From Eremomyces bilateralis CBS 781.70 (Eukaryota), in assembly GCA_010015585.1 (NCBI GenBank), contig ML975157.1: DNA of 64,000 bases; one strand, written 5' to 3'. Made by a program: the position numbers and the translations under genes. Shown piece by piece: positions 1 through 64,000 of this stretch (position 1 is the stretch's first letter; each line of letters starts with the position of its first letter). The notes beneath the pieces are model-generated. The model saw only the letters and a list, made by a program, of their open reading frames with translations. It made no database searches and was not told the DNA's origin.

Positions 1-841
1 AACCCGAGTTAAAAAAAATCTCTTCTCGTTGGTTCCAGGACCAGATAAGTTATCGCGGGTGCCTGTCGAATGTCACACAGCAACATCCCTATCCTACCAA
101 TGAGCCCACGCGTTGGGCGATGGGAAACTCGCTCTGACCACTCCGAAGTCCACGCAGTCCTGAGCTGAAGACCTTTCGTGCTCAGGTGCGCTGGATATTA
201 GGACGACATCCTGTCGGTCTCAGACACTTTCGCCGCTTTGTTATCCTCTTGAGTCGACTGACGTTCAATATTTGCCGAAATTCCCATTGCGGAACCAGAC
301 GCCTTATCTGTAGCAAGTAGTTACATACAATCGTCCCGGGAACCATGATGGTGTGCTCTGAACCTGGTGGCAATCCTCAAAGTTCTGCGTCCAGATCGCG
401 GAGAACCCTTGTAGTATCACGATAAGATGCGGAGCTTAGGATAAGCTTGCATCACCTTTGGCTGGGTGGGCCTTTTGATACTGTTTAGTCGCTTGGTACC
501 TGAATCCTGAGGGACCCTGGATCTCATTGAAACATAGTCGAGCTAAACCCAACCATATCCTACTCTTCTTATTTTCGTTCCTCGTTATCCAGATTCCCGT
601 TGCAAGATCCCGGCCTCATCTCGTTCCCTGGCCAGAGGTAATGCTCAGAGCTGCGGTGCATGTGTTCAAGGCGCGGCTTGTGATCGCAGTATTATCTCCC
701 GCTTCTGATCCTATTATCGGGAAGAACGAGCAATGCCCGCTCTATATCGTGGAGTATTCGTAGGGTGACCGCGGACTTGGAACTTCCAATGGATACAAAG
801 GACTTCGACTTGCAAGTCCAAGTCCCAAGTGACATATCCTC

Positions 842-1206
842 TCAATCGCCGTGTCTCTGGGACTCGTTCTGTGAAGACTGCGCAGCATTGTTGGAGTCAC
901 TCATAGTCTCCTCACCCAACACTTTACTAGCGGCCATAAACCTATTGGACAGATATTAGCTAGGGGACTTGACGGACTGATGATGGATCTCAGAACTCAC
1001 ATCGCACCCGAATAGGCGCCCAACCCACGCATGCTCTCCGCTTGAATCGAGGTCATGCGAAGCAGGTTTTCCAGATCCGACATATGTGCCGTCAGTTGGG
1101 CGAGTTGCGAGTGGAGGTGGGATAGCTGTCGTGGTTTTTGCGAGGGAATGGTGCTCAATCGCGACGCTACTCCAGTCGAAGTGCTTCGTGGTGGTGGTTG
1201 TGACAT
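842..1206 (-). CDS. HSK3: DASH/Dam1 complex subunit Hsk3-like (2 exons; intron 942-1000)
   Basis: Spliced product MSQPPPR...QLSHLHSQLAQLTAHMSDLENLLRMTSIQAESMRGLGAYSGAM|FMAASKVLGEE...HGD*. GTGAGT donor, GCTAAT branch, TAG acceptor. Coiled-coil motif typical of filamentous-fungal Hsk3. Confidence 0.85.
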
Positions 1207-1514
1207 GGTCGACGATTGGTGAGGATCAGATTTCGTTGGGCGGGCAGTTGCGCTATGAGGGGGAGTGTGTGAAGTATTGATGAGAGCTGAAACGCGCAAC
1301 TCTAGTGAATAGTCGAATTAACTAACTTAGACTGATGGTAAGTTAATCTGACCTGGATGTAAACACTGATGCTCGGCGGGATGGTGGTTCATCTAATTTC
1401 TGACTAAGCCGAATGTTGGACGTCACCGAACCTCGTATCAAAACTTTCTCCCAATTTGACGAGAGCAACGGCCACCCTAGATGGTTGCTTTGCCATTAGA
1501 ACGAGCATCTAGAG

Positions 1515-3303
1515 ATGCAGCCACTCATTCTGAAGACTCGCCCGGTACCGTCACTCGACCTGCTCAAATATCTGAGAAAGTTGAACGGTGCCCGCCGCTC
1601 CGTCTCCTCTCAGCATGTCGGGATAAAGGTGGCAACCGGCGAACTCTCTCGACTCCGACCTCTACGATCCCAAATTGGCTCCAGGAATCCCTTCTCAAGA
1701 CTCCAGCTTTCCAGTCGAAATAGATTATGCGGCGTGTCTGTGACAAGGCAATGTCTCGGGATCGCGCGGCCGGAAGGGATTCGACCCTTCACCTCCTACG
1801 TCCGAAACGCCTTCTTCGGACCGTGGACCTCCAAGAAGCGGAAGAACTACGAACAGCTTGAGCCCAATGATCTGCCGATTTCGAGCTTCATCGACGATAC
1901 CTCCTATCCTTCCCGAGTCACCAAAGCCTCCAACGACCTCAAGTTGCGATGTACCGAGTTCGATGAGAACGGGAACGTCACGCTCGTCAACGGGGAATAT
2001 AAAAAAACAGAGCTGATCGCCAAGGTAAGGGTTTCAGAGCCGTATTCTGACATCGGGGCTCTAACTTTATGGCCAGTATTCCCTCCTACCGCGAGACTTG
2101 CGGAAGATTGACTCCTCAATGCTACCGCACATCCTCATCCGACCGAGCGCGATTCTTCTAAATCTTCTCCACCTGCGAGTCTTGATCAAGCACAACCGGG
2201 TGCTCATCTTCGATGCGTACGGGAGCACGGACTCCTACACACAATCCGTGTTCATGTACGATCTGGAGGGAAAGTTGCGCGCCGCATCCGCGGACGCGAA
2301 ACAGGCCGGTAGCCTACCATACGAGTTTCGAGCCTTGGAGGCGGTGTTAATCAGCGTCACCGGCGGTCTGGAGAGCGAGTTCGAAGGAGTCCGTGAGCCG
2401 GTTGTGAGGGTATTGCGCGAGCTGGAAGAGGACATCGATCGCGACAAGCTTCGGTACCTCCTGATATATTCCAAAAAGCTTGGGACCTTTGAACAGAGGG
2501 CTCGACTGGTGCGCGACGCTCTCGACGAACTGTTGGATGCGGATGATGACCTTGCTGCCATGTATCTGACCGCCAAAGCTCAAGGGGAACTCCGAAATGA
2601 AAACGACCATACAGAGGTGGAGATGTTGCTGGAGTCGTATCACAAAGTCACGGACGAGATTGTACAGGCGGCGGAGAATCTCGTCTCCAATATCCGAAAC
2701 ACCGAGGAGATGTACGTCTTCCGTATGTTCTTTACTTTCAACGCTAACCGTCTACCCAGTGTCAAAGCCATCCTGGATGCTAATCGCAACTCTCTCATGG
2801 TTCTAGACATCAAGTTCACCATCTGTACATTAGGCATTGCTGCCGGCACCTTTGTCGCCGCACTCTACGGCATGAACTTGACCAACTTCCTCGAGGAATC
2901 GGTCCTCGGGTTCGGCGGCGTATCCGTCGTATGCGGCCTCTTCACAGCCTTCGCCGTTATGTGGGGCCTTAAGGTCCTGCGCCGCGTGCAACGACTCCGG
3001 ATGTCCGGAAGCCCTGGAATGGACACTTTCCGGGCGTTGGCTCGACCGCTTCACAGCAATAAGTCCTGCCAGCCCGAAAGGCCGAACTGGATGGATGAAA
3101 AGATCCGACGGCAGAACGCGCGAGCGCAGCTACACGGGTACCACGCGCAATTGCATGGGAAACAAGCGAGCCCACCTTCCGGCCCAAACAAGGGCGATGC
3201 GATCAAACGACGGGCGAAGCTTGAGGGTCAGTCCAAGGGAGCGGAGCATCCGGATGATCCGACAGGGGGGATCGGTGCTGACTCGGTGCTAGCGAAGCCG
3301 TGA
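1515..3303 (+). CDS. MRS2: Mitochondrial inner-membrane Mg2+ transporter, CorA/Mrs2-Lpe10 family (introns 2025-2076 and 2712-2759)
   Basis: Arg/Ser-rich presequence, LRCTEFD, LLPRDLRKID, LPYEFRALE, EMLLESY, LDANRN, GMN signature (YGMNL) and two C-terminal TM helices. Confidence 0.93.
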
Positions 3304-3864
3304 TGAAATGTTCTCTACTCTGCTCTCTCATGATTTCCATGTCCTTTCAAGTTTTTTGGCATAGCGAGGCGCTGATGGGCATCTGTTCAATATGTAGGCC
3401 TGGTGTCTGTCTGGCTTCACACTTTCCTCTCTAGCCCTGGTTGTCACAATACCCAACTTGTATTTTCCGAAACACTCAGCGTCGATGTACTAGACAATAG
3501 AGAGAAATTAGATCGAAATGTAATATATCATATTCTGTATGACTGTTGACTCCCACAACCATTCCCTTGTTACGACAATCAAACATGATAATATAGAATT
3601 CATTACCACGGTCAAAATGCCAATAACATTGTCCCTGGATTGCACCAAAAAATCAGATAAAAGAGCAGGTCATAAGCAATTTATATTCATACCAATGTTC
3701 GTTCGATCCCGTTAAGGGGCAAGACATGTTTTTCGACAAGGTGCTCTTCATGCTGTGGATTCCACCTTCGGCTGCGAGCGAACACCACACTGCATCACCG
3801 ACCCTCTTCATATCGCCAACATCTGTAGAATATCGAAATGCAAAAAAATAAGGCGCCAAAGGGC

Positions 3865-3873
3865 AAAAAGAAA
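3865..3873 (-). terminator. Pol III terminator T-tract of the tRNA gene
   Basis: TTTCTTTTT directly 3' of the tRNA on the minus strand. Confidence 0.7.
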
Positions 3874-3946
3874 CGCCTCGTGTGGGACTCGAACCCACAA
3901 CCTTGGGATTAAAAGTCCCACGCGCTGACCATTGTGCCAACGAGGC
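3874..3946 (-). tRNA. tRNA-Lys(UUU), intronless
   Basis: Reverse complement GCCTCGTTGGCACAATGGTCAGCGCGTGGGACTTTTAATCCCAAGGTTGTGGGTTCGAGTCCCACACGAGGCG folds as a cloverleaf. Anticodon arm TGGGA-CT-TTT-AA-TCCCA, T-loop GGTTCGAGTCC, downstream T-run. Confidence 0.97.
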
Positions 3947-4500
3947 CTGAATTCAATGAACATCGCCCATTTAAAGTAATAAAGTAAAACCTAGGTTGCA
4001 GTGAACCTATTCTATTACTACATATTACTTGGGAGAAGGAATCAACACCTCAAGAGCTATAATCAATATTCATGAGGAGAAACTTGCGGAACATCTAGTT
4101 CATATTTGTTTGTGGGGGAATTTCTTGACTGGCCACCGATCACCTGAGATCTTCTAGGAGTTACCGCTAATTAGGCCAATCGGCGTTCGACGGTTTGTTG
4201 AATGAATCCTTATTTTATATAACTATCGTGAAAATACCGTCTCTGATATACTTCGTATAGCTAGGTAATACTTCATAATTCACATTATTAAATTCGAGGC
4301 AATGGGGGTCATCACGACCAATTTGTATTGTGTCTCTGTAGTAACTGAGCCTAAGCAGCGAACGTGCTTAACCATCACCCACGCGTAATGCGACACCTTC
4401 TAACACCACTTGGCACACGACGAATCGAATACATAGGGTCATGCTGAACAGGGGTCATTATTGGGGTTGGAAACCATAATTATGTACTAATTTTCTATCT

Positions 4501-5050
4501 CCGTTTTCACTCGTTGAAAACAGCGATTTCTAGAGCTTTATTAAGATACTCAATCCTGCCTTTAAACTCCCTTATCGCGAACGCCTCAGTGGTGCGCTCC
4601 TCGCCGACTTATATCACAAAACATCGCTTCAAGTCCAGCGCATCATCGGCCAACGACGCGACCATTTCAGCCTCAATTTCAGTCTGGACGAGTCGAATAA
4701 CCAACAGAACGATCGTGTCTTGAACTTCTCCGTTGTCTATCCTGACTTTGAATCGCTTACACTCCATACAAGACCTGTCGATGCGCAAGCCTCCTTGACT
4801 GGGGAATTCTATTACGAATATTTCCGCTCGGTGATGAAACAGGTGGTTAAAGGAGATTACAAGCGGATTAACAGTATCTCGACGGATACCCTGTAAGACA
4901 ATGAGGAAGTTCTGGAGACTGTCAAGAAGATTTAGACCTATCGCATATCATCTATGTGCCTTGTCGATCTCATAATTTAAACCTCATTGGCGATATCATC
5001 AAGATGGACAATTTCCGCGATCGTTTCACCACTTTCAAGAACCTCGTTTG
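4501..5050 (+). mobile_element. Degenerate hAT-superfamily transposase fragment
   Basis: Manual translation through a stop and two frameshifts: PFSLVENSDF*SFIKILNPAFKLPYRERLSGALL ... SLDESNNQQNDRVLNFSV ... INSISTDT/CKTMRKFW ... YVPCRSHNLNLIGDII. These match the hAT dimerisation/DNA-binding region, two catalytic Asp and the CxxH motif. Confidence 0.85.
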
Positions 5051-5189
5051 CGACCTCTCGTCCATTAGGCCGACCCAGCCCTGGCCTTTGCAGTGACATC
5101 ATGCGAGCTAGAGCTCTAATTTCGACGGGAATTTGACAGGGCAGTTCCATGGACTTGACAGTCCTCCTCGCCTCATGTCGGATTGAGCT

Positions 5190-6476
5190 CTACTTAGATT
5201 CCGGAACATACGGAGTTTCAAATGGGACTTCTCCTTGGGGGGTTATGCGAGCTAAATGTCGTCGTTCGCCTGTCGTCCAATCGACAATAGCAGAGTGTGA
5301 AGTGACGCGGTTCTGTTCTTGTTAGCCAATCTTACCACTCAGACCTTGATGGAATTGGACTTACATCCCAAATAACCACAGTCCCAGGAGCCCATTTGAC
5401 ACGAGCCTGATAGTCAATGCCCCGGCCAATGTGGTCGTACAAGAAGTTCAAGAGTGCCTCGCTCTCTTCGTCTTTAAATCCGACGATTCTTCGAGTGACT
5501 TGATGCCAATTAGCTAAGGATTGAGCTGCAAAGTAGGAAGACTTACACCCTTTATTCACAAATAAGGCTTTCTCGCCAGTTGCCGGGTGAGTGCGCACGA
5601 TCGGATGCTCCGAAGTAACGCCCTCTCGTTTCACTATTCCCCCACGTTTCCTGCTGAACTCCACTTGTTCGATTCCAGAGTGAAGAGCCTTAAGTCCATG
5701 TAGACGCTCTTTGAAGGCCGGTGACAATCGATTGTAGGCCTCGACCTGGTTGACGAATGCAGTGTCGCCACCAACTCCCGGAACATCCAAGGCGTACAAG
5801 AACGTGGTGGCAGGTGGCTGCTTCTCGAATGAGACGTCGGAGTGCCATCCGACACCGCTATTCCGATTTGCCAAAAAGAAATCAAATTCGCTCGTATTGA
5901 CATTTCGATGCACGATAAGGAGCTCCGGATGGCCCTCGGGGGTTGGGCTGGTCGGATGGATGTGGAGACGGCCGAAATGGCTTCCGAGGGCGACGGGCTC
6001 CGTAAGTGGTAAGTCGGCAAGGTCCTGGTTACGGAATGCGACAACCTTTCGCTGGGCAACTAGTAAGGCAAGTTGATCTTTACCAGCGTCGCTGAGCTTG
6101 CTGAGTTGGACCCCAGTGACTTCTGATCCCGTGGTGGGTGTGAGGTGCTGGAGCTTAGAGCCTTCAGTCAGAAGGTCCTTGAAGCTTGGATCGGCGCCTT
6201 TGCCCTTGTCGATGTGCTCGTATAGTTCGAAGGGTGGGTATTTCACGCCATGGTCCCAGACAGGCAGATAATGGGGGTACTGTGTGATCGTTAGTCCACG
6301 TCTACGGCAATTGGAGTGCGACAACATACAGTGGCAGGGACCGGATTATCACTCTCTTCGTCAATTTGCCTTCGGATTTTAGGCTTCGCCTCAACGGGCT
6401 TCTCCTCAGTGGGCTGAGGATCGGCCTGCACCGAAATGGGGAGTTTTTGGGTTTCGGTAGATGTCACAGTGGCCAT
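5190..6476 (-). CDS. Alpha-ketoglutarate-dependent sulfonate/taurine dioxygenase, TauD/JLP1 family (introns 6280-6329, 5499-5546, 5313-5364)
   Basis: WHSDVSF (HxD), GGDT, HPIVRTHPATGEKALFVN, and spliced IWD|NRVTSHSA...RHLARITP giving the third iron ligand and the 2-OG Arg. Confidence 0.93.
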
Positions 6477-7626
6477 TTTCGGTAAATAGAAGTTGATGAT
6501 CTAAGTAAACAGTCTCAGACTTTGGCTATGGATTAAATAATTGTCTCGATCTTATATGAGTCAACAGCAACGGCGCGGGCCACTAAGAATATATACTGCA
6601 TGGCCTTCGAAACAGTCAACATTATAAAACATCGATATCGGATATAACAGCACCTCCGTTTCAAGGAATCGTCATTTGACCATCCTTTGTAGGTTAATTC
6701 CTAGGATGCTCCAATAGTTCAGCCTCCAATTTCGGCGCCGTCTTTTAACACGATGGCGTATGAGTTGCACTGGATTCCCTCATTTGAACAGACCAATTGG
6801 CAAGTCTTCTCAGATGGGGCAAACCCGCAGTCGCACTACTGATCCAGTTATCAGATAACACTGATTGGTGTAGCTGTTGCTGCAATGCGGCATAGGTTCA
6901 TATTTCAAACCGGTTGACGGTTGCTGCTCCAGTTGCGCAGTCGACAATGCCGGATTGCGGGAATCTCCACCCTTTCTGGCTTTTGGAGCAGAACGATCCC
7001 TCATCTAAGTGGTAAGACACTTATCAGATCATCATCATACGAAAATAATCGTCTCAATGATTCGTTCCTTGTACGCTGCAGTTTTGATAGTGCCGACGAT
7101 CGAGGGGTTGTAAGTGCAAATTGCGTTATGACGACCGTGGAATGATACAATCGAGTATTCTGGTCCCATTGTATCCCCTGCATGGCTAGTCAAACATTCC
7201 GAGTACATAGCAAGGTCCTATTAATAATAACGTGGAATCAAGGAGAAAATTCAAAGCAGCGACATGAGATAAACTTGACGATATAATAATTTCGGAACAT
7301 TACATTGAATTAGAGAGGAATAAATTGGTGACGAAGTGACGGGAATGGGGTTATTCGGGGATAGTTTCAGGGCGTTCTGAAGGCTTTGTCAATGACTAAG
7401 CAGTAAGCACATAGTTCTAGTTAACTAACTAGTTAGGATAACTAGCTAGTTAGCTAAAACATTTTCATCCGAGATAGTTCAGGACAGTACATAAAATGAT
7501 GGTCTTCGCTCAGAACTTCGTCAATCAATCTGGGGTGTCCATAGTAGACACACACTTGCTGATGTGAAGTGATTTACGGATAGATGCGATAGGGAGCAAT
7601 TCGGTGCCTTATGGGGCTGTCGCAGG

Positions 7627-7646
7627 CACGTGACTATACACGTGAC
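7627..7646. promoter_or_regulatory. Tandem CACGTGAC E-boxes in the divergent dioxygenase/transporter intergenic region
   Basis: CACGTGAC at 7627-7634 and 7639-7646 (GTCACGTG, Cbf1-type bHLH site). Confidence 0.4.
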
Positions 7647-7884
7647 CCACAAGATGGAGACCCAGCTAGTCAGTTAGATCGATCAATCAATCAACAGCTA
7701 GTCTTCATGTTGAGACTATCGTCGATTCACACCGCCGTCGTCAGTGTAAATCGAGATTGTTAAACGATATTATCAAGAGTCTAGACACGGTTCTATCTCC
7801 CGTAAAGAAGGTAGTAGAGAAAGCCCTTCCTTGTATCTTAGATTGTGGCTATCTACAGGAAGCTAATCGATCGCATCATAATCA

Positions 7885-8345
7885 TCCTTGATGTCTATTA
7901 TCCCTAGTTCCCCTGTGTAGGAAGTTAGAGCAAGCATACACTCATGACTCAAGCGTTTGTTACTACTGCATCATTTCTTATTGTCCATCATAGAGGTTAT
8001 GGAAGAGGAGGACTTAGCCCACATCTCTGGAAATGGTTACAGAAAGCCTAGGAATCACATACTATTATGGATGCCCTGTTATTCCCGGTTACTATGCATA
8101 GGAAGATGAGTAGATCACTCCTGCGTTAGTTAATACTGGATAATTTCTTATATTGTCGATCATCGAGGCTATAGAAGAGCAGGACTTGGCCCGCATCCCC
8201 TAAAATGGTTACAGAAAGCTTAGGAATAGCCTCATACTAGCTATGGAAGAGGAGGACCTTGACCTACATCTCCAATACTGAACCCCTATCAATCGCCTCT
8301 ACTATGGCAGAGAAGGGCTTTGACCTGAATTTCCAGTACTAAAAG
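7885..8345. repeat. Degenerate ~170-bp tandem duplication with additional shorter sub-repeats
   Basis: tttcttattgtccatcatagaggttatggaagaggaggacttagcccacatctctggaaatggttacagaaagcctaggaat (~7974-8055) recurs as tttcttatattgtcgatcatcgaggctatagaagagcaggacttggcccgcatcccctaaaatggttacagaaagcttaggaat (~8144-8227). Partial copies near 8242 and 8302. Confidence 0.75.
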
Positions 8346-8570
8346 TCCATCAAGCACATCATACTCACTATGAATGTCATGCCATTCTTAATTCCCACGC
8401 GAACGATGATAGCGCCATATGATTTCTTATATCCATTGCTACATCAGTTATTATCGAGTCTCATTAACGCTGTAGAAATCTCGAGAAGTATATTTGACTT
8501 TGCTTTCCCCCCGATCCATCTACTAAGAAGGATTAGAATAGAGCCCTATTCTTACCTGCCCTACTACGCC

Positions 8571-10530
8571 ATGACAGTCGAACGGCCCAAAGACGAGTCG
8601 GAAGAAGACTCCAGCCTATCGTCCGAACAAATTGACGTAGGGCATACGGTGGCAAAAGCTGTCTTACACGATGCAAAGTTGGTGACAACGAAAGGCAACA
8701 TTATCACCAATGATGGAGCTATCGTGGCCACTGGAGAAATTGACTCGAGTGTTTCGGCCAATCCCTTTTCGGATCCCCAGATCCGAGACTACTACGTTGG
8801 TGTCTATGAGAAAGCAAAATACGAGTGTCGACATGTCTTCGACGCGGGTGCCACATGGACAGAAGAAGAGGAGAAGAAGATGGCCAGGAAACTTGACTGG
8901 CATGGCATGTACACAATTTAGTGTCTAAAGATTCGACTGATGATTATTTGTAATAGTATGCTTATGGGCATGCGTCATGTTCTTTAGTCTACAGATTGAT
9001 CGTGGAAACATCAATCAAGCCGTTTCGGGAACCTTTTTAAAAGATCTTCACCTTAATACTAATGGTGGGCAGACCGACACTTGCCTTGTAAATGACCTCT
9101 GACTTAAAGTACTAGATTTCAATCTTGGGAATACCGTGTTCCTGGTGTCTTTCCTTTTGGCCGAGTTACCATCTCAATTAATCTCGAAGAAGTTTGGTCC
9201 CGACCGCTGGATTCCTACCCAAATGGTTATATGGTCTATAGTCGCCATGGCGCAAACTGGGCTTCGAGGCAGAGCCGATTTTCTTGCAACTCGTGCTCTT
9301 CTTGGAATGCTTGAAGTGTGTTAGCTGATGCTCATAATTCTTCCCTACTGATGGATCAAATCTAGGGCGGTTTCATCCCAGACCTAGTACTTTGGCTCTC
9401 CTACTTCTACACCGGCCGGGAGCTCCCCATCAGGCTGAGTTTCTTCTGGACAGCCTTGAGCATTACTGGCATCATTGCTTCTCTTCTTGCCTTTGGAATA
9501 TTCCATCTCGAAGGCCACCACGGTCTTGCAGGTTGGAGGTAGAGTTCAATTTGCTTCATTCTTGGATAGTGATTGACACAATTTTAGGTGGATCTTCTTA
9601 ATCGAAGGAACGCTCACACTTGTTATTGGCATTGTGTCCTTCTTCCTTATGCCGGCATCTGCAGCCCAGACAAAGACGTGGTTTCGACCCAAAGGATGGT
9701 TTACCGATCGCGAACTTACTATTGTGGTGAACCGAGTGCTACGAGATGACCCTAGCAAAGGTGACTTAAAACCTATAGTTATCTTAAGGCAGACTGATGC
9801 TGATCTATTATAATAGGAGATATGCATAATCGACAGGCGATCACCCACGTCGACTGTGGACTGCACTGAAAGATTATGATCTCTGGCCGGTAGGTATATT
9901 CTTAACTAGGACACCAGCGGATGCTAACTGTGTACCGGTATCAAGCTTTATATGCTCGGTGTCATCAACCTTGTTCCACAGGCGCCACCCGCTCAGTATC
10001 TCACGCAAATTCTTCGGAATCTTGGGTTTACCACTGTAAGCATTCTCTCTAACGGGTGTTCCACCAGCTAATGCCTCTAGTTCGAAACCAACCTCCTTAC
10101 AATCCCATCAGCAGTGGGCCATATGATCACTCTTCTCGCCGGCACCTGGCTAAGCGAAAAATTTAATCAACGCGCGCTTTTCGCCATGCTACAACCCCTA
10201 TGGACCCTTCCTTGCATCATTGCTCTCCGAGTGTGGCCAGGTCTTATGAAAGAACAATGGTCAACTTATGCTCTACTCGTCGTGTTACTAAGTTATCCAT
10301 ATGCTCATGCTATTAATGTGTAAGTATACCCCACTGTTAGATAGGCGCGAACTCTCGTAACTAGAGCTAATGACTTTCGGCATTTTATAGGGCTTGGGTG
10401 TCGAGAAACTCGAATAACGTTGGCTCTCGCAGCGTATCTGCCGCTCTATTCAATAGTAAGCTATGTTTCTTTCGGCTTCTAGTAACACCAGACCTAACGA
10501 CACCGCTCCAGTGAACATTCAAATTTATTA
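8571..10530 (+). pseudogene. MFS anion:cation symporter (allantoate permease family, SOA1/YIL166C-like sulfonate transporter); frameshifted and 3'-truncated
   Basis: Multi-exon model: [100 protein letters not shown] 1-nt deletion at ~9844-9847 shifts the frame. The frame ends NMNIQIY* at ~10530, before the final helices. Confidence 0.85.
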
Positions 10531-10755
10531 ATTAGAGTTGGAACACGAAAATAAACGACCGCAATATACACAGCAAACAGTCACCGCTCAACCAACTCCA
10601 TGCAACTCCTTCTCGATCACCCTCTCGATCTCTATCATGCGATCACGCAGAATCGAAAAGTCGAGCGTGTAAATTCATCAATAATTTCTCCTGCTCGCAG
10701 ACATCGTGTACAACTCGCACCCAACGATGACGAAAATCGGGTCTACTGGAACAAT

Positions 10756-10832
10756 AAGCTTTAGAATGCTATGAGCTGTAGAATGATACGGAAATAATTA
10801 GCTGTGGAATGTTACGAGCTGCGGAATATTGT
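10756..10832. repeat. 17-bp minisatellite, 4 imperfect units
   Basis: aagctttagaatgctat / gagctgtagaatgatac / (9-nt spacer) / tagctgtggaatgttac / gagctgcggaatattgt. Confidence 0.7.
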
Positions 10833-10890
10833 GAGTGAGCTTGTGACGGTTTACGTGTGATCTAATTCATCAGTAACGACCCACGACCGG

Positions 10891-12040
10891 TGTATTACGC
10901 GGGCCGAGCGCCACGGGGCGGTATTCGCCCCCGGTAAGTACCAACTTATTTACTTCACGCGGCGGAGAGCGAGAAGGAGGGGAACAGGGCCAAGATCTAA
11001 CGAGTAATACGAATCAGTGGAAACCAGATCCATCCAGAGGCAGAGCTCCGCGTCCTAGGCGTACAGGTCGACAGCAAACCCGCGTGGAAAGCACACGTTA
11101 CGCATGCGTCTCAGAGGGGAATCGCAGCCTTCGACGCCCTTCCCGTATCACCGCCTCAACCTGGGAACCATCAGTACGGCTATCCCGCTTCCTATACACA
11201 GCTATTGTTCGCCCAACAATACTACACGGTTCCGCTGTCTGGGGGATGTGCAACGGGGGCGCCACGGCGCCCGAAACCACCCTTAAACCCTTAAAGAAGA
11301 TTCAAAACAAGTGTCTCAAATGTGCCGCGGGGGCATATGGGTTGACTCCCACCGCTGCTCTAGGCAGGGAGCTTGCGGTCCCCCCTCCAGACGTACATCC
11401 AAGCAAGTGCCCTAGGCTACTACGCCAAAGTCGGCCAGTCACCCAGTTGTGGCTAAGACGTCGGAAACACTAGAAGTGGTCTGGGGGGCGCTATAGAATA
11501 GAGGCGTGCAAGGAGCAAGGGGAAGAGGCAGGCCGCGTGCGATACGCATGCGTCCACATAGCGTGGCGGAGACGGGGCGCCAGCAAGCGGAGGAGATCAT
11601 CCAAATGGTCAGGCTAGAAGCCCAACAGCACCGCCGCAGGGGAGGCAGGAGTTCCTCTCCAAAACCCCTCCGTATAAAAACCGCCATCTGGAAGTGGGTG
11701 GATCGCGGATGGCAGAAGGAATGGCAACGCAAGGCCCAAAACCAAACGGCAAGTTTCTGGAAAGGCAGCTGGCGCGAGGACCGCCTAGCACTCTACGACG
11801 GAGCCCCGAAACACATCGCAACCGCCCTCTTTCTCCTCCGCTCAGAAGTGATCGGTCTTATTGCATGGCTTGCGGGAGTCGAAGTCGCGGAGATACGCCC
11901 GCATTGTGCCTGCGGGTGACCTGCGCAAACAGTACGTCACGTCCTGATCCATTGCCTAAGACACGAACAGGCTCGAGTCTACGATACAAAGACGTAATTA
12001 GCCACGATCAGAGAAAGGAAAAGATAGAACAATAAGGGGG
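10891..12040 (+). mobile_element. 5'-truncated, degenerate non-LTR retrotransposon (Tad1-like LINE ORF2 3' part)
   Basis: RT C-terminal motifs GAVFAPGKYQLIYFTR, LRVLGVQVDSK..WKAHV, LYTAIVRPTILHGSAVW, IQNKCLK..AGAY..TP..AL. Terminal CCHC knuckle CACG*PAQTVRHVLIHC. Several stops and frameshifts. Confidence 0.9.
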
Positions 12041-12267
12041 CGAAGGCAGGAGGCTTGGCAATGATCCATGCCAGGAGAATTATGGTGAGTTTCGATTGGC
12101 GCTGGAGGATGGCAGATTTACCTCCAAAAACGGCGTCATAAACTGCCCAAAATGGAGGTCAATCTACCGTTAGATTGTTTAAACGAGTTTTCCATTACAT
12201 TCAATACAACTACAAAAATATACAAGCTCGGGGTATCTCTATTGTACATGTTCCGCTCAGCAATCCC

Positions 12268-15200
12268 TCAAGCCGCCTCCCCGCCTGTTGTTCTCCAGGT
12301 GCTAAAATGAGGAACCTCCCGTCCACAAAAGCAGTTGTACCGGCCATCAAACAACTCTAGACAAGTCCAATGCATCCCGCGTCCACAGGCAGCGCATTGG
12401 TAGAACAACCCAACAATCGATTGAACGCAAATCTCGCACTGCACAACTAGCAGAGCGAGAGGTCGAGGAGGGGAGGCGTGCTCGAAAACCGTTTCTCCCG
12501 CTCGCTCCACGATGGCGAATTTCTGAAATTCCGGCTTCTCTTTATCAACGTGTGGGGTCGAAGCGCCGCTTGGGTGATGGCTGCGCGCATCAAACGAGCC
12601 CTGTGCAAAGTCAGATCGACCGCTGTGGTGGAAATGACAAATATCAGAGCCTACCTTGGGTCCTTTCTCGGACCTCTCGTGAACGCCGTCCGGATCGATC
12701 GCCCAGGCACTCTTGCCACCTTCCCAATACGAGGTTAACCCGTTGAACTGCAACAGTTCCGCACGCTCCACCCAGAGTTCCCAGGAGCCCAAAAGGTGGG
12801 CATACATCATTCTGTACGCCTTGTATCGTTCGTCAGAGCCGGGATCAAGCAATGGTACGCTTCCATGCGCCTCGTTATCGAATCGATTTTGGTTCTTCAT
12901 GGTAACTCGGATGGAACTGCTCCCTCCCCGCGGGATGGTGATGGACTCGGTTATATTAGTGGGAGCCGTGGACGTTGAGAAGCGTTCGTCGGACCCTAAG
13001 GAGCTGCTGTTGCGCTCAGGACCAAGGACCGCCCCCTCGACGGAATACGAGTCTACAAATCCGTCGTCAAGTAGGAATCCGTACGGATCGCGTTTGCCCG
13101 AGGTGGAGACGCGCGTCGATCGCGGAGCATGAGCGCGAGGGCTGTCATAGACTTTGTTCTCTCCCCATGTGATACCACTGGTCGGAGCGGAGGTCGACAA
13201 ATCTCCGTCGTTGCGATGTCTCCCTTGAGTGGGCGGCGATGATGACACGTTCATAGCCAGGGTACGTAGGGATTGGAACGCATTGGATATATTCGAATTG
13301 ACCCGGCGTGTCTGGGTCGCGAGATGATGCTCGGGTGAAGTGGAGAAGCTGCCAGCAGCGCTAGATCGGAAAGTGTTCGAACGTGATAAGACCGGTGGAG
13401 TGTCGCCAGTAGAGAAGGGAGTCGGTGGCTCACTGTGGAAGTTGTCTGTGCCCCATGGCCCGTTGGACGACTCTGCTGAACCATAGACGCCCAGCTTAGC
13501 ATCTCCGTTGTCCCAAGGCTTAGCAAATGAAGATCGAAGGCCAGATGAAACAAGGACGTTGGGCTGAAACAAACTCCAAGCCACTTCTTGCGTTGCGAAA
13601 TAATCTAGTCCGAAGGCGGCACTTTTCATCGACATGGGAAATTCCTTCTTGTGTTGCCGGATCAAGGTGGTGTGAACCCCCTCTTTTGCGGCGGGCTCGA
13701 AAAAGATGCATGATAGCATGGCAAGCATCTGGATATCGGCAAGCTTCTCATAGTGCTCAAATAATTGCGGGATGAGCCACACGCTTGCAATAGGATGGTT
13801 CCCCCATTTGACACGACCCCGGAGCGCCGGATTCTCCACGGTGGCGGGCTTGTCCAGCTGGAGGTCGATTCCACTATCCTTCTTCTTCACTCGCACCCAT
13901 GATCGGCGCGCAAGGACCACAATCGGTTCTTTTCGTTGCTGTTGATCCATGATCTCAAGCGGGATTTCATTATAGAGCATGAGCTTTGCCAGGTTCCAAA
14001 CGGCGGCCGTATCGTCGTCGCCGTATACTGCCGCGACACGAGAATTATGGTCACAGACTAGCGGCCCGTTTCCAAACATGAGATACTCTCCAGCAAGTGC
14101 CTTCTTCGCCGGCAGGAGAGAATGCAGGTCATGGATGGATATGATTGCTTTGGATTTGCCGGCCCCTCCTTTGCTGCCTTGTTCGGCACTTGACTGCTGT
14201 GAAGTCTTATGAAACCTAAGCATCGCGCCTTTCCACGCGGCAGATCGCATGAAACGCGACGGGAGCCTTCCAATATCTCGCTCGCTGTCGGATGACGTAG
14301 TCGAGGAGCTCTCGCTGCTTCCCCCGGAATCGGAGGTTTCATCGTCCACCACCGAGGAGTTTTCCCGAAGGTCTGGGGATTCGGTATTGAGCCGACCAAA
14401 CCCTTCAAATACGCGATTGCCTCGTTGCAAATGATTGGCTGCGCGCAGAGTCGAGAGACTAAACAATGGCTTCGGTTCGGGCTTTGGGGGGAAAAAGCAG
14501 ACGAGCCGACCATCTGGAGTCCAGAGAGCACCGCAAGTTTTTGGGACAGGTACGTTCGCGGTGCTGGGGCCTATTTCCGCGCCACTCAATTCGAGATCCT
14601 GTCCATCAGGATGATGGAAGGCCGGGCCAACGCCCTCCTCTTCGTCGCTGGAGCTCGATTCATCTGCAGCTAATCCTGCAACATCGTCGGCATTGGAGAA
14701 GCTAATGCTATCTTCGAGGCCTCGTTCTCCGAGCAGGTAAGTTATGATTGCCTCTAATGAGCCCCTTTTTTTTGTCTGGTAGTGCTCGGTAATGGAGCGA
14801 AGCTCACGTTTCAGCCGTTCCATGGTGTCTTCTGAGATCGCAGAGACGGTCTTCTCAAAATCGTACTGCGGACATGCATCCGCCGGGTAATTATCAGGAA
14901 ATGATAGGTTCACTCGCAAGAAGGCAGGCTTCTCATCGGCTGCCCACGGTCCGTTCAGGGTGACCGTCGCAGAACGCTTTCCGATATTTGCTAGCTCAAA
15001 TGTGACCTTTTTGTATTTTTTGCCCACGTAAGTGATCTCGTCGCTGAGGCTTTCCGGTGTATCCCAGACAATCTGGTGGTCATTTTGATTTATTCGCGAG
15101 GACCGCGGCGTAAATCCACGAACCATGACGGGAAGAGGCCCGGCTCGTCCTACCCGGACTCCGGCCATCCACGCGATGGGATTGATCGTCCGATTTGGCG

Positions 15201-16553
15201 TACGCCTGGCTTGCATTCCAACGGAGGGGGTCATATGAACGCCTTCAGATCGATGCACTGGCAATGGTGCCCTACTCATGCCTGCAGCTGCGAGTAGCGC
15301 CCCGAGTCCTTTCGGCTTATTTTCTTCATCCTGAAGGTTGGTTGCGTGTGCATGAGTAGGTTCATCACGAAAGGTTCGGTACTCGGCGCCCTGTCTCGTG
15401 AATTTCAAGCCCCTCTCTAGATTCTCGCCTTTCTGATGGCCGACAGGCTTCAAATGTTCGTCGGTAATGCGATGCAAGAGCAGTTGTCGGTCCATTCCCC
15501 AGGATATAAGCTGGAAATCCCGGTTATCGATACCATCCTCGACGGTACCGCGAGACCGCCACAGAAACTCTTTAGCTTGATCATTGTGGCCCTTGAATGA
15601 CGTAGTTGGGGAGCCGACCGACTCGCGACTCTCCCCATCGCCCAACCTGCGGTCGAAAAGATGAAGGTCGAAATTGCCTCTCTGCGGCATTGCAAGCAAC
15701 CCGTAGCCAAATGGGGTGTGACGTGCCCTCCATACGGGATACGGGGTATGTATCACTCGTTCCGGTTCGGACGCGTCATTCTCGTAATCCCAAAACTTGA
15801 TCGTGTGGTCCAGCGAGCAGGTTACTATGTCGCTTGCTCGAGTGCGGTTCCAGTCGATGCCGTAGATCTTGGTGGCATGAGCCTCGATGGTCCGTAACGG
15901 TATGGTCCCTTTCCGGTCATCCCAAATATGGAGATACTTGTCATGGGACGAAGCGATGATATGCGCATCCTGCCGATTCCATTTGACTTGCGTAGCACCA
16001 GCATTCCATTCGGCAAACGTTAGAACGGGCTTCGCAGGCCTACGCAGATCCCAACAATGGACATAGCTGTCAACGGCGCAGGTTGCCAACAAGTCCGGAT
16101 GCAGCGCAGAAAAGTTGATGTCAGTAATTGCTCGCGAGTGTGCATGCAAAGTGTGCTCTATGGGAGCCTGGCGAGTAAGCATGTCGAGGTTCCATACCAG
16201 CGCCTTCTGGTTTGACGTGCTCACGATCCAATAGTCGCGCGATGAGAACGGCGACCATTGCACGTCGGCGACCTCCCATGGCGAGCGATGAACCAAGTGC
16301 CGAGGTGTGGAGTAGAGATTATCTAAGTCAATGATATGAAGACCCTCCCGGCTACGAATTGGATCAAATTAGCTCTGAAATGCCTTGTGCGATCATGGGT
16401 GACCTACGATGCTAGGACGACATCCCTCCCACTTGGGGAGATGGAGGCCGAACCGACGGTCTCATGGACTTTGATCTGAACATCGAGCTCAAAAGTTTTG
16501 CTATCAAAAGCGGAAGTATGCTCACGCGACGGCTTTTCTGAGATATTCTCCAT
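12268..16553 (-). CDS. MTC5: SEA/GATOR2 complex subunit Mtc5/Sea3 (WDR59): WD40 + RWD + C-terminal RING-like (intron 16352-16407)
   Basis: SISPSGRDVVLAS|REGLHIIDLD, PWEVADVQWSP, HSRAITDINF, YPVWRARHTPFG, RWD-like FPDNYP, CGALWTPDGRLVCFFP, DIQMLAMLSC, C-terminal Cys/His cluster. Confidence 0.93.
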
Positions 16554-17277
16554 AGGATTATAATGCTTCGATTATGCTGCGCAGCTCATTGGGTGTCCCA
16601 TAGAGAACATCTCCTGGGGGATTGGGGTGGTGTTGAGAACCCCGAGCGATGGGTGAGAACTGGAAGGAGTTATCGGAAATGGATGCACCCATACTGGGTA
16701 AGAGAAGTCATTCCTACTGAGTCTAGTAGAATATCACCGAGGTGAACACTTCAGTTGCGTGACGCGAAGACTATCGTAAGGAAACATGAATGATGTCGAC
16801 AGCTCTGTACTCTGTTGTGATGGCGGCGTTGAGTGTGGCTGCTGTGGCTGGACTTAAATGTGGCGTCAATCAGGCTCCTAACTCAAGCCTTACTGCCTGA
16901 GGTGTTAATCCTGATCCATCTAAGTGGGGCAGATTTGATCATCACATTGAACTGCGGGAACTGAATCATCAACATGAATTGTTCGACATTTCTACTATTC
17001 CCGCCCATTCCAATCTCGAGATAGGGCCACAGACCCTTGAGGTTTACTACTATTCTCTTCCATTCACTCCTACCAGTCTTTCTCAAAGCCTCTGGATCAC
17101 TTTGGAACTCTTTATTAGCTTGACTCCCTCTGAGCCGCCAGCGTGATCAGTCTCGTACCTTGTTTCGATCCCGATTACAAACACCGCTTTGCCTCCTATA
17201 CTTCAAGACTCACCCGGAGATATCTCCCATTCTCTTCACACGCAGCAACCTCATTGCTGAGGATTACTCCCGCCAAA

Positions 17278-17890
17278 ATGTCTCTTCCGAAGAGAATCAT
17301 CAAGGAGACAGAGCGCCTGATGGCCGAACCGTACGTTCCCTCCACCCCATCGTACTGACCGGAGCATCTAACAACTATCGGCTCAGAGTCCCAGGCATAA
17401 GCGCCGTACCGCATGACGACAACCTGAGATACTTCAACGTCACCATCGACGGCCCATCACAATCCCCTTACGAAGGTGAGGCATATCGCAACCCCCGCCC
17501 GTGTCCCTATTGACGAGGCTCGGAAACAGGAGGCACTTTCAAACTGGAGCTTTTCCTCCCCGAAGACTACCCCATGACACCGCCGAAGGTCCGATTCCTC
17601 ACGAAAATCTACCACCCCAACATCGACCGGCTGGGGAGGATCTGCTTGGACGTGCTGAAAGGTTACATAACATGACTTCTTTCCTGATCCGAACCCTAGT
17701 TGACCGTGTTTTAGCCAACTGGTCGCCCGCCCTTCAGATTCGAACCATCCTGCTCTCAATACAAGCCCTACTAGGTGCTCCGAATCCCGATGACCCGTTG
17801 GCCAACGATGTTGCCCAGCGCTGGAAGGAGGACCAGAATGCCGCGATCGACACGGCTAAAGAGTGGACGGCAAAGTACGCCACAGCTTAG
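17278..17890 (+). CDS. UBC13: Ubiquitin-conjugating enzyme E2 Ubc13 (introns 17331-17386, 17476-17529, 17662-17714)
   Basis: [34 protein letters not shown]...[68 protein letters not shown]. Confidence 0.96.
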
Positions 17891-18294
17891 CGAGTCAGGT
17901 GCTTTCACGTCGAAGGAAGCTATGGAATGCATATGAGTACGTCCGTTCAGACCGCTCGGATTTCTTGAAAGCGAACGGATGTAACGGTTTGCTGACGCGG
18001 ACGTATGGCCAAGTCCGGTCAGGTGACGATGAGGGGAGAGCATTAGGTTGGGCCATCGTGTTAATTACTTGGGACATTAAGCTGGTTTATGATTGACGGG
18101 CTCACCACTCGATGACTAAATGCCATTTTTTTGAGCAATGCTTTTGCATACGGCATGCATGACGCGTGTGACAGCTTATACATTATGACTGGACATGACA
18201 ACAGATAAACAGATGCGTAGGGACCGTCTTCATCCTCCTGTTCTTTCTCAACGATATTCCTATGCTACCCTGGAAATAATGGTTCGTGAGTCTT

Positions 18295-20891
18295 CTAAAC
18301 CTTGACGGGTGTTCGAAGAGTGAATGTCACTGGGGACCCATTTATGGTAACCCAAACGGTGAGCGGGTCGGAACCAATTTGTTCAGCTCTACCTCCGTTA
18401 TTGGAAGTCACAGGGCCGGGGAACGTCACTGGAAGAGGCTTGCCGCAACGGTTCCCGGTGGTCGTGAGCGTGGCCCCGACAATTTGCGACCCGTCGCTAG
18501 AATAGTTCCTACGTTATGTAAGCATTGAAATCGAGGACTAATAGATGACGGGTCTCCATACCAGGCGATATTCGGATTACACCGGTCCCGGGCCATGCGA
18601 TCCGCGAACGATACAGCTAGATCATCGTGTTTCAGCGTGAGCAGCGGCCAATCCACCAGCCTGACCACTTCTCCGACGACCGTTTCCACCCAGAACTGAA
18701 GCAGGGAGTACTTGCCGCTGACCGTGCCAGTGCTTTGGTTCGGCAAGTCCGACACGCGCATGTTGGCTTGATGGAACATGTAGGCGTCATGGTGCAGTCC
18801 CAGTATGCTTCGGGTGTTCACATCCCGCTCATCCTCGAACAGGGCCGCGGCGTTGCCGTTGACGCCGTAGGATGAGCGCCACTCCGCAACGTTGCAGTCG
18901 ATCGCATCGCAGTTGTAGAAGATGTTCGACACCCATCGTGGGGTGATCTGGTATCCATCGAATCCATTGGCAGATTGATTGGTGACCAATGGCCAGAATT
19001 CATTTTCCTAGAAACCAATTTTAATCCCGAACAACTCATAGAGGGAACGGGGAGTGAGCGCTTACATGGTTTAGTAATGCCGATCTGCTGTTGTCTCCAA
19101 CGCCGTTTTGCAGGCCGTTATCACTCCACGCTCTTAAGACGTCAGGGTTGTGAAAACCAGTAATACCCGGCGGGATCAGGCCCTTCCCAGAAAAATGCTT
19201 TGCAGCTGAGAATCCGATGGCGTCCAGGAATCCAATGTTGAATTTGATCTCCTTGTTTGCATCTTCGTAAGTTGCACCGTTCAACGATTGATGAGTACTG
19301 GTGGTGTTAGCAGCTGCCTGGTAGTATAGAACTGGTTGACTGACAATGTGTGAGAGACATGTGCGAATGCATCGCGATTGGTAGGATTCTTCAGCCAAAC
19401 CGCCAATGGGTCAAGATTTATGCAGGCGTCGCTCCAGGAGTACTCCGCTGGGCTTGTCGGCCAAACGTTCGTTCCCGACCCTGCAGGCTTCTTGTACTCC
19501 TGATCAGCGAACTCTGCAGGTGTAGACGAATAGTAGATGGCGCTCGGCGGTACACATGCCCCACCAGCTGGATCATTCTTGATGCCATTTTCGATGGCCC
19601 CGTTGCCGTTGTGACCGAGCTCAATGAAGTATTCCGAGCCGCGAGGCATCTTCCCTTGGATCTGACGGGTCCACGCAACGTGAGCCTCTAGATCCGCAGG
19701 TCGAAGACGGAAGTTGACAGTATTCGGCTGGAAGAGGGTCGTCTGGAGGAAAACATCGTCGACTTGGGTACCGAAATTCAGTCGGCGAATTCCGGTGTAA
19801 AGTCCCCGGGTCGCCCACTGAACCCAGACGTGGTCCAGATACGCAGACGTCACTAGGGCGTCGGTCGCCCATGCGGTGAAGAAGACAATCTGCTCTCGGC
19901 CGTTGATGTTATTGATGATTGCTGCCGTGGTCTGCTCCTTGAATATCCCTGACGGTGCAAAACGGGCAATTTCTCGTGCGATGCTCGGGTCGATGATCCT
20001 GGAAGGGTAATGCCACAATCCCTTCGTCGAAACCGTGGCGCCTTTCTTGAAGTTGACGCCTTCGAAACCAGTGAAATCAGTGACAGTGAGCAGCTGCTCG
20101 ACCGTGTCCTCGCAACACCCATCCCCAGTATGCGCATCTGTTACGCCGAATTCCTCCACCGGATAGGCATCCAGACGAGTCATACGGACACCGAACTTGA
20201 CCTGGTAATCGTAGAGCTGTTGCCACTGTTCCGGCTTCAAGGCACTGGACCCATCGTTTGAATCATCGTTTCGGACCTCGCTTACGACGACGATGCCGCC
20301 AAAGTTGCCCTGATTTCCGTTCGCTAGGGCGGGAAGTGTGACACTGCCGGAGCCAACGTAGACCACTCGGTAAGGGATGCCGTACGCTTGAAGGCGAGCG
20401 TAGCCTTGGTATGCATCGGCGGCATGCCGGGCGATCACTAGGAAAGTGGAGAGGCAGCTGTTGCCTCGCCCAGGGATTGGCGATGTCTGAGGGTCGGCTT
20501 TGGTGGTCGGTTTTGTTGTAATCGGACGGGTAGTGATTCCGCCTCCTCCTCTTGTCGTGGTGGGACGCGTAGTAACAGGCCCAACCGTTACCGTACGCGT
20601 GGTTCGACGACCTCCGGCAGACACGGTCACTGGGCGTCTACCAGTGACTGTAACAGTTGCGCCATTTCCCCCATTCCCGGCATTTCCTCCGCCGGGGCGG
20701 AGCGTTGGCCACTGTTGATTGGTCTGACGGCCATTCCCACCTTGGTACACCGTCACAGCAATGACTTGAGCGTCGCGCTCCTCGAGGTTTTGCTCCTCGA
20801 GAACGTCATCGGCGCGGATTTGAAACGGACTCAGAAAGAAAAGGATGAACAAGCAGAACGCAAGCAGATGGCGAGAGAGTGAAGGGGCCAT
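18295..20891 (-). CDS. Secreted Agd3-like polysaccharide (galactosaminogalactan) deacetylase, CE18-type (3 introns)
   Basis: Signal peptide MAPSLSRHLLAFCLFILFFL, Thr/Gly/Arg-rich linker, TQVDDVFL, spliced HVSHTFTH, GLIPPGITGFHN, GDNSR, PRW..NIFYNCD, YMFHQANMR, C-terminal EQIGSDPLTVWV. Confidence 0.85.
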
Positions 20892-22194
20892 CGTGGGGCG
20901 CAAAAGAACGAATGTAGAGGAGACACTTCGCAGCTCGACTCGAAAGTGGCACCCGGCCAAATGAATGTTTATATATTCGGACGCTGCACGAACCGAGAAC
21001 TGTATCGGCCAGAAGACGAAGCCCCGGAAATTGGTATTTCCAAGAGCCAAGGGTATTTACCATTTCTCCATCTTGGTGACAAACGTTTTCGGGCCACGAA
21101 AATTTCGTGCTCGCCATAATATACTGGGACGCCGCAACTTCGACGGCATCGTCATCGTCGCCTGCTGGCTTCACCGACCCTAAACCGATGTACGAACCGG
21201 GTCATCTGTGAGGGCAGCAGCCATTCTTCTGCGGCATCGATAGCGAAGTCATTGGAAGTTCCACGTTGACGAAAGGATGGCAAACAATGCGACGGTGATG
21301 CAAATTATGGAACAATTTGTATATATTGTATATAGTGATGGACGACCCGACCGAGCTAGGCTGGGACGGTTATGGGAAAGCGAGCAAGTTGGTGAGAGCG
21401 GCGATATTGCATATAAGACGCCTTGCCCGCAGGGATCCCATCATCATCCCATCGCATGGTGACCTCGGACACTTTATTATATTTATTTGGACGCGGCATC
21501 CCTCAGCTAGCATCCTCAGTATAGATTTCAATTTCTGGGACCAGGACAGATATATTGCCTGGTCCATCCGGTTGATTTGGAAGGGTGATATAAGGCCTAA
21601 ATATAGCCAGTGGGCACGAGGCCGCTCGTGAACTATTTTTCTCCAGACAATACGACGTCCATTGGCGTGTTGCTGGTGGTGTCATCGAAACGAGCTTCGG
21701 ATTTGACATGCGGTTGTTCTGTCGCTCCGTCCTCGATACGACTCTAGTCCTGAAGTGTCCTGAGCAAAAAAATCCAATCCTATCGTGTATCCAACCATTC
21801 TCTTCCACCCCTGGCGCCATGTCGACTCCGATTACGGAGGATAATTATCCACACTCGGAGTGAATCTTGATCTTGGTAGCGACGAGCCGTCCCAGGCCTT
21901 CGTTAGTATCTATCGACTCGAAAGCCAAAGATGCTGGAGAAAACAAGGACCAGGTTTCCTCAAACACTCACGATTCATGTTGGAGACGGCGTGGGAGCCT
22001 CGAAGTATCGTCATTACCCGTGCCTAATTCTAGCCCAACAAAGTTCTAAGAGCCATGCCTATCCATTTAAGGCTCATCATCTGATGCTCGTAATCACTGA
22101 TGCCCAAATCGCGATATCCCCAAACGCCAAACTTTTCCACCGCGTCTATCCCAACCATCTAAGCAGGCTCTATTCCGTCCCATGGTATCCCATC

Positions 22195-25100
22195 CTACTC
22201 CGCCTCATCGTCCGTGTCCAGCGGATGAGGCGTCCCCTTCGGGCTGTTCAGCCACTCGATATGCCGTAACCGCCTCCGCACCTCCCGCTCCTTCATCTGC
22301 GCGCGCGTCATCTTCTTCTTCTTCTTCGCCTTGAACTTCATGTCCCCGCCCTCCGCTTCGCTGTTCGCTGCCGACGCCGCCGCCGACGCCACCGCCGAGC
22401 TCATCCCGCTGGCCGGCCCGCTGCCGACGCCGCTAGGAGTTCCGATGCCAGACCCGGGACGGCTGTCCTCGAACCGATCCAGGGACACGGCGAGGTGGCC
22501 CTTGGCGGTCAGCCGCCCGTCGTTGACGTGCCATTGCTCCGGGCACAGTGCGCTGACGAACTCCTCATTATGTGATATCATGACCACGCCGCCGCGGAAA
22601 TCGCGGATCGCGACCGCCAGACCGCCGAGGGAATCGCGGTCCAGGAAATTGGTCGGTTCGTCGAGGATGAGGAGATGCGGGTTGTTCCACATGGCGCCGG
22701 CGAGGACGACCTTGACTTTTTGGCCGCCGGAGAGGCCGGAGATGGTGTTGTGGTTGGCGATCTCCGGGTCCAAGCCGATGTCCTCGAAGTGCTTCGAGAT
22801 GATCTTCGGCTCCAGCTGACGGAAGCCCAACCCTTCGCGGGAGGCCTCGTGGTCGTCGAACTCTTGGACGAGCTTTTGGAAGCCGCGGGCGAGCAGGGTT
22901 TCGCGGGAGATCATATTGTTGAACTTGGGGAGCCAGTTCACCCATTTCCTATGGACTGTTAGAGATATCCAGAAAAAGGGTAAGGGGCAAACTTACACTT
23001 CGTATTGGAAGCTCTTCTTGTACTTTTGCCGACCGATCAGCGCTTCAACGTTCCGTGGTCCACTGCCGTCGCCAATATCGATTGGCGTCGCCATCTGCGC
23101 CTTCTCATCCTCGGTCAAAATTCTCGTCGCCTTCATCAGCACCTCGCGGTCATCGCCGTGGGCATATCGCCACTGCAGGTACTGATTGGGCGTCTTCTCC
23201 AAGTGCATTTCCACGTGCTCCAACGCGTGCTGTTTGATGTATCCAATACGTAAGTTGGGATGCTTCTCGACCTTTCCTTCTTGTGGGACCACTTCGCCGG
23301 TGAGGACTTTGATGAGTGTGGACTTGCCGGCGCCGTTGGGTCCGATGATGGCCGTTCGCGATGATAACGAGAGCCCGGCGGATACATCGAACAGGTTCGG
23401 CTTTGATGCTCCGGGATATGTGAACGTGCAGTTCGTCATGCGAAGAATCGACCGGGTGTTGCTCTTGACTCCAGTCAGGAGCCCGGGGGGAGGGAATTTG
23501 AATTGAACGTTGGAGGCCGACAAGGTGTAGTAGGACTTGCCCTCGGGCTTAACCTTAACGAAAGCGGCAAGATTCCCCTTGTACGAAACCAGCTTCTTCT
23601 GCTCGTAGTGATAGATGTCGGTGCAGACGGCATCGAGGAACGCGGAGTCGTGGCTCACGATCAAACTCGTGATTTCCGTGTGCTTTTGGAGGTACTCCTC
23701 CAGCCACTTGATATTGGCAACGTCCAAATGATTGGTCGGCTCGTCCAGCAACAGAACTTGGGCTTTCATGAGCATCGCTCGTGCTAACGCCAACTTCATC
23801 TTCCAACCGCCCGAGCAGGCGCCGACCTTCATGGACTGCTTTCCCTCCGGACCGGCATCGAAGCCAACCTCTTCCAAGACGGAAGAGATGTGCTCGACGG
23901 TCTCGTCGGCAAAACGAGGATCCTTCGCGATAAACTCCAGAATGGTGAGGTCCGCGCTTTCGCCTTGGTTATGCTCGACGAAGCACGTCCGCAGTTGATC
24001 GGGGGTCGGGAATCCTTCGAGCTTCCCCTCAGCGATACTCCGCATGAGGGTTGACTTTCCGGCTCCGTTGCGACCGCAGAGCCCGTACCTGTGGCCTTTG
24101 AGGAGCCTCAGGTTGGTGTGCGAGAGGAGCAGCATGCCACCGTATCCCAGAGAAAACCTTGCGTTCACAATCTCCTCTTCGCCGTCCTCCTCTTGGATCG
24201 GAGCACCGTATTTCCGATTTTCCTCTTCGACGTAGAACGCATGCGCAGCTTCCGCAATAGCAGACGCACGTGCACTGTCAGTCAAATCCCTAAGGTACGG
24301 TTCAATGTTGACATGCAGCCGATCCAAATGGCGTTGGTTGACGTCCTCGGCCACCATCTCGGAGACATAGTTCTTGGTCGAGGCCCATACCGATGCATCC
24401 TCGGCTGAAATGTCCCCATTCTTTTGCACTTCCTTCTCCAGCAAGGCGGCGACATGTGCGGGAAGTGTGGGGGCGAAGATGTCGACCATTCCCTTACCAC
24501 CATTTTCGCCCATCGCTTGTTCGATCACCTTCAGCGCCCGCGATGCGATTTCGCGAACTTCCGGAAGCGAGGCTCGATCCTTCACCGCTTTCACACCAGG
24601 TTTCAACTTCGGCAGGAAAGCTCGTGCTTCAATCGGGTTATGAACCAGCTTGGTCAAGTTCTCCACCACAACCACGGTTTGGCGCAGCACCTCTTGGGTC
24701 GTGGTTGGAGTGTTCAGGGAGCGTTCCAGCAGCGGAGTGACGAGGGCGAGGACCGGAGATGTGACGACGGCCACGAATGTCGTCTGTGACAGAGCATGGA
24801 TGGCTTTCTGTTGAGTGCCGGTGGACGGATTTTCCATGGATTTGATGAGGAGGGGTATCCGGGGAGCAACATCGTCGTTTTGGAGAAGAGTCGTCAATAT
24901 GGTCATCGTCTTGGCGGCTTGCTTTGCAACCTGTGCAGATGTCGTTAGACTCGTTCTTGTTCAAATTTACTGTGGATGGACATACCTCGGACTTCAAATC
25001 GTGCATCCCTCCCTCGACGATCGGAATCAACCGCTCTAGCTGCTTGCCCATCATCTCTCGAAGGACGTCTTTGCTTTCCTCTTCTTCCCGCGTCCCTGAT

Positions 25101-25675
25101 CCGATCTTGGCCTTGTCTGCCATTCGGCCCACCAAACCGTACGCTCCCACAGTCCCTTGCCATTTCCCGGTGGCTTTGCCCAAATATTTGGTAAGGATCG
25201 GCAGGAGGCCAGCAACCAGGGCTTCCGGAGATAGATTTCCGAACAGCGCATCGAGGGCATATTTGGCTCCCTCACGAACCGAGGGCCCTTTGTCAGCCAA
25301 CGCGTCGAGGGCGGTGACCACCAAATTGTCTTCGGGCTGGAGGAAGACCGCTTCGGTTATGCGGTGCTTCGGGGGGAATCGCTCAAATAGGGCACCGATG
25401 GCGAACATGGCACCCTCACGTTTGGCGCCTACCTTCTTGTCGGCGGCGGCTTTCTTGATGGCGTCGAAAATGCCATAGCGAGCGAAGCCACGGAAGCTGA
25501 CCGACTCGCTTAGCACGTCGGTGAGGGCATATGCAGCGTCGAGCGACTCTTGCGAACTCTTCGCGACGAAGATGGTGTTCAGAAGCGTCGAGACGTCTTC
25601 GGCGGGAGGAGGAACGCTGGTCGATTTGACGGGAACCACATTTTGGATTGAAGAGGATTCCATATGCGGCATCAT
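22195..25675 (-). CDS. NEW1: eEF3-like ABC-F ATPase New1/Elf1 (introns 24931-24985, 22949-22996)
   Basis: HEAT region, two ABC cassettes (GRNGAGKST/LLDEPTNHLD; GPNGAGKST/LSGGQKVK/LDEPTNFLD), chromo-like insert GRQKYKKSFQYEVKW, and New1-type tail KEREVRRRLRHIEWLNSPKGTP. Exact start Met uncertain. Confidence 0.9.
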
Positions 25676-27462
25676 GTGGGAGAATCGCACGAAGGATCGG
25701 CGTGGAAAACTTTCGGGCTGCAAAGAGTTGATAGGACAGGCGGTCGGTGGAAAGACCGAAGTCCTAGGAGGGGAGAGGGGAGATTAAGAAGGATAAGAGG
25801 TAAGTATGTAACAACTCTTCAAAAGCCTATATATCGGGATTCGAGAAGACCTCGAGAAGCGGAGGGAGAAGAGGTCAAGTAGGAAACAGAATCCCAGCAG
25901 CCAGTGTCGGAACTGGAATAAGCAGGAATATTCCCAGACAAAAGGACTGGACGATATGGAAGAAAAACTTTGGGTGGGGCTGATTTGGTGAAGGCCCTGA
26001 AGGGATGAATTTTCGTGGTTGCAATTTGCACTGGCGTCGTTGGCGGTTGGCCCCCCAGCCGCGGTTGCCCTGTCGGCCGCCACTGTGGCCTGCCGTGAGT
26101 GCACGTGCTTATGAATCTTATCCCCCACTGTCCAGTGAGTCCAATCTCCAGCTCTGAGACGTGGAGGGACGGGAAGTGGAGGAGTGGCGGTGTCGGTGGC
26201 GGCAGATGTGGCGGGCGGGGTGGTAACAGGCTAACAGCAGCATGGGGTGGGGTGCCAAACATTGGGCGGTGGAATAGGCGGGGGGGATCCTATCATTGGG
26301 CGGTTGAATTGGATGCTGGATGGAGCCGCGGAACCGCGACTATACCAGGCCAGACAAGATTAAGGGAGGCCATAGGGCTGGATTGTCGGTAATTCCCGGT
26401 GCCTGTGGGCACCCATTCTTATCATCAATCATTTTTGCATCCATCCCCATGCCGAATTTCCTTAATTACAAGAGAACTAACTAGGTGAAGACACATCATC
26501 GCCTCACAGTGTCACAAAACCCTCAATGCCACCCACAGTGTTTTGACTGATGCTTACGAAGTCGGCCCGTCCCAGCAACCAGGCTCAGATAAAGGAACTT
26601 GACCGAACACTGTAATCCTCTCCTGGAGCCATGGACCTGTCGGCTCCCTATGGGTCGCTACTGACAGGATGACCGAACTCTCTCGGGTTTGACCTCGAAC
26701 TTTGACGCGAAATAAATATACGAGTCCGACGTGTCGATCACCTAGCGGACTACCTCCCAGGGATGGCCATGGAGACAAGTATGAACAACGCAACATCGTC
26801 CTAAGTTGGTATGTGGAACCTCCACCAGAGCGAGGGAGAAACGATGACATATCCCGGTGCCAGCCTCTTTAACTTGATGGTAGATGTTTGTTCGAGACGT
26901 TGACCGCCTTGATCGGTAGATCTTCGTGAACCGAGCTGGGTTGCTATCCAGGACGTTGGCCGACATCCAGATCGCCAAAGCGTTTGGCGGCTTCGGCGGT
27001 TTCAAGAAGGGCTTATTTCAGGAACATGGCATGAAACATTCTCTTTCCGATTTATCTACCTAGTAATCTAGTATTCAACCGCAATCCAACACGGATCGAT
27101 CGTGGTTGTGCATCGAGATATTACTCCGACCATGAAGCTGACCATGTCGGATCCCGAGTCTGCCTGCTACCGCAACACTGCGGGTGGCATCTTTGACCAA
27201 CTCCGCCCGCGCTCGGAATCAGAACGATGTATTCACACGCGTTTGGAGGGTTGGTTCCTTCGAAGCGGTTTGCTTCTTCCGTATTGAATCTTCATTTCGG
27301 CGTTTGCTCAATGTTCGCTGCTCTATTAAATGTCGAGTCGCTCACCCGCTTCCGATATCTCAGACCAGTCTTCATTCACAGCATTCCATCTTCCACTTCC
27401 ATATCTATTCCACAGCAATAATTTCCATTTTTTCGTCTTTCAGTTCGTAATAATCATTCACA

Positions 27463-28727
27463 ATGGCCGCCGATCTCGAACTCCTCAGTTTCCAACTTCT
27501 CGCCGCGGTGAAGGAGCTCCAGGCAGGCACTGGCAGCAATGAGTTCAAGTCCCGGAAGAAGGTGACCGACCTGGCCAAAGATATCGTGGTCAACGCCATC
27601 CACCCCGATGAGGTGACCTTGGATTACTGCATCCAGATGGGCGAGATGGCCGCCCTTCGGATGTTCATGAAGTGGAAGATGTTCGAGAAGATCCCTAAGG
27701 ACTCCGCCATCTCGTACAAGGAGCTGGCCGACTCCGTCGGTGCGGATGAGTCTCTCGTCGGTAGGTTGATATGTGGCTGATATGCGGGCTCCAACGCTAA
27801 CCGGCTTCAGCTCGTCTCGGTGGTATGCTCGTCGCCTGCGGCCGCCTTGACCAGGTTGGTGAGGACGCGGTGACCCAATCCCGTGTCTCGTACACCTTCG
27901 CCAACAACCACACCTCCGGCATGATGTTCCAGATGATGTTCGACGAGGGCATGCGACCCTACACCCAGTGGCCCGACTACTTCGAGAAGTACAACAACAA
28001 GGAGCCCACCGGCATCACCCACAACCCGCACAGCTTCGGTTATGGCGAGCCCGAGCAGGAGTGCTGGGCCATCCTCGGCCGCGACGCGGAGCGAACCCGC
28101 GTCTTCGCTCTCAGCATGCAGGCCATGGAGTCCCAGCTTCCGATCGGAGGCATCTACGACTTCAAATGGATCGGTGAGGAGGCCAAGTCCGGCAAGAACC
28201 CCGAGCGTCCCCTGATCGTCGACGTGGGCGGCAGCGCGGGCCACGCCCTGAAGTTCATCATGGAAGAAACCCCCGACATCCCGCAGGAGCGCTGCGTGCT
28301 GGAAGACCGTCCGGAGACCATCGCCGACACCAAGAAGACCGGCGACCCGACCCTCGCCAACGTGCAGATGGTCGAGCACGACTTCTACGCCGAGCAGCCG
28401 GTCAAGGGCGCGCTCATCTACTTCATCCGCCGCTGCCTGCACGATCACCCCGACGAGAACTGCGTGAAGATTCTCACCCACCTCGCCAACGCCCTACCCG
28501 CCGACGACACCCGTTCGCGCGTGCTCATCACCGAGCAAGTGCTCGACAACCCGCCCACCAAGACCAACACCTGGGTCGACATGTGCATGATGAACATCGG
28601 TGGGAAGGAGCGTAATGCCCGGACCTGGGACAAGATCGTGACCCAAGCGGGCATGAAGATCGTGGCCATTCACCGCAAGGAAGGCAGCCCGATTGGCGTC
28701 GTCGAGTGCGCCAAGGCGTTGAACTAG
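27463..28727 (+). CDS. SAM-dependent O-methyltransferase, Methyltransf_2/OmtA-like (intron 27761-27810)
   Basis: N-terminal dimerisation helix region, LIVDVGGSAGH SAM motif, HDFYAEQPVKGA, RRCLHD, GGKER. Very strong C/G third-position bias. Confidence 0.93.
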
Positions 28728-29286
28728 AGCAGATTTTCCTATCTCAAAATGCATTGCCTTGGACTGGCGTTCATTTTATTTCGTATGGACGTTTGAAGGA
28801 AGGTTGCCTTTTGTACGCAGCAGTTTGCGCGTGACTTTCAGGTTTCTATTCAGCTCCTATGGTCCGGTTGATCTCACGGGGATGTTCTTAGCCCATCTGC
28901 TGGGGGAGATATAGATAATACATAGGGATGCATCCGACATCTGGAATGACGATACATCACACACCGATCTTTGTGCCTCCACCCTCTTTGCAATTACCTT
29001 GTCATATACGCAAGATAGATGAGTATATGACCGCTTCCAAGTAAATGAGAATCACATCACATGAAGACTGCACCAACCTTTCCATGAAGTGGTCAGGGGG
29101 GAATAAGTTACTTCTAAGCTAACTCAGTTATACTTTCATTAAGCTATACATTAATTCTAGTTCCTATAACTAGGAAGGTGTAGCGCATTACAAATCCATC
29201 GATCAAAATCGCTGACAGCCGGCAAAACAATTAGACACTGGGGAATCAAGAAGAAGTCCATCATCGCCACTGGCGAAAATCCCGGT

Positions 29287-30501
29287 TTACCAATTCTTTC
29301 CATATAAAACCCCGGCGGACATGGAAAGCAAATAATCCCTCCCCTTCGCCAACCACACCATCACCCACGGCGCGTTCCATCCGTTGATCGCGCCCACGCC
29401 TCTCCGCCGTCCGACCGGGACCACCTGCGTCATGGGGTCTAGCCGCACCCATTCGGCCCGATTGCCCTCCGGCTTCCCGTTCGCCTTGAGCAGGTCGCTC
29501 TTCAGGTTCGCCATGGCAATGGGGAGGGCGTTGTTCATGTCCATCACCCCGCCGCGCGTGAAGCTCCCGGCATCGCCCACGACGTACACGCGCTCGCCGG
29601 CGCCGTCGACCTGGTGGCTTTTGTGGTCGGTTTTCACGTACCCTTTCTCGTCTTTGAAGCGGTCAGGGATGTAGTCGGAGTTGGGGATCACGGTAGTCGC
29701 GTCCAGGTAGATGTCCGCGGTCAACACCTCCCCGTTCGACAAGTGGATCGCGTAGCCCCCTTTCCCCTCGCCGACCTGCTCGACCCGCTCGATCAGCGAG
29801 TTGTACGCCACGTCCACGCCGACGCGGTTCAGATAATGCTCGGCCCCCGTCGATTGCTTCTGTCCTAGCACGGGCAGGAGCTTCTTCCCTCGGGTCACCA
29901 CGGTGATGCGGGCCTTTTGAACCGCCGGACGCGTGCCGAACCACCCGGCCGTGCCGTTGAGCGCCTCGCCAATCTCTCCCGCCGTCTCCACGGCGACGGG
30001 CCCTCCGCCACCGATGACGATGGTCTTCGCTCCGGATAGAGTCTTGACGAACTCTGTTTGGCGGGCTTGCAGGACGCTCTTGTCGCCCTCGTGGTTGAAC
30101 AGCGGCGAGGCGGCGCTCCAGCCCGTGGCGATGATCAGGCTGTCGTACACGATCTCTCGATCTGCGTCCTTGCCGTCCTCTAGGAGCTTCACCGTCACGC
30201 TTCTACCGTCGGCGTCCCATGCGGTCGCTTTGCCCACGATCAGCTCGACGGATCCGGCGGGATATGCCTTGAAGGAGTCGAGGATCGGGAAGAAGGTCGT
30301 CTCGCGGGGGAGGAGGTCGTTCACGGCCACGACGCGCGGGCCGGCCATCCGCCACCAGAAGTGGGTGCTCGGGTTCACGATAACGATGCGGTAGGTATCG
30401 GTCGGTAGGGAGGGGAGGATCTGCTTGAGGGTATAGTGGGTGGCGCTTAGACCACCGAACGAGCCGCCGAGGACGAGGATGGTCTTTTTTTCCGAAGACA
30501 T
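29287..30501 (-). CDS. AIF/AMID-like FAD/NAD(P)H oxidoreductase (pyridine nucleotide-disulphide family), intronless
   Basis: ILVLGGSFGG (FAD), YDSLIIATG, IVIGGGGPVAVETAGEI (NAD), VYVVGDA, and C-terminal VPVG...AKGRDY typical of fungal AMID-like proteins. Confidence 0.9.
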   Translation of the reverse strand: MSSEKKTILVLGGSFGGLSATHYTLKQILPSLPTDTYRIVIVNPSTHFWWRMAGPRVVAVNDLLPRETTFFPILDSFKAYPAGSVELIVGKATAWDADGRSVTVKLLEDGKDADREIVYDSLIIATGWSAASPLFNHEGDKSVLQARQTEFVKTLSGAKTIVIGGGGPVAVETAGEIGEALNGTAGWFGTRPAVQKARITVVTRGKKLLPVLGQKQSTGAEHYLNRVGVDVAYNSLIERVEQVGEGKGGYAIHLSNGEVLTADIYLDATTVIPNSDYIPDRFKDEKGYVKTDHKSHQVDGAGERVYVVGDAGSFTRGGVMDMNNALPIAMANLKSDLLKANGKPEGNRAEWVRLDPMTQVVPVGRRRGVGAINGWNAPWVMVWLAKGRDYLLSMSAGVLYGKNW

Positions 30502-31429
30502 GTTGAGAGGTTTGAGTTGGGTGATAGAGTTCAAGGTCAAACAACTTCGATACAGTCAAAGTGGGGGCTTAATTGGGTATCAATGCTTCGTGTGCACAGT
30601 CAGTATCTTGCTTCGAGAATCGAAAAACGGTATCACCATACTCACAGATTGTTTGTGTCCGAGTTTGGTCTATGAATACCACCTTATCCGTGACAACAAT
30701 AGCGTGCAAAGTAGAAACGAACTAACAATAGAAATCTATAATTCCGAATAAAGGAAACAATGGGCGAGGGGAAAATTAGATAGAGAGATCTTAGGGAAAG
30801 AGGAACGTGCTAACCAGCTTATATGTGAATCTGAGACGCCGTTGGATCTGTCTGATGGATCCTCCGGCCGCCATTCCGGTCTGACGATGCATACATTATG
30901 GTACAGTAGTACCAGTGCACCCTCAAATCTTGATGACAATTGTCCTGCCAATTCCCGCGGAGACATTTCCGCGACAGTTTAGTATCAGCCTGAACTGTCC
31001 TCATTCAGGACCGGCATAATAGATGCAATATCATCAATTGATCTTACCAATCGTGAATGAAACTATGAAGGTTCAGAGGGTCTGTGCCAGGTCCTCAGCC
31101 CCGAGGGATCCCAAGCTTCCATCCATGATTAGTGATTCATCAATACTTGTACGGAGTAGATGGTAGGATGGATGGATGATGGCCACCAAGGAGAAATTGG
31201 ACCCCTAGTCTGCAGCCCGCAACTCCTCTTGCTGCCAATTGGCGGGTTGGATGGCAACGCCACCAAAATCGCCGGGCCTGGAGCGGTTAGTAGCGAAGAA
31301 ATAAGATATGTTAGTCGATGAGCAAAGTAAGCTAGCTTAAATCAGGTATCGCGAATCTCCACCTCCGACCCGGAATCTGCACCATCCGGGTTACAAATGC
31401 AGGATTGGAAAATATTGGAAATAGAAATG

Positions 31430-32680
31430 TACTGATTAAGTTCAACCCCCTGTCCAGCAGCCAACCACTCGAGTAGCCGGTATCACCACCACCATCATCA
31501 TCGCTCTAACCGCAATTTCTCCACCAAAACATATTATATTTGAAAATCTATACAGCATGATTCAAAAGATACAGCCTGGAGAGACTCTGATGTAGATTTA
31601 GCCTCTGAAATTGGATGTCTTCGTTAGTAATCTTCCTCTACCGCTCGTACAACTTCTTGTGCCAATTTGATCTCCTGAACTTGCGCAAATCTCTGATTAA
31701 GATCTATCTGAACTTTCTTTTTACGTTTTGGTGCTGTAGCAGCATCAAGGCGTGCTTGTAAGCCCGCGATTTTCAGATCTGATGAGGCCTGACGCGCCTG
31801 TAGCACTCCGATCGCCTTGGCTGCCTTCTCTATATACGACTTGGTCGTCTTTGCCACGCGTGTATTCTTGCTAAGAACGCGCAATGCACTCTGTACCTGT
31901 TTGGGCTTGTAGGGCGTCGTCTGGAGAACGGGGGGAACTGGCATAGAGGTGCGTGGAGGCGTGTTTGGTGGTGGAATTGGTGGTGCGGTTACGGTAGGCG
32001 TTGACGGTACAACGAAGCGGTTACTGAGGCCCTTTGACCGGTCAAATGGCACAAGTCCTGCAGCCTTCCACCCAGATCTGATTGTACGGTCGGCTAGGCG
32101 TGCCTGACGCGCCTCTGCATAGAGGATAATGAATCTTCGTTGTTTAATCGGTAGGGCTTCGTCGATATACGCGCTTTGGCGGAGGAGGGTCTTGTAGAAG
32201 CGTTTTAGAGGCGAAAAACAGGCGAGATCGAGAGGTTGAAGGATATGGGAGGTATGTGCAGGTAGAAAGACCACGATTACGTTGTTTATCTTGCATTCAT
32301 ACAAGAAATCGATCGTTGCGTGGCTCCCCTGCCCGTCCATTAGCAGAATCCGGTACTGCCGCTGTGTAGCGGTTTCAGGCAGGAAAACCGTACGGAGCCA
32401 AACCAACGCGTGTTGATTTGAAGCCCAACCGTGTAATGGAAGTCTGGAGGTTGTTCAGGGAACCAAGAAGACTGTAACGTGGCGCCTTTCTGTATAATCG
32501 CTGGTCTGATGTACTGGCCGGTCGCGGAGACAGTTTCAACGATACTAATCCATTCGCGGCCCATAGGACTAGTGATAGAGGCTGTTGACTTCTGCGAGCC
32601 TGCAATAACCGTGGAATTAGCGCAAATCCCTAGTCCTATGCCAACCTCATCCATATTCCAGGTATCAGAGGGGTGGTGAC
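31430..32680 (-). mobile_element. Fot1/pogo-type (Tc1-mariner superfamily) DDD transposase relic, 5'-truncated and frameshifted
   Basis: WNMDEVG, EWISIVETVSATG, small deletion/frameshift at HYT/GWASNQHALVW, ILLMDGQGSH, LPAHTSHILQPLDL..FSPLK, IRSGWKAAGLVPF. N-terminal HTH domains absent. Outer boundary approximate. Confidence 0.9.
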
Positions 32681-33045
32681 TAGTAATGAGTTAGTAACGG
32701 TTGGTTAACTAAGTTAGGTAAGATACTCTAAGGTACAGATTCCGGCCATGTGGATGATCTATCACTGTGATTGAACGTCACAGAGCAAACCGCTTCAATG
32801 CATTTGCGAGGTCCTCAACGTCATGCTCAACAAGGCCTCGACTTTGTGATAACAATGGCTCGACTAACAATAGCTAGAACAACAATGTAGCGGTTTAGCC
32901 CCAACAATTTGGCCCCCAACAATTCGCTATGCAATTTCGGTGTCATACTGATTCAAACACCATAAACGATCATATCCTCTAACTTCAAAAGAATGAAGCC
33001 ATATTCGCCTTGATCTTGCCACTCGGGTAATGGCTGGCCTCACTT

Positions 33046-34778
33046 TCAGAAGCTTCTATACCCTTCTCCCTCAGAATCATCCTCACCGTCCAGTCTCCGC
33101 CGCTTCCTCCCTCTCCCTCGAAGGTCGCCGACCTTGTCCAGATGATCCTTCGACTCCTCACTATCCTCCTTCTTGCTTGTCTCCCCCCTGCTGTCTCGGT
33201 TCCGACTGTGTACGTGTACACCCATCTCTCTCCCACCGACGCCGCCCACAGCTGCTCCGACCATGGTGCTCCACGGGTTTCCTTTCCCCATCTCGGAGCC
33301 AAGGACCCCTCCAGCAAGCGCACCGAGGGCCGCGCCACTGGTTTCCGGATGTTCCGTGAGCTTGTCTTTGAGGTTAAAGTTATGGAACTTGTCCGAAAGA
33401 GACCCGCTGCCCTTTCGATGATGATGCTTCTTCTGGGACTCAAGAGAACCGGCTGCTGGCGCCACCGGGTACCCAGTTGCGTACGGGTAGCCGGACACGG
33501 CATTGTCGAGCCTGACCGGACCTGGCGGAGGCGCATACGGAGTGACGGCCCGAGAATCGATGGTGCTAATGGAGTGGCTACGCGCATGAGGGATATCCGG
33601 GGCGGGAGAGCCCCGACCGGGGTCCTTGAAGCGCGGATCCTGAGATGACATGTTTGCGACGGGAGGATTGGAGTATCGATATGCTCCCGGCGGATTGGCG
33701 GTGCCGCGGCGACGATTAGGTCCACCATACCCTCCTGGAGACAGGGACGACCTCCTACGAAGGGGTGACGGACGCTGCTCCGGCGGAGCATACGCGGTCG
33801 TCGCTTCCGGAGACATATACTCTGTTTGACTGGATGCGCCACTATGAGCACGCTGACTCCCACCGCCTAAGCCATACACATCACTGTATGGGATGTAAGG
33901 CATTGCCCCTTGGATCGGCCCCTGCTTCGGAGCTCCCTGGTCGACCAGGTGGACAGGATAAGGTAGGACAGAATTCTGGCGGTAACCTCCAGGGGAGGAA
34001 TTGCGTTGTGGGTGTGGTATATAGCCGGCTGGTTTGTACGGTTCATAGGTATTATGTTGTGCATGCGCAGTCGAGTCGCTATATGCTTGGTTCGTTCGCC
34101 TTGCCGAATTCGGAAATAGGGGATCGAATGGCCGTGACCGATAAATAGGAGATGATGCTGAGCTCTAACACATCACCCTTCGTTAGTATCGCGAGGAGCA
34201 GCATTCGCATAAGGCACATATCCCGTTGCGTAACATTCTTGCGGAGAGCGTCTCACCTGCTGCCCCCGCGCTGCCGGATATCCTCCATACGGCGGCTGTT
34301 GTTGGTCGTAGGGTTGGTATGGTTGTGACCCATGAGGTGGCAACCCATAAGCGTCGTTTGCAGGATATGAGCTTGCTCGGTATCTGGCGTCCACAGATTT
34401 GGCTCGGCGGCGTTCATGCCGTTGTCTTCGGCTTCTTCGCGGTGAACCAACACGCTCTTCCTCATCACTATACTCGTCAGAAGAGGCTTCTACGTCCGAA
34501 TCATAGTGGCGAGGGGCATGATGACTTCGACGCCTATGACGTCGTCGTTCATCTTCATGGTCGCTCCGCCCATGTCCTCGGTGATGGCGCCGGTCTCGAT
34601 ATTTTCGGTCATAGCTCTTGGACCTATGCTTCCGATGCTTGTCTCTTTCCTTTTCTTTTTCCTTTTCCTTGTCTTTGGACTTGTAATACCCACCCGGGAC
34701 CATCTCGAACACTTTATCAGGAATATTCGGCGCAGCAAAGCTTAGCGCTTTCAATGCAGCTGAGGCTGCCAGCGACAT
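33046..34778 (-). CDS. Low-complexity Arg/His/Pro/Tyr-rich protein with C-terminal glycine-zipper 2TM motif (intron 34165-34256), about 546 aa
   Basis: ORFs 34173-34778 and 33046-33903 join in phase 0 via CAG|GTGAGA...ACTAAC...TAG|AGC, with an open frame between. Motif GAALGALAGGVLGSEMG...GAAVGGVGG. Confidence 0.75.
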
Positions 34779-35688
34779 GACGAACCAGGAGGGAGGAGTA
34801 GGGATAGGGGAGGATAGATGCTAGAAATGAAAGAACGGATTGCAGTAGAAGAACGGATTCCAACTCAAGGTATGAAGCAAAAAGGCATATAGTTAGCAGA
34901 AGTAAAGTAGTTAACGTTAGTTCATGTTTAAACAAATGTTCGCGAAAGACTCTATAGACGTGTAATTAGGAAAATCAGCCATAGGGAATCATAGAGAATC
35001 ATAGGAAATAATCCAGGTACTAAATAGGAAATGGAAGTCATGAAATCGGATCGGATACAACCAAGTGGTGATGAACAGGGGGGGAAGCAAGATGACGTCG
35101 ATGAGCTCGGGAACGAGGAAGGCGCCGCGGGACCCTGTATGCCGCCGGTGGCACCCCCCGCCATCGGATCGTCCAGACGCCTCCCTGCACTGCATCTCTC
35201 ACCCACGACACTCCGTATCGACTCCACTACGCGAAGGCCCGAACCACCACAGTTGCAACGTGGACATAAAGACTCCAGACACCTATGAAGACTCTAGACA
35301 CTCGTGTTTCCTGTGCATAGTCTAGGGTCTAGACGTATCTTAAGCATATACGTCATGCATTCCACAGTAATCGAGATATCGATTCTGTTCAAGATTTTGG
35401 GTGCCACTCTGGGTGCCACTTTGGTGTCCGCGGACACACAGTCGGGACCTAGAGCGTCCAGCTGACTGAGAAGATACACACCCTTCGGCTGACACGTAGG
35501 CTAAGATGGTGCATACTACTAACCCTTCGTTTGTTTGTGTCTTCGCTTCGTCGCATCGCCTTTCACAGTCACGAACCAACTGAGGTGGAAAAAGTAGAAG
35601 AGGTCGTAGCCCAGATGATGCATCGTTTTACCTACTCGCGATGCGTCAAGGGTACCATCCGACCCGTGGAATATACAGCCGCTTGGAT

Positions 35689-37566
35689 TCAGTGTCCGCA
35701 AGGCTTCTTGATGATCCCACCCATCCTGGACACCCATTTCTCGTGCACTTCGTGGATGCTGACGCTCACCTCCCCTTCCACCACCTTCATGACCGCTTGC
35801 CTCCGCTCGTCAAGTGGACGTGGTTCCGCCGTTCGTGTTCTACCCAAGATCGCAGTGTTCCTCGTGCTTGGGATGCGTAAAACCTCATTTTCGGCTTCGT
35901 AGCCAATATGTGCGGTCAACCATGAGAGATACTCACATAACGAAGCGTACGCCGATGGTTGCCCAGGGTCCCTCTTCGCTAACTTGCCAGTCTTGGGACC
36001 AGGCCCCTGTTGTTCTGCTTGATCTGGTTGTACTGCTGGAGCCGACTTCGCCTTCTTTTTGTCCTTGGCTCGGTTCGCTGGGGCTCGAAAGCGGGCTCCA
36101 TCGAAGTTGTGACTGCAGCATGGGATGGCGATGAAGGGGCTGTTGGTCAGACACGCGAGCAGTGGAGTCCACAGCGTCAGCTCATCGGCGTGGTTGGATA
36201 TGATGAAGGTTCCCTCGGGGAACTGCCCGTCATGCGTCTCGATTTTGTCCACCAGTTCGGATCCTTCCATGGCAAGTTGCTGCCCAGACTCTGCAGCCCT
36301 GAGCGCTTCATCGCTCGCTTCTGTCCCACTTGGGATATCCGTTGGGTACCGATCCGTCGTTTTATGTTGCATCGGTTCAGGTATAAGTACCATCTCTTTT
36401 AAATATGACTGCAGATCCTCCCCCAACGCACTCCAAGTTTTTCTACGCCGAGCGTCGAATCCCCATCCCGTATAACCTTCGCTGCGAAGGATATACACCA
36501 AGACCCCATTCCCACACCCAACGTCAACGAACCCTTTCCAGTGTTCCCGGTCCGGCCCGTACATGTCCCGCCACAGCTCGATGAGAAACGCTGCGATCCC
36601 GAGATCTTCGAAGACATGCTTCGAGGGATCAGTGCTCTCCACCCATTGTGTGATCAAATACTTGGCGTACTTCAACTTCAGACGGGTATAGGTATCTTGG
36701 AGACGGGTCTGAGGGATGATCTGGTCGTGGTGCACACGTTTGGTATATCCCGCCGCCCGACCAGCCATGTGCTTGTGGATGACTTGCAGTAGATGGAGGG
36801 CAGTCCGAGATAACCGATCCGATAAGCCAGCTCCAAGGTCGGAGGAAGAACCGGGTTCTTGGGAGGGAAAAGGACGATAGTGTATTGATAAGCTACCTCG
36901 AGATGAGTGCTGATCGAATGCATGCAAAGTTGCAACCGCACTTGCTTGGGGGTGATAGAAAGGCATCAAGCTCGGATCTGAGACGTGTGGTAGGTAGATG
37001 ACCAGATTCGATTCCCCCTCTTTTTGGTCCGATGGCTGTTGTGCAGCATCTTGCTTGATACCTGCGGAACTCGAATGAAAGTAATGACATGTCTGCGGGA
37101 GAGGACGGTCTAAGTTGGGGTTGCGAGGGATGAGCTTGCGGACCACCGTTCGCCTCCAAGCGAATCCCCTAAGTTGGTCTATTAGTCGTATTGGTTGATA
37201 GTCCTTCGCCATGTGCTTTGTAAAAGAGCTGAACGGCAGATCATGGTCAGTTCCAATGCTCCTATATGATAACGGTTCAACGCTGCCGTCCGAGTCACTG
37301 TCGTAGAGGATCTCGGCCCGGAACAGGTGAGTACTGGTGACATTCGGATTGCGCAGGAGGTTCTCCATTACCGTGTGGAAATGTACCGCGGGATATGGAC
37401 ATGGTGTTGACAGAACCGAAATCCATTGCGACTGCTCCGAAGGGACAAAGAAGGACGGATCCTGTTGTGTACAGTCTGATGGCTGGAAGCCTTGAGTCTT
37501 CTTGGGCTCACCGAACACGTCTGGAGAAGCCCGAGGGGACGATGCAGCCGCATCCTTGATCATCAT
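35689..37566 (-). CDS. TRM44: tRNA (uracil-O(2)-)-methyltransferase Trm44
   Basis: VRKLIPRNP, YTKRVHHD, KHVFEDLGIAAFLIELW, FVDVGCGNGVLV, GFDARRRKTW, ISNHADELT, IPCCSH, LRIPSTRN. Confidence 0.93.
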   Translation of the reverse strand: MMIKDAAASSPRASPDVFGEPKKTQGFQPSDCTQQDPSFFVPSEQSQWISVLSTPCPYPAVHFHTVMENLLRNPNVTSTHLFRAEILYDSDSDGSVEPLSYRSIGTDHDLPFSSFTKHMAKDYQPIRLIDQLRGFAWRRTVVRKLIPRNPNLDRPLPQTCHYFHSSSAGIKQDAAQQPSDQKEGESNLVIYLPHVSDPSLMPFYHPQASAVATLHAFDQHSSRGSLSIHYRPFPSQEPGSSSDLGAGLSDRLSRTALHLLQVIHKHMAGRAAGYTKRVHHDQIIPQTRLQDTYTRLKLKYAKYLITQWVESTDPSKHVFEDLGIAAFLIELWRDMYGPDREHWKGFVDVGCGNGVLVYILRSEGYTGWGFDARRRKTWSALGEDLQSYLKEMVLIPEPMQHKTTDRYPTDIPSGTEASDEALRAAESGQQLAMEGSELVDKIETHDGQFPEGTFIISNHADELTLWTPLLACLTNSPFIAIPCCSHNFDGARFRAPANRAKDKKKAKSAPAVQPDQAEQQGPGPKTGKLAKRDPGQPSAYASLCEYLSWLTAHIGYEAENEVLRIPSTRNTAILGRTRTAEPRPLDERRQAVMKVVEGEVSVSIHEVHEKWVSRMGGIIKKPCGH

Positions 37567-38364
37567 GAGAATTGGCTCGGAGCATCAACTCCCTTTCTCC
37601 TTTTCTCCTACAAACTCCAGAGGATTTAGTTTGTCGTCGATGGGCGTTCAAGTTGCCGTTGAGGGATGGAATGTACTTAGTTACTTCTGTAGCCCGTGCT
37701 AAATACTTTTTCGCACGGAACTGCAATTTGCAGATGGACGATCGATGAAGACGCTTGACCGAATATAGTTTAGTTTGGCAGATCCAACGTCGACGCCGTT
37801 CAAGTTGGACCCTTGAACTCTCGGAGTAAAACCGCTTGGTCCCTTTATTGGGTTTATCTCCTATGGTCTATGGACTAATATGGACTACAGTGGTCCCATA
37901 TGTTTGGCCGTTTGGGGTTGGCCCTCATCCCTGACGTTTCACCTAAAAGTTGGACACTACCTCATCTGCCCCCTCCCCATCCGTGGCCTTGCCATCTCGA
38001 CTGCGGTTGGCCATCTTGCGTAATACAAGTATCTCGCCTCGCTATCATGTGCTGGAGCTCCTTTGAAGAGTTTGAACCATCGCCATCTCCCATGCGGTGG
38101 CATTAATATCGTTTTATCGTTACCAGACTTGCGATTGTGGTGTTCGTTCTGCAGACGCGGTCGCGCAGAGTCCAGGAGAGGATCGCATACAACACCATCC
38201 CTTCTCCCGAGAGCCCTTGAATCTATCGCCAGAGGATCAATCGCGTGGTGCTGAGAGGTCTTTATTTGACTTCACTCGCAGCCTCATACATTGCCACATA
38301 ACGTATCTGGGAGCCTCCGCGCACTTGTTCTCGTCGAAATCCGGTGAGGCGCAACGTCGACAAG

Positions 38365-39434
38365 ATGCCGTCGCTCATATTCCCCCGTGAATCCATTTTG
38401 GAGAAAGCCGGTGGCGTTCGCGAATCATTTAGTAGCTGGGATAACTGCATGGCCAAAACCTATTGCAAGTATGTCTTCTCGAATGGCCATCACCTGCCGC
38501 GCCGCTAACACCCACAAGATGGCCAGTCATCGTCGGCATCGTCGTCGGCTCGCTCGTCATCTTCTCGATCCTGTTCTGCGTCGTCCGATGCTGCTGCTGC
38601 GGACTCCAATGTTGCTGCGGAATCTTCTCCTGCTGCAACGCATGCTGCCCTTCTCCAAGGGGCAAAGGATACAAGAATCAAGACTCGGTTCCTCCTCCTC
38701 AACCTTACCATCAATCACCGGCGCAATACCAAAAATCGGCGCAATATGGGGCGCCAGCCCCGATGCAGTACGACAACCGACCACAGTTCGCTACGTTCGA
38801 TTCGTCCAAGAATGTGAACGAAGATTCGCTTCCCGCCATGCCGTCCTGGGACAGCGCGCATTCACGCAAAGTCGAGGTGGCCCCTGAAGCCCACGAAATG
38901 CGACCTATGGACATGAACAGCTCCCCTGGCGCCGCCGCCGCCGCCCTTTCACACAATTCTCCATACCGCGGCGACGGATACGGCGCTGGCGTGGGCCGAC
39001 AAAGTCCCGGCACCCCCGGCATGGACACGCGCAATCAAGCCGCCTCGTACTACGCCGGCGCAGGCAGCGTGGCCGGATCGGACGGCTGGGGCCACAATCA
39101 GCGCAGCGACAACCTGAATCAGTACGGGATGCAGGGCCAGGAGAGCGGCGTCTACGGCCAATCTGCGCCGTACGGGTCCGCTCCCTACCAGCAGCAACTG
39201 CGTGTGGGAAGCGCGAGTCCCCCGGGTGCGTATGGAGCGGGCTACGGTGGCCACTCGTCGCCCAGTCCATCATATGGGAGGCATGACAGCCCGAGCGTGT
39301 CGTATCCATCGGACAATCGAGCGCACGACGAACCGGCCCCGGAACCGCAGAGCTTCGTCAACCCCTCGCGGCCGGGCCAGTTTGCGGACGACCATGCTAG
39401 AAGGCCGGCAAATGGGGGTTATAGAGACGTGTGA
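38365..39434 (+). CDS. Single-pass membrane protein with Cys cluster and Gly/Tyr/Gln-rich tail (fibroin-3-related / Pin2-like; intron 38469-38518)
   Basis: Spliced MPSLIFPR...FSSWDNCMAKTYCK|WPVIVGIVVGSLVIFSILFCVVRCCCCGLQCCCGIFSCCNACCPS, then PQFATFD..VNEDSLPAMPSW. Confidence 0.8.
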
Positions 39435-40392
39435 TCGCTTTTGGTTGATTATTTGTTATGCACTTCGCTTCGCTTCGAGGAGCACGCCAATTGGAAAGTT
39501 GGGAATCATTGGCTGCAGATTTTCTGTTTAACTATTGGGCATAGCGACGGCGTCGGATTGTTTGTGATGTGTCAGGGACTTGTGTACATCAAAATGACGT
39601 GCTCCAAGAATTGGTTGTCATGGTCTGCCCGGTTTCGGTTTGGTAATAGTACCGCGGCTCTAAACATATCTACCATGTATTTCTTGTATTTCTTCCACTT
39701 GAAGACTCCAGGCCTCAACGTCCGAGATGAACCGATGTCCCATTGTTGGCTCTTTCTTGTCCGCATCTCTAGCCCGCTCCGCCGGAGTGTCTCCTGATCC
39801 AGCTGCGGTACGGCCCGGACTAATGCAGATGGTAATCATGCCGTGCCACGTTCGATGCAGTCGCCTGCTGTGTTGTGCATCCAGATATATCTTCAATGCA
39901 TCTGTAACATTGGTTGGATGGACCTCTCCCGTCGAAACGGTGCTGCGTACCAGCGGGACGCCATGGAGGTCACGATGGTACAAGGAAATCCTGCAACGAG
40001 ATCAGAGCGGGTTCGACATCGGCTATAAACACCTCACACTTTTGGGTCAGTTTGTCTGTATTAGCAGGGGTATAACCCCCCATGAGATTTAATACATCTG
40101 AAATCTATTTGAATCGAGATTTCGGGAAACTGGACGTAAATACTTGAGGCTATACGCGGAACCACTTCAACGCCAGACGTCAATCCTCATCGATTCGTAT
40201 CCGTAACGCATGACCCTGACCCACGCCGAGGAACGCCGGCTTACCCCCTGGATGATGGCACCATGCAATGCTGTAACGCGTGCCTAGATAAACCGCTCAA
40301 TGGGTTGCAGAACTCCAGAAGACCCGCCTCATCGGTTTTCGCACGAATGTCGGCGCCGGTCCCGCTCAAATAATCCTCGAACATCGCGGTGT

Positions 40393-42847
40393 CTAAAGAG
40401 CGCTCCGCCGTTTTTGCCTCATCGCTTCTTGCCCACGGGCATGTTCCGCTCGAAGCCTTTCGGCTTCTTCCGAATCGGCGTCCTCCATCGTAACGTCCGC
40501 GGTGAGCAAGGAGGGCACCGAGATCATGGCACGTGAAGGCTCGCCGCGTTCCCCGTATGGTCCCATGCTGACCGGACTAGCCGAGCGGATTTCGTCATGA
40601 ATCTCGTCTTCAGGTGGAGAGAAAGACCAAACCTAGATTGGGTTTAGTGAAAAGGCCCTAGAGAGCGGCCACTAGCTTGACTCACCTCCATAAAAGTCTT
40701 GGAATTCCGACAGGCCATGATGACCGCCTTCTCGTCCTCAAACGCAACGCGCCAAACAGCCTCGGTAGGCTTGGTCAGCTCGCGGACAAGGGTCCCCGTC
40801 TTCAGGTCCCAGACTTTCACGCGTCCATCGGAGCCACCAGACACGATGCGATTGTCGTCGAACTGTAGACTAGTGACCGAGTTATCGTGGGCTGCAAGGC
40901 GGTGGATCGCTTGGAATTCGGTGAGCGACCAGACACGGACCGAGCCGTCCGAGCCTCCCGTAACCAGGATATCACCGCGCATCTGTAGTTGACCGACTAG
41001 AGATGTATGCCCTTGCAGGACATGTAAGCATTTACTGTTCGTAGAGTGTCAGTGGCCGCTCCAACGTGAGTTTGAGGGTACGGGATGAACTCACCCATCA
41101 TAAGGGTCCCATATCCGAACGCTCGTATCTAAACTGCCAGTGGCTACCCTTTTTCCGTCGAAAGCGATGGCATATATTTGACTGAAATGGCCGGTCAATG
41201 TTCGCAGGCATCTCCCTTCTGATATGCTCCAGATGCGTGCTGTGGTGTCATAGCTCCCGGACACAATCAAGTCTCCGTGGATCTCCAAACAGCGAACACT
41301 TGCCTGATGTCCCACTAGGACATGCTTGCAGACACCCTTGGCAATATCCCATATGCGGAGCGTGGTGTCTCTGGAACCGGAAATGGCCGTCGTGGAGTCG
41401 GCCATTTTTAGGCAGCGAACGGTCGAGGTATGTCCTCGAAGGACATGGATACTCGCGCTTTGCTTCATGTTAGCAGCTGTTTGACTGTCGCGACTTGTTG
41501 GATCGTATATCTTACCCAGTCGCCATGTTCCATACCCGCACATCCCGGTCGCAGCCACCGCTAACGAGGATATTGTCCCAAGGAATCATTGCCCAAACGC
41601 CCATGACATGGCCTTGGAGGGTCTTCTGATGGGCACCATCGGTATCGAAAACATGGATCTTGGCATTGTCCAGAGCAACAACGATGTACTTCTCCGTCAA
41701 ATGCAGGCTGGTCACCACGCCCTGGTCTGGGGTAATCTGACGATGGTCGCATTTTCCACCAGTCCTCCAGGCCTGCTCCACCAGATATCTTTGCTTGAAG
41801 TGGCTGCGGTAGGACATGGCCTTTGGACGGCGGCGGAGTGATCGTGAGCCGCGATTTCTGTCGAGACTCTGGGTCCTCAAGTCCGGGCCAGAGGGGGTAG
41901 TAGAAGTGTGGCCAAATCCTGACCCTGATACTTGTTGGCCGGGCAGTGCTTGCGTTTGTGCTGGTGCCTGTGTCGGTGCGGATTGCATATGTGCGGGGCC
42001 AGGCCGGGTGTTGCCGCCTGCCAAGACCATGGATGGGGAAGGCACGGGATCGTCCTGCACGTGATCCTGTGGGCCAGGACGACGTGCGCTGCTGGACATG
42101 TTGGGCATGCTGGACATGGGGAAGGGGAAAAGAGACGATGATGGTGTTGTCGTTCGGTTGGGATGTGATGCCTGACGGTCTAGATAGCCTCGCTTCTCAT
42201 TTTGAAGCTTCCAAAGCTCTTCGTCTTTCGCGAGCTGCCGCCAGCGTCGAGAGACCCGTTCGCATTGCGAAAGTGTGTGATAATCGACAGAGGTTAGGAT
42301 CTGTAGTAGTTAGTAGGTGATGAACCCTCCGGTAGACCGCTCCAAAGATTCGGCAGGAGAATCGTACCTTGATGCAAAGCTCGTCCGGTAGAGTTGTAAA
42401 TGGGTCCTTCTTCAGCAGCGGGCTCACAAACTCGTGGACGAATACCAATTGCTTGCTGTTACACATATTCAACAGCTCTGCCAGCAGACGCTGTTTCTCC
42501 GGGTCTCCCATGTCGGTGAACAACATCCGTATGTTGCTGAAGTTCGCATTCTCATGTTCCGCGGCGGTTCTCCAGTCTGGCGCCCGCTGTGTCGGGGTCG
42601 GGCTGGGGGCTGGAGTCGGGGGTGAGGTCGGAGCCGATGCGAGTAAACTGGGCGGTATTGTCGAGGACGTGGGACTGCTTGGGGTATGGATCGGATGAGG
42701 AAGCCGCGTATTTGTGTTTCTGCTGCGTTTTAATCGTCCTGGGGGAGAGGCGGAAGAGAGTAGATCGGTCATATCGTCTTCGGAATCCAGCGACATCCTT
42801 CTGGATTGAGTCATTCGATCGTCTTCTTGTGGGTGGTATTCGTCCAT
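40393..42847 (-). CDS. F-box/WD40-repeat SCF substrate adaptor (FBXW7/Cdc4-like family; 4 introns)
   Basis: F-box DPFTTLPDELCIK|ILTSVD...VSRRWRQL, then about seven WD40 repeats (GHVMGVW, GHTSTVRCL, GHQASVRCL, GHFSQIY, GHTSLVGQL, AHDNSVTSL). Confidence 0.9.
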
Positions 42848-44277
42848 GCTGGAGAACGGATCGGAATACGAAAGCGATGAAAGAGAAGGATTTAAGGTAT
42901 GGGTTAGGTCAGCGACGAGGAGGTATCGGCAATTGCAGAGAGACCCAGTCTCCTGCGAGGCTATTCCCCAGAATCGCACGGGCGAGTCGAGAAGGTAGGA
43001 GCATGTGGGGATAGGTGATGATCGGAAAAGGACGAGGTTTGTAGATATCAAGAAGCGGAGGTCGACAAACCAGTAGTCATGTAGGTAAGTATGTCGTAGG
43101 ATCGGAGTGAAGGTTTAGTAAGGCTCGATCTGTCGATGGTGGGAAGGATTAGACGCTCGGGGAGGATTGCGACTCCAGGAGTGGTGACGAGGGTGTGCAA
43201 CTTGCAAGTCCTATTTGCCGCTATTCGGTAGGACCTAGTTATGGTATAACAAAGGAAGCTACTGAAGTGGGTTGATGGAAGAGAGCGCCAATGGAATGGA
43301 ATGTACGTCACAGAAATATTACCGTCTATTACTGTCGATGTCTCTGCTGGTACTACGAATCGATGATACCAACGTATCAGATGGGGTGTCTGGCTGGTCG
43401 CTGGGCTGTCTGGGTGACAGACTCTGCTGAGTGCTGACAGACTCTGCTGACAGTTGCAGTGAGGTCATGTGCCCGAATGCTGCCTTTCTCCTTTGCCAGA
43501 CTCAGCGTCCTCATCAACTTCAACTCATACTGTATCAGTGATCAAGTCACGGCTACATGGTAATATTAGACATGGTTTTTCATCTCCCTGCATCAAGTCG
43601 CATACACACTTTCTCTCTGATCTTCTTTGTTGGATTCTTGGTGGCACTGCTAACCGCCGATTATTTACCCTGTCCAGTCCGAGTTGGAACTGTGCTCCAA
43701 GATACTATCTTGCCTGCGTATCTTGCCTGTCACACCTACTCCGTATTCTGTAGTGTCTTATCTGTTTCGCACCAATAGGTTCAAAAGCATAATTACATCC
43801 CGACCATCAGGTCCTACTAGGGTTCATGCGTCTTTCTTCTTGCCGCTCGGGTCCATCGACTCCTATTATTCCTCGACCCAGCCTTGTGCATCCAACCACC
43901 AAAGCCGCCAAAGGCCCACGACAACTCACGACGACAAGTCAACGCATCCGACTCTACCGTATGCATGTCTTATCGCAACGTGACAGTATCTAAAGTAAAC
44001 CTGGCTCAGGAGATCTAATCTGTCTCTTTCTTAAATCACTGGACTCTGGGAATGACTCCCCTTTTACTCCAGGAACAGATAGTCGGGAGAGACGAGCAGA
44101 GTCATTGCGTCACCTACAGCTGATCAAAGCGCAAATTTTTCCTGTGGTCGAATCTAATTGAAGTCAAGTCTAATTCATCTTTATCTACCCTCGCCGCCAG
44201 CCCCTTTGTCCTCTTATTGTTTTCGTCAGTCAAGTTCCTAATATAATTCACCAAGATGTCTTTCCTTCGGCGTTCCA

Positions 44278-45112
44278 TCAACACTGGAATACCTTCGGCC
44301 CCGGCACGGTGTAAGAGGCGAAGTTATTATAAATCTATTGCAGTCAGTAGGCAAGTTTGATCAATTGGTGGCGCTGATGCCGAAGAACAACTAACATTGA
44401 CGGTGTATCCGGGATCGGACGCCTTCACATGGCCCGGGATCGGTGTCAATGGCCCTGGTGTCGCATTTCCGCCGCCAGTCACCTTGATCTGCCCACATCC
44501 GATGTAGAATTGCGGCGGCGCACCCGGGTTGTGCAAGGCCAGCTGCTCGACCCGGAGCAAATATTCGCCCGCGGGAAGGCACGAGGGGATCTTCGCGCTA
44601 TAGCTCTGACTGAGCTCCCATTGTGCCGAATTTCCCGAAAACTTGGGCCCGATCTCCGCGATCTTGAACCACGGCGTGCTCCCGTCCGCGGCGCTGGCAC
44701 TCGGGACCTTGGTCATGTAAAAGGTTACGGGTCCTTGATGGTACACGGCTTGGTCGGCGACGAAGCCGAGGGTCGCACCTGCGCGAACGTCCGCGGTTTG
44801 GGTCGAGCCGCCCGTGGCACCGCCGACGTTGCAGCGAAGGTCGGGGGACGAAAGATCTAGGACGTTAGCACGCATTCAAGCCACCGAGGGATATACGCAC
44901 CGGTGACAGGCGAATTGTTGTTTGTGTTCTTTCGCACATACTGGTTGGGCTGCGACTTTTGGCCGTCGATGGTCAGCGTTTGAAATATGTCTACGCCGCA
45001 TTAGTTTCCTCAACGAGACAGTTTATATGCAAAGCTCGGAAAGCGTACAGTGGCCATGGACGAGGGAAAAGCAGAGGAACGTGGCGACAACGAGATGCGA
45101 AAGGGACATCAT
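44278..45112 (-). CDS. AA9 (GH61) lytic polysaccharide monooxygenase, no CBM1 (3 introns)
   Basis: Signal peptide ending VHG|H, mature N-terminus HYIF (His brace), NSPVT|DLSSPDLRCN, YHQGP, WFKI, GEYLLRVEQLALH, PQFYIGCGQ, YTVPGP. Confidence 0.95.
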
Positions 45113-45768
45113 CGTGAAGGTAATGACTTGTGATGTCTGTTTATGGTTCAGGTCTACTGCTGTTCAACTACACGTTACCCTATATACTTCCGCCGTACCA
45201 TAGTCTCGGCGGAGTACCGGAAATAACTGCTTTCGGTCATGAGCATCTGCTACGATAGCCCGTGGAATTGAATTCGATAGGATGGATATCCGCTTCCGTC
45301 ACTAAACTGGTAACACACTCGTTCGCAGTGGAAGTTTCCAATTGAGAAACGGCCGTCTTTGCCCCGGTGTAGCGCCAATAGGGTTTGGCATATGTATTAA
45401 TTTGTTAAAGGTTGCCCTGTCATTGGTTTGATGGTGAAACCATGGTTTCTTCAGTTCCCATTGACCCCGGACGGTGGTCATCATACGACCCACTAAGTTG
45501 ATATTGGATAATGTCTCTGTGAACTCCTTCATGATGTTAGAAATGCAAATCTATTGAACGTCAGCAATCACAAAATCACCTGCTTTTTGGCTGATCTGAC
45601 GTGGCCCGCAACAGGACGAATGAATTAGGGTATCTATACTCGAAACGCGCCGCAGGATGTAGATATTTATGCCAGCATGTCACACAACACAAAACAACGA
45701 TCCGCCGCAATTATACCAATCTACTCCGTCCCTATGCCACAGTCGACGTCGTTCCCAAATAAACGACT

Positions 45769-47481
45769 TTAGGCCGTAAGAGCAGAGCTCACTCCAAGGA
45801 TCCCCATTCCAACAAAAGCAAATGTCATACAAAGGTTCCGGTTGTGGGTCAAGTCCAGGCTTTCTGCAAAGAGATGAAATGCCACTGATGTCATTACGCC
45901 AGCTGTATGGCATAGTCAGTGTTTCATTCCAAAACAATTCGATCTCGCAATAATACATGATCTGCATGTAGAGCGAAAGCAGGAAAATAATCGAGGGGGC
46001 GACTTACATGTTACAGCAAACATACAACCATACACTCCCTCACCAGGCTCGCTTCCGTAACCTTTGCCGGCGAGTCGAAACCACAATGCTGCAACGCCTG
46101 CTCCTAATGGCTGCGAGACACCACCAAGGAGGAAGCTCCAAAACATGGCTTTCCAACGGGAGTTGACAGCCAGATATAATGGGAGAGCCATGGCAAACCC
46201 CTCCGTGATATTATGGATGAACAGGGCGAGGAATACCGAGACGCCCAGCTTTGGGTTGGCATGGTTTGTCGCGTATGTGATAAAGCCTTCGGGGAGTTTG
46301 TGCAATGCGATTGCAAGGGATGTCTGCAGTCCGATGGAGAGAAAAGCATTTGAAGGGACATGATGGTGGTGGTTGTGGGCGGCTTCAGACGGAGATTCAT
46401 GTGTATGGGGGTCGGAATCGTGAGACCGTGAGGGAGAATGGTTATGGTCGTGATGCACTGGATGAACAAGACCGTTCGATTGACGTGCCTGCGAAGTTGT
46501 CCTCGGCGACTGGGCTTCGGAGTCGGGTATCGAAGGGACACGATTTGAAATGGCTGCCTCTTCATCGACCGGAAAAAGGAGCGGTTGTCGTTCGCCTCCA
46601 GCATGGGGATTGGGCGTGGTGGCGCTTCGTGAAAATCGTAGCTTGCGACCACCAGCCGCCGGGGTGGATCTGGATCCGCCTCGACTATGGATGTTCTTGA
46701 AGCACTCTTGGCCGCACGGCTCTGTGAATCCGTAACATTGTCCGTACTTGTCGCATTGAAGTTTCGTACTCGTGACGAGCTGCGAGACCCGACGGGTCAG
46801 TTGGGTGGATAAGGACGATCGGCTCCGGTCTTGCTCCGGCCAGGACAATCGCGCACCATAGTCATACGCTCGGTCGGTCGTTGGCGAAGTATCTGATTGG
46901 GAGGCGCGTCGCCCTCTTGCGAATAAATCTTCCGTGGTCTGATTGGGTATTGTTCCGTTCGCCGGCTTATCAGCGTCGCTGTCCTCGAATTCTGCCGCAT
47001 GTGTATGGTCGCAATCAACGACATGCGAAGGAATATACCGGTGAAGAATTCGCGAAAGGATTTGGATGCCTAGACCGCCGGCTATGAAACATCCTATCAA
47101 GGTCCAGGCGGCCGCTTTGGGGGTGAAACCGCCTCTCTCCATTGCGTTCTTTGCGGTCGGCAACATGTTGTATAAGGCGGAGAATAGCTATGTTCACTGG
47201 TTAGCAGGAACACACGTGGTATCCGTGGGAATATACCAGAACTCCGAAACTAAGGCTTAACGAGGAGGATAAGAACGCATTGCTATCTTGTATCGAGAAG
47301 GACTTCTGGCCTGGGAGCCGGCGAATAACCAAGTCGACGCATATTATGGAAGCTCCAGCGATACACGCTACAATCCATCCAGGAAATTAGCATAGACCCC
47401 GGATGGCATGGTTCAATTTAACTGACCGAGACCGCTCAAGGCGGTCATAATCCATCCTCGAGTATCAGTAGGAATCGCCAT
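45769..47481 (-). CDS. ZIP-family zinc/iron transporter, Zrt3-like (3 introns)
   Basis: RGWIMTALSG start, His-rich loop, IGLQTSLAIALHKLPEGF, HNITEGFAMALPLY, SQPLGA, final exon GVMTSVAFHLFAESL...GMGILG. Confidence 0.9.
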
Positions 47482-48059
47482 ATCAGTGGTGATACTGGTG
47501 AAGGGACGAACCAGGCGGTGGTGGCATTGGATGTAAATACGGATGTAAATACGGATGCTTGTAGGAGAGATGCTAATTTAGCAATTGAGGTCGGCTAAGA
47601 TACAAATAATCGGAACAAAGGGAAAATGGGAGTGATGACTGCGAATCCATCTTGATGGATCAATGGGAAGCGCACGTCGTTGAGTCCGTAGTTCGCTAGG
47701 CTAGCGATGTCATCAACATAACGAGAGGAATTGCATCAGGATCCAGATCGACCAACGGGATGGATCGACAGGGTGATTGCTGTGGAGCTTGGCTCTTACT
47801 TCTCTTCCCCGCCACACATTCCGCCCACCAGCTCGCAGCTGCAACCCAAACCATCAAGGTACCCGAAGATAATGCGCCAGAATTACGGTGTATCTATATG
47901 GTATAGAATGAACCGAGCACCGTCTGGGGTGGTCTACAGAAATACCATAGCTCCAATTCTTGTCCAAGAGAAGAATCCGAGAGAAGAATCCGAGGTAGGA
48001 GTGGGATTAGGCATAGGTGGTATGATATGTATATGGAATATGGAAGTCGATGAAATTTA

Positions 48060-49858
48060 TTACTCCTTTGCCATCCTTACATTATAGCGACACCACTTTT
48101 GGCCTACGCCCTTCTTCTTCACCCGGAACTTTCTACTCGATTTCCATCCAGATTTTCGGTTGATATTTAAGCCTCCGACATAGGTTCCGCTGTCATTCAT
48201 CTCACGACTTCCTCTATAACTATACTCCTCGATATTAGACAGGATGCCATGGAACTCGCTTTTTAGAAATTTAGGGAAGAGGCACAGGCCCTGCACTCTT
48301 TTGTCCTCGATTCCATCCAAACAGACGAGGAAGTCCATGCCATGGTGTTTAAACTTGATATCCTGTATTTCGACAGTCGTAGAGGAGTCCTCAACCGATA
48401 GAGTGGGGCCGTCCCATAGGTTTGGAAATGCGATCAGCGAGGTCATGCGGTTCCAGCCCATCGACAGGCCGTGCTCGACGACCTCGCTTCCACTGGGATA
48501 CTGATAGTGGCTGGCCAAGTTCTTGTCGGTATGCCACTGCATCAGCGGCTTCGACCCGGGGATACCTGTGACAAACCAACACAGATCCTCATTCTTCGCG
48601 CAATAACAGTCAACGCGATCGGATGTTGGCAGTACGTCACGCACAAACTTATTGAACGTAACCTTTGTGGGAGGTCCAATCGTCCCCAGGCGCATCGTCA
48701 ACCATGGGGCGACGTTGTCTTTGTAGAGCCTTTCGGCACAATATGGGAGAAAACCCTTGGCGAACTGGTTTGTGGGGCAGCCTCGTTTTGGACTTCCGGT
48801 TCCTTCCAGAGAAAGGCAGAGGCATGCACCTCTCTGATTTTCAAATATCTCCGCCTCAAGTCGGCTATGGAGAGACCTAGTTCTTGGAAGAGCCTTTCAA
48901 TTGCTTTGATGTTTCCGGCCGATGGCGCTGCATTCGGGTGTATATAGCCCTCCAGACCGGCCAATATGGACCACGTCTCCTCGATGTCCGAAAGTTTCTC
49001 CTTGCGCATTATCATGTCCAACAGCATAGACACAATCCCCCGGTATAGCACGTTGATATCTCCGAAGACGGCAGATCCTGCTGTCAAGTACAGGAGATTG
49101 TGGCATTCTGCAGTGCCTCTCTTGCGTCGGTCTAGGCGCTTGCTAGAGACTAATTCTTGAAGCCACTTGACCGGACCCTTGTGTTTATCCGCATACGGGA
49201 GTTTGTCGTTAAGCAGAAGATCCGCCGCCTTGTCAACGGTTTGCATGGAATAACCAGAAATACAGCGCTGGAGCATATCGGCCAGTTCCTTGATATCAGG
49301 GGATGGAAACCTTTTGTGTATCTGTTTCGTGAGCTTGTTCTGAGGTATCTTGACGCACATGTGAGTGAAACCGCCCGACTCCTTTACACCGAGTATGCCT
49401 CCTGTTTCAAAAAGTTCCGCCTCTTCGACCACTTTAGCATGTTTGAACAGGGAAGACAATGAGGACGAAACTTCCGGAATAGGCGATAGAGTGTCCCAGA
49501 GGAGAGGTACTGCGCGACCGGAAGCTGGATCCACCACTGCTAAATTTCCATATTGTCGGAGGAACTTTTTGCAAACCGAGCAATTCGCCGTCTGTCGAAT
49601 GCTTGGGTCGAACGCACTGAGATACGTATCAGCGAGATCAGTGGTCAGCCTCGCACGAAAGATGGGCGAGTCTGGCCACCGGGCGAGAATCGTATCAATT
49701 GAGTTTTGCAAGTGCGCCGCAAAGTATAGTTCCCAGGTGTTGGCCTCTTCGTTAGAGTTTGCGCCTGGGGGACGATGTATGGAAAGTTCATGGGAATTTG
49801 CTGTGCGTTCTGGTTCTCCAGCAACGTCCGCATAGATTTCGGTCAAGTCCGAATCCAT
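48060..49858 (-). pseudogene. Intronless hypothetical gene split into two overlapping frames at ~48700; resembles an uncharacterised bacterial/phage protein family
   Basis: ORF1 (likely start MDSDL, 49858): YLSAF..RQTANCSVCKKFLRQYGNL, GGFTHM, YIHPNAAPSAGNI, VFSHI. ORF2: VTFNKFVRDVLPT, PLMQW, LFPKFLKSEFHGI...IEEYS. No usable intron at the junction. Confidence 0.6.
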
Positions 49859-50598
49859 TTCAAATTGATCTCGGATCCAAATACTCACGAAAACTTCAAA
49901 TCTGCTACAATCGAGCTCGGAAAGATCCTTTATTAATAAATAGAGGAATGGATTGTGACTCAAATAAGGCTCTGTGGCTCGATTCAATCAAGAATGGCTG
50001 GGAAGTGAGACGATTGCGTGAGAATGGCCCGAATGGACGCGCCGACGCGAACAACAGCGCGGACTCGGACACTTATCTTCAACTTACATATAGTTTCAGG
50101 GGACAGAACTTCCAGCCATTGAAGAGCACCAATTATGGTGATTGTGGCGCCTCTGGCAAGAAGGAAATACGAGATCATCAACTCGATCTGATGGTTCGAG
50201 GTCGGTTAAGACTCTGCTCCGCCTCTATCCATAGAAGAACTAAGAGGGCACGGGCAGATAATTGCCTTGCTTACGGCTGAGAGCGAAGATACCTGCCTGT
50301 ACCTTACTCAACCGAAGAAGCATGATTGATATGGTAGTTCTGGTACTCAAGATATTGCTTACCGGAAAGTTATCATGGCGACTTTGCGAGTTCGAATAGA
50401 TATTACTAATTATAGTTACGTACGGAATACTCAACCGAAGGTTCCGTAGTACTGTAGTTAATGGAAGGTGATAGCCTGAGAGGCCCTCTCTGACTCTCTG
50501 TCTCTCTCTTGGCCAACGCAGCACGTGCATGCCTCAACGAATTACGCCTCCGCCCCATCCGCCCCTCCCACCTCCTCTCCGCTCTCTCAACTTCCACC

Positions 50599-50650
50599 TT
50601 CCGCTTCGGACTTCCGTTTCCGCCTTCCGTTTCCGCCTTCCGCCTTCCGC
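50599..50650. repeat. (C)TTCCG(C/T) microsatellite-like tract upstream of RGP1
   Basis: ttccgcttcggacttccgtttccgccttccgtttccgccttccgccttccgc. Confidence 0.7.
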
Positions 50651-50892
50651 AACATCATCATCCTATTCCGTCTCCCTCGCGGCCGGTATTGAACCACTTC
50701 TGCATATACCCGTACACTACCCCTTCATTACCCCTTCACGACCTCGAACACGATATTTATCCTCCATAATAATGTCCCTACCATAACCGCACCGAAGTGA
50801 CCCAATTTGTACGAGTCCACCAGAGTAAATGAGCTTCCTGTTACCTCTTTTGTCGCGGCGCATGCCGACGCGACGGGTGTCCATACGATAGG

Positions 50893-53430
50893 ATGCCACC
50901 CCCCTCCAACCTTCGAGTCTCCGTGCAGTGGAAACAACCGGCAATATTCGCTGGAGAGGATGTCGAATGTATCATTACCTTCAAGAATGTTGCCCACACG
51001 CCGGAAGACAGACCAGTCGGCCCTCCAACAAGACCGAACGGCGTTGAGATACCACGATACAAAGCTAGTCGACGAGACCGACCGCAATCACACACCCGCA
51101 ATTCTTCGCTGAATTCGCAATTCTCTATTCCTGTTGGCCGTGGGCATCGGCCGACACTGTCGGTTCAAACGGCTTCTGCTCGTGCACCGAACGGGTCAAT
51201 CGCGGAGAGTGCCGAAACCCCCCTCAGTTCCGCTGCGACTCCACGGCCCAACCATGGCCGTTCACTATCAATTATCTCTCTAGGATCGCAGAGCAATGGC
51301 GTAAATAGCTCGGGGCAACCGGTTGAAACAAGCAGGTCTCGGAAACGGAACCATGGTCGGTCATCAAGCGCCCAGCTTGTTTCCAGCCATGCGTCCACAG
51401 GTCCACACGCTGGTAAGTTGTATATGAAATCTCTTAGCTACCGCATCCGCTTACAATCTTCACCTTTTAGGGCAGCGTGGTACCCCTCAGACCTCTCACC
51501 AAGGAACACCTCCAGTAATCCGCGAAGATCGGGACGAGGTCTCTGAATCGTTAGCATCAGAACTAGACGCTGTTTCTGGGCAGGATTGGGGTGAGCCAAG
51601 GTACAATGGACCTCCCCCAATCCACACCGACTTTAAATTCCCTCCTTCAACGTCTCCGATACCGAGTATCGAATCGAAGGCGCTGGCGCCGGCGCCTGAA
51701 ATCATTACGCCGGAATTCCCCTTGACGCCGCACTCAAGACCCCGATCCCCGCGATCCAGCCACATTCCTCAGTCTTCGCCGTCAGTGAACCCCATCGCAC
51801 GGATTCTCTCCGGAACAAGTGTTGCGGAGACGCCAAGGAGTAGCATGGACGTTTATTCCATGAGCAATCATTCGAGCGAGACACTGATTTCCGAATATGC
51901 CCCTCACCCATCGGCTCGGCTTCTCCCCCGGGCCTTACGGCTACCTCGAATAGCGACACAGCCGCCGAAAGCGTCTCAACCGGAGGTTCTTATGATGGGC
52001 TATGCCCAGGTTATAGGATCATTCACAGTCGACGGTGCCATAATCGACCAAGAACCTTTCGAGGAGGTGAAACGGAAGGGCGTAGTTGGTGGCTACGGTG
52101 GAGGTGGTGTCGTGGGAATCCATTCATCCAAAACCGACAGTGGAATCTTTGGCGGTTTCGGCTGGGGAAGCATTGGGGAAGGACTTGGTAGTCTTCTCCG
52201 GCCTGGGGAGCAGAGCAGTATCAAAGACATGCGAGGCATTGCAAGCTCGAAGAGCGTGCCTTTACTAACCACACCTCAATCCATCCTGTTTGTGGATGAT
52301 CGGTTGGCGCCCGGCCAGTCTCGGACATATTCGTATAGCTTCACGTTACCGAAAGGCCTTCCTCCCAGTCACAGAGGCAGGGCCATTAAAATCTCCTATC
52401 GTCTTGTCATAGGCACCCAACGGCCCGGATCAACCAGAGACCAACAGGTCCGATCTGTGGAAGTGCCGTTTCGGGTGCTTGGCAGTGTCAACTGTGAGTC
52501 CCGTGGTTCCTCGCTTGGGAAATTGATTGCTGACCAGCTACAGCTCGAGGCGAAGTGTTGGGGCACGATTTGATGTCACCTTACATTATTCTTCGGGATC
52601 AAGCGAGAACATCGCCGATGGATCCCGCGTCCCCATCGCAACCACTAGCCCCGCGGATAAAAAAGAAAGGGCAAGACTCCACTCAAGCTGAATTTATGGA
52701 GTATGTGGGCGGTCTACTCGACAAGCCACGACAGAACTCCAGTATAGGGTTATTATCTCCAACAGAGCACGGTAACCGCCGGCTATCCCGTGCAGAGGAA
52801 CCACAAAACGCCAACGAAGCGGTTGCCCTGGCGATCATGAGGAGTAATGCAACTGGTTTCGGGAATCAGAGCTCGAATCGGTTCGATATCTCCCGAAGCG
52901 GGCGACGTGTCGCAACCATTGTTCTCGTTCGCCCGGCATTCCGGCTCGGAGAAACCGTCTCGGCAGTCGTGGATTTCTCCGGGGCCGATATTCCGTCCTA
53001 TTTTATCGAAGCATCTTTGGAAACATCTGAAGCGATCGATCATACCATTGCGCTTCGATCGCCGACCAGCATTCATCGGGTGACGCGCAAGGTCTGGTCC
53101 ACCTTGGCGGAAGTTGCCCTCTTTGCATCGAGAGTGACGTTTTCCCCCACAATACCCCGGACAGCGACGCCTGATTTTGTTACGACGGGGGTCAGTCTGA
53201 ATTGGATTTTGCGCTTTGAGTTTGTGACCCCCCGGTTGGTGAATGAGTTTGGGGAAGAAGTACGCTGGGACAAAGTGCTGGAAGAGCTGTCGGATGACGA
53301 TCGGGGGGGCATTCTTGGTGCTACTGACCGGCTTCACTGCGAGAGTTTTGAAGTGACGGTCCCGATCCGAGTCTACGGGTCCGTTGGCGATGCAGAAGAA
53401 ACAACTGAACCTGAGAGTCTTGTAGTATAA
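50893..53430 (+). CDS. RGP1: Rgp1, subunit of the Ric1-Rgp1 Ypt6/Rab6 GEF (introns 51413-51470, 52494-52543)
   Basis: IFAGEDVECIITFKN, LMMGYAQVIGSF, PLLTTPQSILFVD, LPKGLPPSHRG, VEVPFRV, TPDFVTTGVSLNWILRFEFV. Confidence 0.92.
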
Positions 53431-53599
53431 TCTTGTGTATATTAGTTTTGAGCGTAAGCTGGTTACCCCATGGCACATAACGCCATCTATAATAGAAGCA
53501 AATGATATTGGTTGTTGAGACACAAAAACGATACTCTCCATAGCTTCAATAGGTTGCCGTTGACTGATTCCTCTCTAGGAATTCACCGAACACGGGCAT

Positions 53600-55490
53600 C
53601 TAAAGCTTTGAGGTTAGCTTGAGTTCCTTCTTCGCCCTTTCCCGTAGCTCGCGACGGAGAAGTTTGCCGATTGCGTTCTTGGGTAGCACGTCGACGAACA
53701 CGACACCCCCTCTCAACTGTTTATATGGGGCGAGACGCGAAGCAATGAAGTCTTTCACCCCTTGTTCATTGATCTTGCTCTGGTCGGCCACAACGTATGC
53801 CCTTGGCACCTCACTCCCTCCTTCATCGGCAACGCCACACACAGCTGCCTCGAGGATGGCCGGATGGGTGATGAGGGTGTTCTCAAGCTCAGCTGGGGCG
53901 ATTTGGAGTCCCTTGTATTTGAGGAGCTCCTAAACCAAATGTCAGTCCGTTCCATAGTCAAAGCAATCTAGCGGACGAGATTCAAGACCAACCTTCTTCC
54001 TATCCACGACATAGAACTTGCCACCGCGATCGACGCCAATGTCGCCCGTGCAGAACCATCCGTCTCGGAAGGCATCACGGGTAGCCTCAGGGTTTCGGAA
54101 GTATCCCCTAGTGACCACGGGACCTCGGAGGATGAGTTCTCCCTCCTGTCCTGGCGCTACGTCGTTCATGTCGTCGTCGACGATTCGGAGGTCGATATTT
54201 GGTAGCAGGGGGCTTATACTGCCTGTGTCGTCGTACTCGCCGCGAGGCATGGTTGTAACGGCACCAGTGGTCTCACTAAGTCCCCAGGTCTGCGCGATGT
54301 GCGTTTCCCCTTCCCCTAGTCTCGAGTTGGCAGCCTTCTGAAGCTTCTCATCCATGGGAGCGGCTCCTGTGATGGCGGCCTGCAGATATTTGAAATGATC
54401 CGTCACGTCCGGCGACTTCGCCATTCTCAGGTAGATGGAAGGGACCGTGTACAGCACGGTGATCTTCAACTTTTTGTTCAGCTCGAGGAAGGATTTCCAC
54501 TCGAATTTGCGCATCCAGCATACTTCGCTGCCGGAAAAGAGAGGGCTTATCAGGTAGCCAAACACACCCGCAATGTGTGCAATGGGTAAATGAGCGAGCG
54601 TTCGGCCCTCTGGCAGAGTCCGACCTGCTTCAATTTCTTTCGCCGCCCACTCTCTACCCTGCACGGATGGGAGGATAAGTTCCGCAACCAAGTTCCTATG
54701 AGATACCATCACACCTGATTTCATGTTAAGGAACGTTTCCACTGATTCATCTAGCACGAGACCTACCTTTGGGTTCGCCCGTCGTTCCTGACGAGTAGAG
54801 CAAGATGGCCAGGCTGTCCTCCAGCTCCTTTCTGTCGGTGATCCGCTTCCATGTCAATCTTTTGCTCGAAATAACCTGATTGGATCCTTGGACAGGCGCC
54901 AGACTCCAAGTAGGGCTCGATTGAAGCACCAGAACGCGGTCTTTTCCAAGACCCGCCGCCTCGGCAGCTTGGACAGCGACGCTTTCTAGATCAGGACTGC
55001 AGACCAAAAGGTTGCTGAGGCCCTGCTTGATCTGACGCGCCAGCTCCGGGGGTGTGAAGGAGGGACTTGCGGCAGAGAACACCCCCCCGGCAGCAACAAC
55101 GCCATAGAGAAGAGCAGCTGCTAGCGGTTGGCCAGTGGAAAAGACGACTACCGCGTCCTTGTTGGGTCCGTTGGCGCCAATTCCATACTGACTTCGAAGT
55201 CCATGGGCAATCTTTTCCGAAGTCTCGCGCAACGTAGCCTTGGTGAGGTAGTTGTTAGGATTGGTGGCTTCTGAATGGAGACGGGCATCCTCCGGCGTGG
55301 CACAATGTTCGGAATCTATAGATACTTGTGTTAGGACAAGCAGTTGCAGGTATTATACAGCTGGCATATTGGTGTAGAACATTGAGGGTACGGTGAATTT
55401 CATAGTAAGTAGCGACATACCAAACAGAAGGGTGAGGATATCGAGGTCCGGAATGTCAACCGTTCTCGGATTTCGATATATACGAGACAT
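53600..55490 (-). CDS. 4-coumarate/phenylacetate-CoA ligase-like AMP-binding enzyme with PTS1 (3 introns)
   Basis: YSSGTTGEPKG, QTWGLSET, GWFCTGDIG, VDRKK|ELLKYKG, LRGGVVFVDVLPKNAIGKLLRR, C-terminal SKL*. Confidence 0.93.
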
Positions 55491-56198
55491 GTTCAACTGA
55501 CTGGGATGCAAAACACCAATTTTCCAGAAAATGAAGATTTTAGCTAGTTAGATAAATAAGCCTGCTCACAAATACTGAGATAAAAATTCGCATTATCATC
55601 GGTCTGCAACAATATCATCTTCAAGGGGCGAATAGGCGGGGATATTTGGCCCTCGGGGACATGAGTCGGGAGCAGATGCGGGGCATGTTGACCCTCGGAT
55701 CCAGCCAACGAAACAAGGTTTACCATGCAAGATGTTTTTCAGGACTCGTAGATGCATCAATAATTTCATCATGACCTATCTTCATAATCATAGTCCATGG
55801 ACTGACGCTACACTCCATGAGCGCGTGGCCATTCGTAACAGTTGGACTAAAAGACGTTGCGACGTTGAACGATGTGGAGAAGCCAGGGCAGAGTAAACGC
55901 GGACCACGTGATCGTCCACCTATTCCATCCTTCCCACTTTCTCCAGACCTTGCGCCACAGCGCCAGCTTCGCGACACGATCCTGCAGACGGGTTTTATTG
56001 CCTCGTCGAATGTACTCTTCTTCAAGTTCAGAGGCAATGCTATGCTCCCTAACTGAAGATGGTCTGCAGAATCCCATTTCTCGCGACTGATTGCAATTTG
56101 CGGAGGTCGTCAAGAGACCAGCCATGAGCCACCACCATGTCCTTGCCTCTTGTCTCTTTTCGGGGTTTCAAGAGTTCGGATCCGACCCAATTGAACCC

Positions 56199-59100
56199 TC
56201 ACAGCTTCGCATGTCTGGCCCGGAATATGGCCACCTTATCATCGTAATATAGGATCTCTCTAAGCCTCAGTCTGAGCCGTCCCTTCCCCTCGCTATAGTC
56301 CCAATCTTCATCGAACTCGTCCCACTCCTCGTCGCTCCGGTGCACATACCCCAGGCCATCGGCACCGACACCGTCAAGCGCATCATAGTCAATGTCCAGC
56401 TCCTGCTCGTTGTCATCGGCTGTCTCCTCGTCTTCATCCTCAGTCTCCATGTCATCCGCGCTGTCCGATTCCGTGCCCGATACATCCGAGGCGGGAGGCG
56501 GAGTAACAACGGCGCCATTAGATGGACCCGATGATGACTCTGTCGCATTATGGGCGATAGGAGGGGTATGGCCTACGCCGACATTGTTGCTCGCCCCGCC
56601 AACGGCTTCCTCTGCGTTGGTGGAGCTAAAGTCCTTGGACGTCTTCCCACTGCCCTCTGATTGCCCAGGTATAGTGTCGCGCGGCGGTCCCGCCGGAGGA
56701 TGTGGAACCGGAGTCTTCTCCTCTAGCACCTCGAAGCACTTGTTCGCAATGCCGACGAATACGATCTCGACCTCCGGTCTGAGAGCCACAACGTCCAGAA
56801 CCTGCATTGCTAGCTCACGTCCATCGATTCCGGGCCCGGCCGGATGGTCAGCAATATGCGGTACGTACAGGCTACGTAGGCCTTTGAGACCAGGTAAGCG
56901 CTGAAGGAAAAGGTGCCAATCGCCATAATCTATGCAACCGCCAAACTCGCGGAGGTTGGACATCGCGCCGGAAGTCATGTAGGACAGGAATCGACGAGGC
57001 AGCAACCAACGACGGAACTGTTGGTTCCCAGGATGTGGAATGGCTGCTTGAGGCGGAATCGCAGGCGGCGCGTTTACGGCAACATGCTGGTTTGCGGGGA
57101 CATTGATTTGGACGACCACGCCAGGGCCATGCTGATGAACGGGAGGGCCGACCGCTGGTGGAGGGATCGCTGGAGGTGGCGGGTTTGGCACATTGTGCTG
57201 CATGGGAATGTGTCCATCGTCCGAGGATTGGTCGGAAGAGTCAATGAGAAGCTTACGAAGGGAGCGAGCGTGTCGGCGGATGGCGGTGAAGATGGGGATG
57301 AAGGGAACGGAGGAGTTATAGTGGCGAGAGTCTTGTAGGAAGAGAACTTCGAGGGAGTTGGGGGCCAGGGTATCGCGGATGAAAGAGAGAAGCGCGGCGG
57401 TTACGGTGTTGCAGTGGATGCGTTTGATGTTTAGGGGGTAGTCAGATGGCGATGAATCACCATCAGCGCGGAACGAGAATGCGTTCGAAGAAGCGGAACT
57501 TCGCTGATAGGGACCACTTCTTGTAGTACCATTTCCTCCACCAGTTCCAGTGAATGGGTCGGGTGACGACAGCCTTGATCGGGTTGGTGTGAAATGACGT
57601 CTTAAAGCTTTAAACAGATTTTCATGGCCCTGGCAATTGAGGAGCGTCAGACTTGTCAAGGTACTCCAGTCAATCGCCTTCTGTACGACCGTTAAGCTGA
57701 TCGAAACCCTTTCCAGCTCAAGTATTTCAAGCTTGAGGGAGTTGTTCAAACAAGGACCGGAGATTCTCGATAGCAAACTTCTTTCCAGAGCGACTTGATC
57801 CGCAACTCCAGCATTTGTTGCGGCGCGGTAGAATTCCCGCAGCGCATCCAGAGTTGCGCTTGCGTCGCTTGAGCCGTCTTCGGTACTCTGCTTGATGAAC
57901 TTGGATATTGATTGCAAGAAGGTGTTGCTCGAAGACGAGGAGCCTGTGGAGCTGGCCGCGCTATGCATGCTGGCCTCTGGAACCTTGGTCGTCTTCTGGA
58001 TGCTTTCCTCGAAGCCCAGCTTCTTGGCTAAGGACTTGAATTTCGCTAGGGCTGCCATCTCATTTGGAAATTCCTCCCGTTTCGCTTGGGCGTACAATGC
58101 ATCGTTGTTTCTTAGGTTGAATACGCGTCCCACCAACACTCCGAGAACCCCACCGAGTCGCTTTTCGGGGATCCCGACTCCCTTGCCAATTGAACCCAAT
58201 GAAGGCTCGCATTGCCAAGTCGTGCTATGGTCAACTTGATGTATGCCGTCACCTTCCCACACGCTTGCCCAGTGTCGCGAGACGGCATGCTTCGCGACAC
58301 CGACCCGAAGCTCCTTGAGTTGATTCTGGCTTCGGCCGATGAGAATAGACATCTCGTCGAGATACGACAGTTCGTCGATATCCAAGACCGTGAGGGATTT
58401 TAACGGCGGCAGGATCGAGAACGTCGGGTGTTCGACCAAGTCATCTAAGTATCCGTAGTTGTGCGACGCCTGCGCCAATGGCACAGGAGTCTGCTGCACT
58501 GGAAGTGCATTCTGCGTGGGGCCTGTGCCAACCGGGACGCTGGAGTTTTGCGGTGGTGGAAGATTCATGACTTGCGGTGGCGGAGGTAGGCCAGTCGCAG
58601 GAAAGTTGTTGTGCCAGCGGATCCACACCCGCTCAAGCCGACAATCCTTCCCGTCGTTTCGATCGGCCAGGCTCGACAGGGCGAGCCAGATATCCCGAAG
58701 CACCCCGGTGGGCATGTCCCAGATGAACGCCTCCAGGTTCCGCATCCGAGCCACGGCGAGCGCGACGAGGGTCCCCAGCATTTTCCCGCATTCCTTGGTG
58801 ATGAGATACTCCGACGTCCAATCTTCTGGGCCGTCGCCCAGGCTAAACTTCTTCGTGTATTGCGCATAGTTGTTCCCTCGCCGTCGCTTGGGGGGGGCCG
58901 GGATTTCCACGAGGTTGCCATATGGGTCGCGGACCATCCGGGTGGGTTGCGTCGATTGGGTTTGGTGTGGCGCTTCGCCGAATGCATCGTCCGCCATGAC
59001 CAGAGTTGCCAGTCCGTACGTCAGCGCATCGACGCCGCTTCTGGGCTCGATGTTGGGCTGGCTGTCCGGCCAGACGATATCGAAGCGGGAGTAGATTTGC

Positions 59101-59444
59101 GGTATGCATAACGAATGGAGGACGGAATGGCAGAGTGCGAGTGCGGTCAGGTCGTTGGTATGGGGAAGCTGAACGGCTTAGTTGGTTCCTAGCCAGCGGA
59201 GAACTGCTCTTACATTCTCAATGATTTCCTGGAGGATGTCGACCGGCAGATCCAACAGCCGAAGCGGTCGCTTTCTTTCATCGACGACCGTCCATTCCTT
59301 CTCTTTCCCCTTGGACAACTTCGTTGGTAGGGTCGCAGCGCTGACCTCTACATGGTGAAAGTCTTCTGGCGGTGCTGCAACACTGATAGCGACGGGTGGT
59401 ATCAACCCGTTCGTGTTACTTTGCTCCGTACCAGATACGCTCAT
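56199..59444 (-). CDS. F-box domain protein with LRR-like body and acidic tail (intron 59169-59213)
   Basis: LLDLPVDILQEIIEN|LPHTNDLTALAL...IYSRFDIVWP, GNNYAQYTKKFSLG, FIWDMPTGVL, terminal LREILYYDDKVAIFRARH. Confidence 0.85.
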
Positions 59445-60159
59445 CGTTCTATCGTGAGTTACATCCAGATATAGGATATCCGACGTCGGGTAGTCGTACT
59501 ATTCTAGCCAGAGTGGTGCAGAAGGGACGGGAGAGCAGATGTCCAGCTCTCTCGAAACAGCTCAAAACGCACGGCACGGTGGCTCGTTCAACAATCGGGG
59601 TGGCATCGAACTTCCAGAAAGACGTATAGAGGTACTCTGTACTGATTAATATAATTTCTGGGATGTGGCGGTCGTTCTTGTAATCAAAATCGGGGGGGCT
59701 GGAGGTGGTATGAGAGGTGAACTGGTGGTGGAGGGGAGACGGACTGCGGAGGTGATGAAATGGGTGATGCGTTGATGTGGTTGGCGGGTTGAATGAGGCG
59801 GATACTTCATGCTCTTGGGAAATCCACCCCCGGACATCTCAAGAAATACAAAAATTACGTCTTATTACAGTTGGAGTCCGGCCCCGTACAACACGAAGGT
59901 TTGGGATCACATTGTCAAGCTCCGGTGGCACAATTCTTTCTTGGATGTCCAACCCCAGAGTCAAACAACCTTGAAAGTGGAAATGCGATGCGACGGCCCC
60001 TTGCTGATCGCTCGTCACTAGTCTCAATATTACTAGTCTCAATATATGCGGTCCCGCTGTACCTCGCCTTAACGCCACTGATGATAATAAATCCGCTAGT
60101 CCCATCGACGCAATTCACTCCACAGCCAAACCACTTAATACGGAGTCCTTTGCAAAGGT

Positions 60160-62128
60160 TCACCTCCTCCCACTGACGCTTCCACTCCTTGATAGATCCC
60201 CTATGTGGCCCACTGATGATGCGATGCTATCACTCCTACTACTGTCCACACTCCTCCTCCCAACGAGGCTTGCACTTGAGCTTCTCCTTCTCCACCTCCT
60301 CGTCTCGTTTGGATCGGCGGGAGACAGACCAGATGCTCGTGCGAAGAGGTTCAGGATATCGGTAAGGGAGATGACGCCGCATAGATGGCCAGACAACGTT
60401 GCTCCAGGAAGCGCCGAAAGTTGTGCTGAGGTAAGCGTGGAAGGTGTCTGGTTGGTGACAGGTGTGACGGGTGGGTTAGGAGCGGTGTGCGAAAGGGAGC
60501 CAGACGAACTGAAAGCGGTCGAGTGTGGGGCATTCGGCGGCGGAGAGCCGGCATGGAGTGGTGGTGGAATAACAGGCGGCCCGCTCGGAGGAGGTGCCAA
60601 TACGGAGGGAGTTAGAGCCGGCGTGGAAGGGCCAGAGGAAGCTGGAGAGGGTGCATCGACAACCCACATTCTGTAGAAGTTAGCGAAATCCTCCCAAACC
60701 GCAGGCGGGCGCAGATTTACCTATGCGAACGTGTTGCGACCAGCTTTGCGACGGAGTGTGCGAGGGTTGAGTATGGATTGACATGAAAGACGGGATAGGA
60801 GTCTTTGCCATCGTTGACCCCACGCTCTGAGAGGATGACGGAGATAAAATGGATACAAGAGGATCGCAGGAGCGGAAGGGAGGTCGACTTCGTTAAGAGC
60901 TGAGGTTCAATTAGCAAGCGAAGGACTCGTAAGCGGAACTATTTGCCTTACCCGAACATCGACGTGTGAAATATTGCCAATCACATTATGCTGGTCGTCA
61001 AGGACCGGGAGAGAAGTGATGCCAGCATTGTGCATAAGTTCCAGAGCATCGGTGAGTGGTTTATCGCCGCTGCGATATGTATTAGCATTGATCAAAGCAC
61101 ACTTTCGTATATCACCTACTTGATAGCAACGACCTCCTTGCTGCCCACATTCAGTTCTCTCAAGGTCAAGGAATATAACCCCGCCACCATCGGGAAGTGC
61201 TTTCCATTCTCCCAAAAGAACCTCACCAGTCGCAGCTGGGTCAAAATGCCTACAACCTCTTTGTTCTGCTCTCCATTTTTGACCACGATGATGCGATGAA
61301 CCCCACTCCCAAACAGCTCAACGGCATTCGCGAGCGGAGCGCTCTCCGATAGCGTCACCAGCGGGTCGGCGCGTCCAAGGTCTTTGACATCCTTTAAAGG
61401 AATAGGCTTGCCTTCGCGACCGCGTCGAGCAAGTTCGCGGAATGAGGAGATGTGTGCCTCGTCCGGTTTTGCCAATCCGACGACAAGGAGGAGATAGGCG
61501 TTCAGGTCCGAGTAGTCGAAGGTCCCCACGGCAGTTCTGCTGTTCGGATTCTCCCGCAGGAGGACAACATTTGGGGCTCCGGAATTGATTAGTAGCTGGA
61601 AACCCCGTTAGACGCGCGTGAACAGTTAAGCACCTATCTCCGGATGCTTACCTCCGTCGCTGCTTCCACGGTCATATCCATATCCACAAACCGGACCTCC
61701 GCTTGATCCACGACCTCCCCAACCGTCACCGTCTTCCAATCCCTCCCCTGCCCCATTTGCAGCCCCGTGTCATCTCCCGGTACCCTTCCGACAGGGGGGT
61801 TGTTCAGTAGGTCCTGCAGTGCTTGCTGCGTCAAACTGGGTGTTCGGTGCGGGCGAGGACTTATCGGGCCGCGTAGATTATCCGCCAGCGCTGTGCGGTG
61901 CGAGTTATGTGGGGAAGGGTGTTGTGACATTGACGGGCTGGACGGAGTGCGTAGGTAGACGTCGCGCGAAGGTGGAGAGCGGATGGTGGTCGAGGTGTTG
62001 GAGGAGAGGAGCTGAAGGGGTCGAACCGGGGGAGACTGGCTTGATGCAGGAGGTTCGGAAGGTGTTCTACTTGCAGGCTTGCTTGGCAACGGTGGGGAGG
62101 CGAGTTTCTTTGTCGGATCGTCTGCCAT
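60160..62128 (-). CDS. SDS23: CBS-domain protein Sds23/Moc1 (4 introns)
   Basis: [93 protein letters not shown]. Confidence 0.92.
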
Positions 62129-62563
62129 TGTTTCTTAAGTTGTTTCTTAAGTTCTGTGACACGGTATGGAGCGGCTATCAGATGAGTGGTTGTATCGTCG
62201 ACACTGGGGTCCGGGAGGCGAAAGTGACGTGATGGTGTATTCTCCGATAATGAATTGATCAGGCTGGATAAGGGAGAGGCAATTGATTTCGGCTTGTATG
62301 AACCCCGGTAATATTAACTAACTAAGTTGTCCCAGTTGCGTGTCTGCGGAATATTGGGCGGTAAATGGTAAGAGCGGTGACAGCGAGTACTTACAGCCTG
62401 AGATACGGTGTCCCTCATTCACGTGGTGTTGTGATGCTGCTGTTGCGACCCTGGTGTTATCTATGTACTGTCAGGTACCATAAATAGTAATGATGTCCCA
62501 TAATACACTGGAATATCCGCGCCCCTGGTTCGTCAGCTGAAGCTTACCTCATCCACACTGTGG

Positions 62564-64000
62564 ACGCTAGACCCTTAATCTAGCGCCTACACTCTAAACG
62601 ATAATGTCGTCTAAACGATAACTTAATACATACTCCGCGCTATGAAGTTTATAGATACCAAAATTCCATCACCAACACTACTATTCATCTCCAAATCGAC
62701 ATCGCCAGATAGGATCAAGCCTCATGCTTCCGATTAAGCGCGAAATCTCTACATGTATGTCCTTGAACGCCTTCCGGTGGTTGATTTGGCGTGTCTTCCA
62801 GCCCCTAACCCATTTGTCCAATTCGGCCTGTTTCTCGCGCGCCGTGCGCTCCTTTATCATAGATCTAGCTTGTTGTGAAGTAATATATCCCATTTCGGAC
62901 CGGAGAACACGTTTGTTGCCTCGTTGTCGTGCCGCACGTGCTTGGGATTCCGCCATGTTGGCCTGTATCGTGTGTGACAATTGCTCGGCTTGGAGGGCGA
63001 ATTGGAGGCTACCGTTGAGGCTGCTATCGAAGTTTTGCACAAGAAGTGGTGGTAAATTTAGTTTCTCAATGTTGGCTAAGCACCATCGTACATGGTTGCG
63101 TGGCGTGGCATAGTCTTTCGTTGGGGAAAGTAGCCGCTGAATATCGGTGTCTGGAGGTGGCGTTTGATCTCGAATTCTAGCACTATGATCGTATGCTGTA
63201 AACGCGGCATCGATTGCCATCTTATCCTCACGGAGTTGGCGTAAAATCCGCTCAGGATTGTGAGGAATAAGGCCTGTTTCTTTCCATCCCTTTATAGTTG
63301 TTCGCGTCTTGAAAGTGTTCGTACGGATCGACTCGAGTGCGGCCAGAAATTCCACTCGATTAAATTGCGTGCAGCCAGTGCGAGTGGCTGCATCGACGGC
63401 CTCTGCATGCCAGTGTTTGTAAGGCTGAAATGGGCCGACATCAAGCGGCTGGAGGATGTGGCTTGTATGAGGCGGAAGACGAAATGGTATAACGTGGTGG
63501 GCTTCGAGTATCTCGAGGAACTCCTTCGTGCAGTGGCTATCGAAACCATCGAAGAGTAAGAGTCGGTATTTACCGCGTTGATGCTTAGACGAATGCTTAA
63601 TAAAATGCCTTGCGTAGATTAAGCTAATTTCGTCGTTGTTAAAGCCTATTTCAGAAAGGCAGACCGCATAGTCATCGGGTAAGTTTTGGAAGTGTTTCTC
63701 GAGAAATGCAGATCCAGGTAGAATAATGAGAGGCGGTATAACTGTACCATTACCACTTACCGCTTCAACAGCGGTAAGTGAATCTCGACATTCTGGAGAT
63801 GGAATATACTGCTTTTTACTCGGGTAGAATGAAATAATCTATTGGTGTTTGCCTACACCGACGCGGAAGCCAGTCTCGTCGAAATTCCACATGTCCTCGG
63901 TCGCGATTCCGTGTCGGATCTTAATATGGTATAGCTGCTCAAACCATCTCTCGAGAGCCTGGATATCATGAGCAGCTTTACGATTAGATCAAGTACACGT
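62564..64000 (-). mobile_element. Second Fot1/pogo-type transposase relic running off the window end, with candidate 3' terminal repeat
   Basis: MWNFDETGFRVG, in-frame TAG at 63839-63841, LTAVEAVSG, RLLLFDGFDSH, LPPHTSHILQPLDVGPFQPYK, GWKETGLIP. TCTAAACGATAA occurs twice (62593-62604, 62610-62621), like the internal direct repeats of Fot1-family TIRs. Confidence 0.9.

Follow-up and report, generated by a model that had tools for sequence, protein, structure and literature searches.

Where does an intronless gene resembling proteins of bacteria and large phages come from when it sits among ordinary fungal genes, and is it still a working gene? The question is raised by about 600 codons on the minus strand of Eremomyces bilateralis CBS 781.70, between a ZIP transporter and Rgp1, in the window (the whole stretch of DNA that was analysed, 64,000 nucleotides; Table 1). 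The original prediction took this stretch for a laterally acquired, possibly conflict-related protein. The intronless coding stretch is real, its ends had been placed exactly, and it corresponds to one homologue of about 600 codons. Its position between the ZIP and RGP1 genes is borne out by Pfam matches of both flanks, and the Rgp1 neighbour is 99% identical to a protein of E. bilateralis CBS 781.70. The phage-family gene is flanked on both sides by intron-bearing fungal genes, which places it in a eukaryotic chromosome.

Reading frames and conserved blocks of the locus

The gene is read in two open frames. ORF A, 37-39% identical to three homologues (P0001-P0003), encodes an N-terminal alpha/beta domain, a helical domain and a conserved Y-x-R-P-x-A-A-P-S-x-G-N loop, and ORF B encodes the C-terminal domain, this layout being transferred from the predicted model of the fungal homologue P0001. 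ORF A and ORF B overlap, and joined they align in order along homologues of full length (550-635 aa); thus, the locus has no intron and one frameshift. A candidate restart ATG (48693-48695) lies 2 nt past the ORF A stop, in the arrangement stop-CG-ATG. All of the motifs quoted from the sequence at the outset were located in the gene, where they coincide with the conserved blocks of the family. This was also true for the CxxC and distal His, both of which are present and almost invariant among the aligned members.

Table 1. Features of the locus and its flanks in the window; residue equivalents follow the numbering of P0001.
Feature	Position	Strand	Remarks
Whole gene (probable relic)	48060..49858	-	Intronless phrog_1735 / PF26675 homologue, split by one frameshift
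ORF A	48698..49858	-	ATG 49856-49858; 386 codons + TGA 48698-48700
ORF B	48060..48698	-	212 codons + TAA 48060-48062; C-terminal alpha+beta domain
Frameshift zone	48675..48730	-	Downstream in -1 frame, equivalent to one base lost
CxxC, Cys93 + Cys96 of ORF A (= C82/C85)	49571..49582	-	Each Cys in 149/150 aligned members
His166 in GGFTHM (= H164)	49361..49363	-	His in 149/150 members
His307 (= R305)	48938..48940	-	Arg in 150/150 aligned members
Leu (= R529)	48240..48242	-	Arg in 146/150 members
Motif NCSVCKKFLRQYGNL	49541-49585	-	Conserved family block
Motif GGFTHM	49358-49375	-	Conserved family block
Motif PNAAPSAGNI	48908-48937	-	Conserved family block
Motif VFSH	48743-48754	-	Conserved family block
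Motif TFNKFVRDVLP	48627-48659	-	Conserved family block
Motif PLMQW	48534-48548	-	Conserved family block
Motif LFPKFLKSEFHGILSNIEEYS	48219-48281	-	Conserved family block
ZIP zinc transporter, intron-bearing	45769..47523	-	Pfam Zip E 3.6e-19
Rgp1, divergently oriented neighbour	50833..53430	+	Pfam Rgp1 E 3.2e-73

Spread, structure and setting of the family

The phrog_1735 HMM (PHROGs v4) matched ORF A with E = 1.7e-27 (residues 46-380, profile positions 7-341 of 673) and ORF B with E = 5.8e-6; for comparison, the bacterial homologue P0004 gave 5.6e-90 and the fungal P0001 1.4e-46. The match to a fungal homologue is likewise far above chance (BLASTP E = 4e-113). Relatives carry the precomputed label PF26675.1, except for three shorter matches with no family on record, and homology to the labelled ones suggests that the locus belongs to PF26675 as well. 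A Pfam copy without the PF26675 model returned 0 families for the locus ORFs and sub-threshold chance matches in two of P0001-P0004, an NCBIfam search of the locus ORFs and homologues returned no family, and a Pfam search for fused domains in 16 long or odd family members gave nothing above threshold. We found no mention of PF26675 or phrog_1735 in the papers searched.

A profile search (E ≤ 1e-3) gave 3482 family representatives at 50% identity, and 473 of 50,697 records of cultured phages contain members, nearly all of which are annotated 'hypothetical protein'. We collected 34 bacterial loci and the best 80 of 102 viral stretches. Carriers include Cba120-like, phiCbK-like, PaMx74-like and jumbo phages, and the bacterial copies lie in prophages. 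The phrog_1735 match and this abundance in phages and prophages confirm the proposed resemblance to an uncharacterised family of bacteria and large phages. Family proteins share their length, motif order and Cys/Cys/His with the locus copy, which differs in being frameshifted and in lacking R305 and R529; the eukaryotic clade is about 25-30% identical to phage members. PaMx74_08 of Pseudomonas phage PaMx74, the DLP4 homologue and orf153 of Cba120 (Ackermannviridae) are homologues, all of them annotated 'hypothetical protein', and with P0004 as tblastn query, PaMx74 is 42% identical over 97% and Cba120 24% over 70%. The record of Salmonella phage Guerrero carries the label 'putative DNA-directed RNA polymerase', a name that nothing in our analysis backs.

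AlphaFold models of the whole P0001 protein (pLDDT 92.4) and of a C-terminal half (87.9) were confident. The intact family protein, about 540-620 aa long, is predicted to begin with an alpha/beta domain that carries the conserved Cys-x-x-Cys and His, to continue with a helical domain and to end with an alpha+beta domain in which conserved Arg, Trp, Tyr, Asn and Glu abound. Searched against the Protein Data Bank, the whole model gave 0 Foldseek matches at E ≤ 1e-3 and, with VIA-align, no chain out of 48,161 at Z ≥ 5, the top score of 4.8 falling on the helical part. The C-terminal half alone gave 0 Foldseek matches and one VIA chain at Z ≥ 2 (2.2), and a PDB sequence-profile search gave one chance match (E = 0.17). 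A structure search of BFVD matched only uncharacterised phage and giant-virus proteins, the latter from a Megaviridae sample (E = 1.8e-13) and Indivirus (E = 3e-7). In the ESM Atlas there was no usable match for P0004, and the matches of the Coprinopsis Atlas model (pLDDT 0.32) were meaningless. A thioredoxin-like or deaminase-like reading of the CxxC...H was provisionally dropped, since neither the whole model nor its C-terminal half found such a fold and deaminases have their motifs in the opposite order, H-x-E...PCxxC.

The homologues of PaMx74, DLP4 and Cba120 sit in replication or nucleotide-metabolism modules, whereas the fungal gene is a stand-alone chromosomal gene. Among 292 neighbour proteins of 67 phage and prophage loci, counted without a background control, 42 (in 31 loci) had their best PHROG match in DNA, RNA and nucleotide metabolism, and nine, in five loci, were structural or packaging proteins. 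The order in PaMx74 is nrdJ - gene - ... - DNA ligase; that in DLP4 is nrdAB - gene - hyp - polynucleotide kinase - ligase (PMC6469090). The clamp and clamp-loader genes of Cba120 are followed, five genes downstream, by the homologue. When 851 neighbours from 99 loci were clustered by BLAST, no conserved partner gene emerged, the widest cluster reaching 8 of the 99 loci. Gene neighbourhood and residue chemistry suggest a stand-alone enzyme or binding factor for nucleic acid or nucleotides, in which the Cys/Cys/His cluster is a putative metal holder and an arginine-rich surface (R305, R334, R335 and R529) a putative phosphate binder.

Fungal relatives and chromosomal context

The nearest relatives of the locus are fungal. 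The best of them, from Trichoglossum, is 37% identical, followed by a Glutinoglossum protein (36%) and the representatives of the Blastomyces cluster (33%) and the Coprinopsis cluster (30%); proteins of the bacterial and phage clade reach at most 30% among the matches listed. The named carriers (Trichoglossum, Glutinoglossum, Geoglossum, Candelaria, Xylogone, three species of Blastomyces, Piccolia and Coprinopsis) belong to a clade that spans at least six ascomycete lineages and one basidiomycete (Coprinopsis). The hypothetical proteins of Trichoglossum hirsutum (KAI9856766.1), Glutinoglossum americanum (KAH0542812.1), Blastomyces gilchristii (BDBG_06865) and Coprinopsis cinerea (CC1G_05473) share this clade with the locus, and all four are intact, with both R305 and R529 retained. 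We found no mention of CC1G_05473, BDBG_06865, XP_002622747 or FGG08_002860 in the papers searched. The fungal loci whose DNA was read (L115, L117 and L118) are intronless, like the locus.

Each of the four trees placed the locus within the fungal clade. In a FastTree of 122 rows, 36, including the locus, were split with support 100 from 86 that held all of the bacterial and viral loci placed, and an IQ-TREE of 65 rows gave the same split at 100/100. Rooted on distant bacterial members, IQ-TREE recovered a 23-row clade (support 100, stem 0.85) that emerges from a polytomy shared with lineages of bacteria and phages, and this rooted tree is best read as a sign that the fungal copies are of bacterial or phage origin. 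The monophyly of the clade, taken alone, suggests a single ancient acquisition by fungi. Most members of the clade are metagenome proteins and resolution within it is poor, the locus copy being on a long branch (1.0-1.3). Eukaryotic genes (HET, P450, ORC/Cdc6, Ras etc.) neighbour seven of the eight metagenome loci; at least one clade member, L121 (contig GC 25.5%, compact, orphan-rich), is not obviously fungal.

The chromosomal setting of the gene is also shared. On the fungal metagenome contig L115, the homologue is followed by a ZIP gene in the same orientation, and tblastx of the ZIP region against L115 13382-15079 gave 41-80% identity by segment. The GC3 of the gene is host-like (0.55-0.62, against 0.53-0.68 in most neighbouring genes), and a search for mobile-element signatures or flanking repeats around it found short chance repeats only. 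Of the lateral acquisition originally proposed, the bacterial or phage origin therefore stands, as far as the rooted tree goes, and a private, recent gain in one genome does not. The spread in fungi is broad but patchy and the prokaryotic matches are many but distant, so that the pattern which would have spoken against the acquisition as first proposed is about half borne out. Known gene transfers from phages or bacteria to eukaryotes include the GH25 lysozymes in fungi. These likewise are intronless genes of prokaryotic-virus type that became fixed in chromosomes of eukaryotes and are patchily inherited; their known biochemical function explains their retention, whereas the present family has no analogue among solved structures.

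State of the Eremomyces copy and competing explanations

The possibility that the locus copy is a pseudogene was not considered in the original prediction. A functional family member would have one uninterrupted frame of about 520-640 codons; here, the upstream frame ends at a TGA. The family motif runs in frame A up to VPK and in frame B from PPT on, and the break falls in a weakly conserved, lower-confidence linker between domains (pLDDT about 69-82 in the P0001 model). Contigs from three runs of two studies are identical across the site; since all three runs possibly come from one strain and contigs rather than reads were compared, there is still a small chance of a systematic base-calling error at the CCCC run. 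A run from a second organism filed under this species name contained none of the words of the site, which is no proof of absence. Twelve GT..AG pairs would restore the frame as an intron, but none of their donors (GTGCAT, GTCCAA, GTTCGC, GTTTTC and GTGCCG) is canonical and each pair would take conserved residues (W349, F363 or PPT) out of the coding sequence.

The copy has also lost two conserved arginines, R305 being replaced by His and R529 by Leu, while R334 (150/150) is kept. ORF B keeps the equivalents of W429, N434, Y439, W471, E533 and S536, and the chance expectation of a 212-codon open frame past the shift is about 4e-5. At the 53 best-conserved columns the locus differs at six, compared with 0-8 in intact fungal members. 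With ORF B open and its residues mostly kept, the gene was broken very recently, or else it is still alive. Because of the frameshift and the loss of R305 and R529, the locus copy is probably a recently inactivated pseudogene.

We consider it likely that the locus is a decaying gene derived from a bacteriophage or bacterium, gained once by an early fungal ancestor, patchily kept and, in this species, most likely recently inactivated. An early ancestor would have acquired the gene in a single event, after which it would have been retained in scattered Dikarya lineages and lost from most others. The E. bilateralis copy sits in an ordinary chromosomal context, between ZIP and Rgp1, where a one-base frameshift in the inter-domain linker and the replacement of R305 and R529 would have inactivated it.

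A recent, lineage-specific transfer from a bacterium or phage straight into Eremomyces would suit a family that is overwhelmingly bacterial and phage, an intronless gene, and the lack of any other Dothideomycete among the named homologues, although many Dothideomycete proteomes are in the database. It is highly improbable, however, given closer identity to fungal than to bacterial or phage-clade proteins, the placement of the locus among the fungal sequences in every tree, the ZIP adjacency common to another fungus, host-like GC3 and the lack of mobile-element repeats. More weight, though still clearly less than even, goes to a patchy fungal spread by fungus-to-fungus or virus-mediated transfers, with the locus copy received from a giant virus or a different eukaryote. 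Sequences of the ascomycete Xylogone form the sister group of the one with the basidiomycete Coprinopsis (joint clade support 100), the low-GC L121 and two more proteins take positions within the clade or at its base, and the model matches giant-virus proteins, although their sequences found no place in the trees. Yet the three Geoglossomycete genera cluster and the three Blastomyces species fall in one 90% cluster, as vertical descent predicts, the ZIP adjacency is common to deeply diverged fungi, and the locus copy is not nested within the sequences of another class.

A still functional gene, either because the frameshift is an artefact or because the gene works in two pieces (the ORF A product alone, or ORF A with a restarted ORF B), is about as unlikely as such transfers. 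The open ORF B with its conserved-residue equivalents, the position of the break between domains and the stop-CG-ATG arrangement speak for it, as does phage AAT-1, whose homologue is in two pieces and whose 375-aa protein matches the model. Against this, contigs of two studies agree on the frameshift, eukaryotic reinitiation after a 386-codon ORF is inefficient, both arginines are replaced, and no protein from the locus was returned by two family searches with the ORF as query or in the query profile. A conflict role for the family, whether in phage counter-defence or as the effector of a defence system, is improbable. The family is a single, partner-less gene across very diverse phages and prophages, with terminators of its own in PaMx74, and in fungi it has repeatedly been lost or broken (this locus, and L119/L120, where a TGA occupies a Trp codon), as dispensable accessory genes typically are; however, PADLOC-DB v2, which covers catalogued defence families only, matched 0 families at E ≤ 0.01 with either locus ORF or two homologues (0 of 4 proteins), in phages the gene lies beside core genes of replication, recombination and nucleotide metabolism and not in defence islands, and long retention with conserved residues in phage-free fungi points to a host-independent biochemical activity. 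The conflict-related role first suggested thus found no support. We give only a slim chance to a combined account in which the family is a new-fold nucleic-acid or nucleotide enzyme of phage replication modules that entered eukaryotes once, possibly via giant viruses, and in which the Eremomyces copy is alive and undergoing fission into N- and C-terminal polypeptides. That scattered Dikarya have retained it over hundreds of millions of years would then reflect usefulness to a cell with no phage partner, the viral matches to the model and a likely giant-virus contig near the clade base would mark the route, and an ORF A stop and restart ATG 2 nt apart would permit the fission.

On the preferred reading, a single ancient gain followed by recent inactivation, the locus itself is probably a pseudogene, its family had been catalogued before, and it is hence no evidence of recent conflict-driven acquisition. 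The wider result is a very common phage family with a single eukaryotic offshoot, in ascomycetes and a basidiomycete, and with structural relatives in giant viruses, whose confident models yet find no match among solved structures. Intact copies exist in the tractable Coprinopsis cinerea and in phages PaMx74 and DLP4, so that a protein conserved from phages to mushrooms is directly testable. The Eremomyces locus would provide a datable example of how a phage-type gene is fixed, and then eroded, in fungal chromosomes.

Reading frames and family membership

The original prediction of an intronless gene between a ZIP transporter and RGP1 described the locus correctly: the gene runs from its ATG at 49858 to its TAA at 48060, and both flanking genes were identified. 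In alignment with full-length relatives (504–635 aa), ORF A corresponds to the N-terminal two thirds and ORF B to the C-terminal third, and the window gene has no intron-like insertion. We placed the break (see table) where the family motif, legible to "VFSHIVPK" in frame A, leaves that frame and resumes in frame B at "PPTKVTF"; the region 3′ of it is in the −1 frame, equivalent to one base lost. Intron rescue was rejected, because all 12 GT..AG pairs that restore an open frame lack a canonical fungal donor and delete conserved coding residues. Three public runs, which share an organism label and derive from two samples and two studies, have contigs over the frameshift site (depths 160, 231 and 22) with no difference and no gap. 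The comparison is with assembled contigs, not reads, and the window itself may derive from two of these runs. The evidence that the frameshift is genuine is thus good but not final.

Coordinates of the gene and of other features discussed
Feature	Location	Strand	Remarks
ORF A	ATG 49856-49858 to TGA 48698-48700	-	386 codons
ORF B	ends TAA 48060-48062	-	212 codons; overlaps ORF A
Frameshift zone	~48675-48730	-	family motif switches frame here
Agd3-type deacetylase	window 19284-21056		CBM87 and Agd3_CE domains
EF3/New1-like ABC ATPase	window 22996-24960		
Endonuclease_NS	L115:11931-13241		DNA/RNA non-specific endonuclease, E 1.8e-64; between homologue and ZIP
L119 homologue	L119:4105-5967		in-frame TGA
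L120 homologue	L120:9770-11632		in-frame TGA
L121 homologue	L121:8777-10627		31.6-kb metagenome contig

Pfam (searched without the PF26675 model), NCBIfam and PADLOC assigned no family to the window ORFs. Both ORFs matched phrog_1735 in PHROGs (E = 1.7e-27 for ORF A, 5.8e-6 for ORF B), where its function is given as unknown, and all relatives found carried the precomputed label PF26675.1 except three shorter matches without a recorded family. A profile search of 1.84 billion representatives returned 3482 proteins at E ≤ 1e-3 and 1603 at E ≤ 1e-30. Pattern scans located 34 loci in bacterial genomes (Myxococcota, Bacillota, Burkholderia, Gemmatimonadota and others) and 102 stretches in viruses, the best 80 of which were taken as loci, and tblastn found the family in 473 of 50,697 cultured phage records. 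Carriers include PaMx74-like siphoviruses, Ackermannviridae (Cba120, Ag3), phiCbK-like Caulobacter phages, the jumbo phages PaBG, Eowyn and PCH45, and Bacillus phages. The predicted bacterial and phage affinity, and the suggested resemblance to an uncharacterised family in bacteria and large phages, are borne out by these matches. Nearly all phage members are labelled "hypothetical protein". One, in Salmonella phage Guerrero (OP610151.1 85294-86436, hit H57), is labelled 'putative DNA-directed RNA polymerase', which nothing in our results supports.

Giant viruses may be added to this range. In BFVD the model of a fungal homologue matched, besides uncharacterised proteins of phages, two proteins of ~620 aa from giant viruses, A0A5J6VM02 (Megaviridae environmental sample; E = 1.8e-13) and A0A1V0SEF2 (Indivirus ILV1; E = 3e-7). 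Separately, the metagenome contig L121 looks like a giant virus, although this is unproven: its GC content is 25.5%, its ORFs are intronless and tightly packed, its Pfam domains include MORN, LRR, pentapeptide, DUF4419 and DUF7666, and it has no bacterial NCBIfam equivalogs and few PHROG matches. The L121 homologue and two other family proteins, P0017 and P0023, fall in the eukaryotic clade described below or close to its base.

Origin and fungal distribution

The window's best BLASTP matches are not prokaryotic. Queried with ORF A and ORF B read through (X at the break), a Trichoglossum hirsutum protein was 37% identical over 542 residues and ~30 other long proteins were 30–37% identical; among the matches listed, bacterial/phage-clade proteins were at most 30% identical. 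A FastTree of 122 rows separated, with support 100, 36 rows (the window and the ~30 long relatives) from 86, which held all the bacterial and viral loci included in that tree. This eukaryote-side clade was recovered again (66 rows, support 100) in a second FastTree of 102 rows that took in metagenome loci and additional fungal matches, and IQ-TREE (LG+C20 PMSF, 65 rows) gave an identical split (100/100). A tree rooted on three distant bacterial members has a 23-row clade (support 100) on a stem of 0.85, emerging from a polytomy that also gives rise to bacterial and phage lineages, the pattern expected for transfer from the prokaryotic world to eukaryotes. All four trees, built without the two giant-virus proteins, agree on placing the window copy in the eukaryote-side clade.

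Named members of this clade are Geoglossomycetes (Trichoglossum, Glutinoglossum, Geoglossum), other ascomycetes (Candelaria pacifica, Xylogone sp. of the Leotiomycetes, three Blastomyces species of the Eurotiomycetes, Piccolia ochrophora) and the basidiomycete Coprinopsis cinerea; no other Dothideomycetes are among the named homologues, though the database has many. So patchy a spread means that the gene was lost many times, moved between fungi in some cases, or both, which the trees do not separate. The ascomycete Xylogone joins the subclade of Coprinopsis cinerea (joint support 100 in the 102-row FastTree and IQ-TREE), which may point to a transfer across fungal phyla; the genus Xylogone has a member that parasitises Ganoderma mushrooms.

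The gene has an ordinary chromosomal setting. An Rgp1 exon is 99% identical to an Eremomyces bilateralis CBS 781.70 protein, with the next matches at 49–69%, mostly from other Dothideomycetes. GC3 is 0.55 and 0.62 for the two ORFs (most neighbouring genes, 0.53–0.68), and only short chance repeats flank the gene. A clade-profile search found eight metagenome loci, seven with eukaryotic neighbour genes, including HET, P450, homogentisate dioxygenase, ORC/Cdc6, a split CLC channel and Ras. At one, L115, a ZIP transporter comes after the homologue, oriented as in the window (41–80% identity by tblastx segment); the endonuclease gene between them has no counterpart in window 30000-64000, the part searched. 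The window's Agd3-type deacetylase and EF3/New1-like ABC ATPase belong to the usual fungal gene complement and have no bearing on this result. Since the clade trees, the L115 gene order, the host-like GC3 and the lack of flanking repeats agree, the gene was acquired long ago and the copy in the window was inherited, not newly imported. Lateral acquisition, as predicted, therefore stands for the deep past, where the fungal clade arises among bacterial and phage lineages, but not for a new import, given the fungal best match, the synteny and the GC3.

State of the E. bilateralis copy

In an alignment of 150 members, the window copy departs from the family at 6 of 53 columns that are ≥85% conserved, which is unremarkable in total because intact fungal members depart at 0–8 of them. 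The six include R270, P300, R305 (Arg in 150/150 members, His in the window) and R529 (Arg in 146/150, Leu in the window; numbering of the fungal homologue P0001). ORF B is nevertheless open over its full length (chance ~4e-5) and keeps most family residues, so inactivation, if real, would be recent, and the window copy is probably a recent pseudogene. The two frames may instead yield separate products, with ORF B restarted at an ATG that sits only 2 nt past the ORF A stop, but eukaryotic ribosomes reinitiate poorly past a long ORF. A 2322-nt contig (run X3, record 5), unspliced and carrying the frameshift, spans window 47976 to beyond 50100, from 84 nt past the gene's stop codon to ~440 nt upstream of its ATG; it would fit a transcript, the RNA nature of the run being our guess.

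Beside the probable pseudogene, two metagenome contigs, L119 and L120, have TGA in place of a Trp of their close relative L118, which is either a second, independent disabled copy in another fungal lineage or a read-through codon. A split may also exist in a phage: in Pseudomonas phage AAT-1 the homologue (KU204984.2 1936-3547, hit H17) was matched in two pieces, and a 375-aa AAT-1 protein in BFVD aligns with no more than a portion of the fungal homologue's model.

Structure, neighbourhood and possible function

The AlphaFold2 model of P0001, made with a 150-row alignment, was confident (pLDDT 92.4, pTM 0.85), as was a model of the C-terminal half alone (pLDDT 87.9, pTM 0.85). The fold searches covered these two models. 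Foldseek found no PDB match at E ≤ 1e-3 for either. VIA-align of the whole model against 48,161 chains gave none at Z ≥ 5 (best 4.8, on the helical part), and the C-terminal half had one chain at Z ≥ 2 (2.2); by the tool's own guidance, the best Z of unmatched models is typically 7–8. In the N domain the conserved polar residues are C82, C85 and H164; elsewhere they are Y303, R305, E319, R334, R335, N434, Y439, H526, R529, E533 and S536, along with many Trp.

No conserved partner gene was found: of 99 loci, 8 share the most widespread neighbour cluster. At 67 loci, 292 neighbours were annotated with PHROGs (±3 genes at 24 loci and ±2 genes at 43 loci; for the ±2 set, 56 loci offered 200 proteins, of which the first 150 were used). 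By best PHROG match, and as counts without a background control, 42 of the 292 neighbours (31 loci) belong to DNA, RNA and nucleotide metabolism and 9 (5 loci) to head, connector and packaging, plus three integrases and one endolysin. The former include RNR subunits, thymidylate synthase, dUTPase and dCMP deaminase, as well as exonucleases, RecE/RecT/Erf/Sak4, SSB, helicase, primase, topoisomerase, ParB, RtcB and Holliday-junction resolvase. In PaMx74 the gene has its own terminators and is placed between nrdJ and a DNA ligase; in DLP4, according to a passage of PMC6469090, the order is nrdA, nrdB, family gene, hypothetical, polynucleotide kinase, DNA ligase; and in Cba120 the sliding clamp and clamp loader are five genes upstream. 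A role in conflict, as first suggested, is unsupported, with no PADLOC match and replication and recombination genes as phage neighbours. Our best guess, inferred from gene neighbourhood and residue chemistry, is that the protein would be an enzyme or binding factor acting on nucleic acids or nucleotides, with a putative Cys/Cys/His metal site and a putative arginine-rich phosphate-binding surface. It is the family itself, rather than the window copy, that is worth following up: it is widespread, its two models match no solved structure, and it spans phages, giant viruses and fungi.
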